From IMG/VR virus record IMGVR_UViG_3300032315_001604, positions 96,001 through 160,000 of that record: 64,000 bases of DNA; one strand, 5' to 3'. The translations under genes were made by a program, and so were the position numbers. The notes under the pieces were generated by a model that had not been told where the DNA came from, ran no database searches, and saw nothing but the letters and a program-made list of their open reading frames with translations. Positions within the stretch are counted from its first letter, which is position 1, and each line of letters starts with the position of its first letter. Below, one piece after another: positions 1 to 64,000 of this stretch. Source of the stretch: a virus.

Positions 1-748
1 CTTGCATCAAATTAAATAACTCTGGATTTTTTTGATACGTAAAGGCATATATAGTTTGGTCATCATTGATTGCTTTTGCATTTAAAAACTCTTCTATTAC
101 TTCAAAACATAAATTTTTAAGTTCTATTAATGGTTGCGCTTTTCCTGCAAACATAGAACCAGTAATACTCACTCTAGGATCGAGATATGAAGATAAAGCG
201 ATTTGATCAGACAGAGTTAAAAAATGAACCTTATTATCGTCTAAAATTTTAATTTTTTCTGGATCTGGGTATTGTTTTAAACAATATTCTTGCGGAAAAC
301 GATTATGATAGAATCCTGCATCCATCCATATAAAATAATCGCTTAAAAACGGATTTTCTTTTACTGTTTGCTCTATAAAACTGACTTTATTAAAATTAAT
401 AATGTTATATTCAGGATAAAGCATTTCTGGTGTATGTTGTTCGTTTCTTTTTTTAAAAAAATCTAAGCTATCCATTACGTTTTTACTTTTTAAATAAAAT
501 TTTTGAAATGCTTCTAAATTTGAAAAAGAATTTATGATAAATTTTGTTTTTTGAAATGATGGATCTACTTCAGATCTTAAAAGTTTTACTGTATCGTAAT
601 CCTTTTCATCAATGTATATAACCATATTGCAGTCTAATGAAAGGACATTTTTAAAATATTTAAAATACTCTTGATAAGATCTTTGAAAGATATTATTCCA
701 AGATCCTCTGCCTATATCATATAGACTAGTAACGATTGTAGTGCTCAT
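1..748 (-). CDS. HtrL/YibB-like (WlaTC/HtrL) glycosyltransferase, runs off left edge
   Basis: Not in the ORF track. ATG at 748, open frame MSTTIVTSLYDIGRGSW...YFIWMDAG...DDQ to the window edge; the VT(S/A)LYDIGR and WxDAG motifs match my recollection of the HtrL/YibB family. Confidence 0.65.
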   Translation of the reverse strand, partial: MSTTIVTSLYDIGRGSWNNIFQRSYQEYFKYFKNVLSLDCNMVIYIDEKDYDTVKLLRSEVDPSFQKTKFIINSFSNLEAFQKFYLKSKNVMDSLDFFKKRNEQHTPEMLYPEYNIINFNKVSFIEQTVKENPFLSDYFIWMDAGFYHNRFPQEYCLKQYPDPEKIKILDDNKVHFLTLSDQIALSSYLDPRVSITGSMFAGKAQPLIELKNLCFEVIEEFLNAKAINDDQTIYAFTYQKNPELFNLMQ

Positions 749-1407
749 TAATCTAAAACTTCTTGGCCATCGGGTGCTAAATTTCCTGATAGATTAATCT
801 TATCAGTATTATGGATTATATCAAATTCAAAGATTTGATATTTATAAAAACTATGTTCAAGATCTATATAAAGACCTTTATTGTTTAACATTTCAGATAA
901 GTTTTTTTCAAATTTATCTGCATAAGAAAATGGGAATCTATAATATCTAGTATCGCAAATGCCTTGATTTGACCAAGTATTAGTATCTTTTTTCTTTATC
1001 AGAATTTTATCTAATGGACAGTTGGTAAAATCGTGATGATCTGTTAAGAAATATCTTCCTGATATTTTGCTAACGGTTAAAATGTTTTTCTCGGCTTTTA
1101 ACTGATTAAAATAATCAGATTTTAAATAATTTAAAATTAAAGTGGCTTCTCCTATACTTTTATGTAAATTGCTTATATCGAAATATAAGAGGTTGTGAAT
1201 TTTACTTTCTTTAAGTTTTGCAATATCTTCTTTTGTCAGGATACTTCCTTCTAATACCACTATATAAGGGTTTGGTATTTTTTTATAAATTGAACTGATA
1301 GTTAAATCTGTTAACTGTTTAAGTCTTTCATTTGGACTATAAATCGATGAATGAAAGGGATAAATTACAGATGTGACAACAACTAAATTTATTTTTTTAG
1401 AGTCCAT
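748..1407 (-). CDS. hypothetical protein in glycosylation island
   Basis: 219-aa ORF overlapping its neighbours in an operon; KISGRY motif; family not securely recognised. Confidence 0.5.
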   Translation of the reverse strand: MDSKKINLVVVTSVIYPFHSSIYSPNERLKQLTDLTISSIYKKIPNPYIVVLEGSILTKEDIAKLKESKIHNLLYFDISNLHKSIGEATLILNYLKSDYFNQLKAEKNILTVSKISGRYFLTDHHDFTNCPLDKILIKKKDTNTWSNQGICDTRYYRFPFSYADKFEKNLSEMLNNKGLYIDLEHSFYKYQIFEFDIIHNTDKINLSGNLAPDGQEVLD

Positions 1408-2033
1408 TTAATGTCATGTTCACACCATTCTTCAGGAACATCTTCGAACACCCCATCTGTCAAATTTCCCCACCCTTTAGCAATTTTAATATATTTTTCA
1501 CCTAAAATATTATTAAAATTTGATTCTTTATTTTGATTTTCTACAATCTCATTATTATAAATTGTAGGTTTGTTATCTTTTTCGACTTCGCATTGTATTT
1601 CATCAATCAAACCTTTATTAATATATGGTTCAAGAGTTTTTAAAACTATCAAATCATATCCTTGTAAATCGCTAATATATGTATCGATTTTTTGGATATT
1701 GTTTTCTTGACAAAAATTAAAAAGATTAATTGTAGGAACTGTTAATTGCTCTGATGTTTGGATACATGAAAATAATTCATTGTTAACATTTGGAGTTAAA
1801 ATAGAACTAGAATCTCCATTATTTTTAGAAATATTAAAAGTGATAACTGTATTGTGTTTTTCGCAAATTGCTGCATTAATAATCGTTACGTTTTGATTTG
1901 TCGCAAAACGTTGTTTTAAGATTTGACAAAATCTTGGATTTGCTTCAAATGCATATATTTGTTCATATTCAGAAATAAAATTGGATACAGAGTTTCCATG
2001 ATGAGCACCGACATAAATTAATGTTTTTTTCAT
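1389..2033 (-). CDS. FkbM-family SAM-dependent methyltransferase
   Basis: YVGAHHG, YAFEANP and SDLQGYDLIVL motifs typical of FkbM (Methyltransf_21). Confidence 0.85.
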   Translation of the reverse strand: MKKTLIYVGAHHGNSVSNFISEYEQIYAFEANPRFCQILKQRFATNQNVTIINAAICEKHNTVITFNISKNNGDSSSILTPNVNNELFSCIQTSEQLTVPTINLFNFCQENNIQKIDTYISDLQGYDLIVLKTLEPYINKGLIDEIQCEVEKDNKPTIYNNEIVENQNKESNFNNILGEKYIKIAKGWGNLTDGVFEDVPEEWCEHDIKWTLKK

Positions 2034-2037
2034 AATA

Positions 2038-2529
2038 TTAATAATCTATAATAAGAATATCTTTTGGATGCCAACGATCAGCTTCATATGAAATTTTGGC
2101 ATTTGGTTTATATTTTTTAATTAGATCGGTGATTGTTTGTATGTTAACACTTTGATCAAAGTTTTCATATAGTCGCATATCATCCACATATATAAGTTCT
2201 CCGTCTATGTTTCTAGATAAAATCATTTGTAGCTCAGTTATTAGTGGTGTAGAATCGCTCATATGAGCATCTAACCAAAACGTAAAAGCAGTATTTAAAT
2301 TGCTGTCCAAAACTTCTTTTAATTTTAAAGAAGAATCTCCTAAAATCATTTGAACTTTTGGTTCATTTGAAAATCTATCTACACAATGTTTGTAATATTG
2401 TTCTACTAATTCTATCGCATAAATTTTTGAAAATCCACTATCTAAAGCTAATTGAATACTATAGCCTTCAAATGCTCCAGTTTCTATATACGACTCCGTT
2501 TTTTTATAAAAAGTAGATTCTTTTGGCAT
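2038..2529 (-). CDS. class I SAM-methyltransferase-like protein
   Basis: YIETGAFEG, IELVEQYY, GDSS, FWLDAH and IYVDDMR Rossmann-type motifs. Confidence 0.65.
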   Translation of the reverse strand: MPKESTFYKKTESYIETGAFEGYSIQLALDSGFSKIYAIELVEQYYKHCVDRFSNEPKVQMILGDSSLKLKEVLDSNLNTAFTFWLDAHMSDSTPLITELQMILSRNIDGELIYVDDMRLYENFDQSVNIQTITDLIKKYKPNAKISYEADRWHPKDILIIDY

Positions 2530-2532
2530 TTT

Positions 2533-3846
2533 TTAAATTTGTGTGTTGTTATACACACTGTTTTCTCCTGTTTGTAAACATGCTGTATTTGCTTCGGTGT
2601 GAACATACGCATGTAAAGGCTTATCGATAAAAAATTCTGTTTTTGCGTCTCTCCATAACTGAGAAACCCAACCAAAATCTTCACATATGTTATTGCTAGG
2701 TACTCTATATTTTTGAGCTAGTTTTCTGTTCCATGCACAAATATGATATGGTTTTCTCTTAAAGATTGTATCTGGTGAATATGTTTCGTTTTCATTTTGA
2801 AGACCAAATACTACTATAGATTTTGGATTTTCTTCAATAAAACAGTTTTGTTTAAATGTAATAACGTCTACATCAGGATTATTTTTAATAGCATTTACTA
2901 ATTCTATTACATAATCGTTAGATATATCATCGTCATCATCAACAAAAGCAACAAATTGACCTACTGCGGATTGTATTAAATTATCTCTTTTTCGGCCAAC
3001 AGTTCTAACTTTATTATCTATGAGTATTAAATGTTCTACTTTTTTTTCAAGATTGTGTTGTTTTATTTGCTGTTCAATTTTATCAATCAATTTTTTTAAA
3101 CTAGTTCCAATTCTTGATGGAATGCTAGGTGTCAATATAGAAAGATGTGGTAGGAATGGATTTAAATCAAAATTTAATTTATGTCTTTTTTCATATGTGA
3201 CTTTATCTATATTAAAATAAGATTCGTTTCTTGCATATAATTCATCAAAATTTGTTTTTTGATATACAGGATGAGCATGTTCGATAATGACGTTATCAAG
3301 TTTATAACATTTTCCTAAAAAATTTGAAACATCTGTAAACTCATTATCACACCAAAGACTTATATATTCTGGATTGTATATGTAATTGAATCTTTGATAA
3401 TATTTGTGACCCAAAATGCACAAAGTATTAATTTTATCTTGTCCACCATCACTATACCATAAAACACCATCCATGTTTCTATGATATGCAAGCATGTCAT
3501 TACGAATGATATCGTCATATCCATCTACTATAGGAATCATATCATCTGAAGCAAGTAACAGTATATGCCACCCTCCTACTTTTTCCATATCTGCATTAAT
3601 TGCTTGAACTTTTGTTTTATTATGACCAAAAAAATAAACTAATTTTATTTTTTTCTTAAATTCTTCAAGTCTTGATATAACTTGAGGATTATTCATAGCT
3701 GGATCATCAACATCGCAGCTTATAACAAAAGCTATATCATTTTTATTTGTTGCTTTACTATAATATAACTCTAAAACTTGAAAAAATTTTTCAGGTCTTC
3801 CCCTTGTTGGGAATTTAATTAATAAGTTTAATGAATCGGATATCAT
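2533..3846 (-). CDS. two-domain GT-A glycosyltransferase (N-terminal GT-A plus C-terminal GT2)
   Basis: KFPTRGRP...ASDDMIP...WCDNE in the N half; LSILTPS...FVDDDD in the C half. Confidence 0.8.
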   Translation of the reverse strand: MISDSLNLLIKFPTRGRPEKFFQVLELYYSKATNKNDIAFVISCDVDDPAMNNPQVISRLEEFKKKIKLVYFFGHNKTKVQAINADMEKVGGWHILLLASDDMIPIVDGYDDIIRNDMLAYHRNMDGVLWYSDGGQDKINTLCILGHKYYQRFNYIYNPEYISLWCDNEFTDVSNFLGKCYKLDNVIIEHAHPVYQKTNFDELYARNESYFNIDKVTYEKRHKLNFDLNPFLPHLSILTPSIPSRIGTSLKKLIDKIEQQIKQHNLEKKVEHLILIDNKVRTVGRKRDNLIQSAVGQFVAFVDDDDDISNDYVIELVNAIKNNPDVDVITFKQNCFIEENPKSIVVFGLQNENETYSPDTIFKRKPYHICAWNRKLAQKYRVPSNNICEDFGWVSQLWRDAKTEFFIDKPLHAYVHTEANTACLQTGENSVYNNTQI

Positions 3847-4844
3847 AAATTCTCTAAAAATACTTGATTAAACTGTTTCATAACATTTTGTGGATTATAC
3901 CACTGATAAGAGTTATAATCCACATTTTTATTTGGTACAAAATTCATAAAAATGTCAAATAAATCGTTTTCTTCTTCGTAATATATAGCATCATTTTTAA
4001 GAATATCAATATATCCTTTACCGATACCATGTTTCCATGTAATAATAGGTTTATTTAAGGCACAGAATTCTGCAATAGCTAATCCAAATGTTTCTCCATG
4101 ATGTCTGGCATGAATCATTGCGTCAGTAGCAGCAATATATCGATATTTTTCTTTTAAATCGATAATTGGATCTACATAAATCAATCTTTCATGTGAAAGA
4201 AAGGGGTTTGTACAAATCATTAAAAAATATAAATCTTTTCTTTGATTTAAAACTTTGTTTATAGCGTTATAAACAAAAGGTAAATTAAAATCATTATATC
4301 CTCCTATTCTTCCATAAACAAAAGCATCTTCAGGAATATTAAGTTTATGTCTAATTTCTTTTTTGGCTGCTACTGCGTCTATTTGAGGGGTGTTGATAAT
4401 ATGTGAAACGTAAGGTATTTTGCCTTGAGAGCATGTATCAGATAACCATTTAGATACATATGCAAATCTATCACCATGAACATTACTCATAGGTTGAGGA
4501 AAAACCGAGTGAATAAGCATTTTTGCATGTTTTGAATAAAACCCTGTAGGTTCACCCGATTTTATATTATAAACAGCATCAATTTTTTCTTTCAAAATGA
4601 AAGAATCTAATTCTTCATAATTTTTATATTCAATCAAATTAAATTTTAATTTTAAAGAATCTATAGTTTTATCTACATAATTTTTGTAAAACGGTTCATT
4701 CCATGGAAAAACATCAATTCTTTTGCCAAAAGCTAAAAAAGATTTGTTTTTTAAAATTTTTTCATTAAAAAATGCATAATCTAACAAAGCTCTGGTAGAA
4801 CCTTGCATTGAAAATTGTTCTTCTAAAAAAAGTATATTTTTCAT
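3843..4844 (-). CDS. GT-B (GT4-like) glycosyltransferase
   Basis: GRIGGY and HARHHGETFGLAIAEF (ExFGLxxxE signature). Confidence 0.8.
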   Translation of the reverse strand: MKNILFLEEQFSMQGSTRALLDYAFFNEKILKNKSFLAFGKRIDVFPWNEPFYKNYVDKTIDSLKLKFNLIEYKNYEELDSFILKEKIDAVYNIKSGEPTGFYSKHAKMLIHSVFPQPMSNVHGDRFAYVSKWLSDTCSQGKIPYVSHIINTPQIDAVAAKKEIRHKLNIPEDAFVYGRIGGYNDFNLPFVYNAINKVLNQRKDLYFLMICTNPFLSHERLIYVDPIIDLKEKYRYIAATDAMIHARHHGETFGLAIAEFCALNKPIITWKHGIGKGYIDILKNDAIYYEEENDLFDIFMNFVPNKNVDYNSYQWYNPQNVMKQFNQVFLENL

Positions 4845-5392
4845 TGTGTTTGAGAAGGTTGATAAAAATATATTGGAGTTTTGATATAAACTTCAGTTTT
4901 CAATAAAGTTTTTAAACGTAAAGAGTAATCGTAATCTTCCCCAACTGAAATATCAAGAAAATCTATTGATAATGCAATTTCTTTTTTAATAGGATTCAAA
5001 TGATTTGGGCATCTGTAATGAACATTATTTTTAGTATACCAAGAAGAATATTGAATAGAATGTACAAATTTTTCTTTTTTATTGCGATTGATAATCATAC
5101 CTTCTATTCCACAGCAATCTGGGTTTTTATATGAAATTGCTGTTAAAATTTTAACAACATAATCATCGGAAACCCAATCATCATCATCGATAAAAACTAC
5201 ATACTCGCCTTTAGCTGAACGTAATAATTCATTTCTTTTTAAGCCTATACTTTTTTCTCCAGAATCTATGTTAGCCAAAAGCTCAACATCAGGACAAAAT
5301 TTAATTTGTTCAGTTAAATGTCTGTTTAACTTTTTAAATTTGTTAGTTCTATTATGTAGAGTACAAGTTAATATAGAAAGTTTTTTATTCAT
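4841..5392 (-). CDS. GT2 glycosyltransferase
   Basis: LSILTCT, GEYVVFIDDDD and GEDYDY motifs. Confidence 0.8.
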   Translation of the reverse strand: MNKKLSILTCTLHNRTNKFKKLNRHLTEQIKFCPDVELLANIDSGEKSIGLKRNELLRSAKGEYVVFIDDDDWVSDDYVVKILTAISYKNPDCCGIEGMIINRNKKEKFVHSIQYSSWYTKNNVHYRCPNHLNPIKKEIALSIDFLDISVGEDYDYSLRLKTLLKTEVYIKTPIYFYQPSQTQ

Positions 5393-7514
5393 TTACTTTA
5401 TAAATTAATAATCCATCTGATCCTACTCTTCTTTCAAAAAATGGTATATCTAAAAATAAGTTATAATCTAATGATTTAAAAAATTCTTTACATTCATTGT
5501 GCCAAAAATCAGAATGTGTTAATATATACACATGTTTTATTTTTTTATTTATAAAAAGTTCTTTATTTTCATTTAAAAGTGTTGTTTCTGATCCATCAAT
5601 ATCAAAATGTAATACATCAATTTCTATTATATTATGTTCTTTAAAAATCTCATAAAGTGTTATTGGTTTGACTTGAAAATTTTTAATATTTTGATTTGTT
5701 TGAATTACCCAATCATTACCAATACCATTATTATAAAAAATTCCTTCACAATTATTAATCTCAAAATGTTTTTTTCCTAATTCCAAATAAGGTATATGCG
5801 GTTCTATCATTATATTAATAGTATTATTTTTACCTAAAATGTGTTTAAATAGTAAAGAATAATATGCTTGATTAGCACCTACTTCGATCATAATATATGG
5901 AGGTTTATTTTTTTTAAATTCTAAAGTATTTTTTTCAAAATTTTCAATTAAATCGATTTCTGAATCATCTTGATAATATTCCCAAACGTTTTCATGTCCT
6001 TGATTTTTTAAAATTTTAAAATTATATTTTTTTGTGTATGTTTGTTTTTTGGCAACTTTAATATGTTTAAAATCTAAATTTTGATTGATATCAATTTGAT
6101 ATTCATTTAAATTAATATTTTTAAATCCGTTGTCAAACATGTTAGTTTTGCCTGATTGTTCATCTTCTCTTTTTTGTCCGTTCACATAATGTGCTTTTAC
6201 TTCTACATCGTTTAATAATCTTGTTTGATGTGGAACAGAATAAAATTTGCCAAAAGGGTGCGTATAAATTTTCAAACCTACTTTTTCTACACGATTTCCT
6301 AGTGTTCTGTCTTCAGATCCCCACCCTATATAATCAATCGGATATCCATTAACTGCTTCAAAATGTTCTTTTCGAAAAACTATAACTCCTCCCATTGTTG
6401 CATCTGGATTTTGTATATAATCGAATTGACTACAATATGTGCTCATATGCACAGGTGTTTCTGGATATGAATAATCTGCAATTTCGGGTATTAGATCTAC
6501 ATCATGAAAACAGTAATAATTAAAATTGGGATTAAATAAAAATGCTATATTATTTAATAATCCTTTATTAAAAAGATCATTATCATTTTGTTCTACAACA
6601 ACAATTTCATATTTAGAAACTTGTTTTGATAGGACGTTTTTAAGAGCAGGAATTAGCTGATCTAATGCTGTTTTTCTATCTCTATATGGAATAACGACAC
6701 ACAATTCCTTATCGTTATTGATTAATTTTTTACGACTATAGTTTGTCTGCAACACTACTAAACTTTTGAGTAAATTTTTAATTCCCAAATCTTGAATAGT
6801 ATTTGTAAAGTGACCCCATTTTTTAGTAAAAAATTCTGCTGATTTTTGCCAATTTTCTTGATATTTTTCTTTATTTGTAATAGATGAATTTGCACTACTA
6901 CCTTCTATATCAGTTAAATAATCTTCACTGTTATAAAGATCAGGGAAATACCAAAAAGGAGGAGCAACGTTTTTTTGAATTAAATTGTAAGCAAAGTCGA
7001 TATGCTCAAATGCATTGGTATAATTTTCATCAAAATATCCCAACTTTTTAAGTAATTGGGCATTGATATACATAAATGCTCCTTGTGGATTGTGATAGAA
7101 ACCTATTTTTACTCCATCTGGTTGTTCGTGGACGTATTTTAAGCTCTTTTCATTGTCAGCTACCTTTTCATAACACAAATGATGAATTCCTGTTGAATTA
7201 GCAGCTTTAATATATTCTTCAAAAACATTAGAGTCTTTTACAATAATATCATCTTCTATTAAGAATAGATGTTCGCACCCCAAATTAATTAGCTCTTTAA
7301 GAGCTTTGTTTTTTGATTTAGCTACCCCTAATTGTTTATTGTTATGAATAACTGTATCTGCATCTGCTGGATTTACATATGCATCTTCTCCATCATTTAC
7401 TATGACTAGTTTATCCATCTTATCTTTTGGTAAAGATGCATAAACTTTACTATAATAATCAGGGCGATTATATGTAATAATACCAACACCTATTCTTGAT
7501 GATACAGTTTCCAT
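5385..7514 (-). CDS. tri-domain GT2 + GT7 (beta-1,4-galactosyltransferase-like) + FkbM methyltransferase fusion
   Basis: GIITYNRP/LIEDD (GT2); VVIPYRDR, FNKG, FHDVD, NGY...GWGSED (GT7); IEVGANQAYY/DIDGSE (FkbM). Confidence 0.8.
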   Translation of the reverse strand: METVSSRIGVGIITYNRPDYYSKVYASLPKDKMDKLVIVNDGEDAYVNPADADTVIHNNKQLGVAKSKNKALKELINLGCEHLFLIEDDIIVKDSNVFEEYIKAANSTGIHHLCYEKVADNEKSLKYVHEQPDGVKIGFYHNPQGAFMYINAQLLKKLGYFDENYTNAFEHIDFAYNLIQKNVAPPFWYFPDLYNSEDYLTDIEGSSANSSITNKEKYQENWQKSAEFFTKKWGHFTNTIQDLGIKNLLKSLVVLQTNYSRKKLINNDKELCVVIPYRDRKTALDQLIPALKNVLSKQVSKYEIVVVEQNDNDLFNKGLLNNIAFLFNPNFNYYCFHDVDLIPEIADYSYPETPVHMSTYCSQFDYIQNPDATMGGVIVFRKEHFEAVNGYPIDYIGWGSEDRTLGNRVEKVGLKIYTHPFGKFYSVPHQTRLLNDVEVKAHYVNGQKREDEQSGKTNMFDNGFKNINLNEYQIDINQNLDFKHIKVAKKQTYTKKYNFKILKNQGHENVWEYYQDDSEIDLIENFEKNTLEFKKNKPPYIMIEVGANQAYYSLLFKHILGKNNTINIMIEPHIPYLELGKKHFEINNCEGIFYNNGIGNDWVIQTNQNIKNFQVKPITLYEIFKEHNIIEIDVLHFDIDGSETTLLNENKELFINKKIKHVYILTHSDFWHNECKEFFKSLDYNLFLDIPFFERRVGSDGLLIYKVNE

Positions 7515-8311
7515 ATTTCTTTTAGTTTTTGCACAACTTCTTGTTCAGAAGCAATGTTTTCTTGTGGTCCGTATCCCGCAACAACCGAGAAGTTATTCTT
7601 GTGAATAAAATGATCCAATCCTTTTTTAAAGGTATCTTGAAAATCAGATTCGGATCTAATTTTAGATTGTTGGTGATCAGGAACAATATCTTTTAAGTAT
7701 AAATTAGAATCTTTAATATCAGCAAACCATCTAAAAGGAGGATGGTAGTTATTTTTAATAATTTGATATGTATGATCTACATGCTCTAATGCATTATAAA
7801 AATTTTCATCCATTAAACCGATTTTATTTAAGACATCTACATGATAGTAACTAAATGCTCCAAGCACATTAGGGTATAAATTAATTGATGTTTTATCAGG
7901 ATAATTTATAGATTTACGGATATTTGGTTGATTTAAAAAATTTAAATTGTGATTGCCATGAAGTCCGTAGTTAAAATGTTTAATACCTGTGCTTTTTGAA
8001 GCATTTATATATTTTTCAAAAATTTCATGATTTAAAATTTCAATGTCATCTTCCATTAAGAAGATATGTTCACATTTTTGATCTAATAAATATTTTAAAG
8101 CTATGTTTTTTGCTTTAGCTACTCCCTCCTTGCCCTTTGTCTCTTTAAAAATAACAGGATAATATGGCAATTTTTCCGTTCCATCATTGATTATGATATA
8201 TTCTAACTCTGTTTTTTGAGAAGCATCTAATAGAGAAGTGACCGATTTTTTATAAAAATCTGGTCTGTCACATGTAATTAGCCCTATTCCTATTTTATTT
8301 TGAGCTACCAT
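7490..8311 (-). CDS. GT2 glycosyltransferase, paralogue of the N-terminal domain of 5385-7514
   Basis: IGIGLITCDRP, FLMEDD, EHVDHTY; start placed at MVAQNK (8311). Confidence 0.8.
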   Translation of the reverse strand: MVAQNKIGIGLITCDRPDFYKKSVTSLLDASQKTELEYIIINDGTEKLPYYPVIFKETKGKEGVAKAKNIALKYLLDQKCEHIFLMEDDIEILNHEIFEKYINASKSTGIKHFNYGLHGNHNLNFLNQPNIRKSINYPDKTSINLYPNVLGAFSYYHVDVLNKIGLMDENFYNALEHVDHTYQIIKNNYHPPFRWFADIKDSNLYLKDIVPDHQQSKIRSESDFQDTFKKGLDHFIHKNNFSVVAGYGPQENIASEQEVVQKLKEIWKLYHQE

Positions 8312-9074
8312 AAGTTTTTTGAAGTTTTTCCATAAACTCAAGTAAAACTTGTTGGGTTACTCCACTTGGATCATTTTGAGATGGTATATATTTGTGTTTA
8401 TGGTAAAAATAGGCACAAGATAATTCTAAAGATTTGTCATCATCTGGTTTGTATTGCTCTTTTGACTGAGGCATTTCTTTAAAATTTATTTTTTCTATGT
8501 TAGCAACATATTCCTCTAAAGAATCTTTTTCGATTGTTGGATTATAATGTTTAGGAGGATAAACTTCTTTTTCTCTCATTTTATTGATAAAATCAACTAT
8601 ATCTAAATCTTTGGTGTTATAATATCTTTCATCAAAGTATCCAAAGTTTTTAATAATTCCCGAATACAGAAAGATAAAATTTGTATTAAGCTGTGGAGAA
8701 AGGTTTAGAGTTAAATTGGCAGCATCATCTTCTACTGGAATACTATTAGATCCTGCGCCAGTAATAAACCATGTTCCAAAAGTTTCTGCCAGATTTATTG
8801 TTTTTTCAAAAAAATTATTGTCTTTAATTCTTACATTTGAATTTAAGAGAAAATAGTATTTTAAATTTTTAATTCTCATCTGAGAAATTAAATAGTTTCT
8901 CATTGTTGCTAATGAGACTTGTTTTGTATAATTTTTTTGATTCTCTTTAGAGAATGTTTTATTAGATACAATAAAAACATTTGATTTAAATTCTTCAGGA
9001 ATAGAAGAAATTGCTCCTTCTAATAATTCATCAGAGTGTATGTCTAAAATACCAATTCCTATTTCGCTTTTCAT
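8295..9074 (-). CDS. divergent GT2-like protein lacking the DxD motif
   Basis: IGIGI start and FGYFDERY segment shared with the two adjacent GT2 genes; no EDD motif. Confidence 0.45.
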   Translation of the reverse strand: MKSEIGIGILDIHSDELLEGAISSIPEEFKSNVFIVSNKTFSKENQKNYTKQVSLATMRNYLISQMRIKNLKYYFLLNSNVRIKDNNFFEKTINLAETFGTWFITGAGSNSIPVEDDAANLTLNLSPQLNTNFIFLYSGIIKNFGYFDERYYNTKDLDIVDFINKMREKEVYPPKHYNPTIEKDSLEEYVANIEKINFKEMPQSKEQYKPDDDKSLELSCAYFYHKHKYIPSQNDPSGVTQQVLLEFMEKLQKTYGSSK

Positions 9075-10114
9075 TTTATTAAATCATTATACAATTCTTT
9101 TACATAAGAAACAACTTCTTTTTTATTTTCAATATCAAGAGAGTCTACATATGTTTTAATATCTTGCATTAAATCAACGGTTTTTAATTCATTTTCTTTT
9201 AATGAAGATGTAGTTTTCTCAGATTCTTGATGATCTATTCTTAAAGAAATCGGTTCTAGTTTATTTATTTTGCTGTGTAAAAGTATCAACTTTTCTTCAT
9301 CTAGTTGAGTATCAACGACTAAACTAATATGATTATTTTTAATATTTTCTTTTAAAAAGGATACTGTTATTTCACCTGATAGTATTCTTTTGATAGAAAT
9401 TTTTATATGTTTTGGTGAAATTTTATTTTCTATAAAATCGAAATTGTTTTTTTCTACATCATAAACATATATTCCTCTACTATCTAAAGTGTCACCAAAG
9501 TTTTGTTGATAAGGACTGCCCAAATAAACTATTTCACCGTTTTGATATGTTCTGTGATCTTTTTTATGAAAATGTCCTGAGATAATAAGTTTAGATTTTT
9601 TAAAAAGATCAGCAGACTTTAAACCATGTTCACAAACTTTATATGTATTCATATAAAAAGATGTGATTTCAAAATGACCAAATATAATATCTACATTTGG
9701 AATATCAACAATATCAGTACCCCAAGGAACTAAAACTGCTTTCTTATTATAGATATCTAATTCAAAAGGCATATCATCTATAATTTTGATATTTTTCCAA
9801 CCATCAAAAATTGATATTGAATTAACTTTTCCTGTATCTTTGTAAAAGCTGTCATGATTTCCTACGGAAATATAAAGATTAAAATCTTTAAAATAATCAA
9901 AAAACTTTTTAGCTGTATCTAATGTAGATACGGATATTTCTGATCTGTTATGAAAAATATCACCAGGAATGATTATATCATTTATTCCGAGTTCCAAATA
10001 TTTTTTAGAAGCCCATTCAGCAAATTCTAATACTATCTTATGCCATATAGGATTATCTTGATTAATTCCTATATGAACATCTGAAAAACATCCGATTTTG
10101 TTACTTTTAATCAT
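9071..10114 (-). CDS. gp47: recombination endonuclease subunit (Mre11/SbcD-like)
   Basis: Metallophosphoesterase motifs SDVHIG, GDIFH, GNHD, GHFH, YLGSPYQ; T4-like context. Confidence 0.92.
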   Translation of the reverse strand: MIKSNKIGCFSDVHIGINQDNPIWHKIVLEFAEWASKKYLELGINDIIIPGDIFHNRSEISVSTLDTAKKFFDYFKDFNLYISVGNHDSFYKDTGKVNSISIFDGWKNIKIIDDMPFELDIYNKKAVLVPWGTDIVDIPNVDIIFGHFEITSFYMNTYKVCEHGLKSADLFKKSKLIISGHFHKKDHRTYQNGEIVYLGSPYQQNFGDTLDSRGIYVYDVEKNNFDFIENKISPKHIKISIKRILSGEITVSFLKENIKNNHISLVVDTQLDEEKLILLHSKINKLEPISLRIDHQESEKTTSSLKENELKTVDLMQDIKTYVDSLDIENKKEVVSYVKELYNDLIK

Positions 10115-10820
10115 TCAAATGTTGTTTGAGAGCAGATATTTTATTATTTTTTAAATAACTATTATAAGTTTCTGACATTAACATAAGTTCGGCTTGATAT
10201 TTAATATGTGTCTCGTTAATGTGTTTTTCTTTTTTAATTCTGTTTCTAAATGCATTAAAAGCAATTCTAGTAAAATATGAAAAGGGGTTTGTACCTTTTT
10301 CTCTATCATATTTTTTAGACATAAGAGCTTTAAACATTCTAATTAAAGCATCCCCTACCATATCTTCTCTATATGTATAGTTAATAAAATTGGGAGCATA
10401 ACTTAATTTATGTGCAATTTTATTAACCATTTCTGCTAAGTCGTTGCTTAAAACACCTGTTTCGTAATATACCACAATTTCTTCATCAAATTTTTTTGGT
10501 TCTACATAAAATTTGGTTTTGTCTACTTTTGGACCTTTCTTTTTAACAGGTTTTTCTTCTTCTAATTCTTCTTCTACTTCTTCTTCTAATTCGGCATCTT
10601 CTTCTAATTCGGCATCAGTATCATCTTCTTCTAAATCTAATAACTCTTCCTCGTTTTCTATTTCTAGCTCATCATCGATGATTTCACTCTTAATTTTTTT
10701 CGGTATTTTATTTTTTACTTTTTTAACAGCTTTCGTTTTAACTGTTTTTTTCTTTGGTTTTTTATTTTTAACAGCTTTCGTTTTAACTGTTTTATTTTTA
10801 TGTAATTTCTTTTTCTTCAT
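10107..10820 (-). CDS. gp55: late-transcription sigma factor with Lys-rich and acidic N-terminal extension
   Basis: LSYAPNFINYTYREDMVGDA...NPFSYFTRIAFNAFRNRIKKEK, the gp55 core; next to gp47 as in T4-like phages. Confidence 0.9.
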   Translation of the reverse strand: MKKKKLHKNKTVKTKAVKNKKPKKKTVKTKAVKKVKNKIPKKIKSEIIDDELEIENEEELLDLEEDDTDAELEEDAELEEEVEEELEEEKPVKKKGPKVDKTKFYVEPKKFDEEIVVYYETGVLSNDLAEMVNKIAHKLSYAPNFINYTYREDMVGDALIRMFKALMSKKYDREKGTNPFSYFTRIAFNAFRNRIKKEKHINETHIKYQAELMLMSETYNSYLKNNKISALKQHLND

Positions 10821-12225
10821 AATTAAAATTTTCTGATGTGTAAAGTTTTTTTCTTTCGCTTACATGGATTTTACCATACTTTGTGTTATCTGCAACATCG
10901 AATATATTAGCCATACTTTTAGTAGGGTGTAATCTTAAAGCTCTACCAATAGATTGCATAATTTTAATCTTGGCTTTACCAGCAGATGCAAAAATTATAT
11001 TATGTAAATTTGGTATATTAATACCTGTACTAAAAATTTTAGAAATGGCTACAACAATTACATCATTTCTACCATCCATTAGTTTTCTAATTCTTTCGCG
11101 TTCTTCCATTTCAGTTAAACCTCTAATAAAATAGATTGGACGATTTTCATCACATATGTTTTTTAATTTGCTTTCGACAACAATTCCATGTTCAATTCTA
11201 TCTACCATTATTAATGTGTTTTGATTTAATTTATTGGCTAGATTACAAATAATTTCATTTCTTCTCTCATTTTGCATTAAAAAATCTATTTCTTGCTGAT
11301 ATGCTTCAGCAGGTTTTGTTAAATTTACAGAAATATGTGGTATTTTTTGGTGTTTTAAATTTAAAATTATTATTCTAAAATCTGATACATATTTTTTGTT
11401 TTTTAAGTCTTCTGTTTTTTCTTGATATACTACTGGTCCTAGTTTTCCAATTATGTTCCATTGGTCAATTAAATTAGGTGGCATTGTTCCTGTAAAACCA
11501 AACTTAAAATTAGTTTTTATGAACTTTAAAATTTTATTAATTTCATTGTTCTTTTTAAGAACATGTGTTTCATCGACAATTAATATTTCGACATCATCTA
11601 AAATAGAAAGATCGGTTTTATTACTTAACAGAATTTGATTTCCTGCGATAATAGTTGTCGCATTAAAATCAGGTTTATTGTCTCCAGACCATTTTGTTAG
11701 CTTTTTTAAGCCGTACTCTTGAAAATCTTTATATGTTTGTTCAACTAACTGTAAGCTAGGTACTATAACCACGGCTAATGCATCAGGTTTATTCAAATTT
11801 AATCTGATACTTTCAATTAATCCAGCAATAGCCAGTGTTTTTCCTCCTGCTGTAGGAATTAAAACCACTCCTTTGCCCTTCTTGAGGGAATTAAAAATTG
11901 ATTTTTCTTGATGTTCTCTGTATGGTAAATCTTTATATTTAACTATTTGGGGGTTTTGAAAACCGTTGTTAAAATCTGCTTCTACATCGCTTTCTACTTT
12001 AAAATTAATAGAGTGCTCTATCAAATATGTTTTAATATGATCTAATAATCCCAATTCAAATTTTCCTGATGGTGTTAATGCGTATATTCTAGCTTGAGAA
12101 AATCTTTGATTTCTTTGAAATGCGGGATTTGCCACTGAAAAATATTCTCTTATAGTTAAAAGAAAACTATTATCGCAACATATTTGCAATTGTTGTTTGT
12201 TGGCAGTATATCTAATTTCTATCAT
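10798..12225 (-). CDS. uvsW: SF2 DNA helicase UvsW
   Basis: PTAGGKT, VDETH, GFTGT, STGINIPNL, QSIGRALR; start placed at MIEIRY (12225). Confidence 0.92.
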   Translation of the reverse strand: MIEIRYTANKQQLQICCDNSFLLTIREYFSVANPAFQRNQRFSQARIYALTPSGKFELGLLDHIKTYLIEHSINFKVESDVEADFNNGFQNPQIVKYKDLPYREHQEKSIFNSLKKGKGVVLIPTAGGKTLAIAGLIESIRLNLNKPDALAVVIVPSLQLVEQTYKDFQEYGLKKLTKWSGDNKPDFNATTIIAGNQILLSNKTDLSILDDVEILIVDETHVLKKNNEINKILKFIKTNFKFGFTGTMPPNLIDQWNIIGKLGPVVYQEKTEDLKNKKYVSDFRIIILNLKHQKIPHISVNLTKPAEAYQQEIDFLMQNERRNEIICNLANKLNQNTLIMVDRIEHGIVVESKLKNICDENRPIYFIRGLTEMEERERIRKLMDGRNDVIVVAISKIFSTGINIPNLHNIIFASAGKAKIKIMQSIGRALRLHPTKSMANIFDVADNTKYGKIHVSERKKLYTSENFNYEEKEIT

Positions 12226-12229
12226 TATA

Positions 12230-12628
12230 TTAAGTCGTTTCCAACTTTTCGAGTTCAACTGCATTTTTGATATCAAAAGTCATAGAACGACATATAGATT
12301 CTACTTTTTCTAAATAATCTATAATTAAATCTACTTCTTCGATTTCTTGATCGATTTTTTTAATAATATCTGATGATTCAACTTTTTTATCCAATGAAGC
12401 CTTTGGTATATTCATTGGTATGTCTTTGTCTGCTAAAGTCTTTAAAACTTCTTCTTTTAAAGATTTTTTCTTTTTTTGAAGAAAATTTTTATTTCTTTTT
12501 TGTTCAATTAGTCTAGAAACCCACTTGTGTTTGATTGCTGGTAAGACTAATTGTTTTTCTAACAAAGAAATTCTATCCAATTTTAGATCATCTTGAATTT
12601 CTTTTTTAATTTTATCAAAAAATTCCAT
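12230..12628 (-). CDS. uvsY: recombination mediator UvsY-like
   Basis: Helical 132-aa protein (DLKLDRISL...KHKW...YLEKVE...FDIKNAVELEKL) adjacent to uvsW. Confidence 0.7.
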   Translation of the reverse strand: MEFFDKIKKEIQDDLKLDRISLLEKQLVLPAIKHKWVSRLIEQKRNKNFLQKKKKSLKEEVLKTLADKDIPMNIPKASLDKKVESSDIIKKIDQEIEEVDLIIDYLEKVESICRSMTFDIKNAVELEKLETT

Positions 12629-12655
12629 AAGTATATAAAGAATAAATTATATCAT

Positions 12656-12916
12656 ATGTTTAATAAATTTCAAATTTTAGTTAACACTCTTTTAGAAAAC
12701 AATACAGCAGGATCTGGCGGTGCTTTAGGAACGCCACAACAAGCTATATTTAACCCACCAGTTAGCATATCATCTGCTGATACATATGCACAAGAGGATG
12801 CCCGTAATGTTATGGGTGGTGTTTTCCCCTTACAAGGTAAGAAAAAGGGTAAGAAAAAGTCTAAAAAACAAAAACCTTTAGTAATTAAAAGAAACTTACA
12901 AAGAAATTCTTTATAA
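12656..12916 (+). CDS. small basic protein, candidate internal head protein
   Basis: MFNKFQILVNTLLE N-terminus and Lys-rich C-terminus; start placed at ATG 12656. Confidence 0.55.
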   Translation: MFNKFQILVNTLLENNTAGSGGALGTPQQAIFNPPVSISSADTYAQEDARNVMGGVFPLQGKKKGKKKSKKQKPLVIKRNLQRNSL

Positions 12917-13353
12917 TGGATTACGGACATTGGATTTTGGAAGAAAATATAGAAATCACAGAGGATACCTTTGGTTTTTTGTATGAAATAACCAATAAAA
13001 TAACCAATAAAAAATATATTGGCAAAAAACAGTGTTTTATGAGAATAAAACGTAAACCTTTAAAGGGTTATAAAAGAAACAGAATATCAAAATCTGAATC
13101 TGATTGGAAGGCTTATACAAGTTCTTCAAAAGAGTTAAACGAAGATATTAAAAAATACGGAAAAGATAACTTTCAATTCAAAATTATTAAAACTTGTAAT
13201 TCAAAATGGTCTTTAGCTTATTATGAAATAAAAGAACAAATTGATAAGAATGTACTTTTAAGAGACGATTATTATAATGGTATAATAAATGTTAGAATAG
13301 GTACACCTCCTAAAGAAGAGTTAGATAAGTTTAAAAAAGAAGTAATTATATAA
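12916..13353 (+). CDS. GIY-YIG (Seg-like) endonuclease
   Basis: GFLYEITNKITNKKYIGKKQ...Y...SS...YYN motif set. Confidence 0.8.
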   Translation: MDYGHWILEENIEITEDTFGFLYEITNKITNKKYIGKKQCFMRIKRKPLKGYKRNRISKSESDWKAYTSSSKELNEDIKKYGKDNFQFKIIKTCNSKWSLAYYEIKEQIDKNVLLRDDYYNGIINVRIGTPPKEELDKFKKEVII

Positions 13354-13354
13354 T

Positions 13355-13897
13355 ATGAGTTGTATATACTGTGATTCTAAAACTTATGGAAGACCTTGTT
13401 TGTTTTCTCCGACAAATACCCATGTTCATATGGACGAACCAAATCGTTGTATATATTGTGGTTCAAAGTATTTGGGATCAGGTTGTTTATTCAATCCTTA
13501 TGGTAAAATGCATGTAAGAGGACCAGAATTTTTAAATAGAGTTGTCGAGCAAACTCAAAAGTCTACAGTTTTAAAGTATTTGTATGAGACAGTAAAAGGA
13601 ACGATTGATATTAAATTCTTATCTCCTTTAGGGCGTTTTTATAAAAGATTATCAGAAATTATTGCAAATTCTGGTGAACCTTTACTTGAATCTTTTGAAC
13701 TACAAAGTAAACCAACTCTAAATAATTTGTCAAAAGAACAATTTGTTCAAGCTATGGAATTTAAAGATAGATTAAACGAACAATATAAAGAATTGACCAA
13801 CACTGTAAAATTGGCAAATTTGGCTTTACCTCAAGAAATTGTAGAAGAAATTTTAATTGATGCTATTATTAAAGATAGCAAAAATGATAAAGCATAA
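13355..13897 (+). CDS. hypothetical protein with two tandem CIYC-x8-C-x7-H zinc-finger-like repeats
   Basis: SCIYCDSKTYGRPCLFSPTNTHVH and RCIYCGSKYLGSGCLFNPYGKMHVR. Confidence 0.6.
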   Translation: MSCIYCDSKTYGRPCLFSPTNTHVHMDEPNRCIYCGSKYLGSGCLFNPYGKMHVRGPEFLNRVVEQTQKSTVLKYLYETVKGTIDIKFLSPLGRFYKRLSEIIANSGEPLLESFELQSKPTLNNLSKEQFVQAMEFKDRLNEQYKELTNTVKLANLALPQEIVEEILIDAIIKDSKNDKA

Positions 13898-14378
13898 AAA
13901 GTATTTTTTTTATTATCTAAAAGAAAACATTTTAATATTTGATGTTTCTTGTTATATAGATGAACTAGCTGTTCATGTTATTGATTTTTTTTACGAATGG
14001 GATTTATTAAAAAATAAAGACGATCAGACAATTATTAATAATAATCCAAAATTAGTTAAAGAACTATTAGAAACAAAAATTAAAAAAGAATTGGAAGATT
14101 TTAAAAAAACTGCTTACGAGAATAATTGTAAATTATTGTCATTTTTTTCTCTTAATGCAGAACCCAATGAATGGAAAAATTATTTTTTAGATCCTTTAAA
14201 GTTTATAAAAGTTAGTAAAAGAATTTGTAAAAAAAATTTACCTAATTTTTATGAAGCAAATATAAATCAAAATCTTTTTACAAAGAGAAAAGGTTCTTTT
14301 TTAGATTTTTCGTGTATCGTACCTAGTGGAGAAGATGAAGAGTTTATTTTAAAAGCTCTTGACAAATTAAAAAAATAA
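13884..14378 (+). CDS. hypothetical protein
   Basis: 165-codon ORF overlapping the previous stop. Confidence 0.5.
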   Translation: MIKHKKYFFYYLKENILIFDVSCYIDELAVHVIDFFYEWDLLKNKDDQTIINNNPKLVKELLETKIKKELEDFKKTAYENNCKLLSFFSLNAEPNEWKNYFLDPLKFIKVSKRICKKNLPNFYEANINQNLFTKRKGSFLDFSCIVPSGEDEEFILKALDKLKK

Positions 14379-14424
14379 AATAATTAGCATTAGAAAAATA
14401 ATGCAAAGAGTTTAATTTTTTTAC

Positions 14425-14452
14425 TTGACATATTTTTAAAGCTTGGTATAAT
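14425..14452 (+). promoter_or_regulatory. consensus sigma70 promoter with no sense gene downstream
   Basis: TTGACA (14425-30), 16-nt spacer ending TGG, TATAAT (14447-52). Confidence 0.65.
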
Positions 14453-14473
14453 TTTTTTAGGTAAACAGATTTA

Positions 14474-14728
14474 TTATTGTTTATTTAAATTTGATAATTC
14501 TTTCAAAGCATCTTCAAAGGATAATGATTTAACTGAAGGTTTTGGAATATTTTGATTATTTGTAGGAGAATCTTTACCGATTATTTCTTTCATTTTAGAA
14601 AAAACGTCAATTTCTAATTTATTGATAGTAGAATCTCTGGTTTGTATAGAAGGAAAATGTCCACCAACAGATAATGTACTAACTGGAGATTTTTTTACTC
14701 TATTAGCGTATATTTCAGATAAATCCAT
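14474..14728 (-). CDS. hypothetical protein at end of lysis operon
   Basis: Start placed at MDLSEIY (14728), 3 nt after the endolysin stop. Confidence 0.5.
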   Translation of the reverse strand: MDLSEIYANRVKKSPVSTLSVGGHFPSIQTRDSTINKLEIDVFSKMKEIIGKDSPTNNQNIPKPSVKSLSFEDALKELSNLNKQ

Positions 14729-14730
14729 TT

Positions 14731-15204
14731 TTATAAGAGAGCAGCTTGAAAATGCATCCAATCGTAATTTTTTACTCTTCCAAGACTGACCCAACCTTCA
14801 CTTTCTACAATTTTCCAAAAGCTATCGTATTCTTTTTTTGCAAGAGAAGCTCTATCTCTGCCCCATTTAAGACGGTTTCTATCAGGATCTAAATCTACAG
14901 CAGCACCCCAAGAATGTATTGACCAAGCAGAACCACCACGCATTTTACGAACATTCACACATCCACCAAAGCTATTCAATTTAAGTTTTTGAATGTCTTT
15001 TAAACCATATGTTTTAAGAGTTTGCTCAAAAATTTTATGTAAAGATTCTGCACATTTCTTATTACAAGAAATTTTTTTAACTTTTGCTTTTTCATCCCAT
15101 GCCAAATACATTTCATATGGAAGTTGTATTTGTGTCATGTTTTCTCCAACAGGACCATAAAAAGCCGTCATCGATGTAAAATTTTGCTTTGGCCAGTTAT
15201 TCAT
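14731..15204 (-). CDS. endolysin, peptidase M15 (L-Ala-D-Glu endopeptidase-like)
   Basis: GGCVNVR...SIHSWGAAVDLD...DWMHFQ, i.e. the SxHxxGxAxD and DxxH zinc ligands. Confidence 0.88.
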   Translation of the reverse strand: MNNWPKQNFTSMTAFYGPVGENMTQIQLPYEMYLAWDEKAKVKKISCNKKCAESLHKIFEQTLKTYGLKDIQKLKLNSFGGCVNVRKMRGGSAWSIHSWGAAVDLDPDRNRLKWGRDRASLAKKEYDSFWKIVESEGWVSLGRVKNYDWMHFQAALL

Positions 15205-15667
15205 AAGGTTGTTCCTCCACCCATTCTAAAGGAGCATAAGAAGGATCATCTTTATACTTTTCCGCATAAATTTGAATAATAGTTTCTTGTACTTCTTCTT
15301 TTGCATAGATAATTTCTCCCTTTAAAGAAGTATTAGATTCTGAATTGTATTTAAAATCTATTGCTGCTTGTAATCCAAGATAAGCAGAAATAACGATTGC
15401 AAACACTTTAATTGTTTCTACAAATATTGTAACAAAAGGCATAGTGATGGATGGTGCAGGAACTGTTAAAAACAAAATAAAAACGCTAATACCATAAAAA
15501 CCAAGTAACATTAAAATTGAAGTAAAAACTATAAAAAATTTTTTACTTCTTAAAAAATTAATAGATTTCATCTCATCGACATATTGTGGTGGAGTATTTG
15601 GTGGAGCTTTATCACAACTCACCATTGCTGCCAGAGATTTACCTATAACTGAAAGCCTATTCCACAT
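15197..15667 (-). CDS. two-TM membrane protein, holin/antiholin candidate
   Basis: Two hydrophobic segments (FFIVFTSILMLLGFYGISVFILF; FVTIFVETIKVFAIVISAYLGL) directly upstream of the endolysin; start placed at MWNRL. Confidence 0.55.
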   Translation of the reverse strand: MWNRLSVIGKSLAAMVSCDKAPPNTPPQYVDEMKSINFLRSKKFFIVFTSILMLLGFYGISVFILFLTVPAPSITMPFVTIFVETIKVFAIVISAYLGLQAAIDFKYNSESNTSLKGEIIYAKEEVQETIIQIYAEKYKDDPSYAPLEWVEEQPYE

Positions 15668-15668
15668 A

Positions 15669-16208
15669 TTAGAAAAATAACCAAACACCGCCAAATGCCA
15701 TAATTGCTCCAGCAATAGGCAATGCAAATGCATATGCGGCATATACAGGAGGAACTAGTCTCATACAATACATTCCGAGCATAGCACCAAAAAGAGCAGC
15801 AACGATGGCTGCTATGTTTTTAAGTCTATGATAGCGTTTTATTGTTTTAGTATACTTCTCCATCCACTCAAATGCTTGATTTTGTTGTTCTATACCCCAA
15901 TCTTTTAATGCATCTGCGTTTTTTTGAATTTGTTGTGTATTAACTTCTGCTTCTTTCACTTTATTATTGGCAGCTACTAATTTGTTTTTTAATTCAGAAT
16001 TTGTTTTTTTTGCTGAACTAAGCTCATTGTTAAGTTCTTTAATAACAGATTTTGCTTCTTGTAAAGGATTATTTGATGATGACGAAACCGTTTTCGTGAT
16101 CATAACAGGAGTTGGACTTGGTTTTGATTTTGGTTTTGGTTTCCAAAATTGACCAAAACTGGTTGTACTAATGGTAATAAGAATTATAAAAGGTAATAAT
16201 GTTTTCAT
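15669..16208 (-). CDS. signal-peptide, coiled-coil, C-terminally membrane-anchored protein (spanin-like)
   Basis: N-terminal hydrophobic signal, long heptad region, two C-terminal hydrophobic helices; in lysis cluster. Confidence 0.5.
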   Translation of the reverse strand: MKTLLPFIILITISTTSFGQFWKPKPKSKPSPTPVMITKTVSSSSNNPLQEAKSVIKELNNELSSAKKTNSELKNKLVAANNKVKEAEVNTQQIQKNADALKDWGIEQQNQAFEWMEKYTKTIKRYHRLKNIAAIVAALFGAMLGMYCMRLVPPVYAAYAFALPIAGAIMAFGGVWLFF

Positions 16209-16474
16209 TTTACTATATTTTTATTTGATGTATTGCTTTGTTCTTTTTCAATTTGTTCTAAAAGAATATCTAAACGTTGTGCTAAACTTAAAGCTTTATC
16301 GATATTTGCAGCAACTTTTGTATTCGCCTCACCTGCTTGTTGTAATTCAGTTTTAGTATCTTTTAAAGATACAATAAGTTGATCAGTTGATACTGATGGC
16401 GGTAACGTTTTCTTTTTTTCTATATTTGCACATCCAACAAATAATAAAAATATCAAAGGTAATAAAAATCTCAT
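16205..16474 (-). CDS. lipoprotein, o-spanin candidate
   Basis: MRFLLPLIFLLFVG-C lipobox followed by a short coiled coil. Confidence 0.6.
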   Translation of the reverse strand: MRFLLPLIFLLFVGCANIEKKKTLPPSVSTDQLIVSLKDTKTELQQAGEANTKVAANIDKALSLAQRLDILLEQIEKEQSNTSNKNIVK

Positions 16475-16493
16475 AAAACTATTTATCTTTACA

Positions 16494-17003
16494 TTACCAA
16501 CCTTGCGGTAAGGTAATTGAAATTGTAGGATCTAAATCATTAGAATCTCTTGTGACAATATATTGCCATTTGGTTTCATTGATATCAGATGCTTGTGAAC
16601 TGACCCAATTTGTAATAGAAGGCACAAACACAGGTTCTGTTAATCTTTTATCAGTAAATAAATCAATACCGCAAAATAATGTTCCAGTTAAAGATAATGT
16701 TATAACAGTAGATCCTGTGGTTCTATCACCCCACGGCGTAATATCTGCACCTGTATTTTCTTTATCATAAACTACATAACCAGCCGACAAATAAACTACA
16801 TAATCGTCGTCTGATCTCCAAGTATTAATTCTTGGTCTATCATTCTCGTTGATAATTGGCGAATATGCAGTAACAATTACATTGTTGGTGTTCCAAGAAA
16901 GATTAAAATTTACTTCATTAGGAAAAATTAATTTATCTCCCAAATAAATTTTACCAACCCCTTTATCTCCTACATATGCAGTTAAAATTTTATTTAAAAT
17001 CAT
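16494..17003 (-). CDS. fibre-associated protein; C-terminal domain paralogous to the middle of 44191-45819
   Basis: AYVGDKGVGKIYLGDKLIFP N-terminus; [34 protein letters not shown] shared with 44191-45819. Confidence 0.6.
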   Translation of the reverse strand: MILNKILTAYVGDKGVGKIYLGDKLIFPNEVNFNLSWNTNNVIVTAYSPIINENDRPRINTWRSDDDYVVYLSAGYVVYDKENTGADITPWGDRTTGSTVITLSLTGTLFCGIDLFTDKRLTEPVFVPSITNWVSSQASDINETKWQYIVTRDSNDLDPTISITLPQGW

Positions 17004-19999
17004 ACAATAATATATATTGTTGACGGATCTTTAACTGCTAAACCTGTGTATGTAGCTTCTGAAAGATATACCATATTAACAACAGCACTTGCAGAAGGAG
17101 ATACTGTTGATGGTTTACTAGCTACAACATCATAAATTCTATTACTTGCAGAAATATTTCCATTAACCGTTAATGCTTGAGCAGGAGTTGTTGTGCCAAT
17201 GCCTACGTTTCCTGTGTGATCAATACGCATTCTTTCTACCGATCCTAAACTAGAACCTGTAATTTGAGTTCTAAATGTTATATAAGAACCTTGTGCCGTG
17301 CTTGTATACTTTTCAGCAGCCCACATTTGTATTGCTACTGGAGAATTTTGTGTTGGGTTTATTCCACCATCAAGCATACCCCATGCTCTTATACTCATGA
17401 GAGCATCTCCAGCACTAACTCCAATAGCAGCAGTAGACGCTCCTCTTGATCTTAATGCTTTAATATTGGGAGATCTTTGAACATCCCCTGCATTTCCAGT
17501 ATATCTGCTCATAACCAACATGGTCTTTGCAGGATTAGGCGAATTATCATCAAGAGTTAATCCTAGTGTAAAAGTATCTACAGCAGCATCACCAAGAGCT
17601 ATACTGCTTATAGCAGCACCAAGGGAAGTATTACCCAATACCGTTAAACCATTTGCATTAAAATCTGTTCCAACACCAAGTCTACCTGCAACAAACATAC
17701 CACCAGAAGCAGATACCATGTATTGGCCTGTTCTAGTCGTGGAGACGTTTTGTGTTAATGTGCCTAAATTACCATCAGACCAAGCATAGGTGTAATTTTG
17801 TGCTGCTGTTGCTCTAAATCCTGCTGAGTGTGACGCAATACCTTTAGCTTCAGAAAATCTTCCTTCTGCATGACTATATATTGCAGTAGCTCTTGTTGAA
17901 GCTCCTTCTGCATGTGAAGAGTTACTATTAGCATGTGTATTAACACCCTCACTGTGAGAATATGCACCAGATGCTATAGTCAAATCACCTTCTGCATGAC
18001 TATAAGTTCCAGAAGCTGTTGTACTACCTCCTTCTGCATGACTATAATTTCCAGAAGCTGTTGTACTATAGCCTTCTGCATGACTTGCTTCTCCAGAAGC
18101 TGATGTATTATCACCTTCTGCATGACTTGCGATACTAGAAGCAAATGAATTTCTTCCTTCTGCATGACTTGCTAGGTCAGAAGCTGTTGTACCTTCTCCT
18201 TCGGCATGACTTCCATCACCAGATGCTGTTGTATAACCACCTTCGGCATGACTTGAATATCCAGAAGCTGTTGTACCTTCTCCTTCAGAGTGACTTGCTG
18301 TTCCAGAAGCCACTGTACCAGAACCTTCGGCATGTGAATAATTTCCAAGTACTACAGAATTGATTCCTTCAACATGGTTGAATAAACCATAAGATGCAGT
18401 ACCTGAACCTTCAATAACACTGCCTACTACAAACAAATCAGCATTTGCAGTCAAATTTCCTGTTAAAGTTCCACCACTTAATGGTAAAAAGTTATTTCTT
18501 AAAAAGGTATCAGTAATCCATTCATTAGAATTTGCACTATTAGTATAAAGTATTCCATTTGAACTTATGTTTCCAAAAACTGTTAATTTATTACTTGATA
18601 AACCAACATTATAGCCATCAACACCAATGCCCATGTTTCCTGGAATAAAAACTCCACCAGAAGCAGATATCATATATTGGCCTGTTCTAGTCGTGGAGAC
18701 GTTTTGTGTTAATGTACCCAAATTACCATCTGACCAAGCATATGTATAATTTTGTGCTGCTGTTGCTCTAACTCCTGCTGCATGACTGTAAGATCCGTTA
18801 GCAACAGTTTCTCTACCTTCAGCATGACTTCCAAGTTTAGAAGCTATTGTACTATAACCTTCGGCATGACTTCCAAAGTTTCCAGAAGCTGTTGTATTAA
18901 AACCTTCTGCATGACTTCCAATGTTTCCAGAAGCTATTGTAGCATACCCTTCTGCATGACTATAATTTCCAGAAGCTGTTGTACTATAGCCTTCTGCATG
19001 ACAGAAAGTTCCAGAAGCTGTTGTTTCACCACCTTCAGCATGACTTCCACTTCCAAAAGCTGTTGTAAGATACCCCTCTGCGTGTGCCCCCGCAGCAGAA
19101 TTTGATTCAAAAATAATAAATCCGTTTGATGTATCACTAGAAAATACATCAGATCTTGCTGATATAGCTCCATTAATTGAATTTCTAGAAGCTACAGTAA
19201 ATTCTTGATAAAAATTTAAAAAGGTATTTTTGGCTCTTAATACAGTTCCAGCTGCAAGAGTACTAAACTTAGAACTTAACAAATTAGAAAAAGTAAAAAG
19301 CCTTGTTGAAGCTGTGTATGTTAAAAAATCAATCCTTTGTCCAGTTGCTGTATCATAGCCTTCTGCATGACTATATAACCCTGTAGCAGTTGTGTAGAGT
19401 CCTTCTGCATGACTGTGGAATCCAGATGCAAATGTGGCAGAACCTTCTGCATGACTACCTAAGTTTCCTGCTGCTCTTGTATTTACGCCTTCTGCATGAC
19501 TATAAGTTCCAGAAGCTGTTGTATTATTGCCTTCTGCATGACTTTCATTTCCAGAAGCTGTTGTATTAGATCCTTCTGCATGACTATTAGTTCCTAACGC
19601 TTTTGTACCAGAACCTTCTTCTACTCTTCCAGTAAATTTAACATTTACTGCACTTAAATTAAAATTGACTTTTAAATTGCCTGTTAGAGTTCCACCACTT
19701 AAAGGCAAATAGTTATTCAAAATAGCATTATTTAAATCCGCGAGGTTAGCAATTCTTTGCGTATATGCTGTTACAGGATAAGATAAAGAACTTAATGTAT
19801 AATATTTTGATTGTTCACTGACATGAATTAACATGCCTACTTTCTGTCTATCTAATGGTACGGCTGTTGAAAGATCGACTAAAGTTGAAACAGACATCAA
19901 TCCACCTTTTCCATAGATGTCTTCATGTGTTGGAAATGTTGCATCCGTATCGCCTGGACTGATTTTAGCTGCTAAAATTGTACCTTGTATTTCTGCCAT
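17000..19999 (-). CDS. tail fibre/adhesin with YadA/Hep_Hag-like 14-aa SHAEG repeats
   Basis: Many SHAEGxxTxASGxx repeats, LPLSGGTLTGNL motifs, C-terminal KDPSTIYII. Confidence 0.8.
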   Translation of the reverse strand: MAEIQGTILAAKISPGDTDATFPTHEDIYGKGGLMSVSTLVDLSTAVPLDRQKVGMLIHVSEQSKYYTLSSLSYPVTAYTQRIANLADLNNAILNNYLPLSGGTLTGNLKVNFNLSAVNVKFTGRVEEGSGTKALGTNSHAEGSNTTASGNESHAEGNNTTASGTYSHAEGVNTRAAGNLGSHAEGSATFASGFHSHAEGLYTTATGLYSHAEGYDTATGQRIDFLTYTASTRLFTFSNLLSSKFSTLAAGTVLRAKNTFLNFYQEFTVASRNSINGAISARSDVFSSDTSNGFIIFESNSAAGAHAEGYLTTAFGSGSHAEGGETTASGTFCHAEGYSTTASGNYSHAEGYATIASGNIGSHAEGFNTTASGNFGSHAEGYSTIASKLGSHAEGRETVANGSYSHAAGVRATAAQNYTYAWSDGNLGTLTQNVSTTRTGQYMISASGGVFIPGNMGIGVDGYNVGLSSNKLTVFGNISSNGILYTNSANSNEWITDTFLRNNFLPLSGGTLTGNLTANADLFVVGSVIEGSGTASYGLFNHVEGINSVVLGNYSHAEGSGTVASGTASHSEGEGTTASGYSSHAEGGYTTASGDGSHAEGEGTTASDLASHAEGRNSFASSIASHAEGDNTSASGEASHAEGYSTTASGNYSHAEGGSTTASGTYSHAEGDLTIASGAYSHSEGVNTHANSNSSHAEGASTRATAIYSHAEGRFSEAKGIASHSAGFRATAAQNYTYAWSDGNLGTLTQNVSTTRTGQYMVSASGGMFVAGRLGVGTDFNANGLTVLGNTSLGAAISSIALGDAAVDTFTLGLTLDDNSPNPAKTMLVMSRYTGNAGDVQRSPNIKALRSRGASTAAIGVSAGDALMSIRAWGMLDGGINPTQNSPVAIQMWAAEKYTSTAQGSYITFRTQITGSSLGSVERMRIDHTGNVGIGTTTPAQALTVNGNISASNRIYDVVASKPSTVSPSASAVVNMVYLSEATYTGLAVKDPSTIYIIV

Positions 20000-20010
20000 A
20001 ATGTTATTTA

Positions 20011-23000
20011 TTAAATTATTTCAACAGTATAAGTTCCTGTTAAAAGATTGTTTGTTCTGTATACATAATAATTATCGTTTCCACCGTAGATATTAGCAAA
20101 TGGTGTAATCGATAATTGTGTCATGTCATTAAAATTAAATCCATTGATTCTAATTAATGCCGTTGTTCCAAATCTAATTGGGTATGCAACATAAATATAT
20201 TCGTTTGTTGCATATACTGTTTTAGCTCCTAATGATAGGCGAGATGTTGCTAAAACACTATCATCCGCATTTGAATATATAGTTATATTATTTGCACTAA
20301 GTTGATTTGTTGCACCAAAATATACTCTATATCTCCAATTTGCATTAATAGTTCTTGTATGTTCAGCATTAGACCAATCGGTTACTTTTACGCTCCACGA
20401 ACTTGTTTGTTGTGTAGCAGTTCCTCCGATACTACTAATACTATATGTATTTGTGTCATTGTAAGAAGAGAATGTAAAAGTATTTGTACCTACTGTTGTT
20501 AATCCAGTAGGTAAAGTTAATGTGTATTTTGATACTGCTTGTGGTTCAACTTTTGTGCTATTCCAAACAAGAGAAGGTGAAACTAAAGATTGACCTATTT
20601 CTAATGTTAGAGAGCTAGAACCATTTAATAATAAATATGAAAAATTTGGCGCAACATATAAAAATGCATTTAATGCTTGTTTAATACCTGTTAAACTTGG
20701 TCTTTCTAAACTACCAAAATCAAGTTCTCTGGAATAAACAATTTGTTGCGAACTTACATTTCCTGTAACATTTAATTGTCCAGAAACACTTAAATTACCA
20801 GTTAAAGATCCACCTGATAATGCTAAGAAATTATTTTTAACATAATTTTGAGTAGCATACGTTGCACTATTACTGTTTACGTTACTATAAACGCTGTTCC
20901 ATTGATTGGAATTACCATTATTAGCATAAACAAGACCTGATCCACTAATAACACCAGCAACCGTCAATGCATTTTCTTGTGAATCAGTTCCAATACCAAC
21001 CTGCCCTCTTGGAATGTAAACACCAGATGGCGCATATATAAAATACTGTCTAGATTTTGTTGATGATATATTATTTGTTAATGTATTGTCTCCAGACCAT
21101 GCATAACTATAATCATATGCTGCTGTTGCTTTATAACCAGCAGCATGAGAAACTAATCCTTTAGATTCTGCATATCTTCCTTCTGCATGACTATATAACC
21201 CAGAAGCTATTGTAGACGCACCTTCCGCATGACTATAAGTGCCAGAAGCTATTGTAACCGCACCTTCTGCATGACTCGATTCTCCAGAAGCTGTTGTACT
21301 ATCACCTTCTGAATGACTAAAATTACCAGAAGCCGTAGTTTCATATCCCTCTGCATGACTCGATTCTCCAGAAGCTTTGGTGTTTTCCCCTTCAGTATGA
21401 CTTGAATCACCAGAAGCTGTTGTTGAATTTCCTTCAGCATGACTAAACGATCCTAATGCTTTTCCTGATCCTTCTTCGACTCTGCCAGTAAACTTAACAT
21501 TTACCGCACTTAAATTATTTGTAACATTTAAATTACCTGATATTTGACCACCAGAAAGTGGTAAAAATTTATTATTTGTGAAAAGAATAGTGGCATATCT
21601 TGCACTATTACTGATTACATTACTATAAACATTGTTCCAATTTGCAGAAGTACTGTTAACAACGGAAGTTACTGACAATTCTGTTGCACTATTAGCAAAA
21701 ACCCAATTAGAACCTTTGTACGAATTTAAAATATCAGCACTATTGGAGTTTACAAAACTTCTAGCAGATTGATCTAAAGAACTATTGGCATTTGTGTAGC
21801 TGTAAACAGAATTCCATTGATTAGAATTACCATTATTAGCATAAACAATACTTGTTCCGCTGATAATACCAACAACACTTAAAGCATTTGCTTGAGAATC
21901 TGTTCCAACACCAAGCTGTCCTGCAACAAACATACCACCAGAAGCAGATACCATGTATTGACCCGTTCTAGTTGTTGAAACGTTTTTTGTAAGAGTTCCT
22001 AAGTTACCATCTGACCAAGCATATGTATAATTTTGAGCAGCAGTTGATCTAAAACCTGCTGCATGACTTGCATCTCCAGAAGCTACTGTTTGATATCCTT
22101 CTGCATGACTTGAACTTCCAGAAGCTCTTGTCACCTGTCCTTCTGCATGACTTGCACTTCCAGAAGCTACTGTTTGAAAACCTTCTGCATGACTTTGATT
22201 GGTAGAAGCTACTGTTTGAAAACCTTCTGCATGACTATTTTGCCCAGAAGCGGTGGTTGCGGCTCCTTCTGCATGACTTGCATCTCCAGAAGCTAATGTT
22301 ACGTTTCCTTCAGCATGACTATAGAATCCAGAAGCTTCCGTACTATTACCTTCCGCATGACTAAACGATCCTAATGCTTTTCCTGATCCTTCTTCGACTC
22401 TGCCAGTAAACTTAACATTTACAGCACTTAAATTATTATTAACATTTAAATTTCCTGTAATTTGACCACCACTTAAAGGTAAAAATTTGTTATTGCTAAA
22501 AAGGATAGTGGCATATGTTGCACTATTACTGTTTACATTACTATAAACAGAATTCCAACTGGCTGATGTACTATTGACTACACTTGTAACTGAAAGTTCT
22601 GTAGCACTATTAGCAAAAACCCAATTAGAACCTTTATAACCGTTGATAATAGAAGCACTATTAGAATTTACAAATGATGTTGCAGCCAATTCCGTAGAAC
22701 TATTAGCATTTACAAAAGCGGTAGCAGCTAATTCTGTTGCACTGTTTGCAAAAACCCAACTAGATCCTTTATAACCATTAATAATAGTAGAACTATTAGC
22801 ATTTACAAATGATCTAGAAGCCTGATCAAAAGAACTATTAGTATTTGTATAAGAATAAACACTATTCCAATTTAAACTATTGGTTTTAGCACCAGTAATA
22901 TTACCAGTAATAGTTAAATCCCCATTTATATTGACGTTATTTGTATAAAGAGTGTTTGTTTGTGTTCCGATGATGTTGTTACCAACAATAAAAGAGTTAT

Positions 23001-23178
23001 TTGCGCTTAAAATGTTGTTTTGACCACCTAAAATTGCCGAATTGTTACTTGGTACAAAGTTATTACTTCCACCTAGCACAGAACTATTATTTCCTGATAC
23101 CGCATTGGAGGTAGAACCGATTCTAACTTGACCTTTATTTGAATCGATATAAAGAGATTTGCTATTAATAAATTCCAT
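20011..23178 (-). CDS. tail fibre/adhesin with NSNSA stalk repeats and SHAEG heads
   Basis: Duplicated module WNSVYSNVNSNSA - FLPLSGGQI - SHAEG repeats - neck. Confidence 0.8.
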   Translation of the reverse strand: MEFINSKSLYIDSNKGQVRIGSTSNAVSGNNSSVLGGSNNFVPSNNSAILGGQNNILSANNSFIVGNNIIGTQTNTLYTNNVNINGDLTITGNITGAKTNSLNWNSVYSYTNTNSSFDQASRSFVNANSSTIINGYKGSSWVFANSATELAATAFVNANSSTELAATSFVNSNSASIINGYKGSNWVFANSATELSVTSVVNSTSASWNSVYSNVNSNSATYATILFSNNKFLPLSGGQITGNLNVNNNLSAVNVKFTGRVEEGSGKALGSFSHAEGNSTEASGFYSHAEGNVTLASGDASHAEGAATTASGQNSHAEGFQTVASTNQSHAEGFQTVASGSASHAEGQVTRASGSSSHAEGYQTVASGDASHAAGFRSTAAQNYTYAWSDGNLGTLTKNVSTTRTGQYMVSASGGMFVAGQLGVGTDSQANALSVVGIISGTSIVYANNGNSNQWNSVYSYTNANSSLDQSARSFVNSNSADILNSYKGSNWVFANSATELSVTSVVNSTSANWNNVYSNVISNSARYATILFTNNKFLPLSGGQISGNLNVTNNLSAVNVKFTGRVEEGSGKALGSFSHAEGNSTTASGDSSHTEGENTKASGESSHAEGYETTASGNFSHSEGDSTTASGESSHAEGAVTIASGTYSHAEGASTIASGLYSHAEGRYAESKGLVSHAAGYKATAAYDYSYAWSGDNTLTNNISSTKSRQYFIYAPSGVYIPRGQVGIGTDSQENALTVAGVISGSGLVYANNGNSNQWNSVYSNVNSNSATYATQNYVKNNFLALSGGSLTGNLSVSGQLNVTGNVSSQQIVYSRELDFGSLERPSLTGIKQALNAFLYVAPNFSYLLLNGSSSLTLEIGQSLVSPSLVWNSTKVEPQAVSKYTLTLPTGLTTVGTNTFTFSSYNDTNTYSISSIGGTATQQTSSWSVKVTDWSNAEHTRTINANWRYRVYFGATNQLSANNITIYSNADDSVLATSRLSLGAKTVYATNEYIYVAYPIRFGTTALIRINGFNFNDMTQLSITPFANIYGGNDNYYVYRTNNLLTGTYTVEII
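21437..22422. repeat. 68-bp exact direct repeat (21437-21504 and 22355-22422)
   Basis: GCATGACTAAACGATCC...CTTAACATTTAC is identical in both copies. Confidence 0.9.
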
Positions 23179-23214
23179 CGTTTATATTTACAATATAAAG
23201 TGTAAATATATGAA

Positions 23215-23529
23215 ATGAAATTCGAAGAACTCTACAATAAAGTTGCTCCTTTATATATTAAGGAACAAGAAGAACAAACATCACCAATGCAAGTATCAGA
23301 CGAAATATCGTCACAACTACCAACACCTGATACCGTTGATTTAAACGAAGAAAAATATAAAACTTTATTATTAGCTTTAAAAAAAGCATTAGAAGTAGCA
23401 GCAAAAGACGATTTAGAAAAAAGAAAAGTAGTATCTGATATTAATATCGATGCAGATCCTAAAGCAGCAGAAGAACAATTGATTTCAATTTTAAATACAG
23501 ATTCTTCCGAGTTTCCACAATCACAATAA
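23215..23529 (+). CDS. small acidic protein, candidate internal head protein
   Basis: TAAATA 6 nt upstream of ATG; MKFEELYNKVAPLYIKE N-terminus. Confidence 0.6.
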   Translation: MKFEELYNKVAPLYIKEQEEQTSPMQVSDEISSQLPTPDTVDLNEEKYKTLLLALKKALEVAAKDDLEKRKVVSDINIDADPKAAEEQLISILNTDSSEFPQSQ

Positions 23530-23566
23530 TAGTTGCATTTTGTCAAAACTTTAGTAATATAAAGTA

Positions 23567-23869
23567 ATGACAAAGACAAAAAAATACTCAAGTGAAGATT
23601 TATCTCTTTCTAAAAAAGATATTAAAACAATTTTAGAATGTATTTTATTTTCATCTTCGGTTGATGTTTGTGCGTCATGGTATAAAGAAGATACTAATAG
23701 AATGTTAGATTTGGCGGAACGTCTTCGTATGGAACATACTGATATTCCAATTGAAAATGTTTATATTTCTCGATTTGAAGATGAAGAACATCCATTTATG
23801 GATGAACAAACCCAAAGAATCGTTGATGCTTTCCCAGAAATTGAAAAAATAGAAAAGTTTAGTTTATGA
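23567..23869 (+). CDS. hypothetical protein
   Basis: 100-aa ORF behind a TTGCAT-16-TAATAT promoter, overlapping the next gene. Confidence 0.6.
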   Translation: MTKTKKYSSEDLSLSKKDIKTILECILFSSSVDVCASWYKEDTNRMLDLAERLRMEHTDIPIENVYISRFEDEEHPFMDEQTQRIVDAFPEIEKIEKFSL

Positions 23870-24501
23870 AAATTGCTGTAAGCGGAACACAAAATACTGG
23901 AAAATCTACATACATTCAAGATTTTATAAAAAAATGGCCAATGTATGAAACATGTTCTAGTTCTTATCGTGATCTAATCAAAGAAAAAAAGATTACTCAT
24001 AGTAAAGAAGGAACAGAAGAAACACAAAAAACAATTTTAAATTATTTGGTGGATCAAGCAATCGAATCTTCAAAAAAAGATTTTGCGATTTTAGATAGAT
24101 GCATTTTGGATAATTTGGCATATTCTTCTTGGCTTCATCTTAATGAAAAAGTATCAGAAAAGTTTTTAGACGAAAGTAGAATTTTGGTTAGAGAAACTTT
24201 AAAATTGTTTGATATTATTTTCTTTATACCTTTAACTAGAGTTGCAGAAATTCCAATTGAAGATAATAATACAAGAGAAATTGATCCTGTTTATCGAGAA
24301 GAAGTTGATGTGATTTTTAAGGCATTTCAAGAATCTTATCATCGAGGAGATGGTAGAATTTTTCCAAAAGGAGATAGTCCACCGATTGTTGAAATTTTTG
24401 GAAATAGAGAAGAAAGAATTAAATTAACAGAGTTATATATCCGAGAAGACGGAAAATGTTTTGGCGAGGATGAAAGTTTAATCATTCCCGCAACAATGTA
24501 A
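23866..24501 (+). CDS. P-loop nucleotide kinase (AAA_28 / dNMP-kinase-like)
   Basis: IAVSGTQNTGKST Walker A and DRCILDNLAY. Confidence 0.75.
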   Translation: MKIAVSGTQNTGKSTYIQDFIKKWPMYETCSSSYRDLIKEKKITHSKEGTEETQKTILNYLVDQAIESSKKDFAILDRCILDNLAYSSWLHLNEKVSEKFLDESRILVRETLKLFDIIFFIPLTRVAEIPIEDNNTREIDPVYREEVDVIFKAFQESYHRGDGRIFPKGDSPPIVEIFGNREERIKLTELYIREDGKCFGEDESLIIPATM

Positions 24502-24547
24502 AATAAAGGTTTGATTTTTTTAGAATCTTTTAGTATCATATGAGTAT

Positions 24548-25501
24548 ATGATATTGCCTGAAACCTATGTATTAGGTAAATTTTATGCTTATGCTGGCGA
24601 TCCTGAATATCGCAAGTATGATAATGTTTATAATGCAGGGTGTCCTGTTTGCCGTGAAGGAAGTAGTTGGGGAAAGAAAAAAAGACTATACTATTATCCA
24701 TCTACCAATACATTTTTTTGTTTCAATTGTTCCAAATCTTGGTCTGCTTTCAATTGGCTAAAAGAAGCATGTAATATCAATTCTGACGAAATACAATCCG
24801 AATTAATTCAAAATAAAACTTCTTTTGATATTAATAAAAAAACAACATATCAAAAAACAAAAAAGAATTTACCAGATTTACCTTACGATTCTATAAATCT
24901 GTGTGACTCTATTCAAAAAAACTTTTACATAAAAAATGAAGTGTTTGTTCATGCATTGGAATATATTCAAAAAAGAAGATTGCTAACAGCGATTAATAAA
25001 TCACCTAATTTATACATAAGTTTAACTGATTTTTATCATAAAAACAGAATATGCATACCATTTCATGATAGAAACAAAAAAATTATGTTCTATCAAACTA
25101 GAGTTTTGGACGATTCAATTCCGAAATATCTTGGAAAGGTGGGTTATGATAAAACATTGTTTGGAATAGACAGAATTGACTCAAATTTAGATTATATTTT
25201 TATATTCGAAGGACCAATTGATGCAATGTTTGTTAAGAATGGCATCAGTGCAGCAGGATTAAACATAACTCAAAAACAACTACAACAATTATCAGAATTT
25301 CCCTTGCACGAAAAAATATGGATATTAGATAATCCAAGATATGATAAAACTGCTAAAGAAAAAACATGCGAATTAATCAATAAAGGACAAAAAGTTTTTA
25401 GATGGCCAATCGATTTAAATTATAAAGACTTTAATGAAATGGCTGTAACAGAACAGCTAAACGAAATCGATTATAATTTAATTTTAAAGAATATATATTA
25501 G
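24548..25501 (+). CDS. gp61: DNA primase
   Basis: Zinc motif CPVC...FFCFNC, FYQTR, TOPRIM FEGPIDAMF/WILDN, KDFNEM. Confidence 0.92.
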   Translation: MILPETYVLGKFYAYAGDPEYRKYDNVYNAGCPVCREGSSWGKKKRLYYYPSTNTFFCFNCSKSWSAFNWLKEACNINSDEIQSELIQNKTSFDINKKTTYQKTKKNLPDLPYDSINLCDSIQKNFYIKNEVFVHALEYIQKRRLLTAINKSPNLYISLTDFYHKNRICIPFHDRNKKIMFYQTRVLDDSIPKYLGKVGYDKTLFGIDRIDSNLDYIFIFEGPIDAMFVKNGISAAGLNITQKQLQQLSEFPLHEKIWILDNPRYDKTAKEKTCELINKGQKVFRWPIDLNYKDFNEMAVTEQLNEIDYNLILKNIY

Positions 25502-26112
25502 CTACCCATCTTAAGCTGTTCAGTATCGCGCAACTTTTTAGGTGCTGTATTAATATATGTATTTAAAATCTCTTTCAATTTTTCGATTTCACCAGCAATA
25601 CGTGTGATACTGTCAGATGCTTTACGTGTAATACCGCGCAATATACTTCCTGCACGGTCATTATCAGCTAAAATCTTATGTAAATTATCTTCTTCTGGAC
25701 TATTTAAGAACATTGCGAACTCGTCTAATTTTTTAGACCATTCAACAATTTTTTCAACATTTTGAACAGTCAATTCTGGAGAAACCCCTTCAATATCAAA
25801 TTGAGAAGGATCGGTTTCAGGTTGTAAAGATTTCTGAAAATCTTCTTTATTTGCTTCTGGAGTAAAATCTTCAGGATTTTTAGGTTGATCTTCAGATGTT
25901 TCTTCTACATCTGTTTTTATTTCAACGTCTTCTTGCTCTTTAATTAAAGAATAAAGAAAGCTTTTTACAAAAGGAAAATCGGAATCTTCAGTTAAATCCA
26001 AGCGAGACATGTTCGATTTTAAAATTCTATCGACTTCGCTTTTTGCTTTTTTAGAAATTTGTGGTATATTTGTTTTAGACATCTTCTTTTTGACTTTCTT
26101 TGGTTTTTTCAT
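25498..26112 (-). CDS. hypothetical late protein (basic N-terminus, acidic middle)
   Basis: TAAATA 6 nt upstream of ATG 26112. Confidence 0.6.
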   Translation of the reverse strand: MKKPKKVKKKMSKTNIPQISKKAKSEVDRILKSNMSRLDLTEDSDFPFVKSFLYSLIKEQEDVEIKTDVEETSEDQPKNPEDFTPEANKEDFQKSLQPETDPSQFDIEGVSPELTVQNVEKIVEWSKKLDEFAMFLNSPEEDNLHKILADNDRAGSILRGITRKASDSITRIAGEIEKLKEILNTYINTAPKKLRDTEQLKMGS

Positions 26113-26128
26113 TACAATTATTTACCAT

Positions 26129-26827
26129 ATGTATTTACTCAAAAACACTGACAATTTAGAAAAATTATATAAATTTGTAATAGCCACGCCATATTCTGAT
26201 CAAAATACTTTCAAAAGTAAAGCACAGATTTCATTATCTTTAGATAAAATGGGATGGACTGACATTTCTCATATTGAATATGGAAATAAACAAGGACTTC
26301 CAAAATTATATAATTCTTTTATAAAAGAAGAAAATAGAGATAAACGTATTATTTTTATTCATCATGATGTATTAATAGATGATATGTTACTTTTAGAAAA
26401 ACTAGAAATAGCTTTTAACAAATATGATATTGTTGGGTTAGCAGGTAGTAAAAAATGTAATTTAAATTCTCCATTACCAGCTTGGCATTTAATGTGCAAT
26501 AGAGAAGATATGGTTGGCGAAGTCTCACACGGAAAAGATCAAAATTATTGGACTACGGTTTTTGGTCCTACCGATTCAAGAGCTTTAATTCTAGACGGTC
26601 TTTTTATTGCTGTTAAAACAGACAAACTTTTAGACACAAAAACATTTTTTGATGAAAATTTTGATTTTCATCATTACGACATTAGTTTTTGTATAAAAGC
26701 AAACGCAAACAAATTAAAAATGGGAGTCTATCCAATAAAGGTAACACATTTTGGTTTAGGAGATAGTATGAACTCTAATGCTTGGCAACATAGTGCTGAA
26801 AAATTTAAAAAAATTTACATTAAATGA
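26129..26827 (+). CDS. GT-A glycosyltransferase-like family (StrF / Glyco_tranf_2_5-like)
   Basis: FIHHDV, DIVGLAGS, LDGLFIAV, FDENFDFHHYDISFC, H.GLG motifs; start placed at ATG 26129. Confidence 0.8.
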   Translation: MYLLKNTDNLEKLYKFVIATPYSDQNTFKSKAQISLSLDKMGWTDISHIEYGNKQGLPKLYNSFIKEENRDKRIIFIHHDVLIDDMLLLEKLEIAFNKYDIVGLAGSKKCNLNSPLPAWHLMCNREDMVGEVSHGKDQNYWTTVFGPTDSRALILDGLFIAVKTDKLLDTKTFFDENFDFHHYDISFCIKANANKLKMGVYPIKVTHFGLGDSMNSNAWQHSAEKFKKIYIK

Positions 26828-27366
26828 TACAAATGTTTTTAAATTTAGGATTGGAAAAAGAATATGAGATTTTATCGATTGATTGTATAGATCTTTCAAA
26901 GGCTACTGTGTTTTTTGGTGATGAAAATAAACGAAAAAGTGATTTAACTGATATGTCTAAATTTATTTCATCAGTTCCATATGGGAAATATACTGTATAT
27001 AAAAGCGGAAGTCAACATCCGTTGCCACTTTATAACAATTCTAATGATTTCCCTTATATAGTTAATAATCATACTGGAAATTTATTAAAACCAAATTGTA
27101 GTAGAGCAGTTTATCCGTGTTATACTATTGATAATGGTATATGCAGTAAACGTGTATATGCTCATAGAATTTTTGCTATGGCATTTATAGATAATTTTAT
27201 TCCAGAAATTAACTATAATGTTAATCATATTAATGAAGATAAATTAGATTATCGTGTTCATAACATGGAATGGGTTTCAACTTCAAAAAATATGAAAAAC
27301 ATTCGAAATACAGCAAATAAAAAAAATATTAATTTTAAATTTTATTCTAGTGAAAATTACATATGA
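26824..27366 (+). mobile_element. free-standing HNH homing endonuclease
   Basis: YAHRIFAMAFI...VNHINEDKLDYRVHNMEWVSTSKN (HNH_3-type). Confidence 0.8.
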
Positions 27367-27740
27367 AAAAGAAAAATAACAATAATAATTTATTCGATGT
27401 TTTAAATTGGATATTGAAAAGTAAAAAAAAGTTGCCAGAAAATACATTTCAATCAAATTTTATTTTAAATAGATGGCTTTCAATGACATCTCCTGATATA
27501 GCACAGATAATAAATGTTACAGGCAATAGATGGTCAAAATATACCAAAGACTTTTCATTAGCAGAATTTTATCATTCCGTACTTCCAAAATTTTCTAAAA
27601 CAATTCAATATATTAAAAAAGAACAAAAAAATACCGAAAATGAAAATTTAAAACTTTTAGCAGAAAATATGGAAATATCTATAAAAGATGTTCTTTTTTT
27701 AGAAAAGTCACTTGAAGATTTAAATAACTGTTCTAAATAA
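27363..27740 (+). CDS. gp62: clamp loader small subunit
   Basis: FDVLNWI...FILNRWLSM...FYHSVLPK..IQYIKK resembles T4-like gp62. Confidence 0.7.
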   Translation: MKKKNNNNNLFDVLNWILKSKKKLPENTFQSNFILNRWLSMTSPDIAQIINVTGNRWSKYTKDFSLAEFYHSVLPKFSKTIQYIKKEQKNTENENLKLLAENMEISIKDVLFLEKSLEDLNNCSK

Positions 27741-27747
27741 ATTAAAT

Positions 27748-28137
27748 ATGATACCTAGACCTCCTCAAGAAGATAAAATCGGTGGAAAAGTTCAATTAGA
27801 TAGTTATATTGGACATGAAATGAATTTGGATGAATGGACTTTGACAAAAGTATTAGATGACATTTTAATGTGTCAGTATATCGATGTCAGTGAAGACGGA
27901 CAAGAAGTAAAGCGCGGTTCAATATGGGTTCCTGTAAACACTGTAAACTTTACATGGCGTTTAGCAAAAGTTCTTTTATCTGGTCCTGACTGTAAAACAG
28001 TTGAAAGCGGTGATATTGTCATGTTCCCTAATGATAAGGGAATTCAAGTAGCCAATATGAATGGTTTAAAAAATGTTGTGTTTTTAAACGAGTCCAGAAT
28101 TTTTGGTGTATGTGAACCAAAAAAATCTGAAACATAA
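27748..28137 (+). CDS. GroES-like co-chaperonin
   Basis: VLDDILM...KRGSIWVP...AKVLLSGPDCKTVESGDIVMFP. Confidence 0.75.
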   Translation: MIPRPPQEDKIGGKVQLDSYIGHEMNLDEWTLTKVLDDILMCQYIDVSEDGQEVKRGSIWVPVNTVNFTWRLAKVLLSGPDCKTVESGDIVMFPNDKGIQVANMNGLKNVVFLNESRIFGVCEPKKSET

Positions 28138-28142
28138 TTTTT

Positions 28143-28523
28143 ATGGCTTTGAGTGTTGGCGGCTTAACAAAACTATGTTTGTCTAATGTAGTTGAATTAA
28201 AGTTTGTACGTCGAAACAAATTAAGAATACCGCCAACTAGACGTATGCTTTGCACATTGGATTCAACTTTATTAAACTCAACTTTAGGAAAAGAAATTTT
28301 AAATTTTAAACCACCGAAATACTCTCCTCCTTACAATGCTGCATCGAAAGGATTGGTTGTAGTTTGGGATGTAATCATGCAAGATTGGAGAGCGGTTCCT
28401 GCGGATAGCTGCGAAGTTGTTACAGCAATAACCACAAAACCAGTTTCAACTTTTTGGAAATATTTTGATACAGTTTTAACTAAAATGAATGCTTCACAGA
28501 AAAAAGCTTTCATGGACAAATAA
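28143..28523 (+). CDS. SH3/Sm-like (WYL_2-like) small protein
   Basis: VVELKFVR...RRMLCTLD...VVVWDV..QDWRAVP pattern. Confidence 0.55.
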   Translation: MALSVGGLTKLCLSNVVELKFVRRNKLRIPPTRRMLCTLDSTLLNSTLGKEILNFKPPKYSPPYNAASKGLVVVWDVIMQDWRAVPADSCEVVTAITTKPVSTFWKYFDTVLTKMNASQKKAFMDK

Positions 28524-28876
28524 TGACAATTCACGGATCAAAATTAGAAAATGCTTGCAGATTTCTTTTACAAAAAGAAATAACTATAGATTTGGGAAAA
28601 AAATTACACAAAAAAGGAAAATTAATTTTATTTTATCAGAAAAACTTTCATTTGATTTTTATAATGAATACTGCTAAAAAAGATAAAGAAAAGATTGAAT
28701 TGCCTATTCCTTATGACGTAGAAGTTCATCATGATGATAATCTAGTATATTTCGATTATCGAATTAAATCGTTGGCAAAATATGCACCTGAAATTGAAAC
28801 AAATTTAATTTTATATCCATTAAAAGTTGCAGGTAATAAATTTTGGGATATAATAGTAACTATAGATGGAAACTAA
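28523..28876 (+). CDS. hypothetical protein
   Basis: 117-aa ORF, translationally coupled. Confidence 0.55.
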   Translation: MTIHGSKLENACRFLLQKEITIDLGKKLHKKGKLILFYQKNFHLIFIMNTAKKDKEKIELPIPYDVEVHHDDNLVYFDYRIKSLAKYAPEIETNLILYPLKVAGNKFWDIIVTIDGN

Positions 28877-29129
28877 TAGTAATACCGTTTGGATTTATAG
28901 CGTTTTTTCAGGAACATTATATCAATTACCAGAAAAAGATATATCTTTATTAGATATAGGTCAGTTGCCCTTGCTTAAAAAGCCTAATACTAGTTGTAAA
29001 AAATGCTATGGTAAGATGGATTTGGGAAGAGATGCACAAAATTATGCATACGTTCCATGTTCTTGCTTGAGAAAAGTTATAAACTTTGATATACTAAAAA
29101 GTCTTGAAAGCGTTCAATTCACAAAATAG
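28866..29129 (+). CDS. small CxxC/CxC zinc-binding protein
   Basis: SCKKCYGK...VPCSC. Confidence 0.55.
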   Translation: METNSNTVWIYSVFSGTLYQLPEKDISLLDIGQLPLLKKPNTSCKKCYGKMDLGRDAQNYAYVPCSCLRKVINFDILKSLESVQFTK

Positions 29130-30768
29130 TATTTTAGATTTTTTTCCTAAAAATTCTCAACCAAGAACACAACAAAAAGAAGCTCTTCTTAAAATAGAAG
29201 AGTCCTTTAACAAAGGCAAAAAATTTGTAATAGGATGTTTACCTACAGGTTCAGGGAAAAGTCATATTGGATATACTGTAGGCTTATCATCAAGATTGAT
29301 GGATGCTGATCTTGTAGAACTTATTAAGAATTATTCAATCTATAAAAAAAATAAAAATGGCGATTATCATTATGAAGATAATTTTTTAAGTAAAAAACCA
29401 TCCTCTGCATTTATTTTAACTATTACAAAATCTTTACAAGAACAATATTTAGGATTATTTAATGACATCAAAGTTTTAAAGGGTAAAAATAACTATCAAT
29501 GTGATGTAGATGGAAACTTTAGTGCAGAAAATGCGCCATGTATCTTTTCAAAAAAACTTAAAAGCGACTGTTTTGACAAGTGTCGCTGTCCTTATTACGA
29601 AGCAAGGAACGATTCACTTGCATCACAATCTCCAATATTAAACTATCGTGTATTTTTTAACCTTCCTGACTTTTTAAAACGTAGAGAAATTTATATTTGC
29701 GATGAAGCAAGTGGTTTAGAAGATGAATTGGTTGCAAAATATTCGTTAAGTTTGCCTTATAACTTTTTAGAATTTGAAAAAATAAAATTTAAAAAAGTAT
29801 TAAGCGATAATGAAAGAGATTCTTTATTTTGGCTTCAAGATATTCAATTGCAAATAGATGATATCTATGAAGAAATAATTAATAATTTAAATTCTTATGA
29901 TATTTCATCACCTAATGACAAAAAATATCTTAAGGATATGCAACGACTTTCTAAAATATCAAAAATTAAACATACATTAAGCGATACAATCGATAATTGG
30001 GAAAAATGTTCATATCTTTTGGAAAAGAAAGATAAAGATGGTGTTGTTTTTTGTCCTTATAACATCAAACCACTTGCTAAAAAGCTTTTTGACAATGCAG
30101 ATAAAGTTTTAATGATGTCTGCAACAATCAGCAATCATGAAGTATATGCAAAAAGTCTTGGCATTGATGATTACGAATACTTTGAAGCAAAATCTTCTTT
30201 CGATCCAAAGAAATCTCCTATATTTTGCAGCAAAAAATATAAACTTTCTTATAAGAACATTGAAAAAGATCTACCACCAGTTATAGAAGCAGCAATGGCT
30301 ATTTGTGAAACACACAAAAACGAAAAAGGTGTAATCCATACACATACAAATAACATTACTGAAAAAATTAAAGGAAAAGTTAAAGGGGATAGAAGATTTT
30401 TATTCAAAGATGAAATAAACAATAACGAAATGCTTTTGGAAGAACATAAAGCCAATGAGGAAGCAACAATTTTAGTAAGTCCTTCATTAGATACAGGAAT
30501 TAGTTTGGATGATGAATTAGGAAGATTTCAAATTATTATTAAATCTCCTTATTTGCCTTTGGGTTCTAAAAGAATTAAAAAAATGTTTGAAAAAAATCCA
30601 AAACATTATACGATGAAAATGTTAGACAAACTAATTCAAATGTCAGGTCGATGCACTCGTTCAAAAAACGATTATTCAGTAACATATATTCTAGATGGAG
30701 TTGCAGTTGACGTAATTATGCGAGAAAAAACCAATCTACCGAAACATTTTTTAGAAAGATTTGTTTGA
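29104..30768 (+). CDS. DinG/YoaA-family Fe-S helicase
   Basis: LPTGSGKS, KGKNNYQC...APC...C...CPYY, CDEA, MSAT, GISLDD, QMSGRCTRSKNDY. Confidence 0.85.
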   Translation: MKAFNSQNSILDFFPKNSQPRTQQKEALLKIEESFNKGKKFVIGCLPTGSGKSHIGYTVGLSSRLMDADLVELIKNYSIYKKNKNGDYHYEDNFLSKKPSSAFILTITKSLQEQYLGLFNDIKVLKGKNNYQCDVDGNFSAENAPCIFSKKLKSDCFDKCRCPYYEARNDSLASQSPILNYRVFFNLPDFLKRREIYICDEASGLEDELVAKYSLSLPYNFLEFEKIKFKKVLSDNERDSLFWLQDIQLQIDDIYEEIINNLNSYDISSPNDKKYLKDMQRLSKISKIKHTLSDTIDNWEKCSYLLEKKDKDGVVFCPYNIKPLAKKLFDNADKVLMMSATISNHEVYAKSLGIDDYEYFEAKSSFDPKKSPIFCSKKYKLSYKNIEKDLPPVIEAAMAICETHKNEKGVIHTHTNNITEKIKGKVKGDRRFLFKDEINNNEMLLEEHKANEEATILVSPSLDTGISLDDELGRFQIIIKSPYLPLGSKRIKKMFEKNPKHYTMKMLDKLIQMSGRCTRSKNDYSVTYILDGVAVDVIMREKTNLPKHFLERFV

Positions 30769-30795
30769 TATCGTGTAGTATTGTAAATACTATAA

Positions 30796-32076
30796 GTGAA
30801 AAACTACACTTTCAATTGGGAAATACAGACTTTATTAGAGCAATTCGTGGCAGCTTTTAATGATGTTATCATTAAAAGATACAATAAAGAAAAAAATGTG
30901 ATACCACCACTGAGTGGTATTAAAGTGAATTACGTATACGGTCCTAAACAAAGAGTTTTTAATAGTTTGCAGACACCTGCACCAGGAGGATTAACCGTTC
31001 CAGCAATTGCAGTTAGTATTGGCGGCATATCAAGAGATAACAATAGAGTCTTTAATAAGAATGATGGATTTGCTGTTCCATACAATATTACAGCAACACC
31101 AGCAGATTTTATAAAAAAAATACCACAACCTGTTCCGCTTAATATTAACGTAAACATGACCATGATCACAAGATACCAGAGTGACATGGATCAGTTAATT
31201 TCTAATTTTGCTCCGTATTGTGATCCGTATATTGTAATATCTTGGAAAGTGCCTACTTTAGATGGCACACTATCTCCTTATGAGATAAGGACTGAAGTAT
31301 TATGGAGCGGAAATATAAATTTATCGTATCCAAATGATGCAGGTCCAAATACACCATTTCGTATTGTAGCTGATACAAGTTTTGTTATTAAAGGATGGAT
31401 TTTCAAGAAAATAGATGAAACTTATAAAAAAATATATGTAATCAATTCTGATTATAATGCAGTAAACAATACACAAGAAAATCTTTTAACTGATATTGAT
31501 GATTACAGCACAGAATGGTTTACAATCTCTGCTAGACCTCAACCAAAAAGAATAACACCATATAAAGCAATTGCATTTCAATCTCCATTATCAGGTAATG
31601 CCATAAATGTTAATGTTTTTGGAAAATCTTTTTTTGATGTAACAAATGTTTATGTAAGTGCTTCAAACTTTGCAATGTTTGATAACATTACGTACTTTAA
31701 TCCTTTTTCTGCAATTGGTTCTTTATCTGCAAAATATCCCGCATTTTACGGAATAGTAATTCCAACATTTACGCTTTTCAATGAAAACTTTTTAACTTTT
31801 GAGTTACCTGAATTACCAAACACTACTGGATTTTTAGATATTATTGTTGAAAACGAAGCAGGATATGGAAAATTGACTGTTGATAGCAAATTACCTTTTA
31901 TAAGTTCTTGGTCAGGAGCTACTAATTTACAATTTCCTTATATATCAGGATTTCAAGTAGGAACAATTGCAGATCCCACATGGTATTTGCCTGATGATCT
32001 TGGTTATATATTATCAGAACTACAAAATTATATAATCACAGATTGGATTGGATTTTTAAAGTATGATGATGTATAA
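30796..32076 (+). CDS. gp15: tail sheath stabiliser / tail terminator with C-terminal extension
   Basis: QFVAAFNDVII...YGPKQR...VPAIAV...PVPLNI...LISNFAPY; TAAATA 6 nt before the GTG start. Confidence 0.75.
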   Translation: MKNYTFNWEIQTLLEQFVAAFNDVIIKRYNKEKNVIPPLSGIKVNYVYGPKQRVFNSLQTPAPGGLTVPAIAVSIGGISRDNNRVFNKNDGFAVPYNITATPADFIKKIPQPVPLNINVNMTMITRYQSDMDQLISNFAPYCDPYIVISWKVPTLDGTLSPYEIRTEVLWSGNINLSYPNDAGPNTPFRIVADTSFVIKGWIFKKIDETYKKIYVINSDYNAVNNTQENLLTDIDDYSTEWFTISARPQPKRITPYKAIAFQSPLSGNAINVNVFGKSFFDVTNVYVSASNFAMFDNITYFNPFSAIGSLSAKYPAFYGIVIPTFTLFNENFLTFELPELPNTTGFLDIIVENEAGYGKLTVDSKLPFISSWSGATNLQFPYISGFQVGTIADPTWYLPDDLGYILSELQNYIITDWIGFLKYDDV

Positions 32077-32123
32077 TTCCTTGATAGACTACACTAAGTA
32101 ACTAATTATAGTTAGAAATTTAT

Positions 32124-33977
32124 ATGGCAGATATTTTATCACAACCTAACAGACAACCAGATAACGGAAGAAATTTTGTAACGTCAATTTTGTCTAAATT
32201 GCCATATGTTCAAGATGTAGTCGAAACAGAAGCAAATAATCCCAAATATGAATTGTTCGATAGACTCTCAAAAAAGAGAGAGTTAAAAATCATGCAACAG
32301 TCGGTCATAACAGGACCGTACATGAATAAAGAATTTTCAGATTACTATAATCCAAATGCAATCACATCAGACAAAGGGTATCACAACTACATATACGCTC
32401 AAATAGATAGTGATAAAATTCGCAGATTAGCCGAATATCGTCGTATGGCAGCTTTTGCAGAAGTTGCTGATTGTTTAGATGAAATATGTGACGAATTCGT
32501 AAATTTTGATGATAACGGCAAAGCTGTTAATATTAAATTTTCAGGGTTTAACAAATTAAGTACCGAGGAAAGAAGCGAAATTGAAAAAGAATTTTACAAA
32601 TTTATTAACAGTTTTGATTTAGAACATAAAGGTTGGGGATATTGTCGCCAGTTGCTTATCGAAGGAGAACTATTTTTTGAAAATATCATTCATGATGAAA
32701 AGAAAGAGTTAGGTATTATAGGAATACTAGGAATACCAGGTGAATTGATCAATCCAGTTTATGATAATATTCAAAATAATGTCATTCAAAACTTTCTTTT
32801 TCAAAAACCTATAAGTCTTTTAAACAATCCTGCTGCTCCAAATTTTCAAACTAACGTAACACCAGCAAATGCACTGCAACATCAGATTGTCACACTTCAA
32901 GGAAACCAAATAACATATATTAACTCTGGTTTATGGAATGAAGATGCATCAATTAAAATTCCATATATAGAAAATTGTCGTAGAGCATACAAACAATTGT
33001 CATTAATTGAAGATTCTATTGTTATATATCGTTTAGTTAGAGCACCAGAAAGATTAAAATTTACTATTGATGTCGGAAACATGCCACCTGCAAAAGCAGA
33101 AGCATATCTACGTCAATTGATGCAACAATATTGGACAAAAAAAACATACGATTCACAATCAAATACTGGAGGTGGAGCATCAAACGTATATGACCCACAA
33201 TCAATGCTTGATTCTTATTGGTTTGCAAGAAGAACAGGAGAACAAGGATCAGATGTTCAAGTGTTACCAGGTGGACAAAACTTAGGAGAACTAAAAGATT
33301 TAATGTATTTTGTTAACAAACTTTATAAAAGTTTAGGTGTTCCTTTATCCAGATTGAATCCAGAAGATACATTTAAAGATGGTTCAGAAATTTTAAGAGA
33401 AGAATTAAAATTTGCAAAAACAATCATACGCATACAAAATCAATTTGCAGGAGGATTGAAAGATGCATTTATTACCCATTTAAAAATTAGAGGATGGTGG
33501 AAAGAATATAAATTGCATGAATCATATTTTGATCTTTCTTTTGTGCCACCTACAAATTTCTTTGCATTAAGACAAAACCAAAACTTTGAATTAAAACTTA
33601 AAAACTTCAATGACATTTCACAAAATGATTCCATATCAAAAACATTTGCACAAAGACATTATTTGAATTTGAGTGATGGTAAAATTAGTGAAAATATGGA
33701 ATGGCTCAGAAAAGATGCTGCTCTTAAATGGGAATTAGAGCAAATTGCAACAACAGGTCCAAATTGGAGAGATCATATTCAAGCAGCAGAAGACGCAAGC
33801 AAAGCAGCAGCGGAATCTACATCTTCAACAGGTACATCTACATCAGAAATACCTGAATTTGGCGGTGGAGGAGAGGGAACAACAGCAGAAACACCAGAAG
33901 CAGCACCAGAAACAACAGAAATTTCAGCAGAAGCTACACCTGAAACAGCAGAAACTCCAGCAGAAACAACAACATAA
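32124..33977 (+). CDS. gp20: portal protein
   Basis: EDSIVIYRLVRAPERLKFTIDVGNMPPAKAEAYLR...DSYWFARR...LPGGQNLGELKDLMYF. Confidence 0.97.
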   Translation: MADILSQPNRQPDNGRNFVTSILSKLPYVQDVVETEANNPKYELFDRLSKKRELKIMQQSVITGPYMNKEFSDYYNPNAITSDKGYHNYIYAQIDSDKIRRLAEYRRMAAFAEVADCLDEICDEFVNFDDNGKAVNIKFSGFNKLSTEERSEIEKEFYKFINSFDLEHKGWGYCRQLLIEGELFFENIIHDEKKELGIIGILGIPGELINPVYDNIQNNVIQNFLFQKPISLLNNPAAPNFQTNVTPANALQHQIVTLQGNQITYINSGLWNEDASIKIPYIENCRRAYKQLSLIEDSIVIYRLVRAPERLKFTIDVGNMPPAKAEAYLRQLMQQYWTKKTYDSQSNTGGGASNVYDPQSMLDSYWFARRTGEQGSDVQVLPGGQNLGELKDLMYFVNKLYKSLGVPLSRLNPEDTFKDGSEILREELKFAKTIIRIQNQFAGGLKDAFITHLKIRGWWKEYKLHESYFDLSFVPPTNFFALRQNQNFELKLKNFNDISQNDSISKTFAQRHYLNLSDGKISENMEWLRKDAALKWELEQIATTGPNWRDHIQAAEDASKAAAESTSSTGTSTSEIPEFGGGGEGTTAETPEAAPETTEISAEATPETAETPAETTT

Positions 33978-34007
33978 ATATAGAACACGTATACATAAGT
34001 ATAGAAT

Positions 34008-34388
34008 ATGACTTATGATATACCTGCACATATAACTGGAGATACATGGGACGGTATTACAGTTATAACATTTTCAGAAAACGGTTCTGCAATTAATTTA
34101 ACAGACGCATCATTCACGATGGCTGTTAAATCTGTTTTTAACATAGCTAGTCCAAATATTTTACCTCTTTCGACATCAGCCAGTAGTATTTTAATTTTAT
34201 CACCAGCGTCTGCTGGTCGCATTTCAATACCATCAAGAATTATTGATATACCCGTTGGAAATTATTCTTGGAGTTTAACTATGGTATTGTCTTCAGGAAG
34301 AACAAAAACATATTTAATGGGCAATTGGCCTATTATTCCAAGAGTTCCGTTTTCAAACAATTGGCAAGAAGCACCTAGAATTATATAA
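34008..34388 (+). CDS. BppU-like N-terminal/Ig-like virion protein
   Basis: GDTW...INLTDASFTMAVK...GNYSWSL. Confidence 0.5.
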   Translation: MTYDIPAHITGDTWDGITVITFSENGSAINLTDASFTMAVKSVFNIASPNILPLSTSASSILILSPASAGRISIPSRIIDIPVGNYSWSLTMVLSSGRTKTYLMGNWPIIPRVPFSNNWQEAPRII

Positions 34389-36379
34389 TGAGTGACGAAA
34401 TTATTATTAATATAAATCCAAGCGTATCTGATAATATTGTAGTCGATACTACTACACCAGCACCAGATAATATTCAAATAAATTCATTTTTATCTAATGA
34501 TAATATTGTAGTCGATACTACTACACCAGCACCAGATAATATTCAAATAAATTCATTTTTATCTAATGTTGCCTCAGTTAACGGAAAAACTGGTGTTGTT
34601 TTTTTAGATAAAAATGACATAGGATTGGATCAAGTTGATAATACTAGTGATTTAAATAAACCACTATCTTATAGTACATTAAATTACACTCAACAATATT
34701 TTTTACCTCTTTCTGGTGGAACAGTTGTTGGCAATATAAGTTCTAACGATACCTTTTTTGCTAAAAGTGGTAATTCCAATAATTGGAACTCAGCTTACAC
34801 TGTAGCTACAATTTATCAAAGTGCTTCAGGTTCTTTTGCTACTAATACGCTACTTCAATCTACTTCTGCTCTCTTAACGCCTTTAACGATTACAAATACT
34901 TTAACAGGTACTATTATAAACTACTCTCATACAAACTTTTTACCGCTAACAGGTGGTACATTAACTGGAAATATTTACACTAAAGCTTTATCAGCCAATG
35001 GAACTATTAGTGAAACAGGTTTATTGAGTGCTGTTGTTGCAGTTTTTAATGGCAGTGTTGTCGAAGGAATTGGGGGAGAAGCCACTGGTCTTTATAGTCA
35101 TGTAGAAGGAGCATATAACAAAGCAACAGCATCATTTGCTCACGCAGAAGGTGGTAGTATAACAGACCCCCTTTCAAGAAATACCGCAAGTGGTACATCA
35201 AGTCATGCTGAAGGGAGGGGAACAGTAGCAAGTGGTCTTGCATCTCATGCTGAAGGTGTATCGACTCAAGCTGTAGGTATAGCTTCCCATGCTGAAGGTG
35301 TATCGACTCAAGCTTTAGGTTTAGCTTCTCATGCTGAAGGGTTATCATCTATTGCTGTTGGAGATTATAGTCATGCAGCGGGTCAAAATACATATGCTAC
35401 AGGGATAAGAGCTTATACAACAGGGCAAAACACATCAGCTACAAGAGTTACTAGTTATGCTCATGGTAGATTTGCTCTTGCCAACAATGCAAGATCTTGG
35501 ATCTGGCAAGGAACTGGAACAGAAAACTTAGTTTTTACATCTACAAGAAATGATCAATTTGCCATAAGACCTGAAGGTGGATTTTATGTTTCTGGTAATG
35601 TTGGTATAAACACAGACAGAAATGATAATGCTTTAAGTGTTGTTGGTCATATATCTGCAAGTGGAAATGTTACATCTAATAATTCTATTAATTGGGATAC
35701 GGCATACAATAGAACAACAAATGTAAGTACTGTTTCTAGTAATTGGGATTCAGTTTATAGTAATGTAAATTCAAATAGTGCTAATAATCAATCGGTTTAT
35801 AGTAATGTAAATTCAAATAGTGCTAATTGGAGTTCTGTTTACAGTAATGTAAATTCAAATAGTGCTAATAATCAATCGGTTTATAGTAATGTAAATTCAA
35901 ATAGTGCTAATTGGAGTTCTGTTTATAGTAATGTTAATAGTGCTTCTGCTAATTGGCAATCTGCGGCAAATCTTCTTACTACAGTTCCGATAACAACCTC
36001 TTTTTATGTGCCGAGTTACAGCTTAACACAAACTACAGGTACTCCAAGCAATTTAAGAGTTTTTACGGTTCCTGCTGGAAGAAGGTTTATTGCTAAAATG
36101 CTATTAGGAGTTACAGCAACAGCTACATTAACAGGGGTAGCAACTGCACCTACCTTAAGACTTGTAAACGTAACTCAAGGTAATACAGGCATGATAGGTA
36201 GCTGGACTCCTGCAACAGCCACTTTAGTAACTTCACCTGTACCTGGCGCACACACAACAACAAACGCAAATAGTATTATTGCCCAAGCAGGAGAAGACGT
36301 TGCTCTAAGATTAATAACGGCGGCTGGAGGATTTTCGGTATTAACCGTAGATGTTGTAGTAGACGGGTTTCTGATATAA
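34388..36379 (+). CDS. fibre/adhesin with SHAEG repeats and NSNSA repeats
   Basis: FLPLSGG, SHAEG repeats, SVYSNVNSNSAN repeats. Confidence 0.75.
   Translation: MSDEIIININPSVSDNIVVDTTTPAPDNIQINSFLSNDNIVVDTTTPAPDNIQINSFLSNVASVNGKTGVVFLDKNDIGLDQVDNTSDLNKPLSYSTLNYTQQYFLPLSGGTVVGNISSNDTFFAKSGNSNNWNSAYTVATIYQSASGSFATNTLLQSTSALLTPLTITNTLTGTIINYSHTNFLPLTGGTLTGNIYTKALSANGTISETGLLSAVVAVFNGSVVEGIGGEATGLYSHVEGAYNKATASFAHAEGGSITDPLSRNTASGTSSHAEGRGTVASGLASHAEGVSTQAVGIASHAEGVSTQALGLASHAEGLSSIAVGDYSHAAGQNTYATGIRAYTTGQNTSATRVTSYAHGRFALANNARSWIWQGTGTENLVFTSTRNDQFAIRPEGGFYVSGNVGINTDRNDNALSVVGHISASGNVTSNNSINWDTAYNRTTNVSTVSSNWDSVYSNVNSNSANNQSVYSNVNSNSANWSSVYSNVNSNSANNQSVYSNVNSNSANWSSVYSNVNSASANWQSAANLLTTVPITTSFYVPSYSLTQTTGTPSNLRVFTVPAGRRFIAKMLLGVTATATLTGVATAPTLRLVNVTQGNTGMIGSWTPATATLVTSPVPGAHTTTNANSIIAQAGEDVALRLITAAGGFSVLTVDVVVDGFLI
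35750..35945. repeat. 42-bp tandem repeat (alternating SVYSNVNSNSANNQ / ...ANWS units)
   Basis: GTTTATAGTAATGTAAATTCAAATAGTGCTAAT core repeated about four times plus a partial copy. Confidence 0.85.
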
Positions 36380-36456
36380 CTTATTGACATTTAAAAGCAT
36401 TTATTTAAATATTTTATAATATTGTGGCTAATAATGGTATTCTTTAACTCTATTGA

Positions 36457-36464
36457 TATAAATA
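36457..36464 (+). promoter_or_regulatory. T4-type late promoter TATAAATA
   Basis: Exact T4 late consensus 7 nt upstream of the gp13 ATG; gp55 is encoded in the window. Confidence 0.75.
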
Positions 36465-36471
36465 TAATAAG

Positions 36472-37350
36472 ATGTCCGTTTTACCAAATTCATTTCATGG
36501 CAGTACAACTTTTAATTCTAAGATTAAAAGTTATGATTTATTAGCACAAAGAATTCGCCGTTCTTTGGGTGAACCTTTAGTACAAATTGAAATTAGCAGC
36601 GAACAAATATATGAATTAATAGACATATCTTTAGAATGGTTTACTAAATTTGCTGGTGTTACAGAAGAGTATTTGGTTTTTAGAAATGATTTATATGAAA
36701 GAGGTGTTGGTCTAAGAATAGATCGTTTGTTTAACATCACACCTAACATGTACAATTCGATGTCTCCAACGACATCAGGTATGCCTACTTTAAGTGCAGA
36801 TTATGATTACGATTTAGATGACTACAGAAAGGTTGTAGATGTATTTTCATTTGAAGAAGGAAGTAATAACGGAGTAAACACACTTTTTACTATTGAACAT
36901 ACTATTGCACAACAAGCATACTTTGGACATTTGTTAGGAAATGTTGGTTATGATTTAGTAACATGGCATACTCTTAAAAATTGGTTAGATACTAGAGAAA
37001 AAATGTTAGCATTAAGACCCTATATAAGGTTTTATCCTGAAGATCAAATTTTAAGATTAATTCCAGAACCAGCACAAAACAATCGGTATTATGGTTTAGT
37101 GGGATGTAAAGTCCAAAAGCCGATAAAACAACTTGTAGATCAATTGTGGGTATATCGATATACATTAGCACAAACTAAAATTGCCATAGGACATATCAGA
37201 GGAAAATATTCAGGCACAAATTTATTTGGAGGTCAAACAGTCAATGCATCTGATATGTTAAGACAAGGTGAAAAAGAAAAAGACGAATTGGAAAAAGAAT
37301 TAATGTCAGATATGGTTGATAGAGATCCAGTTAGATTTTTTATTGGCTAA
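36472..37350 (+). CDS. gp13: neck protein
   Basis: IRRSLGEPLVQIEIS..QI..LID..LEWF...WVYRYTLAQTK..IGHIRGKY.G..L.GG..VN. Confidence 0.88.
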   Translation: MSVLPNSFHGSTTFNSKIKSYDLLAQRIRRSLGEPLVQIEISSEQIYELIDISLEWFTKFAGVTEEYLVFRNDLYERGVGLRIDRLFNITPNMYNSMSPTTSGMPTLSADYDYDLDDYRKVVDVFSFEEGSNNGVNTLFTIEHTIAQQAYFGHLLGNVGYDLVTWHTLKNWLDTREKMLALRPYIRFYPEDQILRLIPEPAQNNRYYGLVGCKVQKPIKQLVDQLWVYRYTLAQTKIAIGHIRGKYSGTNLFGGQTVNASDMLRQGEKEKDELEKELMSDMVDRDPVRFFIG

Positions 37351-37353
37351 TTA

Positions 37354-37812
37354 ATGAATAAAAATTTAGGTAAAAAGAATAGAAATTACACTCAAGGAAT
37401 TTTTAAACCAAAAAATTCAAACAAATATATAGGCTCTACTCCAGTATATAGATCCACAATGGAGCTAAAAGCATTTAGATATCTGGATAACAACCCTAAT
37501 GTCTTAACTTGGTCTTCAGAATCTGTTGTAATTCCTTATATATCACCCGCAGATGGAAAAATGCACAGGTATTTTGTAGATTTAGTTGCAAAACTTAAAT
37601 CTAAAGATGGAACTATAAAAAATCTTTTAATAGAAGTTAAACCAGAAAAACAAACATTACCTCCAGTAGACACAGGAAGGAAAAAACAAAGTACTATTCT
37701 TTATGAAAGATATCAATTTGCCGTAAATTCTGCTAAATGGCAAGCAGCCAGATCTTGGTGTGAACAAAAAGGGTTTACTTTTATAATTTTAAATGAAAAG
37801 CATTTAAATTGA
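37354..37812 (+). CDS. gp4: head completion nuclease
   Basis: QGIFKPKNSNKYIG...YRS.ME...WSSE...PY.SP.DGKMHRYFVD...IEVKP...VNSAKW.AA. Confidence 0.92.
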   Translation: MNKNLGKKNRNYTQGIFKPKNSNKYIGSTPVYRSTMELKAFRYLDNNPNVLTWSSESVVIPYISPADGKMHRYFVDLVAKLKSKDGTIKNLLIEVKPEKQTLPPVDTGRKKQSTILYERYQFAVNSAKWQAARSWCEQKGFTFIILNEKHLN

Positions 37813-37845
37813 ATAAATACTTGGTAAGTACTAAATAGAGAATAT

Positions 37846-38514
37846 ATGAGTAATGTTTATAACTTGTTGGTGGAAACACCGAACTACGAATTAAAATATT
37901 TAGTAGAAGAAAAAAACCGTAATTCACCATCAAATCTTTTTATTCAAGGACCATTTTTAATGGCAGATAAAGCAAATCGCAATAATCGCGTTTATCCTTT
38001 ACAACAAATGGTGGAAGAAGTCAATCGTTACTCATCTGAAATGATTGCAAATAATCGTGCAACAGGTGAATTAAATCACCCATCATCTCCAGAAGTAAAT
38101 TTAGAAAGAGCGTGTCATATTGTTACAGAATTAAAACAAGATGGAAATATTTTTGAAGGAAAATCAAAAATTCTTTCAACTCCAATGGGTCAAGTTGTTC
38201 GTTCATTAATTATGGATGGCGTTAAACTTGGCGTTTCATCAAGAGCACTCGGCAGAGTAGATGAAAAAAATGGTGTTGGTCATGTTTCCGATTTTCGTTT
38301 GGTTGCTATCGATGTTGTAGCAGATCCTTCTGTACCAACAGCATTTGTAAATGGTATCTTAGAATCTAAAAAATGGGTTCTTGCAGATAATGGAGATTTT
38401 GAACCATTTTATGAAAAATTTGAAAGAAGTATAGCAAATCTTCCTAAGAAAAACACAGATCAATATCTGAAAGAACAGTTCATCAGTTTTATTAATGCAC
38501 TTAAAACATTGTAA
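37846..38514 (+). CDS. gp21: prohead protease
   Basis: N.NNRVYP...GELNHP...LERACH...TPMG...GVSSRALG...D.VADPS.P.AFV.GI.E. Confidence 0.95.
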   Translation: MSNVYNLLVETPNYELKYLVEEKNRNSPSNLFIQGPFLMADKANRNNRVYPLQQMVEEVNRYSSEMIANNRATGELNHPSSPEVNLERACHIVTELKQDGNIFEGKSKILSTPMGQVVRSLIMDGVKLGVSSRALGRVDEKNGVGHVSDFRLVAIDVVADPSVPTAFVNGILESKKWVLADNGDFEPFYEKFERSIANLPKKNTDQYLKEQFISFINALKTL

Positions 38515-38549
38515 TTTGTATATAATAAAGATAAATAATAATATAACAT

Positions 38550-38786
38550 ATGGAATTACGTAAATTAATCTCAAAGTTTATCACACAAATTTGTGAAAAA
38601 AACTATTCTAAAGCAGATAAAGCATTAGAAACTATTGTAAGCGAAAAATTAAAAACTCGCATTAAAGACATCGACAGCAAAGTAAAAAATAAAAAAGATT
38701 GCGGCTGTGGTCGTGGCGACAAATGCAAAGAAAAAAATTCCAAAAAAACAAAAAAAGTTACTAAAAAGGTAACTAAGAAAGGATAA
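38550..38786 (+). CDS. small prohead-core-like protein with Lys-rich tail
   Basis: Between gp21 and gp22; TAAATA upstream. Confidence 0.5.
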   Translation: MELRKLISKFITQICEKNYSKADKALETIVSEKLKTRIKDIDSKVKNKKDCGCGRGDKCKEKNSKKTKKVTKKVTKKG

Positions 38787-38803
38787 GTTTTTATATACAT
38801 TAT

Positions 38804-39709
38804 ATGAATAAGTTTTCAGAGATCTTAAGTAAAGTTGATTCAAACGTAATCAACGAAGAAACCGCAAAAGCAATCACAGAAGCTTTTGATGCTGCTGTTG
38901 AAGAAAAAGTTAATTCAAGAGTTGAATTAGAACTTGAAAGTTCTTTATCTAAACAAGACGAAGAACATGCAGCAAAACTTGGAAAACTTTTAGAAGCTAT
39001 TGATGCAGATCATACTGAAAAGTTACAAAAAGTTGTAAACACAATCACAGAAAATCATACAGGTAAATTAGAACAACTTGTATCTTTCTATCGTAAAGCT
39101 TTAAATGAAAAAGCAGAATCTTTTTCAAATAAAATTGTTAGCGAGATTAGCAACTACCTTGATCTTTATTTAGAAAATAAAGTTCCTTCTCTTCAATTAG
39201 AAGAAGCAGTTGCTAATACATATGCTCGTAAACAATTATCGAAAATTCGTGAAATGGTCGGAATCGATCCAGAAACTATTAACGAAGAAGTAAAAAACAT
39301 GATTGCTAAAGGTAAAAAGAAAATTGATGAACTCAATGAAAAACTCAATGAGTCATATAAAGAAAATCATCAACTTTTTCAGCAAATCAAGAAAAATTCC
39401 ACATCGATTGTTCTTGAACAAAAGACAAAAGGAATGCCAGCAGCTAAAAAAGAATTTGTTTTTAATTTATTGAACGACAAAGACTCTTCATACATTGAAG
39501 AGAATTTTAATTATGTCGTTGAGATGTTTGAACGTAGCGAAGATGAAAGAGCTACGACTCTTGTAGAAGAGGCGAAGAAAAAGGCAGTTAGCCTTAAAGC
39601 TTCAATTCCTACAAAAGCCGTAATCAAAGAATCTGTTGCTACAGAAACAGAAGTAGAAAATTCTACTCCAGTTTCAGGATATCTTAGAGAATTAAATAAA
39701 AAATATTAA
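38804..39709 (+). CDS. gp22: prohead core scaffold protein
   Basis: Acidic coiled-coil protein (FDAAVEEKV...YLDLY) immediately before the major capsid gene. Confidence 0.85.
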   Translation: MNKFSEILSKVDSNVINEETAKAITEAFDAAVEEKVNSRVELELESSLSKQDEEHAAKLGKLLEAIDADHTEKLQKVVNTITENHTGKLEQLVSFYRKALNEKAESFSNKIVSEISNYLDLYLENKVPSLQLEEAVANTYARKQLSKIREMVGIDPETINEEVKNMIAKGKKKIDELNEKLNESYKENHQLFQQIKKNSTSIVLEQKTKGMPAAKKEFVFNLLNDKDSSYIEENFNYVVEMFERSEDERATTLVEEAKKKAVSLKASIPTKAVIKESVATETEVENSTPVSGYLRELNKKY

Positions 39710-39722
39710 AGAATTTCTGTTG

Positions 39723-39766
39723 AAGAAAGACAATCGTCTTTCTTGATTCTTAAATCCATAGGAGGT
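39723..39766 (+). promoter_or_regulatory. capsid-gene leader hairpin and Shine-Dalgarno
   Basis: AAGAAAGAC-AATC-GTCTTTCTT (39723-39744), then AGGAGGT (39760-66) 9 nt before ATG 39776. Confidence 0.7.
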
Positions 39767-39775
39767 AAAGAAATT

Positions 39776-41227
39776 ATGAGAAATGTAAATCCAGCCACAG
39801 GCTATATTGATCGTTCTCGCGCTCAACAACTCGTTGAAAAATGGGCACCAGTCCTCGATTACACATCCGATAAGGTTGCGCCAATCGAAGACGAACATGC
39901 TCGTTTAACAACAGCGATTCTGATGGAAAACCAAGAACGTTGGTGCATTGAAGAAAGCGGAAATTCCGCTGGTTCAGGAGGTGCTTTCGGCACACCAGGA
40001 ACCGCTATCTATTCACCACCTTCAACAGTTACATCAGGAGATCGCTACGCAACAGGTGACAGTCGCTTGCCAAAGGTATTAATACCAATGGTTCGTCGTA
40101 CATTCCCTGAGTTGATCACGAATGAGATCGTCGGTGTTCAGCCAATGAGTGGTCCAGTTGGTTTAGCTTTCGCTCTTCGTTACCGCTATGAGGCAGATAG
40201 TTTAGGTGCTAACGGCGTTGACGGATACGTTACAGGTGCTACCAGCGATAACGGTGGTGGACAGTACAATCGTTCCGTTTCTGACGATAAAGAACTTGGC
40301 TATCAATACTTGGACACACGTTTCACAGGAACAAGTGCCGCATTTCTTTCAGGTGGACCAACAGGAGTCTTTGATTCCATTGGTTCTGACAGAGGTGTTG
40401 CTGCTCTCCTGAGTAACTTCGAATTAACAGGAAATATTCCTCAAGTAACTGTCGAATTCAGCAAAACAGCAGTAGAAGCTGGCACACGCCGTCTCGCTGC
40501 TCGCTGGTCAGTTGAACTCGAACAAGACTTGAAGAACATGAATGGACTCGATATCGACGGTGAATTAACAAATGCTATGTCATATGAAATTCAAGCCGAA
40601 ATTGACCGTGAAATGGTAATTCGTATGATTCAAGTCGCTCTCAATGCAGGTAACCCAAATGGATACAGTTTCTGGTACGCAGCTTCAGCCGATGCACGTT
40701 GGCTCGGAGAGCGTAACCGCGACTTCTACAGCAAGGTAATTGTTGAAGCTAACCGCATCGCAATCCGTAACCGTAGAGGCAGCGCAAACTTCATTATTGC
40801 CACACCTCGCGTGTGTGCAATTCTTGAAATGTTGCCAGAGTATCAATGGATGCCAGTGAATGGCAACGTCAATACACAACCAACAGGCATTGCCAAAGTT
40901 GGTACACTTGGCGGAAGATTCACTGTCTACCGTGACACTCGCACAGAAGCTCAGTATCTGAATGGAGACAGAGCAAACTCATTAGAATATGCCCTACTCG
41001 GATATAAAGGAACAGAATACTATGACACAGGTATTGTATATTGCCCATACATTCCTGTCATGATTCAACGCACAATCGGTCCTAACGACTTCTCACCAAG
41101 AGTTGGTCTTATGACTCGTTATGGTGTTGTTGATCATATCTTCGGTGCTAACTTGTATTATCACGTTATCATCGTTAAGGGTCTTGGTACTTCCTTTAGT
41201 CCAGACAGCGGCAGAATCTATATGTAA
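39776..41227 (+). CDS. gp23: major capsid protein
   Basis: EKWAPVLD...ILMENQE...PMVRRTFP...VQPMSGPVGL.FALR...LAARWSVELEQDLK..NGLD...GYKG...YCPYIP...PRVGLMTRYG; start re-placed to the SD-led ATG. Confidence 0.98.
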   Translation: MRNVNPATGYIDRSRAQQLVEKWAPVLDYTSDKVAPIEDEHARLTTAILMENQERWCIEESGNSAGSGGAFGTPGTAIYSPPSTVTSGDRYATGDSRLPKVLIPMVRRTFPELITNEIVGVQPMSGPVGLAFALRYRYEADSLGANGVDGYVTGATSDNGGGQYNRSVSDDKELGYQYLDTRFTGTSAAFLSGGPTGVFDSIGSDRGVAALLSNFELTGNIPQVTVEFSKTAVEAGTRRLAARWSVELEQDLKNMNGLDIDGELTNAMSYEIQAEIDREMVIRMIQVALNAGNPNGYSFWYAASADARWLGERNRDFYSKVIVEANRIAIRNRRGSANFIIATPRVCAILEMLPEYQWMPVNGNVNTQPTGIAKVGTLGGRFTVYRDTRTEAQYLNGDRANSLEYALLGYKGTEYYDTGIVYCPYIPVMIQRTIGPNDFSPRVGLMTRYGVVDHIFGANLYYHVIIVKGLGTSFSPDSGRIYM

Positions 41228-41244
41228 TCAACAGACAAGATCGC

Positions 41245-41281
41245 AAAAAAACCCAACCATCGAAAGGTGGTTGGGTTTTTT
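41245..41281. terminator. bidirectional intrinsic terminator
   Basis: AAAAAACCCAACCATC-GAAA-GGTGGTTGGGTTTTTT between gp23 and a convergent gene. Confidence 0.9.
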
Positions 41282-41299
41282 ATTTAATTAATAAAAAAA

Positions 41300-41584
41300 T
41301 TAACTTAAAATATCGTTTAAAAACGATTGATAATTTTTTTGAAACATTTTATTTAAAGATAAATTAAAATGTTTGTTCAATTTCAATTCTTTTAAAAAAT
41401 CATTTTTTATTACTTCATCATTTATTTTTAAAAAAATATTTTTAACATATTCAATAAAACCAACATAATTTTGTTGGAATTTTTCCATTTTTAAATCGAT
41501 ATCTAATACTTTGCCACCATTAGAACTAAAGCTAATATGCGGCATTTCCATTAAAAGTGATTCTACTAAGTTATCAAATTTCAT
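41300..41584 (-). CDS. small protein, candidate internal head protein
   Basis: MKFDNLVESLLME N-terminus. Confidence 0.5.
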   Translation of the reverse strand: MKFDNLVESLLMEMPHISFSSNGGKVLDIDLKMEKFQQNYVGFIEYVKNIFLKINDEVIKNDFLKELKLNKHFNLSLNKMFQKNYQSFLNDILS

Positions 41585-41605
41585 TAATAATATTTATCAA
41601 ATAAA

Positions 41606-42085
41606 TTATTCAATACGTTCAAAATCACCTTCAATCATATCAATGCTGTTTGATTTTTTCGAAGATTTATCAAACAATTGAGACATTATTTCGTCTCTTG
41701 TAGCAATTAAAACATTAGTTTGTGTTGATTTAAGAGCTTTACTATTTGATTCAATTTCCATTTTTTTAATTTCAACATCATTTATTGCTTGTTTGTTTTG
41801 AAGATTGATTTTATTTAATTGATCTAATGCTTTTGTTGCAGCATTTATTAGTTGTGATAAAGCAGCAATCTCTTTTGGATCACTTCCTGTAAGAACATTG
41901 TCTTTTAAAGATTGAACTGCTCCTAAAGTTGATTCTACCAATTCAGAAGATTTTTTATAAACATAATCACTAACGTTTTCATCAGTAACTTTTTCTTTTA
42001 ATTCAATTTTTGTTGTATTTTTTGTTTCAGGTACAGAATCATTTCTCAATTCTTCTATAATTGAATCTATTTCGTTGACAGCCAT
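41606..42085 (-). CDS. gp16: terminase small subunit-like
   Basis: DPKEIAALSQLINAATKA...LNK...TNVLIATRDEIM resembles the T4-like gp16 helical core and tail; TAAATA upstream. Confidence 0.55.
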   Translation of the reverse strand: MAVNEIDSIIEELRNDSVPETKNTTKIELKEKVTDENVSDYVYKKSSELVESTLGAVQSLKDNVLTGSDPKEIAALSQLINAATKALDQLNKINLQNKQAINDVEIKKMEIESNSKALKSTQTNVLIATRDEIMSQLFDKSSKKSNSIDMIEGDFERIE

Positions 42086-42172
42086 TTTATAGAAGTATTT
42101 ATCAAAAATAAGAAGAATTCCATATGTTTTTAATGCTTGATTTATTCTTAAAATAACCTATACTTCAAGAAG

Positions 42173-43099
42173 ATGACATCGTATAACTCTCTTTGGGTTG
42201 AAAAGTATCGCCCAAAAACTTTAAAAGAAATTGTTTTAGACGAAGACAATTACGCATTTTTTTCATCTTTAAGTGATGAAACCCCTCATATTATGCTATG
42301 GGGAACGCCAGGTATAGGAAAAACAACATTAGCAAAAATAATTGTTAATGATATTTTAAAATGTCAATATCTTTACATTAACGCTTCAGATGAAAACGGC
42401 GTTGATACTATTAGAAATAAAGTAGTTTCTTTCTCTCAAATTAAGTCATTTGATGGTAATAAAAAGGTTGTTATTTTAGATGAGTCTGATGGTTTGACAA
42501 ATGAAGGTCAAAGAATTTTAAGAAATGTAATGGAAGAATATGCAGAAAACACAAGATTCATTTTGACTGCAAATTATTTCAATAAAATTATTGAACCGAT
42601 ACGTTCACGTTGTTTATTGTTTAATTTAAAACCACAAATACCTCAAATCTTAGAAAGATGTCTTTATATCTTAAAAGAAGAGAATATACAAATTGATGAA
42701 AAAACTAAAAATGATCTTTCTTTTTTTATTGCAAAAAGATATCCCGATTTGAGAAGAATTATTAACGATCTTCAAAAATATTCAATTGATAAAAATTTTG
42801 ACGTAGAAGATAAAACAGAATTTACAAATTTTGTAGTTGATATACTTAGAAATCTCTTAAAAAAAGAAAACGTATTGGCAATCCGTAAAACTATTATTGA
42901 AAAAGAAAATATTTTTGAGGGAGATTATCAAAAATTATTGGGTGAATTTTTTAATATAATCTATCAATCAAAACTTGATGATAAAAAGAAAAAGTCGGTT
43001 TTAGTAGAAATTGGCGAATATATGTATCGTGACAATTTTGTTTTAGATCACGAAATCAATTTCTTTTGCTGTTTATTAGCAATTGAAAATATTTTTTAG
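42173..43099 (+). CDS. gp44: clamp loader large subunit (RFC-like AAA+)
   Basis: LWVEKYRPKTL, GTPGIGKTT, INASDENGVDTIR, ILDESD, LRNVMEE, PIRSRC, PDLRRIINDLQ. Confidence 0.95.
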   Translation: MTSYNSLWVEKYRPKTLKEIVLDEDNYAFFSSLSDETPHIMLWGTPGIGKTTLAKIIVNDILKCQYLYINASDENGVDTIRNKVVSFSQIKSFDGNKKVVILDESDGLTNEGQRILRNVMEEYAENTRFILTANYFNKIIEPIRSRCLLFNLKPQIPQILERCLYILKEENIQIDEKTKNDLSFFIAKRYPDLRRIINDLQKYSIDKNFDVEDKTEFTNFVVDILRNLLKKENVLAIRKTIIEKENIFEGDYQKLLGEFFNIIYQSKLDDKKKKSVLVEIGEYMYRDNFVLDHEINFFCCLLAIENIF

Positions 43100-43647
43100 G
43101 CGTATCTTCTTTCAACTGCTGGTGAAGCAGGAATAGCAGTATTTTTTAATGGCAAATTGCTATCTTTAGGTTGATTACCAATATTAATTTCTATTTTTAC
43201 TGGTTCTGGTTTAGTTCCAATAGGTTTTTCGTATTTATTAGGTACTCCTTGCACAGGGGGAAGATTTACCCCAAAGTTTAACACTTCAACATAGTCCCAA
43301 TTACCAGGAACGGTAAATTCACTAATTTCTGTTGGAGTTGACACAGTTCTAGGATCATTCTTCAAAATTAAATAACATGTTCCTGTTCCTTCGTTATCGT
43401 TAGCATCCTTAACATTTTGTTCTGCGCCTCTTCCTGCAACTCTTTTGATAAAGAAAAAGTAATCATTCTCGATCATGTTAGTTAACCAATTTACAAAATC
43501 AGTGTCTTTACCATAATGTTCTTGACAATAGGGGCTGCTTAAAAATGCTTTTTTAACTTTAACTGGCGAACCTTCTCTGAAGCCACCATTTGAATAATGA
43601 GCAAAAGCTGTTTCTAAAAGAGTATCAAACTTATTAAATTTCTTCAT
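43096..43647 (-). CDS. hypothetical late protein
   Basis: TAAATA upstream; MKKFNKFDTLLE N-terminus. Confidence 0.6.
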   Translation of the reverse strand: MKKFNKFDTLLETAFAHYSNGGFREGSPVKVKKAFLSSPYCQEHYGKDTDFVNWLTNMIENDYFFFIKRVAGRGAEQNVKDANDNEGTGTCYLILKNDPRTVSTPTEISEFTVPGNWDYVEVLNFGVNLPPVQGVPNKYEKPIGTKPEPVKIEINIGNQPKDSNLPLKNTAIPASPAVERRYA

Positions 43648-43682
43648 ATACTGTTAATATTTACCATAAGTATTTACCTAAA

Positions 43683-44189
43683 ATGGCTACAGTTCGACTA
43701 GATAATTTAATTAAACCTAGACAAGCAAATTCTCCTTTAACTACTCTTTCCAAAGAAGAAGAAAAAAATTTATCAGTTTTTACAGATTTAAAGTTAGATT
43801 TAGAATTGGCAAACTCTATAGGGGTTGGTATAAATCCAACACAAGCTAAAGATATTGTAGTATCAAATGATATAGAAGCAATAAGAAATGCTTTATATAA
43901 CATTTTTACCACAAAAAAAGGACAAAAATTACTAGATCCTGAATTTGGTTCATCTTTAGAACAATATTTGTTCGAAAGTGTTAGTCCAATTATCGGTAAA
44001 ATCATCGGTGATTCTATAGTCAATTCAATTGAAACATATGAGCCAAGAGTCGAAGTTTTAAATGTTACAGTTTATCCAAATCCTGAAGAAAATCTTTATA
44101 AAATCAAATTAACTTTTAAATTTGTTGATATAAATAAAACATCATCAATAGATATTTTAATTGAGAAAAACGGACAAATAACTCTCTAA
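43683..44189 (+). CDS. gp25: baseplate wedge subunit
   Basis: [30 protein letters not shown]...LFE...IETYEPRV. Confidence 0.92.
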
Positions 44190-44190
44190 T

Positions 44191-45819
44191 ATGAGAAGAA
44201 GAATAACAATTGACAGTTCCAGAAGCAATGACTTAAATAAAAAGATTGCCATTGTTAAAAATCTTGGATCTAATGAAATTAAAAGAGCACCTGCAAATGC
44301 TTTTTTAAATGTAAATGATGCTGTCAGTAACACATTAGGTCGAAGACAACCTGTATTTTTTGAAGTTGATGTTGATTTAAATCAAAAAGTAGAAAACGTT
44401 CTACCCAAAAAACCTTTCAGAGATATTATTCAACCATTAGAATTAGAAGAAAACAGAAATGATATTATAGTTACTGCAAGTCGTTTGGAACCGATCCCAA
44501 CACCAACACCTACACCAACTCCTACCCCTACACCAACCCCACCACCTGCTATTTGTGTTTTTGGTGCAGGTACAAGTATTGTTAATGGAACTTATACATA
44601 TTCATCAAACTTAACATATAGCAATATATATGGAATTGTTTTAAAAAGAAACGCAACAACATTAAAATGGGAAATAAATCAAAATTCAACCAATTTATAC
44701 GATAACAATTATTCAGGATATGAACTTCCAACGTTTGGATGGAATGTAACAAACGGTTTGCCTAATGAGCCATCTATTTCACTTTTCCCTTGCCCGACAC
44801 CTACACCATACGTAGATTTGAATATCAGTTGGAATATGTGCGGATATACTGTTACAGCATATAATCCTTTATATAATGAAAACGACAGACCTAGAATAAA
44901 CACATTTAGAACCGATGGTTCTTATGTTGTTTATATGTCAGCAGGTTATGTTTTATATAACCCATACACATCATTAACAAGTATAGCACCATGGGGTAAC
45001 AGAACTGTTGGAACAGAAAGTATAAGCATACCATTAACAGAAGGACTTTCCGCAGGAATTGACTTATTTACAGCAATTAGCAGTATGCCAATTCCTATTT
45101 TTTCTCCAGATATATCAAATTGGTCTGTAGTTGATACAGGAAATTATAGAGAAAGAAAATATCAATTTATTGTTGGAAGTGAAGGAACATATAATATTTC
45201 TATAAATTATTGTGTACCTGTACCTACCCCAACACCAACACCAACACCTACCCCAACACCTACCCCAACACCAACACCTACTCCTACCCCAACACCAACA
45301 CCTACCCCAACACCTACCCCAACACCAACACCTACCCCAACACCTACACCTACACCAACACCAACACCAAGTTATACCCCAACTCCTACACCAACTCCTT
45401 CTATTACACCTACCCCAACACCTACACCTACACGCACACCTGAACCATCACCTACTCCAACACCACCCCCTACCCCAACACCGCCGCCGCCAACACCTAG
45501 TATTACTCCAACACCATCACCAAGTCCTTCACTTTCGCCATCACCAAGTCCTTCACCAAGTCCTTCACCAAGTCCTTCACTTTCGCCATCACCAAGTCCT
45601 TCACCAAGTCCTTCACCAAGTCCTTCACCAAGTCCTTCACCAAGTCCTTCACCAAGTCCTTCACCAAGTCCTTCACCAAGTCCTTCACCAACACCGCCAC
45701 CTCCTTCATCAACACCGCCACCTCCTTCATCAACACTGCCACCTCCTTCATCAACACCGCCACCGCCAACTGAACCGCCACCTACGAAAAACGTAACAAC
45801 AGCGTCAATGCCTTGGTAA
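44191..45819 (+). CDS. virion-module protein with long Pro-Thr/Pro-Ser (mucin-like) tracts
   Basis: PT linkers separating two globular domains; C-terminal PT, PS and PPPSST repeats. Confidence 0.7.
45217..45783. repeat. 6/12-bp coding tandem repeats (ACACCA/ACACCT; CCAAGTCCTTCA)
   Basis: Direct reading; encodes the (PT)n and (PS)n tracts. Confidence 0.9.
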
Positions 45820-45834
45820 TAATAAATAATATAA

Positions 45835-47652
45835 ATGCCATACTACTATCAACAAAAAATAGCAGAAAGATATTTCACATATCATAATCTATGTCATGAT
45901 GGTGAAAAAATAGAAAACAATAAGTTATATACTTTATTAGCACCTCAAAAATTTGGAACACTAGCTAAAAGTATTCCACCGTATATAACAACTAGTTTTT
46001 TATTATCTGGTGGATTGCCAACATATTATAACAACCTTGGAGCACCTGATCCTACTATCAAATGGAGTATAGTAGAAATACCAAATCAAATACCCGATTT
46101 AAATTTGATTACACCATCAGTAACATCATCAATTCCTATAAAAATATCAACAAGAAATCAATTTAGCTATCCGTTTTCGATGGTCATAAGAAATATGTAT
46201 TTCAAATTTAGATATTATATGACGCATCCCGCATCAGCAGCAAAGTTAAATCAGCCGAATCCTACTGGACGTTGGATATATAGCAGAAAACCAGCATTTA
46301 TAGAATATTTTACAAGATTTAATTATTTTAATTACGACTTTAAAAGAAAATATACCAATAATACTGTTTTATCTGCATATGGTGTAGATTTAGATTCATA
46401 TTATTATAACATTGTAGCATCAGACAGTAATAAAAATGTAACATATAAAGAAGTTAATGTTACATCAACAGATTTTATTGATAATAATACAATAAAAGAA
46501 TCTTTAAGTGGTTCATTTTTAAGTAATAATATAAATTCAAATATTAGAATATATCCTTTTAATTATGATTTATCAACACATCCTATTGATTTAAATACAG
46601 CCTTTGGCCATAAAGTTCGTTTATCAGAAAAAAATTTATTAGTTAGTGATCCTTTATCAGGCAATGGTAGAATATATGTTTATGCTTTAAACAAATATAT
46701 AACAGGAAATAAAATATTGCCTGATAAAATTTTGACATCAAATTTTGTTTTATCAGGATTTGGTAATGTTATAGAATATAAAGAAGTTAGAGATAAATCT
46801 AACAAAACATATAAAGAAGTTCTTGCCGTTTCAACACAAACAGCAAACAATTCAAGCGTTGAAATTTTTAGTAATAATTTTGTTACTAAGATAAGTGGAG
46901 TAAAAATGTTTAATCTTTTGAATATTTCTATAAGCGGTCAAAGATTTAGAAACGTTTGGTTTTCCAAAGGAATTAATCAAGAAAACTTAAGTGGTACTGG
47001 TTATTATGGTTATGATTTAGGATTACAAGTACCAGATACTACTTTTAATAAAACAACAAACGTTTTATATGTCAGTGAACCATATAACAATCAAGGAATT
47101 GTATATGTTTATGGTTATCATAATTTTACAAATACTTGGAATTATATCACATCATTATCTTCCGCAAGTGCATTAAATTATGGAAAAAGTATTTCAGTAA
47201 GTGGACCATATGCAATTGTATCTGCTCCAAATAGTATTATAAGCGGTGTTACAGGAGCATTAATAGATGTTTATAAATTTAGCACCTCAGATTTAAACGG
47301 TGTTCCATTATCCGCAGGTACAGCATTATTTTTAGACGGTGAACAATACGGTTTTTACACTTTAGAAAAAACCGATGAAATTTTTATTCCGTCAAATAAA
47401 AATTTAGGAAAACATATTGATTATAATGAAAATCAGTTAACAACTAATTTTTTAAATAGAAAAAATATAAATTTTTACGGAAACCATTTAGCTATTACTG
47501 GAGATAATAAAACAGAAATATACACAAGATATTTTGATAAATTTGAAAAAAATTGTCAAATATCTTCTGCAACAAAAAGTAAAATTTGGGAAAATATAAC
47601 ATATCAAATAAGTAATAGTGCAGTATTTTTAAATGCTGCAAGAGTTCTTTGA
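45835..47652 (+). CDS. virion protein with FG-GAP-like beta-propeller repeats
   Basis: FGHKVRLSEKNLLVSDP...GRIYVY and YGKSISVSGPYAIVSAP; TAAATA 6 nt upstream. Confidence 0.55.
   Translation: MPYYYQQKIAERYFTYHNLCHDGEKIENNKLYTLLAPQKFGTLAKSIPPYITTSFLLSGGLPTYYNNLGAPDPTIKWSIVEIPNQIPDLNLITPSVTSSIPIKISTRNQFSYPFSMVIRNMYFKFRYYMTHPASAAKLNQPNPTGRWIYSRKPAFIEYFTRFNYFNYDFKRKYTNNTVLSAYGVDLDSYYYNIVASDSNKNVTYKEVNVTSTDFIDNNTIKESLSGSFLSNNINSNIRIYPFNYDLSTHPIDLNTAFGHKVRLSEKNLLVSDPLSGNGRIYVYALNKYITGNKILPDKILTSNFVLSGFGNVIEYKEVRDKSNKTYKEVLAVSTQTANNSSVEIFSNNFVTKISGVKMFNLLNISISGQRFRNVWFSKGINQENLSGTGYYGYDLGLQVPDTTFNKTTNVLYVSEPYNNQGIVYVYGYHNFTNTWNYITSLSSASALNYGKSISVSGPYAIVSAPNSIISGVTGALIDVYKFSTSDLNGVPLSAGTALFLDGEQYGFYTLEKTDEIFIPSNKNLGKHIDYNENQLTTNFLNRKNINFYGNHLAITGDNKTEIYTRYFDKFEKNCQISSATKSKIWENITYQISNSAVFLNAARVL
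47607..47640 (+). promoter_or_regulatory. late-type promoter (AATAAGTA) and 5' hairpin for the ribozyme RNA
   Basis: TAAGTA at 47609-14, then TGCAGTATTT-TT-AAATGCTGCA (47619-47640). Confidence 0.55.
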
Positions 47653-48014
47653 TAGATAACATTTAAGATTGGGAGAATTCGGTGAAACTCTTCTAAAGAA
47701 GACAATACCGAGCCGAGCCGTTTTTAGGATAAAGGGAAACGGAAGGTGTAGAGACTAGAGGATGAGCCTAACAATAAGCCTCACAAGAACCCAACAATTT
47801 TATATTTGCGAAAATATAAAAATTGAAGATATAGTCCAAACTTTATGGTGACATAAAGATTAATAAAATGACGCTTCTAAACGGCAACGTCCACGGACAT
47901 CAGCGCAAACTGGAGGTACGCCCCTTTGGCGGCGTTACCAAAAGGGCTTAGAAACAGTGGCTGGCTCCACCAAGGTACAAAAACGTGCCACATTAAATGT
48001 TATCTATTAAAGAA
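47645..48014 (+). ncRNA. circularly permuted group I intron (opened in the P2 loop)
   Basis: P3 47669-73/47790-94; P4 47678-83/47707-12; P5 47689-93/47698-702; P6a 47718-23/47737-42; P7 GACUA 47753-57/UAGUC 47832-36; P7.1-type insert; P8 47795-47825 (GCGA loop); P9 47841-58 (GUGA loop); omega-G 47870; P1 47974-78/47985-89 with U.G; split P2 47645-66/47993-48014. Confidence 0.85.
47871..47976 (+). ncRNA. predicted 106-nt circular RNA product (back-spliced exon)
   Basis: Lies between omega-G 47870 and the U.G splice site U47976; GC-rich and structured in an AT-rich genome. Confidence 0.7.
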
Positions 48015-48588
48015 ACTTAACTTTTTTCTGTTTATACAATTTTTGTATAATATTTTTTTCCCAATCTCCATCATGTTCTTTGGGTTTAGTATAAGATTTT
48101 TTAACCCAATAATGATGTTGATTTGACAAATCTTTTGAGAAATTATCAAGTCCTGCAATATACACGCTATCGTATAAATTTTCTAAAAGCCAAGAAATAA
48201 CTAAAACTCCACTAGAAGGAATTAAATTATCCGCTTTTTCTTTTAATAAAGTTTCTTCTTTTAATTTTTTTCTTAAACTATGATAAAACGATAAAGGAAT
48301 TCTCCATATTTGTTTTGGCGTATAGGGAGGATTTCCAGAATCTCCATGAACATAAAGAATTTTGTTGGGTCGAATATCATCATCTGTCGGTATTTGTTTA
48401 TCTCCCAAAGTACACCATACTGTTGTTTTACTGCCTACATATTTCTCATAACCTTTTATAGCAAATTTATTAAATCTAAAAATTGTATCAAAACTATCAA
48501 TTATTTTACCTTTTTTTTGAAACAGTAAAGAAGGTCCATTTCCTATAATAATAGCAGAATTTTCTTTTTTTAATTCTAATGGATTCAT
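48007..48588 (-). CDS. GT29 (sialyltransferase-like) glycosyltransferase
   Basis: IIIGNGPSLL..KKG.IID.FD.IFRFN...GYEKYVGSKTT (sialylmotif L-like), PSSG..VI..L...D.VYIAGLD (S-like), HHY, EHD...E (VS-like); start placed at MNPLE. Confidence 0.8.
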   Translation of the reverse strand: MNPLELKKENSAIIIGNGPSLLFQKKGKIIDSFDTIFRFNKFAIKGYEKYVGSKTTVWCTLGDKQIPTDDDIRPNKILYVHGDSGNPPYTPKQIWRIPLSFYHSLRKKLKEETLLKEKADNLIPSSGVLVISWLLENLYDSVYIAGLDNFSKDLSNQHHYWVKKSYTKPKEHDGDWEKNIIQKLYKQKKVKFL

Positions 48589-48593
48589 ATAGA

Positions 48594-48617
48594 TTTTGCG
48601 TAAATAATTACGCAAAA
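48594..48617. promoter_or_regulatory. perfect 10-bp inverted repeat between divergent genes
   Basis: TTTTGCGTAA-ATAA-TTACGCAAAA. Confidence 0.5.
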
Positions 48618-48646
48618 GTAAAAAAACTCTATAAGTATTGAAATAA

Positions 48647-51511
48647 ATGGCTACTAAAAACTTTACACAGTTTGATCTTAGAACACCTTTGTTAACTTCA
48701 GACTATATTGTCGGATATACCACAAATGGTCTTGCAGAATTAAAAACAACAGTTCAAGATATTATAAATTTAGTCCCTGTAAGCGACTCGACAATCATTC
48801 AAAACGCTTCTGCCAATTGGAATTCTGTTTATAGCTACACAAATGCCAATAGTTCTTTAGATCAATCTGCTAGAAGTTTTGTAAACTCCAATAGTGCTAA
48901 TATTTTAAATTCATACAAAGGATCTAATTGGGTTTTTGCTAATAGTGCTACAGAACTTTCAGTTACAAGTGTAGTCAATAGTACATCTGCCAATTGGAAT
49001 TCTGTTTATAGCTACACAAATGCCAATAGTTCTTTAGATCAATCTGCTAGAAGTTTTGTAAACTCCAATAGTGCTAATATTTTAAATTCATACAAAGGCT
49101 CAAATTGGGTTTTTGCTAATAGTGCTACAGAACTTTCAGTAACTTCCGTTGTTAATAGTACTTCTGCTAACTGGAATAGTGTTTACAGTAACGTAAATGC
49201 AAATAGTGCAACATATGCCACTATCCTTTTTAGCAATAACAAATTTTTACCACTTTCTGGTGGTCAAATTACAGGAAGTTTAAATATAACAAATAATTTA
49301 TTAGTTGGAGGAAATACAACAATAACTGGCAACTTAACAGGCAATAATATTTTTGCAAAAACTTTTACAACAGATAAGCCACAAACAATTTATCAAGGTG
49401 AAAGAAGAGATTTAACTATTAATAATGCAACAACAGTCAGTCAAGAACGTTTAGGTAGATTGACGATGCTAACAATATTTAACGCAGGAGCAACATCGGT
49501 TTTAAATTTATCAGAAAGTGAAAACAATAGATTTTTAGAAGGCGATGTTGTCGGAATATGGGCAAGACAAGCTTTAAGTTTTACAGTAACTTATACTCCA
49601 TATGGAGGTAGTGCTGTTACGGTATCAACATTTACAGGAAGTGGTGGATATAATACAGGAAGTGTTGCATTGTATTATAAAAATGGAACATTTATAACCC
49701 AAACTTTTGATGAACAAAATATAAAAGGCATTGCTTCTGAACTTAGAATTGAATCAATCCAACCAAATGATCCAGGTGAACCATTTTCCACAATAGGTCG
49801 TGGATCTTTTGTTCATGCATTAACATTAAACGCAGGACATCCCAAATTTACAAATGGCTCTGACCACTTTCATTTATTACATAACGGTACTGGTGGAAAT
49901 TGGCAAACTTTAAATGGTGGATACAATTGGACACCACAAAGAATAACTCAACATACTTTAGCTTTTCGAGGAGCAGAAACAACAGCAAATATTGTTGCTG
50001 CTTATGGTGCTTCTTTAACAGCAAACCAAGTAACTCCACCGTATGGAGTTTATCCTAATCAGGCAAGCAATTATTTAACATTGTGGACAAGTAGCTATAG
50101 TTCATCATTAACAGTCGGAAAAATTGTATATTTTTCTGTAAGTCCTGCTGGTAGTGAAAATGCATCATTAAGAAAAATAGGATTTACCGCATCATCTTTT
50201 CCTGCAAAGATTATATCAGTTAATGATATAGGATCAGCAGAATCTAATGCAGATATTCCTGCTGGAAATACGTTGCCAGGAACGGCAGTAAAACATTTTC
50301 GAGTTCAGCCTTTAAATTTAGCTGTTGATAACTGGTTAGGTGCTGCATTACTTTCAAATGGATCTTTAAGATATAGTACAGTTCCTTCTTTTACTAATAG
50401 TATTACAAATACAGGAGAAGTTATTCGCTTACCAGGTGATACATTATTAGTTCCAGACACCCAAAGCACATCATTAAGTGCTAAAGGCGGTTATAACTAT
50501 GTCTCAATGAGAAATGGTTGTGAACTTGTTTTTGATTTATCATTAACACCTTTACTATCCACAAGACAGCCATTTTTATATGAAGGATTGCCTGTTATTG
50601 TTTTATTATCAGAAATAACATCTTTAACTGCTACAAACTATAATGGGTTGACACCAAATTCTGCTAAATGTCAATACGGCTTACCTGTAGATTCAACATC
50701 TGGAAGTGCATATTTGGGAGAATTTACAAACTCTGTTGGTGGTTATTTACAACAAACATATGATGGTTACATTTATAGATCAACACCAACTCAAGTTATT
50801 ATTAGATTAGGACAAATTAGAGGTACTGAAGAGTCTAGAATGCAAAAACATGCAAGTCCAAATATAGACTATTTCGTAGGAAGATCTGGTATAGGAATTA
50901 CTACTTCTACATTTGCAAAATCGTTACCTCCAGGCGGACTTTCTGCTGTAGAATTTAACGGTTATCGTCTTACAGGAGTTTCTTCTGACAATAGATATGG
51001 TAGTTGGGCTAATTGTAGCACTGGAGCGGTTTACACATTACCCCCAATAATGAAAAGCGGAATAGAATTTTCATCGTTCCCTGCAATTTCTTCATCTGAC
51101 CTTCAACTATTTGTTTATGCAGGAAATAAAGACCCTGTTCATAGACCTGTTGCAGGAATGCAATTATTTTCATATGAAAGATATCCAAACATTCAACCAG
51201 AATTAAAAGAAACTGGTGCTGTGGTTTCTAAATTTGCATTAGGACCAAGCTGTGAAGGATTTGATAGAGATACTGCTGTTGTAGGGTTTGGTTCTACAGC
51301 ATATCACTATAGAAGTATGGCAATTGGTCATAGAGTAGAAACTCTTTCTGCACAAGAAATTGCAATCGGTATCGATGACAGCGTTTTTAGAGTAGGATTA
51401 AGTAGTTTGTCAATATCACCAGCAATGTTAAGCTCTAATGGAGTAGATACATTCCTTAAAATTAAAAATGATAAGGGTCCATTATATGGATTGAAACTAC
51501 AATTACTTTAA
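48647..51511 (+). CDS. fibre/receptor-binding protein sharing its stalk with 20011-23178
   Basis: Two copies of NWNSVYSYTNANSSLDQSARSFVNSNSA..., FLPLSGGQITG, then a unique beta-rich C-terminus. Confidence 0.7.
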   Translation: MATKNFTQFDLRTPLLTSDYIVGYTTNGLAELKTTVQDIINLVPVSDSTIIQNASANWNSVYSYTNANSSLDQSARSFVNSNSANILNSYKGSNWVFANSATELSVTSVVNSTSANWNSVYSYTNANSSLDQSARSFVNSNSANILNSYKGSNWVFANSATELSVTSVVNSTSANWNSVYSNVNANSATYATILFSNNKFLPLSGGQITGSLNITNNLLVGGNTTITGNLTGNNIFAKTFTTDKPQTIYQGERRDLTINNATTVSQERLGRLTMLTIFNAGATSVLNLSESENNRFLEGDVVGIWARQALSFTVTYTPYGGSAVTVSTFTGSGGYNTGSVALYYKNGTFITQTFDEQNIKGIASELRIESIQPNDPGEPFSTIGRGSFVHALTLNAGHPKFTNGSDHFHLLHNGTGGNWQTLNGGYNWTPQRITQHTLAFRGAETTANIVAAYGASLTANQVTPPYGVYPNQASNYLTLWTSSYSSSLTVGKIVYFSVSPAGSENASLRKIGFTASSFPAKIISVNDIGSAESNADIPAGNTLPGTAVKHFRVQPLNLAVDNWLGAALLSNGSLRYSTVPSFTNSITNTGEVIRLPGDTLLVPDTQSTSLSAKGGYNYVSMRNGCELVFDLSLTPLLSTRQPFLYEGLPVIVLLSEITSLTATNYNGLTPNSAKCQYGLPVDSTSGSAYLGEFTNSVGGYLQQTYDGYIYRSTPTQVIIRLGQIRGTEESRMQKHASPNIDYFVGRSGIGITTSTFAKSLPPGGLSAVEFNGYRLTGVSSDNRYGSWANCSTGAVYTLPPIMKSGIEFSSFPAISSSDLQLFVYAGNKDPVHRPVAGMQLFSYERYPNIQPELKETGAVVSKFALGPSCEGFDRDTAVVGFGSTAYHYRSMAIGHRVETLSAQEIAIGIDDSVFRVGLSSLSISPAMLSSNGVDTFLKIKNDKGPLYGLKLQLL

Positions 51512-51540
51512 TTCTTAAACTTTTAAACTAAATATTAATA

Positions 51541-53343
51541 ATGGACGAAAACTTCATTTTTAATAAAAATTCTTATGTTGCTTTTGATGGCACTAGTTTA
51601 AAAAACATCATAATTGATCGTTTAAATCGCGGTCAAGTCTTTACAGACCAAAATTATCAAGGTTCTAATCTTGCTGCAATCATAGATGTTATTTCATATT
51701 CATTCAGCAATTTATTATTTTATTTAAATAAAACATCATCAGAAAGCTTATTCTCAGAATCTCAGATATATGAGAATATGAACAGAATTGTTAAACTTTT
51801 AAATTATAGACCTGTCGGACCACAAGCACAAACAATTCCTATTAGAGTATCTGTAGCCAATTTAAATAAAGGAAATTATATTATACCAAGATATAGCTAT
51901 ATCAATGCAGGATCGACTACATACTCATTCAATGAAGATGTATCTTTTTCAAAATTGACAGATAGTACAACAGAACAAATTATTGATATTAATGACAAGT
52001 ATTCCTTATCACAAGGAGTATATAACGAATATCCAATTTATACATCAGGTGGAATAGATAATGAAAAAATTTATCTTGCAGTTGATGATACGGTTGTTGT
52101 TGACTATTTTAATATTCATGTCTATGTTAAACCATATAACACCACAACTTGGCAAAAATGGACAAGAGTGCAAGATTTATTTTTATACGTAGCCAATGAT
52201 ACCGTTTATGATGTAAGATATAACGAAAATAAAAGATATGAAATATCTTTTGGAGATGACATCAACGGCAAAAAATTACAACAAGGTGATCAAGTAGCAA
52301 TATATTATTTAAGAACCACTCCAAATGTTCAAAGTTTAGGTATTGGAGCATTAAATAACACCAATATTGTATATTATAATTCTTTACAATTTTCTGAGGT
52401 TTTAGATGACACAGGATTAGATTTTGGAAATTACTTAAATGCAAACGGTCTTTCAAATGTTTTTCTCAATAATGAATATCCATCAACAGAATATGCATCA
52501 GAAGAAACAGTCGATGATATTCGTAAAAATGCACCAAAAAGTTTTAGAACACAATACAGATTAGTTACAATAACTGATTATGAAACATATATTAGAACAA
52601 ATTATAGCAATTTGCTAACAGATGTTAAAGTTTTAAACAATGAAGAATATTTAAAACAACACCTAAAATATTTATATAACTTGGGATTAAATAATCCACA
52701 AGAAAACACAACAGTTTTATATAATCAAGTTAAATTTGCAAATACATGCAATTTTAACAATTTATACATTTATTTGGTTCCAAAAAACTCAAATCAAGAA
52801 TTTCTCACACCATCACAAAAAGAATTTATTTTAGAAGGTGTAAACGAAACTAAAACAGTAACCACACAAATAGTTCCTACAGATCCTGTTTATGTATATC
52901 TTGATTTTTATTTGAAAAGTCCTACATCATCTTTAACAATTGATGATATCGATCAAACCAAATTAAGAATTATTAAAAATGAAAATACAAGAAGATCTTC
53001 TTCTGCAATTGCATTAGACGTTAAAAACATTTTTGAAGAAAGTTTTGCTAGATTAACTTCACGTTTAGGTCAGGTAATCGATATATACGAAGTAGCAAAT
53101 CGCATTTTAAATATTGATGGCGTTGATAACGTTCAAACACATCGAGCCGATGTAAACATTACAATAGAAGGTATATCTTTATTGATTTGGAATCCTGTTT
53201 ATCCTGACAAAGATATTAATGTTTATACACAAAATTTAGTTATTGATAATTTTAAATATCCTATTTTTAATAATTTAAATTTTATTTTAGATAGAATAGA
53301 AATAGTAGAAAAAACAGGAGTTATCAAAATAGCTGATTTCTAA
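51541..53343 (+). CDS. gp6: baseplate wedge subunit
   Basis: FTDQNYQGSNLAAIIDVISY...SESQIYENMNRIVKLLNYRP...ETVDDIRKNAPKSFRTQYRLVTITDYE. Confidence 0.9.
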   Translation: MDENFIFNKNSYVAFDGTSLKNIIIDRLNRGQVFTDQNYQGSNLAAIIDVISYSFSNLLFYLNKTSSESLFSESQIYENMNRIVKLLNYRPVGPQAQTIPIRVSVANLNKGNYIIPRYSYINAGSTTYSFNEDVSFSKLTDSTTEQIIDINDKYSLSQGVYNEYPIYTSGGIDNEKIYLAVDDTVVVDYFNIHVYVKPYNTTTWQKWTRVQDLFLYVANDTVYDVRYNENKRYEISFGDDINGKKLQQGDQVAIYYLRTTPNVQSLGIGALNNTNIVYYNSLQFSEVLDDTGLDFGNYLNANGLSNVFLNNEYPSTEYASEETVDDIRKNAPKSFRTQYRLVTITDYETYIRTNYSNLLTDVKVLNNEEYLKQHLKYLYNLGLNNPQENTTVLYNQVKFANTCNFNNLYIYLVPKNSNQEFLTPSQKEFILEGVNETKTVTTQIVPTDPVYVYLDFYLKSPTSSLTIDDIDQTKLRIIKNENTRRSSSAIALDVKNIFEESFARLTSRLGQVIDIYEVANRILNIDGVDNVQTHRADVNITIEGISLLIWNPVYPDKDINVYTQNLVIDNFKYPIFNNLNFILDRIEIVEKTGVIKIADF

Positions 53344-53348
53344 TATAA

Positions 53349-56300
53349 ATGAGCAATCCGTTATCTATTAATTTAAACAAATATGGTGGATATACAAACG
53401 CAAGCAAGTTTGTTTTTTCTACAATATATAATACTTTAAGTGATTTAAAGTTTATTAAATGGAATTTGGGAGACGGTACAATTTTTTATAATCAAAGAGA
53501 AGTTGAACATTATTACGAATTACCAGGCGAGTATAACATTACATTAGTTGGACAAACAAACAGTACATTTTTATCAGCAGTTAGTACCATAACAGTTGAA
53601 AATTTTTTAAAAGAATCTGTATATTTTGATTTTATCCCACCTCCAACTTTTGCAGGGCATTATAATAGATATCCTTTTAGAATTAAGATAACATCATCAA
53701 CAACAGATAATCATTATGTAGATTTATATGCTCAGTTTTCTAGATCTTATCCGTACCAAGAACCACAAAATAAATGGTCTTTTCTTAGACCACAATGGAG
53801 ATTTTTAGATTTAAGTGGAAATCAAATATGGAATATTAAAACTACAGACTATCCAATAAAAATTACAGAAAATAACGCAATTAGCGCAACAGGATTAACA
53901 GTAGGAGTAACAGGTTTTGCTGATTTTTATTTTATAGATGACATTTACAATTATGATTTAGCTTTATCAGGAGCACCATATACAACAATATGGGCTACTT
54001 TACAAACGAGTGCAATTCGTGTAAAAAGTGACGGATTTAATACAGACCTTACAATGCCAAGCTATGCAAACAGCACTTCAATAGCAATGGCTCCATATGT
54101 TGTTTTAAGAAGAACACCAGAATTATTAGACATCAGAGAAAACGGAATTAAAAATTATAGTAATCCAAGATGGACTGATGCTAAACAACCAATACTAATT
54201 AAAGCAGGATTTGCAGACGGTTATCCTGATGAATGGGTAGATGGTATAGGAATTCGAGAATACGATAAAGATGCTAACTTTGCAAGATACATTCCACTCG
54301 AAGCACCTAATATACCATTGAGTGCAGGTGTTTTGGGACTATCAGGAGTTGAATTTTTTGATAAACCAGAATTTCAATGGATAGATGATACAACATATAA
54401 AGCTGCGGGTTATTATAAAGGAAATTTTACAACAACACAACCTTACGCATTTGGAGCATATGTTACAGCATATGCAAATATACCAACTCCAGCAACATCT
54501 GGTTCTTTTTACAATCCTTTAATTTGGCTTTCAAACCCACAAGCTGGAACATTTTCTATTGCACAATATTATTATAATAATACATCAATATTTCAACAAA
54601 TATCAACACCAAATTTAAATAAAGCCCAAGTCAAAACATTTAATATGCCGATTATTCAAAATGTAGATTTTGATATGGATGCAATGGCCCTTTCGGGATT
54701 TCATGGAATATATTCTATTGCTGCTTTACCTGCGCCACAATATCATGCATGGATGTCTGATTCAGAATTAGATAAACTTTATAGAATTAACTCATTAGGC
54801 CAAATTTTATGTTCAATTGATTTAAAATCAATTGTAGAAGAAAATAATTTGGGATTTTTAATCAATAAAAAAGTAAGTCCCGCCCAAATTGCTTTAGATG
54901 GCAATAGAAATATATTGGTTACTTTATATGATACGGTTTCTGTTTTAAAATTTGATCAAGTTGGAAACTTTTTATATGCCATTAATCCATTTCAAGTAAT
55001 GACATATGATACTCCTTATAGCGAGTTAAGATGGTTTTTAGAATCATCTTATTATGATTCGTCTACAAGTGGAGATTATGATTATAATCTTATAGAGCCA
55101 ACTGGGATTGATACTGATAAAGACAATAATATTTGGGTATCTTATTCAAATTCTTTAAGCGGTTTTGTTTTAAAATATAATTCCACAGGAAATGTGGTGT
55201 ATTCTTTAGCAGCACCACTTTGCTCAACACCACAAGAAATTGTAACAGATAAAGATGGTAACGTTTGGATTTGTTATAGTGGTTTAAATTGGAATACTCT
55301 CGGTAAAATAGAAAAAAGAAGTTCAAATGGCACTTTACTTAGAGCAATTACAGGATTAAGAAATCCGAATTATCTTACACTTGATACGGATCAAAACTTA
55401 TGGTTTTCTTTTGCATTTCATAATGTTGGAACTATTAATACAAGAACTGGTACATTTTTCCAATATACTGTTATCGGTCAAGATTTAAAACCAAACGATT
55501 TTCCTAAAAAGAATCGACCATTTGATTCCAAAGAAAGTACAGAACCTTGGTTTGATGTTCTACAAAATGCAGATGAAACAGCAATCGAAGGAATCGCGTG
55601 TGACATGCGAGGTTATTTGTATATTATTAATTCCATAGAAAATCAAGTTTATGTATTTAACACAAAAACTAGAAAGGTTATAGATAGATTTTATGTTAAC
55701 CCCCAAGGATTTTTATTCTATCAACACGATCAAAGAGAGCCTACAATTATGGCATACTATCTTTGGAATAAGTCTTTACAAGCAGCAGGAGATTGGACAG
55801 GATGGAGATGGACAAACAAATATGGTGTAAATTATTTGCCTTACTACACAAATACAGCTAGAAATTTTTATACTAGCGGCATTTCTCTACCACTAGATTT
55901 TTATGATCGCTCAGTTTATACGGCATTTAAAATAAACGAAGATTTTAATTTTTCTGAAAAAATGTACAATGTGGCAAATATGCCAATTTTACAAGAGAGT
56001 ACAAATTTTTTCCAAAACTTTTTAGGAAGTATTTTTGGAAAAGAACCTTTTTATCATGATGATTTGGGAGTAACAGCATATGAAAAAATTGCAAACTTTG
56101 TTACCAATCAAGCAGATGTAGATACTTGTGAAATTTCTCAGTTATACAGTTTATCAGAAATGGTAGATTTAGATTCTGACGATTTTCAATTAAACTATCC
56201 ACCAAGTATCAAAAGAGTCATGAATTTAGCAAGTGTAAATTTATCCAAGTTGATTGGTGTTAAATGTGGATGTGGAGTATCTTTTAATAAACCAAACGAT

Positions 56301-56726
56301 TGTGCAAAAGCAGCAATATGTTCATATTGTAAAAAAGAAAAATTAAATAACAGAGGAGATATACTGTCATCTTTAACATATCAAGTTAGTGCAGGTACGC
56401 CTGTTGTTATGAAAGTTAAATCGATAGATACGTATCGTTTAATACCTACAGGGTTTGTTAACGGAGTTTCAGCATATAGTTTAAACTCTTTAGCAACATC
56501 AATAGGATTAACAACAAATTGGCAAGACTATTACGAATTCTATTCTTATTTAAATGTAACTAATAATAGTATTATTGAAAATTTGATAGATTGGTCTTCA
56601 GACCAAACAACAATTTCTAGAAATCTTTCTACTTTTAATGATTGGTATAAACAAGAAGGAATTTTAGATATGTTTTTTAATTATGAATTATATAATGGTT
56701 TAGGTTTATTGGATCAAAACGATTAA
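53349..56726 (+). CDS. large baseplate protein (PKD-like, NHL/beta-propeller, gp7-like C-terminal region)
   Basis: KWNLGDGT...EHYYELPGEYNITL (PKD); P.GI.TDKDNNIWVS repeats; follows gp6. Confidence 0.6.
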   Translation: MSNPLSINLNKYGGYTNASKFVFSTIYNTLSDLKFIKWNLGDGTIFYNQREVEHYYELPGEYNITLVGQTNSTFLSAVSTITVENFLKESVYFDFIPPPTFAGHYNRYPFRIKITSSTTDNHYVDLYAQFSRSYPYQEPQNKWSFLRPQWRFLDLSGNQIWNIKTTDYPIKITENNAISATGLTVGVTGFADFYFIDDIYNYDLALSGAPYTTIWATLQTSAIRVKSDGFNTDLTMPSYANSTSIAMAPYVVLRRTPELLDIRENGIKNYSNPRWTDAKQPILIKAGFADGYPDEWVDGIGIREYDKDANFARYIPLEAPNIPLSAGVLGLSGVEFFDKPEFQWIDDTTYKAAGYYKGNFTTTQPYAFGAYVTAYANIPTPATSGSFYNPLIWLSNPQAGTFSIAQYYYNNTSIFQQISTPNLNKAQVKTFNMPIIQNVDFDMDAMALSGFHGIYSIAALPAPQYHAWMSDSELDKLYRINSLGQILCSIDLKSIVEENNLGFLINKKVSPAQIALDGNRNILVTLYDTVSVLKFDQVGNFLYAINPFQVMTYDTPYSELRWFLESSYYDSSTSGDYDYNLIEPTGIDTDKDNNIWVSYSNSLSGFVLKYNSTGNVVYSLAAPLCSTPQEIVTDKDGNVWICYSGLNWNTLGKIEKRSSNGTLLRAITGLRNPNYLTLDTDQNLWFSFAFHNVGTINTRTGTFFQYTVIGQDLKPNDFPKKNRPFDSKESTEPWFDVLQNADETAIEGIACDMRGYLYIINSIENQVYVFNTKTRKVIDRFYVNPQGFLFYQHDQREPTIMAYYLWNKSLQAAGDWTGWRWTNKYGVNYLPYYTNTARNFYTSGISLPLDFYDRSVYTAFKINEDFNFSEKMYNVANMPILQESTNFFQNFLGSIFGKEPFYHDDLGVTAYEKIANFVTNQADVDTCEISQLYSLSEMVDLDSDDFQLNYPPSIKRVMNLASVNLSKLIGVKCGCGVSFNKPNDCAKAAICSYCKKEKLNNRGDILSSLTYQVSAGTPVVMKVKSIDTYRLIPTGFVNGVSAYSLNSLATSIGLTTNWQDYYEFYSYLNVTNNSIIENLIDWSSDQTTISRNLSTFNDWYKQEGILDMFFNYELYNGLGLLDQND

Positions 56727-56767
56727 TTTGTCATTGATAATGCGTATTTTATTCTAAATATTAATAA

Positions 56768-59700
56768 ATGTCGAATCAAGGATTCAGTATAGTAGAGCAA
56801 GGATTTTGGCCTAGAGAAACATATTCAGTTTCTCCAATACTGTCTGCAATTCCTTTAAATTTGGGACTTTTGCCATATAAAAACACGTTTCATCAGATAA
56901 AAAACACATATCTTCAATTAGAGTCTTTAACTGCATCATATTGGCCATTTAATTCAACTGTTGGTTTAGAGTCATGGCAAGGAGATATATCTCAAGCAGT
57001 AGATTTTTTAACCAATCAATCAAAGTTTGTTGTTAATACTTCGGCATTTAGAATTTATGATTTAGGTTCTTATGTTAATATATTTAGAGTTACTTTAAAT
57101 GATTTGGATGCTGATGCGGGACAAAGTACTGATACTATATATGATGATATAGTATATGGATATCTTTTTTATCCAAAAAGATTATTTTTACAACCTATTA
57201 GTGCTCAAAAAATTAATGCAAATTCTTATAAGTTGACTTGTTCTGCCGTTTTAATTAAACCAACGGTTATTAACTTTAAAGATCCTGTACCAGAGAGAAG
57301 AACAGTAACACCATATTACCATGAAAGATTTTTAACCAATCCTCCATCTCTTGAACCGTTAAGTATATCTAAAAATAATGAATGTGTTTTATTTTATGGT
57401 TTAAGTTCTACGCAAACACATATAAACAGACCTATTTTAAACTATGCTCTGAATCAAAACAATGCTTCATTTTCTTTCAACTTAGAAAATAATTCTTATA
57501 ACAATTTACTTAGAAAAGATTTTAATTTTTTAAGTTTTGCTTTAAACTATCAAGCATTCGATAGATTTACAGGATTGCCTTATATTGAAACTTTTGAAAA
57601 TTATTATTACGATACACCAAATTTTGGTATTTTACCATTTAGTAGACCCATAAGATTTTCATATGACCCACAAAATAATCCTCTTCTTCAAACTTTTTAC
57701 ATTGTACAAAGCGGAATATCTTACACTGGAACACCAGGTACACTACTTCCTTTACAAGATCCCAGAAATTCTATTTTTTATGTTAATTTAAATTTACAAA
57801 CAACAAATATTAGACATACCATAAAACAATTTTCTTTAGCAAGTACATTATATAATGCTGTTACTGGAAAAGCAGGTACACCATTTAGCGTTTCTTATAT
57901 TAACGACTCATCTAATATAAGACATAGCACAGAACCAGTTCAAGGTACAATTTCTAATTTTTATGTTCATGGGGATTCGTCCAGCACATTAGGAGTTCGA
58001 GTTTCTTCAACTGTTGCTAAATGTGATACCGTTACTTTTACAACAAAACACCCACCACATTATTATGCATATAATTTGGCTATGGAAGCAATGCCAAATT
58101 CAGCAGGAGTTCAAAATAATTTTACAGAACTTACTGAAATTAATAATTTAACATTTCATTTAAGTTCTTTACCAATTAATAGAACAGCTTCATCTGTATT
58201 TGTTTCAACATATCTTTATTCAGATTTTAATTGTTTAACTTTAGATCTTCCAACATATGCAACGAATGATAAAATAAAATATGTTCAGCAAGGAAATGAT
58301 GACTTTTTAGTACAATCTATTTCGGCTTACACATATCCAGATGGTGTTAAAACATATTATAATTTTAATACATCTCCTTGGCTTAATGCTAATAAAAACA
58401 GTGATTTAGAAATCACATATCCAACTACATATCAAGACACAATTAACTTTACCATTAGAGCTTCTTTATCAACATTAGCTGGAAATAAAGATGCAATATT
58501 AAATTCATCCATACCGTTAATAGGTTTATATAATCCTCCTGCATATCCTCTACTTTTAAATAAAATTGTAGAAGGAGATGATTTTATGGATGTAACGGCG
58601 GAATCACTTACATCGATATTTGTTTATCCAGGAGTAGATTTAACAGACACCAATATATCTTGGAGGGTTAATCCTAATAGTAATGATTTTAAATTAAACT
58701 ATTTAATTAAAGATACAAACGGTGTTTATAAGCCAGTTAATTTTTTAAATAAAAATACCAGTATTAATTTCGATAATTTTTCTTGGGCTGTTAGAATTTC
58801 TGGATATGGACCTACTCCAATTGCTCTTACATTATCTTCACAACAATATAATAATTTTGTAACAATTTCTTCTGACCCTTCGTTTTTTGATTTTTTTGTA
58901 GAAAAAAGAATTATTATAGGACAAAAAGTAGTTTATGATAATTCTTTAGAAACAAGAACAGTAACATTAACAACAAGTGTTCCTTATAAGGGAAGATTAT
59001 ACAATCTTCCTTTAAATCTTCCTGTTTTTTGGAGTTGGACTTATAACAATAATACAATTACGCCAACAATTACTGCATTATATACAATACCACCTTTACT
59101 TGATGATGTGTACGAAGCAGGAGAGAATTTAAATTCTCAAACTTTAAGTTCTTTAAAGTTTTTGATAAAACCTAGACAAACATCCAATACGCCAATAGGA
59201 AATAGTGTAAAAATAAACTTTTATACCACAGATACTATTTTACCTTATAGTGGAACATTCCAATTTGTTGCAGACGATTTTCCAAATAAAACCATATTCA
59301 ATTCTGATTTTGATATCAGATACAGAAGTTTTCCAACTGTTAAAATTTTGGATACTAGGAATAACCAATTCGTTTTAACAAGACCAGATACAGGAAATTC
59401 AAAATATACATTAAGAGCAAATACAGACATTATCCCATTATTGAATTCTGAAAATTATAGTTGGGATATTACTAAAAGTACAACTCCGAGTGTTTCTACA
59501 GTATATGGTTTGACCGCAATTAATTTGGATACTGATGGCGTATACGAAACTACAGTAACATTCACTGCAATATCTGCTACTGCTCTAGGCTGGTCGTATC
59601 CACACAACGCAACACAAACAGTAAAAATATATACTTTAAATAGTACGGATTTTAATAGATCTCCATCATTTATATTATATCCAGAATTTGCATGGCAAAA

Positions 59701-62572
59701 TGCAAAACTTCAAATTTTAAATGATTCTAATTTTAGAACTTATGCAGCATCTACAAGTTCTTACGGGTATAAGAAAACAAGTACAGAGTTTTATTATATT
59801 TCAACCTTTCCTACATATACAAAATATAATTTTTCATATGGATATGATCGTCAACCGATAGCAACATCATTTACAAATAATAGAGGAACTATAGAAATCC
59901 CATATAATACACAATTTTATTCAAACACAGGAATAACATTACAGTTAACAGCATTTAATATTTTTTATCCAGAAAACACACCTTTAAGATATCAAATAGT
60001 TGAAGGTGCATCTTTAGTTACAAAGACTTATAATATTACAGCACAAACAGTACCATATAGTACTGGCACAAGTTCTGCATTAAGATTCTCACAAAATCCT
60101 AAATTAATGGATTATAATAGTATATCACATACTTTTACAGCAACGATTACGTCTTTTGATTTAGATGTCAATAGAGTTATATACGTAGATCAAAGAATAG
60201 AAACAAATCCAAAAAATAGAGCAGCATTTCCACAAGAAAACATTTCAACTATCACCTATATACTTTCTACTCCTCAATGGAAATCTTATAAAAATGTACC
60301 AGCATTGAACGGTTTATATCCAATTTATACATTAAAAGTTGGGGATGAATTTAGTCCATTAACTCTTAATGGGTCGAAATATAATACATTAAGATTAAAT
60401 GCATCCGCTGACTTAAACATCAAAATACCACCAGAAACATTTGATAATTATGCGTTTTTTCAATATACAGGAAATAGAGATTTATGGGACACTAAAAATA
60501 TTGTTTTAACATCTGATTTAGGTCCAATATCAAAATGGAGAACCTTAGTTGCATATTCAACTTCAACATCACCTCAAATATATTTTAGTACATACTATAC
60601 AATTACTGGATATAACATATTCGTAGAGTTTGAGACTCCTGATTATCAATCAAATCCAATTACTAGTTATTCTGTAAATTTTGGTGATAGTACTATTCTT
60701 ACACAAAATAAAAATACAACATTTAATCATCAGTATAGCAGTGTTGGTACATTTTTTATAACGTATAGTGCCATTCGACAAGATTCTTCATTTACCAAAT
60801 ACTTTGCACAAGTTCCTTTTATAGTAAAAGATAAGTGGCCTGAATATAATCAAGAAAATATTAGAATTTTAAATGAGGCTGTTTTGAATTTGCCATATAC
60901 TTTAGATGAAATTTTAATACAACCAAATGAATTTGGAGACAATGATATTTTTAATACATGTATTACACGATTAAACGAATGTTTAGAATACTTAAAAAGT
61001 AATACACAAACCATGAATATAGATGCACCGATTCTTTATTATGGTTGGTTAGGAAGTAATCTTGAAAATCAAAGTGATGGTATCAGATGGTATACTTCTA
61101 CCTATGGTTCAAATTACTATAATCTTTTAGATAATGCCATAAGCAGTGGGAAAAATTATTTTGAAGATATTCGTAGTATAAAATTCGATAACAAATACAT
61201 TTACGTTTTAGATAATTCAAAATTTAGACTTTTTAATAAAGATAAAGATGCAAGTGAAATTTTGTTTGATAATGCATCAGAATTAAACGGAATTTTTGCT
61301 GATCCTAAATCAATCGCAATTTCACAAAATAGTCAGTCTATATATGTTGCAGATTCTATACGTCATAAAGTATATAGATTTGATTTTGATTTTACAGATC
61401 TTAATAAACCAATCTTTTCATTAGTTTTAACAATAGGATCTTTTGGAGGATTAAACGATAATAATAGATTTGATTATCCATCAGAATTACAATACAGATC
61501 AGACAGTTTATACGTTTTAGATTACAATAACAACTGTGTTAAACAATATAACAAAGATTTATCTTGGATTCATACATATTATGATGATTTATTTGTAAAT
61601 GACCAAATTCAAAATATTGCAGTTCATCCTACAAATTTATTATATGTTTTAGGAAAAACTTTAAAAGTTTATGTTTTTGATACATTAGGAGAAACTTCTT
61701 TTAAAACTTTTGATTTACCAGAAATATCTAAAAACAGTGAAATAGCAAGCATATTTTTTGATGATGCTGGAGAATTTTTATATGTTTTAACAGATAAAAA
61801 TGTTTTTAAATATACAGCAGTTGGTGAATATATTACAACTTTAAACATACCTCAAAATAGTCTTGCGTTTGTATCAGGAGATATATCAGAAAATAAATCA
61901 ATTAATATTGCTTCTAAAAATTCAATATTACGCTTTCAAGATTTTGTTGAAATATTTAAAATCGGTGAAGGATTATCTACATCTTATTGGTCTTTAAATC
62001 AAATGCATCTTGCTAAAGAGGAATTTGCACAAGATTTAAATTATAATGCGGCATTGATAAAAGTTGCACAAAATTTAAAAACTTTTAGAACATCATTAAA
62101 TGCAAAATTCGCACTTGTATCCGAACAAACATCAAAAGGTACTGTAACATATTTTTCAATTATTCCGATAAATGTCGAAGATAGACCAGCATTTGAAGAT
62201 GATATCGAACTTGAAAGATTAAGAATCGGAACTAACGAATTTCATATACCTACAGTTATTAATAGAGAGTTAACAAAATTATATAACGCTTTGTTTGATT
62301 TAACATCATATTTAAATATAGTAAGTACAAATACCGATTCATCAACTACAGATAATAATGGGGGATCTGGATGTACAGGTAGTTTTTGTTGGTCATGGAA
62401 ATCGATGGCTTGTTATAACTTAAGTTTACCGATTATCCGTTTATGTAATATCAATCCAATTACATATGCAGAATTGATTAATACATTCCCAATTAATTAT
62501 GCACCAACAAAAACTTGGGGTGAAGCATATGCAAATTGTTGCAGTGATTATGTTTCTCCTTTAGATAAGTAA
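56768..62572 (+). CDS. 1934-aa virion/baseplate protein with PKD-like and NHL repeats
   Basis: VNFGDS...FNHQYSSVGTFFIT (PKD); PKSIAISQ...IYVADS..HKVYRF and FDYPSELQY...LYVLDYNNN.VKQY (NHL). Confidence 0.6.
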   Translation: MSNQGFSIVEQGFWPRETYSVSPILSAIPLNLGLLPYKNTFHQIKNTYLQLESLTASYWPFNSTVGLESWQGDISQAVDFLTNQSKFVVNTSAFRIYDLGSYVNIFRVTLNDLDADAGQSTDTIYDDIVYGYLFYPKRLFLQPISAQKINANSYKLTCSAVLIKPTVINFKDPVPERRTVTPYYHERFLTNPPSLEPLSISKNNECVLFYGLSSTQTHINRPILNYALNQNNASFSFNLENNSYNNLLRKDFNFLSFALNYQAFDRFTGLPYIETFENYYYDTPNFGILPFSRPIRFSYDPQNNPLLQTFYIVQSGISYTGTPGTLLPLQDPRNSIFYVNLNLQTTNIRHTIKQFSLASTLYNAVTGKAGTPFSVSYINDSSNIRHSTEPVQGTISNFYVHGDSSSTLGVRVSSTVAKCDTVTFTTKHPPHYYAYNLAMEAMPNSAGVQNNFTELTEINNLTFHLSSLPINRTASSVFVSTYLYSDFNCLTLDLPTYATNDKIKYVQQGNDDFLVQSISAYTYPDGVKTYYNFNTSPWLNANKNSDLEITYPTTYQDTINFTIRASLSTLAGNKDAILNSSIPLIGLYNPPAYPLLLNKIVEGDDFMDVTAESLTSIFVYPGVDLTDTNISWRVNPNSNDFKLNYLIKDTNGVYKPVNFLNKNTSINFDNFSWAVRISGYGPTPIALTLSSQQYNNFVTISSDPSFFDFFVEKRIIIGQKVVYDNSLETRTVTLTTSVPYKGRLYNLPLNLPVFWSWTYNNNTITPTITALYTIPPLLDDVYEAGENLNSQTLSSLKFLIKPRQTSNTPIGNSVKINFYTTDTILPYSGTFQFVADDFPNKTIFNSDFDIRYRSFPTVKILDTRNNQFVLTRPDTGNSKYTLRANTDIIPLLNSENYSWDITKSTTPSVSTVYGLTAINLDTDGVYETTVTFTAISATALGWSYPHNATQTVKIYTLNSTDFNRSPSFILYPEFAWQNAKLQILNDSNFRTYAASTSSYGYKKTSTEFYYISTFPTYTKYNFSYGYDRQPIATSFTNNRGTIEIPYNTQFYSNTGITLQLTAFNIFYPENTPLRYQIVEGASLVTKTYNITAQTVPYSTGTSSALRFSQNPKLMDYNSISHTFTATITSFDLDVNRVIYVDQRIETNPKNRAAFPQENISTITYILSTPQWKSYKNVPALNGLYPIYTLKVGDEFSPLTLNGSKYNTLRLNASADLNIKIPPETFDNYAFFQYTGNRDLWDTKNIVLTSDLGPISKWRTLVAYSTSTSPQIYFSTYYTITGYNIFVEFETPDYQSNPITSYSVNFGDSTILTQNKNTTFNHQYSSVGTFFITYSAIRQDSSFTKYFAQVPFIVKDKWPEYNQENIRILNEAVLNLPYTLDEILIQPNEFGDNDIFNTCITRLNECLEYLKSNTQTMNIDAPILYYGWLGSNLENQSDGIRWYTSTYGSNYYNLLDNAISSGKNYFEDIRSIKFDNKYIYVLDNSKFRLFNKDKDASEILFDNASELNGIFADPKSIAISQNSQSIYVADSIRHKVYRFDFDFTDLNKPIFSLVLTIGSFGGLNDNNRFDYPSELQYRSDSLYVLDYNNNCVKQYNKDLSWIHTYYDDLFVNDQIQNIAVHPTNLLYVLGKTLKVYVFDTLGETSFKTFDLPEISKNSEIASIFFDDAGEFLYVLTDKNVFKYTAVGEYITTLNIPQNSLAFVSGDISENKSINIASKNSILRFQDFVEIFKIGEGLSTSYWSLNQMHLAKEEFAQDLNYNAALIKVAQNLKTFRTSLNAKFALVSEQTSKGTVTYFSIIPINVEDRPAFEDDIELERLRIGTNEFHIPTVINRELTKLYNALFDLTSYLNIVSTNTDSSTTDNNGGSGCTGSFCWSWKSMACYNLSLPIIRLCNINPITYAELINTFPINYAPTKTWGEAYANCCSDYVSPLDK

Positions 62573-62576
62573 TATT

Positions 62577-62645
62577 AAGCTTAATCTAAAATAGTAACTC
62601 AGAAATGGGTTCTTGGAAAAAATTCCATAGGCTTGCGATTAACTT
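62577..62645 (+). promoter_or_regulatory. structured 5' leader (three-way junction) ending at a start codon
   Basis: Outer stem AAG(C)TTAATC / GATTAACTT; inner hairpins AACTC-AGAAAT-GGGTT and TGGAA-AAAA-TTCCA; TAAGTA at 62566-71. Confidence 0.5.
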
Positions 62646-64000
62646 ATGAGCAATAGATTTCACAATAAATGGCATAGAAAAAACCATCATACGTATGGAA
62701 ATGCATCAAATCCTGATGCAGCGCATGACCCAATCGCAAGTAAAGATCAACCATTTTTAGGAGAATTTGTTTTACAAGGAGCATTGTGTGCAGTAGCTCC
62801 TATGAGTGCTTTTGCTGGTTATTTTTACTCTAACTTTACAGGTCTTTGTGCATTTGCTGGTTATAGAGCAATTCAAGCAAAGGCTTTTAGCTTTCCAGGC
62901 GGTGATAGCATCGGTCTTCAAGTAGATTCACAAAACATTGCTATCAGTGCTTATGCTCCTTGGGTTGGTTTGAATGTTTATAGCATGACCCATGCAATTT
63001 CTGCTTATGGCAAAGGTCGTGGTGCATTTATTGGTTCTGACATAAAAGGGGCCGAAATTGAAGGTGGATCAATAGGAGCAGAAATTTACAGTGATAATAA
63101 GGCTATTAGTGCTAATGGCTTTTTAATGGGTGCAGAAATTTACAGTAATCGCAGAGCAATTTCTGCATATGGTAGTTATACTGCTGCGGAACTTTATGGA
63201 GCAGTAAGAGCAATATCTGCCATGAGTCCAAATCTAGGCATTGAGGTTTATAGTAATAATAGAGCAATTTCTGCATATGGAACATCAATCGGTTTAGAAA
63301 CAGCAAGTCCACAAGTGGCTTTATCAGCTTATAGTCCAAAAATTGCTATTCGTGCATATGCTCCAATTTATACTCAAAATAGCGATGGTGTTCGTGCATT
63401 AGATGTAAGAGGATTTAGTTTTTTTGATGGAGATGTAACAATTTCAGGAAACTTAACGGCTGCTGGAGCTTTGACATATCTTGATACTAAAGTTCAAATT
63501 ACATCATCTCTTTATGTTAAGAATGAAGGAACGGATACGGCATGTACAGTTATTCAAACTGGAAATGTACCTGTTGCTCATTTTTATGATGATAGCAACT
63601 CGGCATTTTTTATTGATGGAAGTACAACGGCTCCAGGATTTGTTGGAATTAATACCGCAACACCAAATCAAAGATTAACAGTTGTTGGAAATATTTCAGG
63701 TTATAGTGATGAAGTATCATTTAATGCAAGCCGTGCAAGCGGTAGATGGAGTTTTGCTTCTGGTACTAGCAGAGCAACAAACAATCTTAGCAATGCAGAA
63801 GGTTCTTCTACATTAGCTTCTGGAATAGCAAGCCACTCACAAGGTATTAGAGCAGTTGCTTCTGGAGAAGCAAGCCATGCGGCAGGATTTGAAACTTTAG
63901 CTTCTGGACAATACGCTACATCAATAGGAATTGTAACATCTGCCACGACACAATATAGTTTTGCAGGTGGTGTAAACTCTATAGTAAAAGACAGGTATAA
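62646..64000 (+). CDS. fibre/adhesin (AISAY repeats then SHAEG-like repeats), runs off right edge
   Basis: Not in the ORF track. ATG 62646, MSNRFHNKWHRKNHH..., open to the window end; NAEG/SHSQG/SHAAG repeats begin near the edge. Confidence 0.75.
   Translation, partial: MSNRFHNKWHRKNHHTYGNASNPDAAHDPIASKDQPFLGEFVLQGALCAVAPMSAFAGYFYSNFTGLCAFAGYRAIQAKAFSFPGGDSIGLQVDSQNIAISAYAPWVGLNVYSMTHAISAYGKGRGAFIGSDIKGAEIEGGSIGAEIYSDNKAISANGFLMGAEIYSNRRAISAYGSYTAAELYGAVRAISAMSPNLGIEVYSNNRAISAYGTSIGLETASPQVALSAYSPKIAIRAYAPIYTQNSDGVRALDVRGFSFFDGDVTISGNLTAAGALTYLDTKVQITSSLYVKNEGTDTACTVIQTGNVPVAHFYDDSNSAFFIDGSTTAPGFVGINTATPNQRLTVVGNISGYSDEVSFNASRASGRWSFASGTSRATNNLSNAEGSSTLASGIASHSQGIRAVASGEASHAAGFETLASGQYATSIGIVTSATTQYSFAGGVNSIVKDRY

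What the first reader, a model, noticed from the sequence alone, without database searches (positions are those of the whole stretch)
47645..48014. Natural circularly permuted group I intron predicted to make a circular RNA
Seen directly: (1) an intact group I core in normal order, P3-P4-P5-P6-P7-P7.1-P3'-P8-P7'-P9, ending AUUAAUAAAAUG at 47870; (2) no room for P1/P2 in front of P3 inside the element; (3) 104 nt after omega-G, a P1 hairpin GGU|AC-AAAAAC-GUGCC with the diagnostic U47976.G47987 wobble; (4) its guide CGU (47984-86) pairs with the first bases after omega-G, ACG (47871-73), forming P10; (5) 47645-47666 pairs with 47993-48014 (21 Watson-Crick pairs and one G.U), one strand directly before P3 and the other 3 nt after P1, which is where the two P2 strands belong if the intron is opened in loop L2. 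Known: engineered permuted intron-exon constructs from the T4 td and Anabaena tRNA-Leu introns circularise the enclosed exon, long terminal pairing arms improve this, and natural permuted group II introns make circles. I am not aware of a characterised natural permuted group I case, but this needs a literature check. Inference: G attack at U47976 followed by attack on omega-G yields a 106-nt circle with junction CCAAGGU/ACGCUUC. There is no homing endonuclease, so the element looks like a phage gene for making a circRNA rather than a selfish intron.
Basis: partly seen in the sequence, partly recalled or inferred. Interest (0 to 1): 0.97.

Follow-up and report, generated by a model that had tools for sequence, protein, structure and literature searches.

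The report
Permuted group I ribozyme in phage
A T4-like phage carries a self-splicing group I ribozyme whose parts are encoded back to front around a conserved 106-base non-coding segment. This layout should cut that segment out as a small RNA circle, and I found no published description of it for phages or bacteria.

Summary
Window 47645-48014 contains a full group I core (Rfam RF00028: 80.3 bits, or 65.3 bits without the flank; cut-off 50). After omega-G47870 come 106 nt, then a P1 hairpin with U47976.G47987, then a 22-nt arm complementary to the 22 nt just before P3.

I found the same layout in 12 further metagenomic contigs. Eight are orthologues behind the same 605-aa gene, and three more are distant lineages.
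- The P1 U.G pair and omega-G are kept in 13 of 13 elements.
- P10 and the split P2 show compensatory changes, and the distant lineages use entirely different arm sequences.
- The enclosed segment has its own covarying helices, so it is a selected, non-coding RNA.

A conventional P1-like hairpin with a U.G pair lies just upstream (47619-47640) and adds 15 bits to the Rfam score. It loses its U.G in three orthologues and is absent elsewhere.

Best reading: a natural group I ribozyme circularly permuted in loop L2 that back-splices a roughly 66-130-nt circle. No RNA data could be obtained, so activity and the circle are inferred.

One natural precedent exists (coral mitochondria, 2019). This scan has flagged permuted group I introns on other DNA before. 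Those were predicted to enclose reading frames without a stop codon; this exon is non-coding.

The parts
47619..47640 (+). Upstream 9-bp hairpin with U47624.G47635. It could be a conventional P1 (the rival reading), a terminator-like hairpin, or a 5' hairpin of the transcript.
   Evidence: Rfam aligns it as P1, adding 15 bits. The terminator scan flags it. In 8 orthologues 79% of cells pair, and the U.G is lost in L404 and L405; L406 has an all-Watson-Crick hairpin instead.
47645..47666 (+). 5' arm. It corresponds to the 3' strand of P2 in an unpermuted intron and ends 2 nt before P3.
   Evidence: In the 8 orthologues 97% of cells pair, with 5 compensatory pairs.
47669..47870 (+). Group I catalytic core. 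P3 47669-73/47790-94; P4 47679-84/47706-11; P5 47689-93/47698-702; P6 47718-23/47737-42; P7 47753-57/47832-36; P7.1 47758-61/47779-82; P8 47795-807/47812-25; P9 47841-47/47852-58; omega-G 47870.
   Evidence: RF00028 at 65-80 bits. RNAalifold recovers the helices. Pair counts; coordinates.
47871..47976 (+). Enclosed exon, the predicted 106-nt circle (junction ...CCAAGGU/ACGCUUC...). Its helices are 47875-80/47948-53, a hairpin 47889-92/47895-98, and a variable GC hairpin 47921-29/47938-46.
   Evidence: The 5' ~45 nt and 3' ~35 nt are conserved in orthologues. The 47875-80/47948-53 helix has 5 of 6 pairs with compensatory changes. It has no consistent reading frame.
47974..47989 (+). P1 hairpin GGU|AC-AAAAAC-GUGCC. 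The 5' splice site follows U47976, which pairs with G47987. Guide bases C47984-U47986 pair with A47871-G47873 to form P10.
   Evidence: The U.G is kept in 13 of 13 elements, and P10 covaries.
47993..48014 (+). 3' arm. It corresponds to the 5' strand of P2, starts 3 nt after P1, and is followed by a U-rich tract.

Best explanation
The element is a group I self-splicing ribozyme that is circularly permuted at the DNA level, with the break in loop L2.

Shown:
- The RNA runs in this order: one P2 strand, the complete core P3-P9 ending in omega-G47870, a 106-nt exon, the 5' splice site inside a local P1 hairpin (GGU|A, U47976.G47987), then the other P2 strand.
- The two P2 strands are complementary over 22 bp and covary.
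- The exon folds into its own conserved helices and carries no consistent reading frame.

Inferred:
- The P2 helix reassembles the ribozyme and places P1 at the core.
- An external guanosine attacks after U47976.
- The freed 3'-OH of U47976, held by P10 (ACG with CGU), attacks the bond after omega-G47870. This joins the two ends of the exon into a 106-nt circle and leaves two intron fragments.
- The circle, or a linear derivative of it, is the useful product, made in the late structural-gene region of a T4-like phage.

Its cellular role is unknown.
For: - Core: RF00028 at 80.3 and 65.3 bits against a cut-off of 50.
- Rarity of the repeat: it is the only near-perfect inverted repeat of this size in the window.
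- Specificity of the layout: among about 117 other phage group I cores, only L053 and L080 had a comparable pre-P3 to post-P9 helix, and both have the same layout.
- More members: L137/L180, L162/L178, L168 and L177, plus eight orthologues behind homologues of the upstream 605-aa gene, L397-L406.
- Pair counts on 8 orthologues: 96.4% of cells paired against 42-45% when the partners are slid; 17 pairs with compensatory changes; 0 of 500 shuffles reach the observed values. P2 has 5 compensatory pairs and the exon helix 5 of 6.
- RNAalifold predicts P2, P1 and all core helices de novo. Single-sequence minimum-energy folds of all four lineages contain P2 and P1.
- P1 U.G and omega-G are present in 13 of 13 elements. 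The contiguous run of P10 pairs counted from the first exon base is 3-7 in 10 of 13 elements, 2 in L404, and 1 in L053 and L168, which have a single C.C mismatch at the second position followed by three more pairs. The paired sequences differ between lineages.
- The element persists where the neighbouring minus-strand gene is absent (L399).
Against: - There is no RNA evidence.
- P1 itself never varies, so it is supported by conservation only, not by covariation.
- A conventional P1-like hairpin with U.G lies just upstream. It is kept in 6 of 8 close orthologues with one compensatory change, so use of an upstream 5' splice site is not excluded.
- L053 and L168 have a weak P10 (one mismatch at the second position).
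- The exon alone does not fold better than shuffled sequence (z = +0.96).
- The Rfam model could not be run on an un-permuted sequence.
Confidence: 0.78

Rival explanations
1. The ribozyme is permuted but acts mainly as a processing device. It cleaves at the downstream P1, or hydrolyses at omega-G, to set RNA ends or to separate upstream and downstream messages. The circle is not formed or is a by-product.
For: A sister family in related phages places the 5' splice-site strand at the ribosome-binding region of a late gene, which suggests a processing or regulatory use of the same ribozyme clade. In L080 a portal gene follows the element on the same strand.
Against: P10 between the guide and the first exon bases is kept by covariation, and P10 serves only exon ligation. 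The exon carries conserved sequence and covarying helices. In the window the next gene is convergent, so there is no downstream message to process.
Confidence: 0.12
2. It is a conventional cis-splicing intron at the 3' end of the 605-aa gene. The hairpin 47619-47640 is P1, with the 5' splice site after U47624 and omega-G47870 as the 3' splice site. Splicing would change the protein end from ...SAVFLNAARVL to ...SAVRF.
For: The Rfam model aligns the hairpin as P1 with the U.G in the expected place and gains 15 bits. The hairpin is mostly kept in close orthologues, with one U-A to C-G double change.
Against: The U.G is lost in L404 and L405 and replaced by an all-Watson-Crick hairpin in L406. 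L080 has no such hairpin, and L053 has U-A at that position. P10 with this guide would be 1 bp. This P1 would sit at the far end of the 22-bp helix, away from the core (inference). The model leaves the conserved downstream P1, P10, P2 and exon structure unexplained. A hairpin of this kind is expected by chance in about 6% of 60-nt stretches here, and it also scores as terminator-like.
Confidence: 0.05
3. It is an inactive relic of an intron, or a small mobile element with terminal inverted repeats, kept by chance.
For: It lies between convergent genes, has no endonuclease gene, and has 22-nt inverted ends.
Against: The core scores above the Rfam cut-off. The arms change by compensatory substitution rather than being conserved in sequence. 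The position is syntenic in nine contigs down to 50% identity of the flanking protein. The exon is under structural selection. There is only one copy in the 195-kb genome.
Confidence: 0.04

Closest known systems
Engineered permuted intron-exon (PIE) constructs from the T4 td and Anabaena pre-tRNA-Leu group I introns (from my own knowledge; reviewed in PMC4344496)
   Same: Order is 3' part of the intron, exon, 5' part of the intron. The exon is expected to circularise by the normal two transesterifications. Complementary arms hold the split ribozyme together.
   Different: This element is natural and conserved. The break is in L2, so the 5' part is only P1 plus one P2 strand. The arms are the P2 helix itself (16-27 bp) rather than added homology arms. 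The exon is a short conserved non-coding RNA.
ND5-717 giant group I intron of mushroom-coral mitochondria, removed by back-splicing (Chi et al. 2019, PMC6545197)
   Same: A natural group I intron processed from a permuted intron-exon precursor through a circular exon-containing RNA.
   Different: There the permutation comes from an 18-19 kb insertion in P8 and from the way a circular mitochondrial genome is transcribed. Its exons are protein-coding ND5, and back-splicing restores a message. Here a compact ~370-nt stand-alone unit in a phage encloses a non-coding segment and interrupts no gene.
Natural circularly permuted group II introns of bacteria (Roth et al. 2021, PMC8637638)
   Same: Stand-alone permuted self-splicing ribozymes that do not interrupt a gene and release small RNA circles of unknown function.
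   Different: A different ribozyme class and chemistry (branching rather than external guanosine), with no sequence or structural relationship.
Canonical phage group I introns (T4 td, nrdB, nrdD; unannotated HNH-carrying introns in Vibrio phage 1.193.O and Shewanella phage 1/40)
   Same: The same catalytic core, including a P7.1-type insertion between P7 and P3' and near-identical R and S elements. The host is a T4-like phage.
   Different: Canonical introns have the 5' splice site upstream, interrupt conserved genes and often carry a homing endonuclease. This one has none of these features.
Permuted group I introns flagged earlier by this scan in at least 33 other genomes (AI notes)
   Same: Swapped intron halves around a short insert in phage or prophage DNA, with a predicted RNA circle.
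   Different: Those notes describe coding inserts with stop-less frames (circular mRNAs). Here exon length varies modulo 3, stop codons are present and there is usually no AUG. Selection acts on RNA helices. No sequence look-alike of this element was on record.

Membership tests
Group I intron (Rfam RF00028) | Conserved catalytic core P3-P9 with the P4/P6 and P3/P7/P8 domains, scoring above the family cut-off | tested here: met
   80.3 bits, or 65.3 bits without the upstream hairpin, against a cut-off of 50. Relatives L080 and L053 score 67.2 and 55.5 bits.
Group I intron (Rfam RF00028) | P1 helix with a U.G wobble pair at the 5' splice site | tested here: met
   GGU|A...GUGCC with U47976.G47987, kept in 13 of 13 elements. 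It lies downstream of the core, not upstream.
Group I intron (Rfam RF00028) | Terminal guanosine (omega-G) at the 3' splice site, and P10 between the guide and the 3' exon | tested here: met
   G at the omega position in 13 of 13 elements. The contiguous P10 run is 3-7 pairs in 10 of 13, 2 in L404, and 1 in L053 and L168, and it is kept by covariation.
Group I intron (Rfam RF00028) | Canonical order (5' exon, P1, P2, core, omega-G, 3' exon) interrupting a host gene | tested here: not met
   The 5' splice site lies 106 nt after omega-G, P2 is split across the element, and no gene is interrupted.
Group I intron (Rfam RF00028) | Guanosine-dependent self-splicing activity | not testable with these tools
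   Needs in vitro transcription or RNA-seq.
Permuted intron-exon (back-splicing) arrangement | 3' splice site upstream of the 5' splice site on one transcript, with the ribozyme closed by pairing across the break | tested here: met
   The layout is seen in four lineages. The closing helix is 16-27 bp with compensatory changes.
Permuted intron-exon (back-splicing) arrangement | Covalently circular exon product | not testable with these tools
   The junction 15-mer is absent from the genomic DNA. No RNA data were available.
Lariat-capping (GIR1) ribozyme | Group I-derived core without a P1 or 5' splice site, with a DP2-DP10 junction and a branching reaction upstream of an endonuclease mRNA | tested here: not met
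   P1 with U.G, omega-G and P10 are all present, and no endonuclease ORF follows. The three-way junction itself was not modelled.
Miniature inverted-repeat mobile element | Conserved terminal inverted repeats, target-site duplication and multiple copies | tested here: not met
   There is a single copy in the genome. No duplication flanks the arms. The arms covary rather than being conserved.
tRNA / tmRNA (considered because of GCUCCACCA at 47965-47973) | Acceptor and T arms recognised by ARAGORN or Rfam | tested here: not met
   ARAGORN finds none in the window. Rfam gives no hit on the exon. The CCA is not kept in orthologues.

The most novel reading that the evidence does not exclude
T4-like phages have turned one clade of group I ribozymes into stand-alone RNA-processing genes in at least two circular permutations. 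The first form, found in this window, is opened in L2 and manufactures a conserved, structured, non-coding RNA circle of about 66-130 nt that acts on the host or on phage gene expression. The second form is opened in the P1 loop. Its guide sits before P3, and its target GGCU|AAA sits at the ribosome-binding region of a late structural gene. The ribozyme would therefore cut, and possibly circularise, the leader and control translation.
Probability: 0.45. Interest if true: 0.92.

Novelty: new variant of a known kind. Interest (0 to 1): 0.86.

Why it matters
Group I introns are textbook selfish elements. Here the same ribozyme seems to be kept by phages as a gene whose product is a small RNA circle, in parallel with the permuted group II RNAs of bacteria.

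If confirmed, it would give a natural circular non-coding RNA class in bacteriophages. It would also be a compact natural design for RNA circularisation: broken in L2, closed by a long P2, and with only about 40 nt needed downstream of the cargo. That is relevant to circRNA production.

It comes with ready material for experiments: 13 natural variants with built-in compensatory mutations. The sister family with a split P1 at a ribosome-binding site suggests ribozyme-based control of late gene expression.

Tried and rejected
- Rfam in gathering mode on the whole window returned nothing. The intron appeared only with permissive filters on a shorter stretch.
- tRNA or tmRNA reading of the exon: no ARAGORN or Rfam hit.
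- Exon as a coding circle: lengths vary modulo 3, stop codons are present and most lack an AUG.
- Exon as antisense to the phage's own genes: no match better than E = 4.5 in the 195-kb genome.
- The internal repeat of the junction 8-mer AGGUACGC (47914-21) lies in the variable hairpin and is not kept in orthologues.
- Exact-pattern scans for the exon, and tblastn for the neighbouring 202-aa gene, in viral contigs found nothing.
- The relaxed AGTTCTTT pattern gave mostly chance hits in viral contigs. The genome-contig hits, in unrelated bacteria, looked like chance but were never screened for ribozyme cores because their sequences were not in the script's files.
- Matches in cultured phages are canonical introns with HNH genes, not permuted ones.
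- RNA duplex-energy ranking of arms was swamped by GC-rich noise and was replaced by helix-length scoring.
- MAFFT misaligned the variable exon between lineages (A1), so cross-lineage P1 and P10 were counted by script instead.
- PHROGs gave no family for the flanking 605-aa and 202-aa proteins.
- Infernal could not be run on an in-silico un-permuted sequence.
Full report
**What is in the sequence**

The window comes from a 195-kb virus record, about 92% complete. It encodes T4-type portal, major head, scaffold, sheath-stabiliser and baseplate-wedge proteins, so the host genome is a T4-like myovirus with about 29% G+C.

The finding lies between the stop of a 605-aa ORF (45835-47652, + strand) and the stop of a convergent 202-aa ORF (48007-48615, - strand). 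That ORF's orthologues carry a PF00777 glycosyltransferase hit.

Rfam RF00028 matches 47615-47858 at 80.3 bits. When only 47645-48014 is offered, it matches at 65.3 bits. Both are above the cut-off of 50. The whole-window search with default filters missed it.

Helix coordinates are:
- P3 47669-73/47790-94
- P4 47679-84/47706-11
- P5 47689-93/47698-702
- P6 47718-23/47737-42
- P7 47753-57/47832-36
- a P7.1-type hairpin, P8 and P9 (47841-47/47852-58)
- AAAAUG ending at G47870

After G47870 come 106 nt of 57% G+C. Next is the hairpin GGUAC-AAAAAC-GUGCC (47974-89) with U47976 opposite G47987. Three bases later comes TTAAATGTTATCTATTAAAGAA (47993-48014). This pairs with 47645-47666 by 21 Watson-Crick pairs and one G.U.

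That inverted repeat is the only one of at least 20 nt and at least 90% complementarity within 600 nt in the 64-kb window.

Four bases upstream of the 5' arm lies a 9-bp hairpin, 47619-47640. It has U47624 opposite G47635, and the covariance model reads it as a conventional P1; it accounts for the 15-bit difference. The terminator scan also flags it. A hairpin of this kind with an internal U.G is expected by chance in about 6% of 60-nt stretches of this A+T-rich window. This is the main rival and needed comparative data.

**Relatives**

A scan of viral contigs for the conserved R and S elements returned 117 loci. Scoring each for a helix between the stretch just before P3 and the sequence after P9 singled out the window and two others, L053 and L080. 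No comparable pre-P3 to post-P9 helix lay near the core in the remaining roughly 110 loci.

L053 and L080 have the same order of parts: 5' arm, core, AUG|AC, 66-72 nt, GGGU|A hairpin with U.G, 3' arm. More specific patterns added:
- L137 and L180, which are copies of L080
- L162 and L178, which are near-copies of L053
- L168, a variant of L053
- a fourth lineage, L177, with a 94-nt exon

A protein search with the upstream 605-aa ORF found ten homologues at 96-50% identity. DNA was retrievable for nine of them, and every one is followed by the ribozyme core. Eight distinct loci (L397, L399, L401-L406) reach the downstream P1 and show the full layout, although L406 breaks off within the 3' arm. 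L407/L408, from the ninth homologue, end inside the exon. One of them, L399, lacks the minus-strand gene altogether, so the element does not depend on that neighbour.

**Covariation**

On the alignment of eight orthologues (A2), my structure gives these counts:

| Measure | Result |
|---|---|
| Cells paired | 96.4% |
| Cells paired when 3' partners are slid 1-3 columns | 42-45% |
| Pairs with compensatory changes | 17 |
| Shuffles (of 500) reaching the observed values | 0 |
| Long-range P2 | 97% paired, 5 of 22 pairs compensatory |

Examples of P2 changes are U-A to C-G at three positions and A-U to G-C. Between lineages the inner parts of the arms are unrelated in sequence yet complementary:
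- window: GATAGATAACATTTAA/TTAAATGTTATCTATT
- L080: GCAATTGTA/TACAATTGC
- L053: CTAATTACGA/TCGTAATCAG
- L404: CAGATAATAATCAA/TTGATTATTATCTG

RNAalifold, given only the alignment, predicts P2, P1, P3-P6, P7.1, P8 and P9. Single-sequence minimum-energy folds of all four lineages contain P2 and P1.

P1 never varies in its exon part, GG(G)U opposite GCC(C). The U.G is present in 13 of 13 elements even though loop length ranges from 3 to 13 nt.

P10 covaries:

| First exon bases | Guide | Where |
|---|---|---|
| ACG | CGU | window, L397 |
| ACGAU | AUCGU | L399, L401-L403 |
| ACC | GGU | L080 |
| ACUUUU | AAAAGU | L177 |
| ACUUUUG | UAAAAGU | L406 |

L053 and L168 have one mismatch. Because P10 serves only exon ligation, its maintenance argues that the second step, and hence circle formation, is selected.

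**The upstream hairpin**

It is 79% paired in the orthologues, with one double change (U-A to C-G in L399). The U.G becomes U.U in L404 and L405. L406 has a different, all-Watson-Crick hairpin. L053 has U-A at that position, and L080 has no convincing hairpin.

P10 with this guide would be a single pair. With P2 formed, this hairpin would also sit at the distal end of a 22-bp helix, away from the core; that last point is inference. I therefore treat it as a real but separate structure, perhaps a terminator of the upstream gene or a 5' hairpin of the ribozyme transcript, and give conventional splicing from U47624 about 5%.

**The exon**

Within the window's lineage, the first ~45 nt and the last ~35 nt are conserved:
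- 5' part: ACGAUCCU..CGGCAACGUYYACGRACAUCAGCGCAAAC
- 3' part: GGAACAGNRGCUAGRUCCAC..GGGU

Three exon structures stand out:
- A helix between exon bases 5-10 and the ...UAGGAA... segment has 5 of 6 pairs with compensatory changes.
- A small hairpin closes on a YACG loop.
- A central GC hairpin changes sequence completely while staying paired.

Exon length ranges from 66 to 130 nt and is not held to multiples of three. Stop codons occur, and most exons lack an AUG, so this is a structured non-coding RNA.

Rfam and ARAGORN recognise nothing in it. The tRNA-like GCUCCACCA is not conserved. It has no antisense target in the phage genome. The exon alone does not fold better than shuffles, so the evidence for structure is comparative, not thermodynamic. 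A motif GGAACAGAAG recurs across lineages; its meaning is unknown.

**Expression**

This part is inferred. L080, L053 and L177 have TATAAATA-like boxes 5-6 nt before the shared AGTTCTTT that begins the 5' arm. TATAAATA is the T4 late-promoter consensus (my own knowledge). U-rich tracts follow the 3' arm in the window, L080 and L177. The element may therefore be its own late transcription unit. Read-through from the upstream gene is equally possible.

**Literature**

Searches of the held library found engineered permuted group I constructs, natural permuted group II introns (PMC8637638), and one natural group I precedent. [quoted passage not shown]

I found no description of a compact permuted group I ribozyme in phages or bacteria. 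Subscription journals are largely outside this library.

This scan's own earlier notes report permuted group I introns in at least 33 other genomes, mostly read as circular mRNAs without stop codons. None resembles this element in sequence, and this one is non-coding.

**A sister family seen on the way**

About 25 further T4-like contigs carry the same ribozyme clade, preceded by the same AGTTCTTT, but without the downstream P1 hairpin and 3' arm. They include L044, L108, L119-L136, L138-L140, L183, L267 and L272.

In these, a tetramer just before P3 is complementary, with a terminal U.G, to a tetramer 3-40 nt before the start codon of the following 500-1000-aa gene. The two covary:

| Tetramer before P3 | Tetramer before the start codon |
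|---|---|
| GGCC | GGCU\|AAA |
| GACC | GGUU\|AAA |
| GGGC | GCCU\|AAA |
| GGUCC | GGACU\|AAA |
| GUCC(G) | (C)GGAU\| |

Three loci fetched afterwards matched the prediction made from their guide, 3 of 3. This looks like the same ribozyme permuted in the P1 loop, aimed at the ribosome-binding region of a late gene. It was only partly followed up.

**Verdict**

What remains unproven is chemistry and biology: no transcript, cleavage or junction has been seen, and the role of the circle is unknown.

I rate it a new variant of a known kind. The kind is group I back-splicing, known from engineering and from one mitochondrial case. The variant is a stand-alone phage gene for a non-coding circle, broken in L2.

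Noticed in passing
L108:2205-2600 (+), L129:6267-5960 (-), L044:3796-4200 (+), and about 22 further viral loci (L119-L140, L183, L267, L272): Sister family of the same ribozyme clade in the 5' leader of a large late gene. A guide-like tetramer before P3 covaries with a tetramer ending in U (opposite G) just before the start codon: GGCC-GGCU, GACC-GGUU, GGGC-GCCU, GGUCC-GGACU, GUCC-GGAU. It looks like a group I ribozyme permuted in the P1 loop. A prospective check on three later loci passed.
   Followed up: partly
window 47643-47650; the same position in all permuted and sister-family loci: The octamer AGTTCTTT is kept at the 5' edge of every element in both families, even where it is not paired (L177 and the sister family). 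It is preceded by TATAAATA-like boxes in some lineages and by a hairpin (TATTACAC...GTGTAATA) in others. It could be a transcription start region or a ribozyme element.
   Followed up: no
L080:9099-9116 with L080:8820-8837 (also L137, L180): Just after the 3' arm, TTAAATTCACCTAGTTAT is complementary to ATGACTGGGTGAATTCGG, which covers P3 and the start of P4. This is a possible alternative pairing that would hold the ribozyme inactive.
   Followed up: no
L044:8096-8486 (+) and L129:3064-3452 (-): Phage-encoded tmRNA genes (Rfam RF00023, 109 and 105 bits) in contigs that also carry the sister-family ribozyme.
   Followed up: no
window 48007-48615 (-): The convergent 202-aa ORF has orthologues with a PF00777 (Glyco_transf_29, sialyltransferase family) hit. 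It is present in L397, L401, L402 and L403 but absent in L399/L400 and L404, where other genes follow the ribozyme.
   Followed up: partly
window 44191-45819 (+): A 542-aa ORF with very long Pro-Thr and Pro-Ser dipeptide repeats in the structural region. Its only PHROG hit is a family of unknown function.
   Followed up: no
L409 (Vibrio phage 1.193.O, MG592562.1 ~89474), L410 (Shewanella phage 1/40, KJ018211.1 ~47255), L411 (Pseudoalteromonas phage H101 ~8067): Cultured phages have unannotated group I cores in gaps next to HNH endonuclease genes; in phage 1/40 the core lies beside a short 'terminase large subunit' fragment. They look like unannotated canonical introns.
   Followed up: partly
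window 1-64000: Technical point: the Rfam search at gathering threshold on the whole window reported no family, although the intron scores 80 bits on a shorter stretch. The speed filters lost it in this A+T-rich sequence.
   Followed up: yes

What the first reader, a model, noticed from the sequence alone, without database searches (positions are those of the whole stretch)
47871..47976. The 106-nt circle is a GC-rich structured RNA with two copies of AGGUACGC once ligated
Seen: a GC-rich island with stems UUCUAA 47875-80/UUAGAA 47948-53, ACG-GCAA-CGU, CAG-CGCAAA-CUG, CCCUUUGG/CCAAAAGGG (47922-47946) and GUGG-CUGGCU-CCAC. An alternative pairing, GGUACGCC/GGCGUUACC, is mutually exclusive with the CCCUUUGG stem. 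Ligation creates AGGUACGC, identical to the internal 47914-47921, giving a pseudo-two-fold circle (47 + 59 nt). The internal GGUACG can pair with the same guide (CGUGCC), so it may be a second 5' splice site giving a 47-nt circle, or a re-opening site. Inference: a nuclease-resistant decoy, scaffold or switch RNA (for example a protein sponge or anti-defence RNA). Function unknown.
Basis: partly seen in the sequence, partly recalled or inferred. Interest (0 to 1): 0.75.

Follow-up and report, generated by a model that had tools for sequence, protein, structure and literature searches.

The report
Small RNA circle from back-to-front phage intron

Summary
The segment 47871-47976 is real, GC-rich (57% against 31% for the genome) and lies between the 3' part (P3-P9) and the 5' part (P1, P2 arm) of a group I ribozyme. 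Ten distinct versions of the element follow the same 605-aa structural gene in related phage contigs. Covariation supports three things:
- the 22-bp closing helix;
- P1 with its U.G pair and P10, which join 47976 to 47871;
- a fold inside the exon: the clamp helix UUCUAA/UUAGAA, a GUY-YACG-RAC hairpin, and a hypervariable GC-rich hairpin.

The exon also carries invariant unpaired motifs (ACAUCAGCGCAAAC, ACAG..GC).

Of the two exclusive central pairings, GGUACGCC/GGCGUUACC is the supported one. The internal AGGUACGC occurs only in this phage, with a 6-mer in one relative. The fold is no more stable than shuffled sequence.

The circle has stop codons, no tRNA shape and no Rfam match, so it is a non-coding ring. 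Its function is unknown; circle formation itself is inferred, not observed.

Earlier notes of this scan reported permuted group I introns on other DNA (at least seven genomes), mostly with coding inserts. I found no published phage example.

The parts
47619..47640 (+). Hairpin 'P1a' formed by the last codons of the 605-aa ORF. The linear Rfam model aligns it as a conventional P1 with U47624.G47635.
   Evidence: It adds 15 bits to the Rfam score (80.3 against 65.0). Its distal half is only 63% paired in relatives. The U.G pair is lost in L085, L086, L082 and L087, and it has no P10 partner. It is probably not the splice site in use.
47645..47666 (+). 3' arm of the 22-bp closing helix (P2). It overlaps the stop codon TGA 47650-52 of the 605-aa ORF.
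   Evidence: It pairs with 47993-48014. In 72 control introns the longest such helix is 13 bp. Across 10 versions, 95.6% of cells are paired and 7 pairs show compensatory changes.
47669..47858 (+). Group I ribozyme core, P3 to P9.
   Evidence: Rfam RF00028 scores 80.3 bits, E = 1.5e-20. P3 covaries. Identity to relatives is 0.89-0.97, against 0.74-0.88 for the adjacent gene.
47859..47870 (+). Linker ending in the terminal guanosine (omega-G 47870); the 3' splice site lies after 47870.
   Evidence: It is the first G after P9. A G directly precedes the exon start 'AC' in all ten versions.
47871..47976 (+). The exon: 106 nt predicted to be released as a covalently closed RNA by joining U47976 to A47871.
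   Evidence: P1 and P10 pairing to the downstream guide sequence is conserved and covaries in 10/10 versions. Exon lengths in relatives are 97-130 nt.
47875..47880 (+). H1, 5' strand (UUCUAA): the clamp helix that closes the exon domain.
   Evidence: It pairs with 47948-53. Variants are UCCUUG/CAAGGA, UCCUAG/CUAGGA and UGUUUA/UAAACA.
47889..47898 (+). H2 hairpin GUC-CACG-GAC (GUY-YACG-RAC in relatives).
   Evidence: The third pair is C-G in 4 versions and U-A in 5.
47897..47910 (+). Conserved motif ACAUCAGCGCAAAC; with CGGCAA (47882-87) it forms the conserved internal loop of arm A.
   Evidence: ACAUCAGCGCAAA is identical in 8 of 10 versions; the final base varies (C in 6 of them, G in L085, U in L086).
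47914..47921 (+). Internal AGGUACGC, identical to the ligated junction. It forms the 5' strand of the H3 stem.
   Evidence: Present only here. L080 has the 6-mer, L084 a wobble version, and 7 versions have none.
47915..47939 (+). H3: variable GC-rich hairpin (GGUACGCC / GGCGUUACC with a bulged U).
   Evidence: Every close relative has a hairpin here, of different sequence and length (6 to 11 bp). It is more stable than the competing CCCUUUGG stem.
47948..47953 (+). H1, 3' strand (UUAGAA).
   Evidence: See the H1 5' strand.
47954..47976 (+). Conserved tail ACAG-nR-GCY...CCRC...GGU. After ligation it joins ACGC (47871-74) to form a 27-nt loop carrying the junction.
   Evidence: ACAG and GC are kept in all ten versions, including the distant L082 and L087.
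47974..47989 (+). P1 hairpin in use (P1b): GGU|AC ... GUGCC. The 5' splice site lies after U47976, and the guide CGUGCC is at 47984-89.
   Evidence: U.G is kept in 10/10 versions. The exon-guide pairing extends with compensatory changes (AAGGU/GCCUU, UAGGGU/GCCCUA). P10 is ACG/CGU here, ACGAU/AUCGU in five relatives and ACUUUUG/UAAAAGU in L087.
47993..48014 (+). 5' arm of the 22-bp closing helix (P2). It overlaps the stop of the convergent GT29-like gene (48007-48615, minus strand).
   Evidence: The helix is predicted in the MFE of the whole element, z = -6.55.
48015..48032 (+). T-rich run after the closing helix; a possible transcript end.
   Evidence: A T-run follows the P2 arm in most relatives for which sequence is available; it is clearest in L076, L081, L084 and L082. 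That it is a transcript end is inference only.

Best explanation
The 106-nt segment is the single 'exon' of a natural circularly permuted group I intron. The element sits at the 3' end of the late transcript of a 605-aa structural gene in an uncultured, AT-rich T4-like phage.

**How the circle would form (inferred from the group I mechanism).**
1. On one RNA, the 22-bp P2 helix (47645-66 with 47993-48014) joins the two ribozyme halves.
2. An external guanosine attacks after U47976 in the P1 hairpin GGU|AC..GUGCC.
3. The freed 3'-OH of U47976 attacks after omega-G47870.
4. This closes 47871-47976 into a 106-nt circle, and leaves the upstream mRNA ending in the ribozyme core.

**Shape of the circle.** It is non-coding.
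- Helix H1 (6 bp) clamps the two splice sites together.
- On one side of H1 is a three-way junction. Arm A has a short stem, a conserved internal loop (GCAAC / AUCAG) and a YACG-capped hairpin. Arm B is a hypervariable GC-rich hairpin.
- On the other side of H1 is a conserved loop of about 27 nt that carries the ligation junction.

**Function.** The most likely role, which is inference, is a stable sequence-specific protein-binding or decoy RNA made late in infection. The invariant unpaired motifs would be the recognition surface and circularity would protect it from exonucleases.

**The junction repeat.** The duplicated AGGUACGC is a peculiarity of this lineage's variable hairpin, not a functional two-fold design.
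For: **Shown here**
- The group I core scores 80.3 bits.
- The 22-bp closing helix is far outside the 72-intron control range, whose maximum is 13 bp.
- The element is present after the homologous gene in ten distinct contigs with 35-98% protein identity.
- On the ten-sequence alignment, 90.6% of cells are paired and 20 pairs have changes on both sides. None of 500 shuffles reached this, and slid controls gave about 40% paired.
- U.G, the exon-guide pairs and P10 covary in 10/10 versions. This ties the 3' splice site at 47870/71 to the downstream guide.
- Exon helices H1 and H2 covary.
- A hairpin is always present at H3 despite complete sequence turnover.
- ACAUCAGCGCAAA is identical in 8 of 10 versions.
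- The ribozyme is more conserved (0.89-0.97) than the neighbouring coding DNA (0.74-0.88).
- The whole element folds with z = -6.55, with P2 and P1 in the MFE.
- The exon is non-coding: stop triplets in every circle, lengths not multiples of three in 6 of 10 versions, and no tRNA or tmRNA on the doubled exon.
- The C-terminus of the 605-aa protein is conserved in the unspliced frame.
Against:
- The exon fold is not more stable than shuffles.
- Overall exon identity (0.70-0.75) is no higher than that of the coding DNA, and the two most distant versions (L082, L087) lack the arm A motif.
- The conserved parts could therefore serve ribozyme folding rather than a role of the released circle.
- No target, partner or known family was found.
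- An upstream hairpin resembling a conventional P1 exists.
Confidence: 0.68

Rival explanations
1. The exon is mainly a built-in folding clamp, and the circle is a by-product. H1 and the conserved motifs hold the two splice sites and dock on the ribozyme. The selected outcome is self-processing of the late mRNA: it removes the 3' tail and leaves the message capped by a compact ribozyme 3' end, possibly gated by ribosomes terminating on the P2 arm.
For: - H1 starts 4 nt after the 3' splice site and ends about 23 nt before the 5' splice site in the close versions.
- H3 is free to vary, like a spacer.
- Arm A is lost in exactly the two versions whose ribozyme has also diverged most (0.77-0.79).
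- The ribozyme hairpins that the Rfam alignment places at P8 and P9 end in GNRA tetraloops (GCGA/GUGA). Such loops commonly dock on helices elsewhere; whether they contact the exon is not known.
- The stop codon of the upstream ORF lies in or within 6 nt of the P2 arm in all versions.
- A T-run follows P2.
Against: - Engineered permuted introns work with arbitrary inserts (established knowledge; review PMC4344496). An identical 13-nt unpaired motif and a conserved 23-nt tail are therefore more than a clamp needs.
- Simple 3' processing would not need exon ligation, so P10 would not need to covary as it does.
Confidence: 0.22
2. Conventional cis-splicing. The upstream hairpin 47619-40 is the real P1. 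Splicing would join 47624 to 47871 and change the C-terminus of the 605-aa protein. The downstream P1-like hairpin would be incidental.
For: The Rfam linear model aligns the hairpin as P1 with a U.G pair, and it adds 15 bits. One compensatory change occurs at its base, U-A to C-G in L078.
Against: - The U.G pair is lost in L085, L086, L082 and L087, and the distal half is 63% paired.
- It has no P10 with the exon start.
- The spliced frame would give ..SAVRF* here and unrelated tails elsewhere, while the unspliced C-terminus ..SAVxLNAAxVL is conserved down to 35% identity.
- The hairpin joins the wrong (distal) end of the 22-bp P2.
Confidence: 0.04
3. Inactive relic. A rearranged intron no longer splices, and the GC-rich stretch is leftover exon sequence from a former host gene.
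For: There is no expression data. The exon's GC content is foreign to the genome. The 8-mer junction copy could be a scar of an old insertion site.
Against: - The ribozyme is more conserved than the coding DNA next to it.
- Compensatory changes maintain P2, P3, P1, P10, H1 and H2 across lineages whose proteins have diverged to 35% identity.
- No donor gene was found in phage, viral-contig or genome collections.
Confidence: 0.04
4. The circle is a tiny messenger. In this phage, a GGAGG at 47912-16 lies 9 nt before a TTG at 47926, which would open a 43-codon frame across the junction.
For: This is the sequence reading. The linear form of that ORF is listed at 47926-48126.
Against: - Every circle has stop triplets, and lengths are not multiples of three in 6 of 10 versions.
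- The region holding the putative start is the hypervariable hairpin, with indels of 8-16 nt.
- The substitution pattern is that of paired RNA, not codons.
Confidence: 0.02

Closest known systems
Engineered permuted intron-exon (PIE) constructs from T4 td and Anabaena pre-tRNA group I introns (reviewed in PMC4344496)
   Same: - The order is the same: 3' intron half, insert, 5' intron half.
- The halves are held by a helix at the permutation point.
- The two normal transesterifications close the insert into a circle.
- A clamp helix in the insert brings the splice sites together.
   Different: - This one is natural and conserved in at least ten phage lineages.
- It is opened in P2 with an unusually long 22-bp helix.
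- It carries a small conserved non-coding insert rather than a designed cargo.
[quoted passage not shown] 2021, PMC8637638)
   Same: Both are natural permuted self-splicing ribozymes that stand alone rather than interrupt a gene. Both make small RNA circles of unknown function.
   Different: - The ribozyme class and chemistry differ: group II branching against group I guanosine attack.
- Those are bacterial; this one is in a phage late operon, directly abutting an ORF stop.
- A 2023 list of natural permuted RNAs (PMC10085705) names group II introns but not group I.
Back-splicing of the giant ND5-717 group I intron in corallimorpharian mitochondria (Chi et al. 2019, PMC6545197)
   Same: A natural group I ribozyme with exons in permuted order, resolved by back-splicing into a circular product.
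   Different: There the purpose is to restore the order of protein-coding mitochondrial exons in a very large precursor. Here the product is a non-coding ring of about 100 nt in a phage.
Permuted group I introns noted earlier in this scan on other phage and prophage DNA (AI notes)
   Same: The same back-to-front layout is predicted to yield circles.
   Different: - Most of those carry 150-320-nt coding inserts with stop-free frames.
- This insert has stops, variable length and RNA-type covariation.
- One earlier candidate was judged a decayed intron tail, so each case needs its own test.
- I did not re-examine those loci.
Canonical phage group I introns (Rfam RF00028; for example the introns with HNH genes in Vibrio phage 1.193.O and Shewanella phage 1/40)
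   Same: The P3-P9 core is shared: 86-88% identity over 44-51 nt stretches, including the P7 motif AAGAUAUAGUCC.
   Different: - Those interrupt genes or lie next to homing endonuclease genes and keep the normal order.
- None of 72 viral-contig introns sharing the P7 motif has a closing helix longer than 13 bp.

Membership tests
Group I intron (Rfam RF00028) | Catalytic core P3-P9 scoring above the family's gathering threshold | tested here: met
   80.3 bits against a cut-off of 50. L085, L086, L082 and L087 score 73-84 bits.
Group I intron (Rfam RF00028) | P1 helix with a U.G wobble at the 5' splice site, paired to an internal guide sequence | tested here: met
   GGU|AC..GUGCC at 47974-89. 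U.G is kept in 10/10 versions and the exon-guide pairs covary.
Group I intron (Rfam RF00028) | Terminal guanosine at the 3' splice site, and P10 pairing of the 3' exon with the guide | tested here: met
   A G precedes the exon in 10/10 versions. P10 is 2-7 bp with compensatory changes.
Group I intron (Rfam RF00028) | Canonical 5'-to-3' order P1, P2, P3...P9 inside a host gene | tested here: not met
   P1 and the 5' strand of P2 lie 106 nt downstream of the 3' splice site. The upstream ORF is complete without splicing.
Group I intron (Rfam RF00028) | Self-splicing activity | not testable with these tools
   This needs in vitro transcription with GTP and Mg2+.
Circularly permuted self-splicing intron that makes an RNA circle | 3' half, insert and 5' half on one strand, closed by a conserved helix at the permutation point | tested here: met
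   The 22-bp helix is 95.6% paired and 7 pairs have changes on both sides. Controls reach at most 13 bp.
Circularly permuted self-splicing intron that makes an RNA circle | Circular product observed (back-splice junction reads, RNase R resistance) | not testable with these tools
Conserved structured non-coding RNA | Compensatory base changes in the proposed helices across homologues | tested here: met
   H1: 5 of 6 pairs. H2: 1 of 3 pairs. This holds for the RNAalifold consensus and for the counts on a named structure.
Conserved structured non-coding RNA | Fold more stable than shuffled sequence | tested here: not met
   z = +0.96 for the linear exon. z = 0.09 for the circular fold.
Circular mRNA with an endless reading frame (the class noted earlier in this scan) | Circle length a multiple of three and no stop codon in the frame | tested here: not met
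   The circle is 106 nt with two stop triplets. All ten versions have stops, and 6 of 10 are not multiples of three.
tRNA, tmRNA or any Rfam family for the exon | Match of the exon to a curated model | tested here: not met
   ARAGORN finds none on the window or on the doubled exons. Rfam gives only chance-level hits. The rotated circular sequence could not be given to Rfam.

The most novel reading that the evidence does not exclude
The ring is a trans-acting phage RNA made by a ribozyme so that it has no ends. It would be a long-lived decoy or sponge that titrates a host RNA-binding protein or nuclease (for example a defence or RNA-decay factor) late in infection. The invariant ACAUCAGCGCAAAC / ACAG..GC surfaces would be the bait. 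This would be the first natural circular non-coding RNA with a function in a bacterial virus, and the first natural permuted group I intron described in one.
Probability: 0.2. Interest if true: 0.9.

Novelty: new variant of a known kind. Interest (0 to 1): 0.72.

Why it matters
- **A gap in the natural record.** Circular RNAs made by permuted group I introns are a workhorse of RNA engineering. Natural examples known in print are limited to a mitochondrial oddity and to group II introns in bacteria.
- **Evidence of selection.** This phage lineage has kept such a device for long enough that its neighbouring proteins diverged to 35% identity, with the ribozyme under tighter constraint than the proteins. 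That implies the device does something useful.
- **A different kind of product.** This circle is small, non-coding and structurally conserved, unlike the coding circles noted elsewhere in this scan. It points to a second use of the same trick: an end-less regulatory or decoy RNA, or a self-processing 3' end for late mRNAs.
- **Practical value.** It offers a compact natural scaffold (a 22-bp closing helix, a 6-bp clamp and a freely variable hairpin arm) for circular RNA design.

Tried and rejected
- **Default Rfam scan.** The gathering scan of the whole window found nothing. The intron appears only with laxer filters on a short stretch. In the multi-locus scan, five close relatives were again missed.
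- **Exact searches for the exon.** No new versions came from viral contigs, one scan of metagenome contigs (one hit, identical to L086) or 185,579 species genomes.
- **Ribozyme-specific 33-mer.** No hits in viral contigs or genomes.
- **Deposited phages.** BLAST of the element finds only short core matches. The 605-aa protein has no match there.
- **Relatives through other routes.** The 954-aa neighbour gave two distant loci without an intron. The 605-aa protein found no relative in viral contigs.
- **Antisense targets.** Hits in the 195-kb genome were 2 at 11 nt and none at 12 nt or more, both below the shuffle means of 5.6 and 1.1. The first version of that script timed out.
- **Extra pairings.** An all-against-all covariation scan for pseudoknots recovered only the known helices plus lineage-correlated noise.
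- **tRNA-like reading.** Rejected.
- **Coding reading.** Rejected.
- **Origin of the exon.** The nearest canonical introns sit beside HNH genes in unrelated contexts and say nothing about where the exon came from.
- **Literature.** Four searches found no report of a natural permuted group I intron in bacteria or phages. The library is incomplete, so this is not proof of absence.

Full report
**What is at the coordinates.**
- It is 56.6% G+C in a genome of 31.4%. The island is visible in 100-nt windows.
- The window is part of a 195-kb viral record. Its clamp loader is under 40% identical to those of T4-like cyanophages. Nearby genes include a baseplate wedge protein.

**The surrounding ribozyme.**
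- A short-range Rfam search finds a group I intron core at 47615-47858: 80.3 bits, E = 1.5e-20. The default scan of the whole window had missed it.
- The 3' splice site follows the first G after P9 (G47870).
- Downstream of the GC-rich segment lies a hairpin, GGU|AC-loop-GUGCC (47974-89), with a U.G pair.
- A 22-nt stretch at 47993-48014 is complementary to 47645-66, which sits two bases before P3.
- The same test on 72 viral-contig introns that share the P7 motif gave a longest helix of 13 bp.
- The 370-nt element folds with z = -6.55, and both P2 and P1 are in the minimum-energy structure.
- The layout is therefore 3' half, insert, 5' half, opened in P2.

**Relatives.**
- The 605-aa protein encoded just upstream has eleven homologues in metagenome assemblies, at 35-98% identity.
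- Every contig that extends far enough carries the element in the same place. That gives ten distinct versions.
- The neighbouring GT29-like gene is present in some and absent in others.

**Covariation in the ribozyme and splice-site pairings.**
- On the ten-sequence alignment with a structure I named, 90.6% of cells are paired, and 20 of 47 pairs show changes on both sides.
- None of 500 shuffles reached the observed paired fraction, number of two-sided changes or covariation score. Sliding the partners drops pairing to about 40%.
- The closing helix has 7 covarying pairs, and P3 has 2.
- The U.G pair of the downstream P1 is kept in all ten versions.
- The exon-guide pairs lengthen by compensatory change (AAGGU/GCCUU, UAGGGU/GCCCUA).
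- P10 changes in step with the first exon bases: ACG/CGU here, ACGAU/AUCGU in five relatives, ACUUUUG/UAAAAGU in L087.
- This ties the 3' splice site to the downstream guide. The ligation must therefore join 47976 to 47871 and close the insert. Circle formation itself remains an inference from the known group I mechanism, because no RNA data could be consulted.

**The rival conventional reading.**
- Rfam's linear model uses a hairpin in the last codons of the ORF (47619-40) as P1, worth 15 bits.
- In relatives its U.G pair is lost four times and its distal half is 63% paired. It has no P10.
- The protein's C-terminus is conserved in the unspliced frame.
- I regard this hairpin as not the splice site in use.

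**The exon itself.**
- Thermodynamics does not single it out: z = +0.96 for the linear form and 0.09 for the circle.
- Comparison with relatives does single it out.
- H1 (47875-80 with 47948-53) covaries in 5 of 6 pairs.
- H2 (GUY-YACG-RAC, 47889-98) switches between C-G and U-A.
- A short stem CG/CG (47882-83 with 47904-05) would enclose a conserved internal loop.
- ACAUCAGCGCAAA is identical in 8 of 10 versions.
- A 3-bp stem under the central hairpin varies as CCU/GGG, CCG/UGG, GCU/GGC and UCU/AGA. This is weaker evidence, because I fitted it by eye and by constrained folding.
- The central hairpin H3 differs completely in sequence and length between versions but is always a GC-rich hairpin.
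- The 23 nt between H1 and the 5' splice site keep ACAG..GC....CC.C even in the most distant versions.
- After ligation this tail and the first four exon bases form a 27-nt loop opposite the three-way junction.

- UUCUAA/UUAGAA is confirmed.
- ACG-GCAA-CGU, CAG-CGCAAA-CUG and GUGG/CCAC are broken by one-sided changes in relatives.
- Of the two exclusive central pairings, GGUACGCC/GGCGUUACC corresponds to H3. It is 3 kcal/mol better than CCCUUUGG/CCAAAAGGG.
- The junction copy AGGUACGC is real and unlikely by chance in one sequence (P = 0.007). However, only L080 keeps a 6-mer, L084 has a wobble version, and seven versions have nothing.
- The junction copy also lies inside the H3 stem. A conserved second splice site or two-fold design is therefore not supported. 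It may be ancestral to part of the clade, or chance.

**What the circle is not.**
- It is not a messenger: there are stops in all versions, and lengths are not multiples of three in six.
- It is not tRNA-like, and it matches no Rfam family.
- It is not an antisense RNA to its own genome at 12 nt or more.

**What it most likely is.** It is a small non-coding ring with a conserved Y-shaped fold and invariant single-stranded motifs.
- My leading reading is a stable protein-binding or decoy RNA.
- The main rival is that the conserved parts serve ribozyme folding, and that the selected outcome is self-processing of the late mRNA's 3' end.
- The available evidence does not separate these two. The experiments listed under decisive next steps would.

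**Prior knowledge.**
- Engineered permuted intron-exon constructs work the same way (PMC4344496).
- Natural permuted group II introns make circles in bacteria (PMC8637638).
- A mitochondrial group I intron is removed by back-splicing (PMC6545197).
- A 2023 list of natural permuted RNAs does not include group I introns (PMC10085705).
- My four literature searches found no phage or bacterial case.
- Earlier notes of this scan report permuted group I introns in at least seven other genomes, mostly with coding, stop-free inserts. Those are unchecked AI notes and I did not re-test them.

Noticed in passing
window 47619-47640: A 9-bp hairpin made of the last codons of the 605-aa ORF mimics a conventional P1 (U47624.G47635) and sits at the open end of the 22-bp P2 helix. 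Its base shows one compensatory change (L078), but the U.G pair is not conserved. Its role is unclear: it could stack on P2, be a ribosome-sensitive element, or be chance.
   Followed up: partly
window 47645-47666 (stop codon 47650-52): The stop codon of the upstream ORF lies inside the P2 arm, or within 6 nt of it in L082 and L087. A terminating ribosome would therefore cover part of the closing helix, so translation could gate ribozyme folding.
   Followed up: no
window 48015-48032 and the same position in L076, L080, L081, L084, L082: A T-rich run directly follows the 5' arm of P2 in most versions, clearest in L076, L081, L084 and L082. This suggests the late transcript ends just after the ribozyme.
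   Followed up: no
window 48007-48615 (minus strand): A convergent 202-aa gene whose homologues carry Pfam PF00777 (Glyco_transf_29, sialyltransferase family) in L076, L080, L081, L082 and L084. It is absent in L078 and L085, so it is an accessory neighbour that is not tied to the ribozyme.
   Followed up: partly
window 1-64000 (Rfam scans): The default Rfam gathering scan of the whole window reported no family, although an 80-bit group I intron is present. The speed filters also dropped five close relatives in a 46-kb multi-locus scan. Such AT-rich phage introns are easy to miss.
   Followed up: yes
L082:3239-3403 and 7847-9262: The most distant relative (a 201-kb contig) carries seven tRNA genes within a few kb of the element, as is typical of large T4-like phages.
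   Followed up: no
window 47796-47824 and 47841-47858: The hairpins that the Rfam alignment places at P8 and P9 end in GNRA tetraloops (GCGA/GUGA). The loop class is kept while the loop sequence varies between relatives. Their docking sites are unknown and could lie in the long P2 helix or in the exon domain.
   Followed up: no
window 56393: A second AGGTACGC 8-mer occurs elsewhere in the window. No link to the element is apparent.
   Followed up: no
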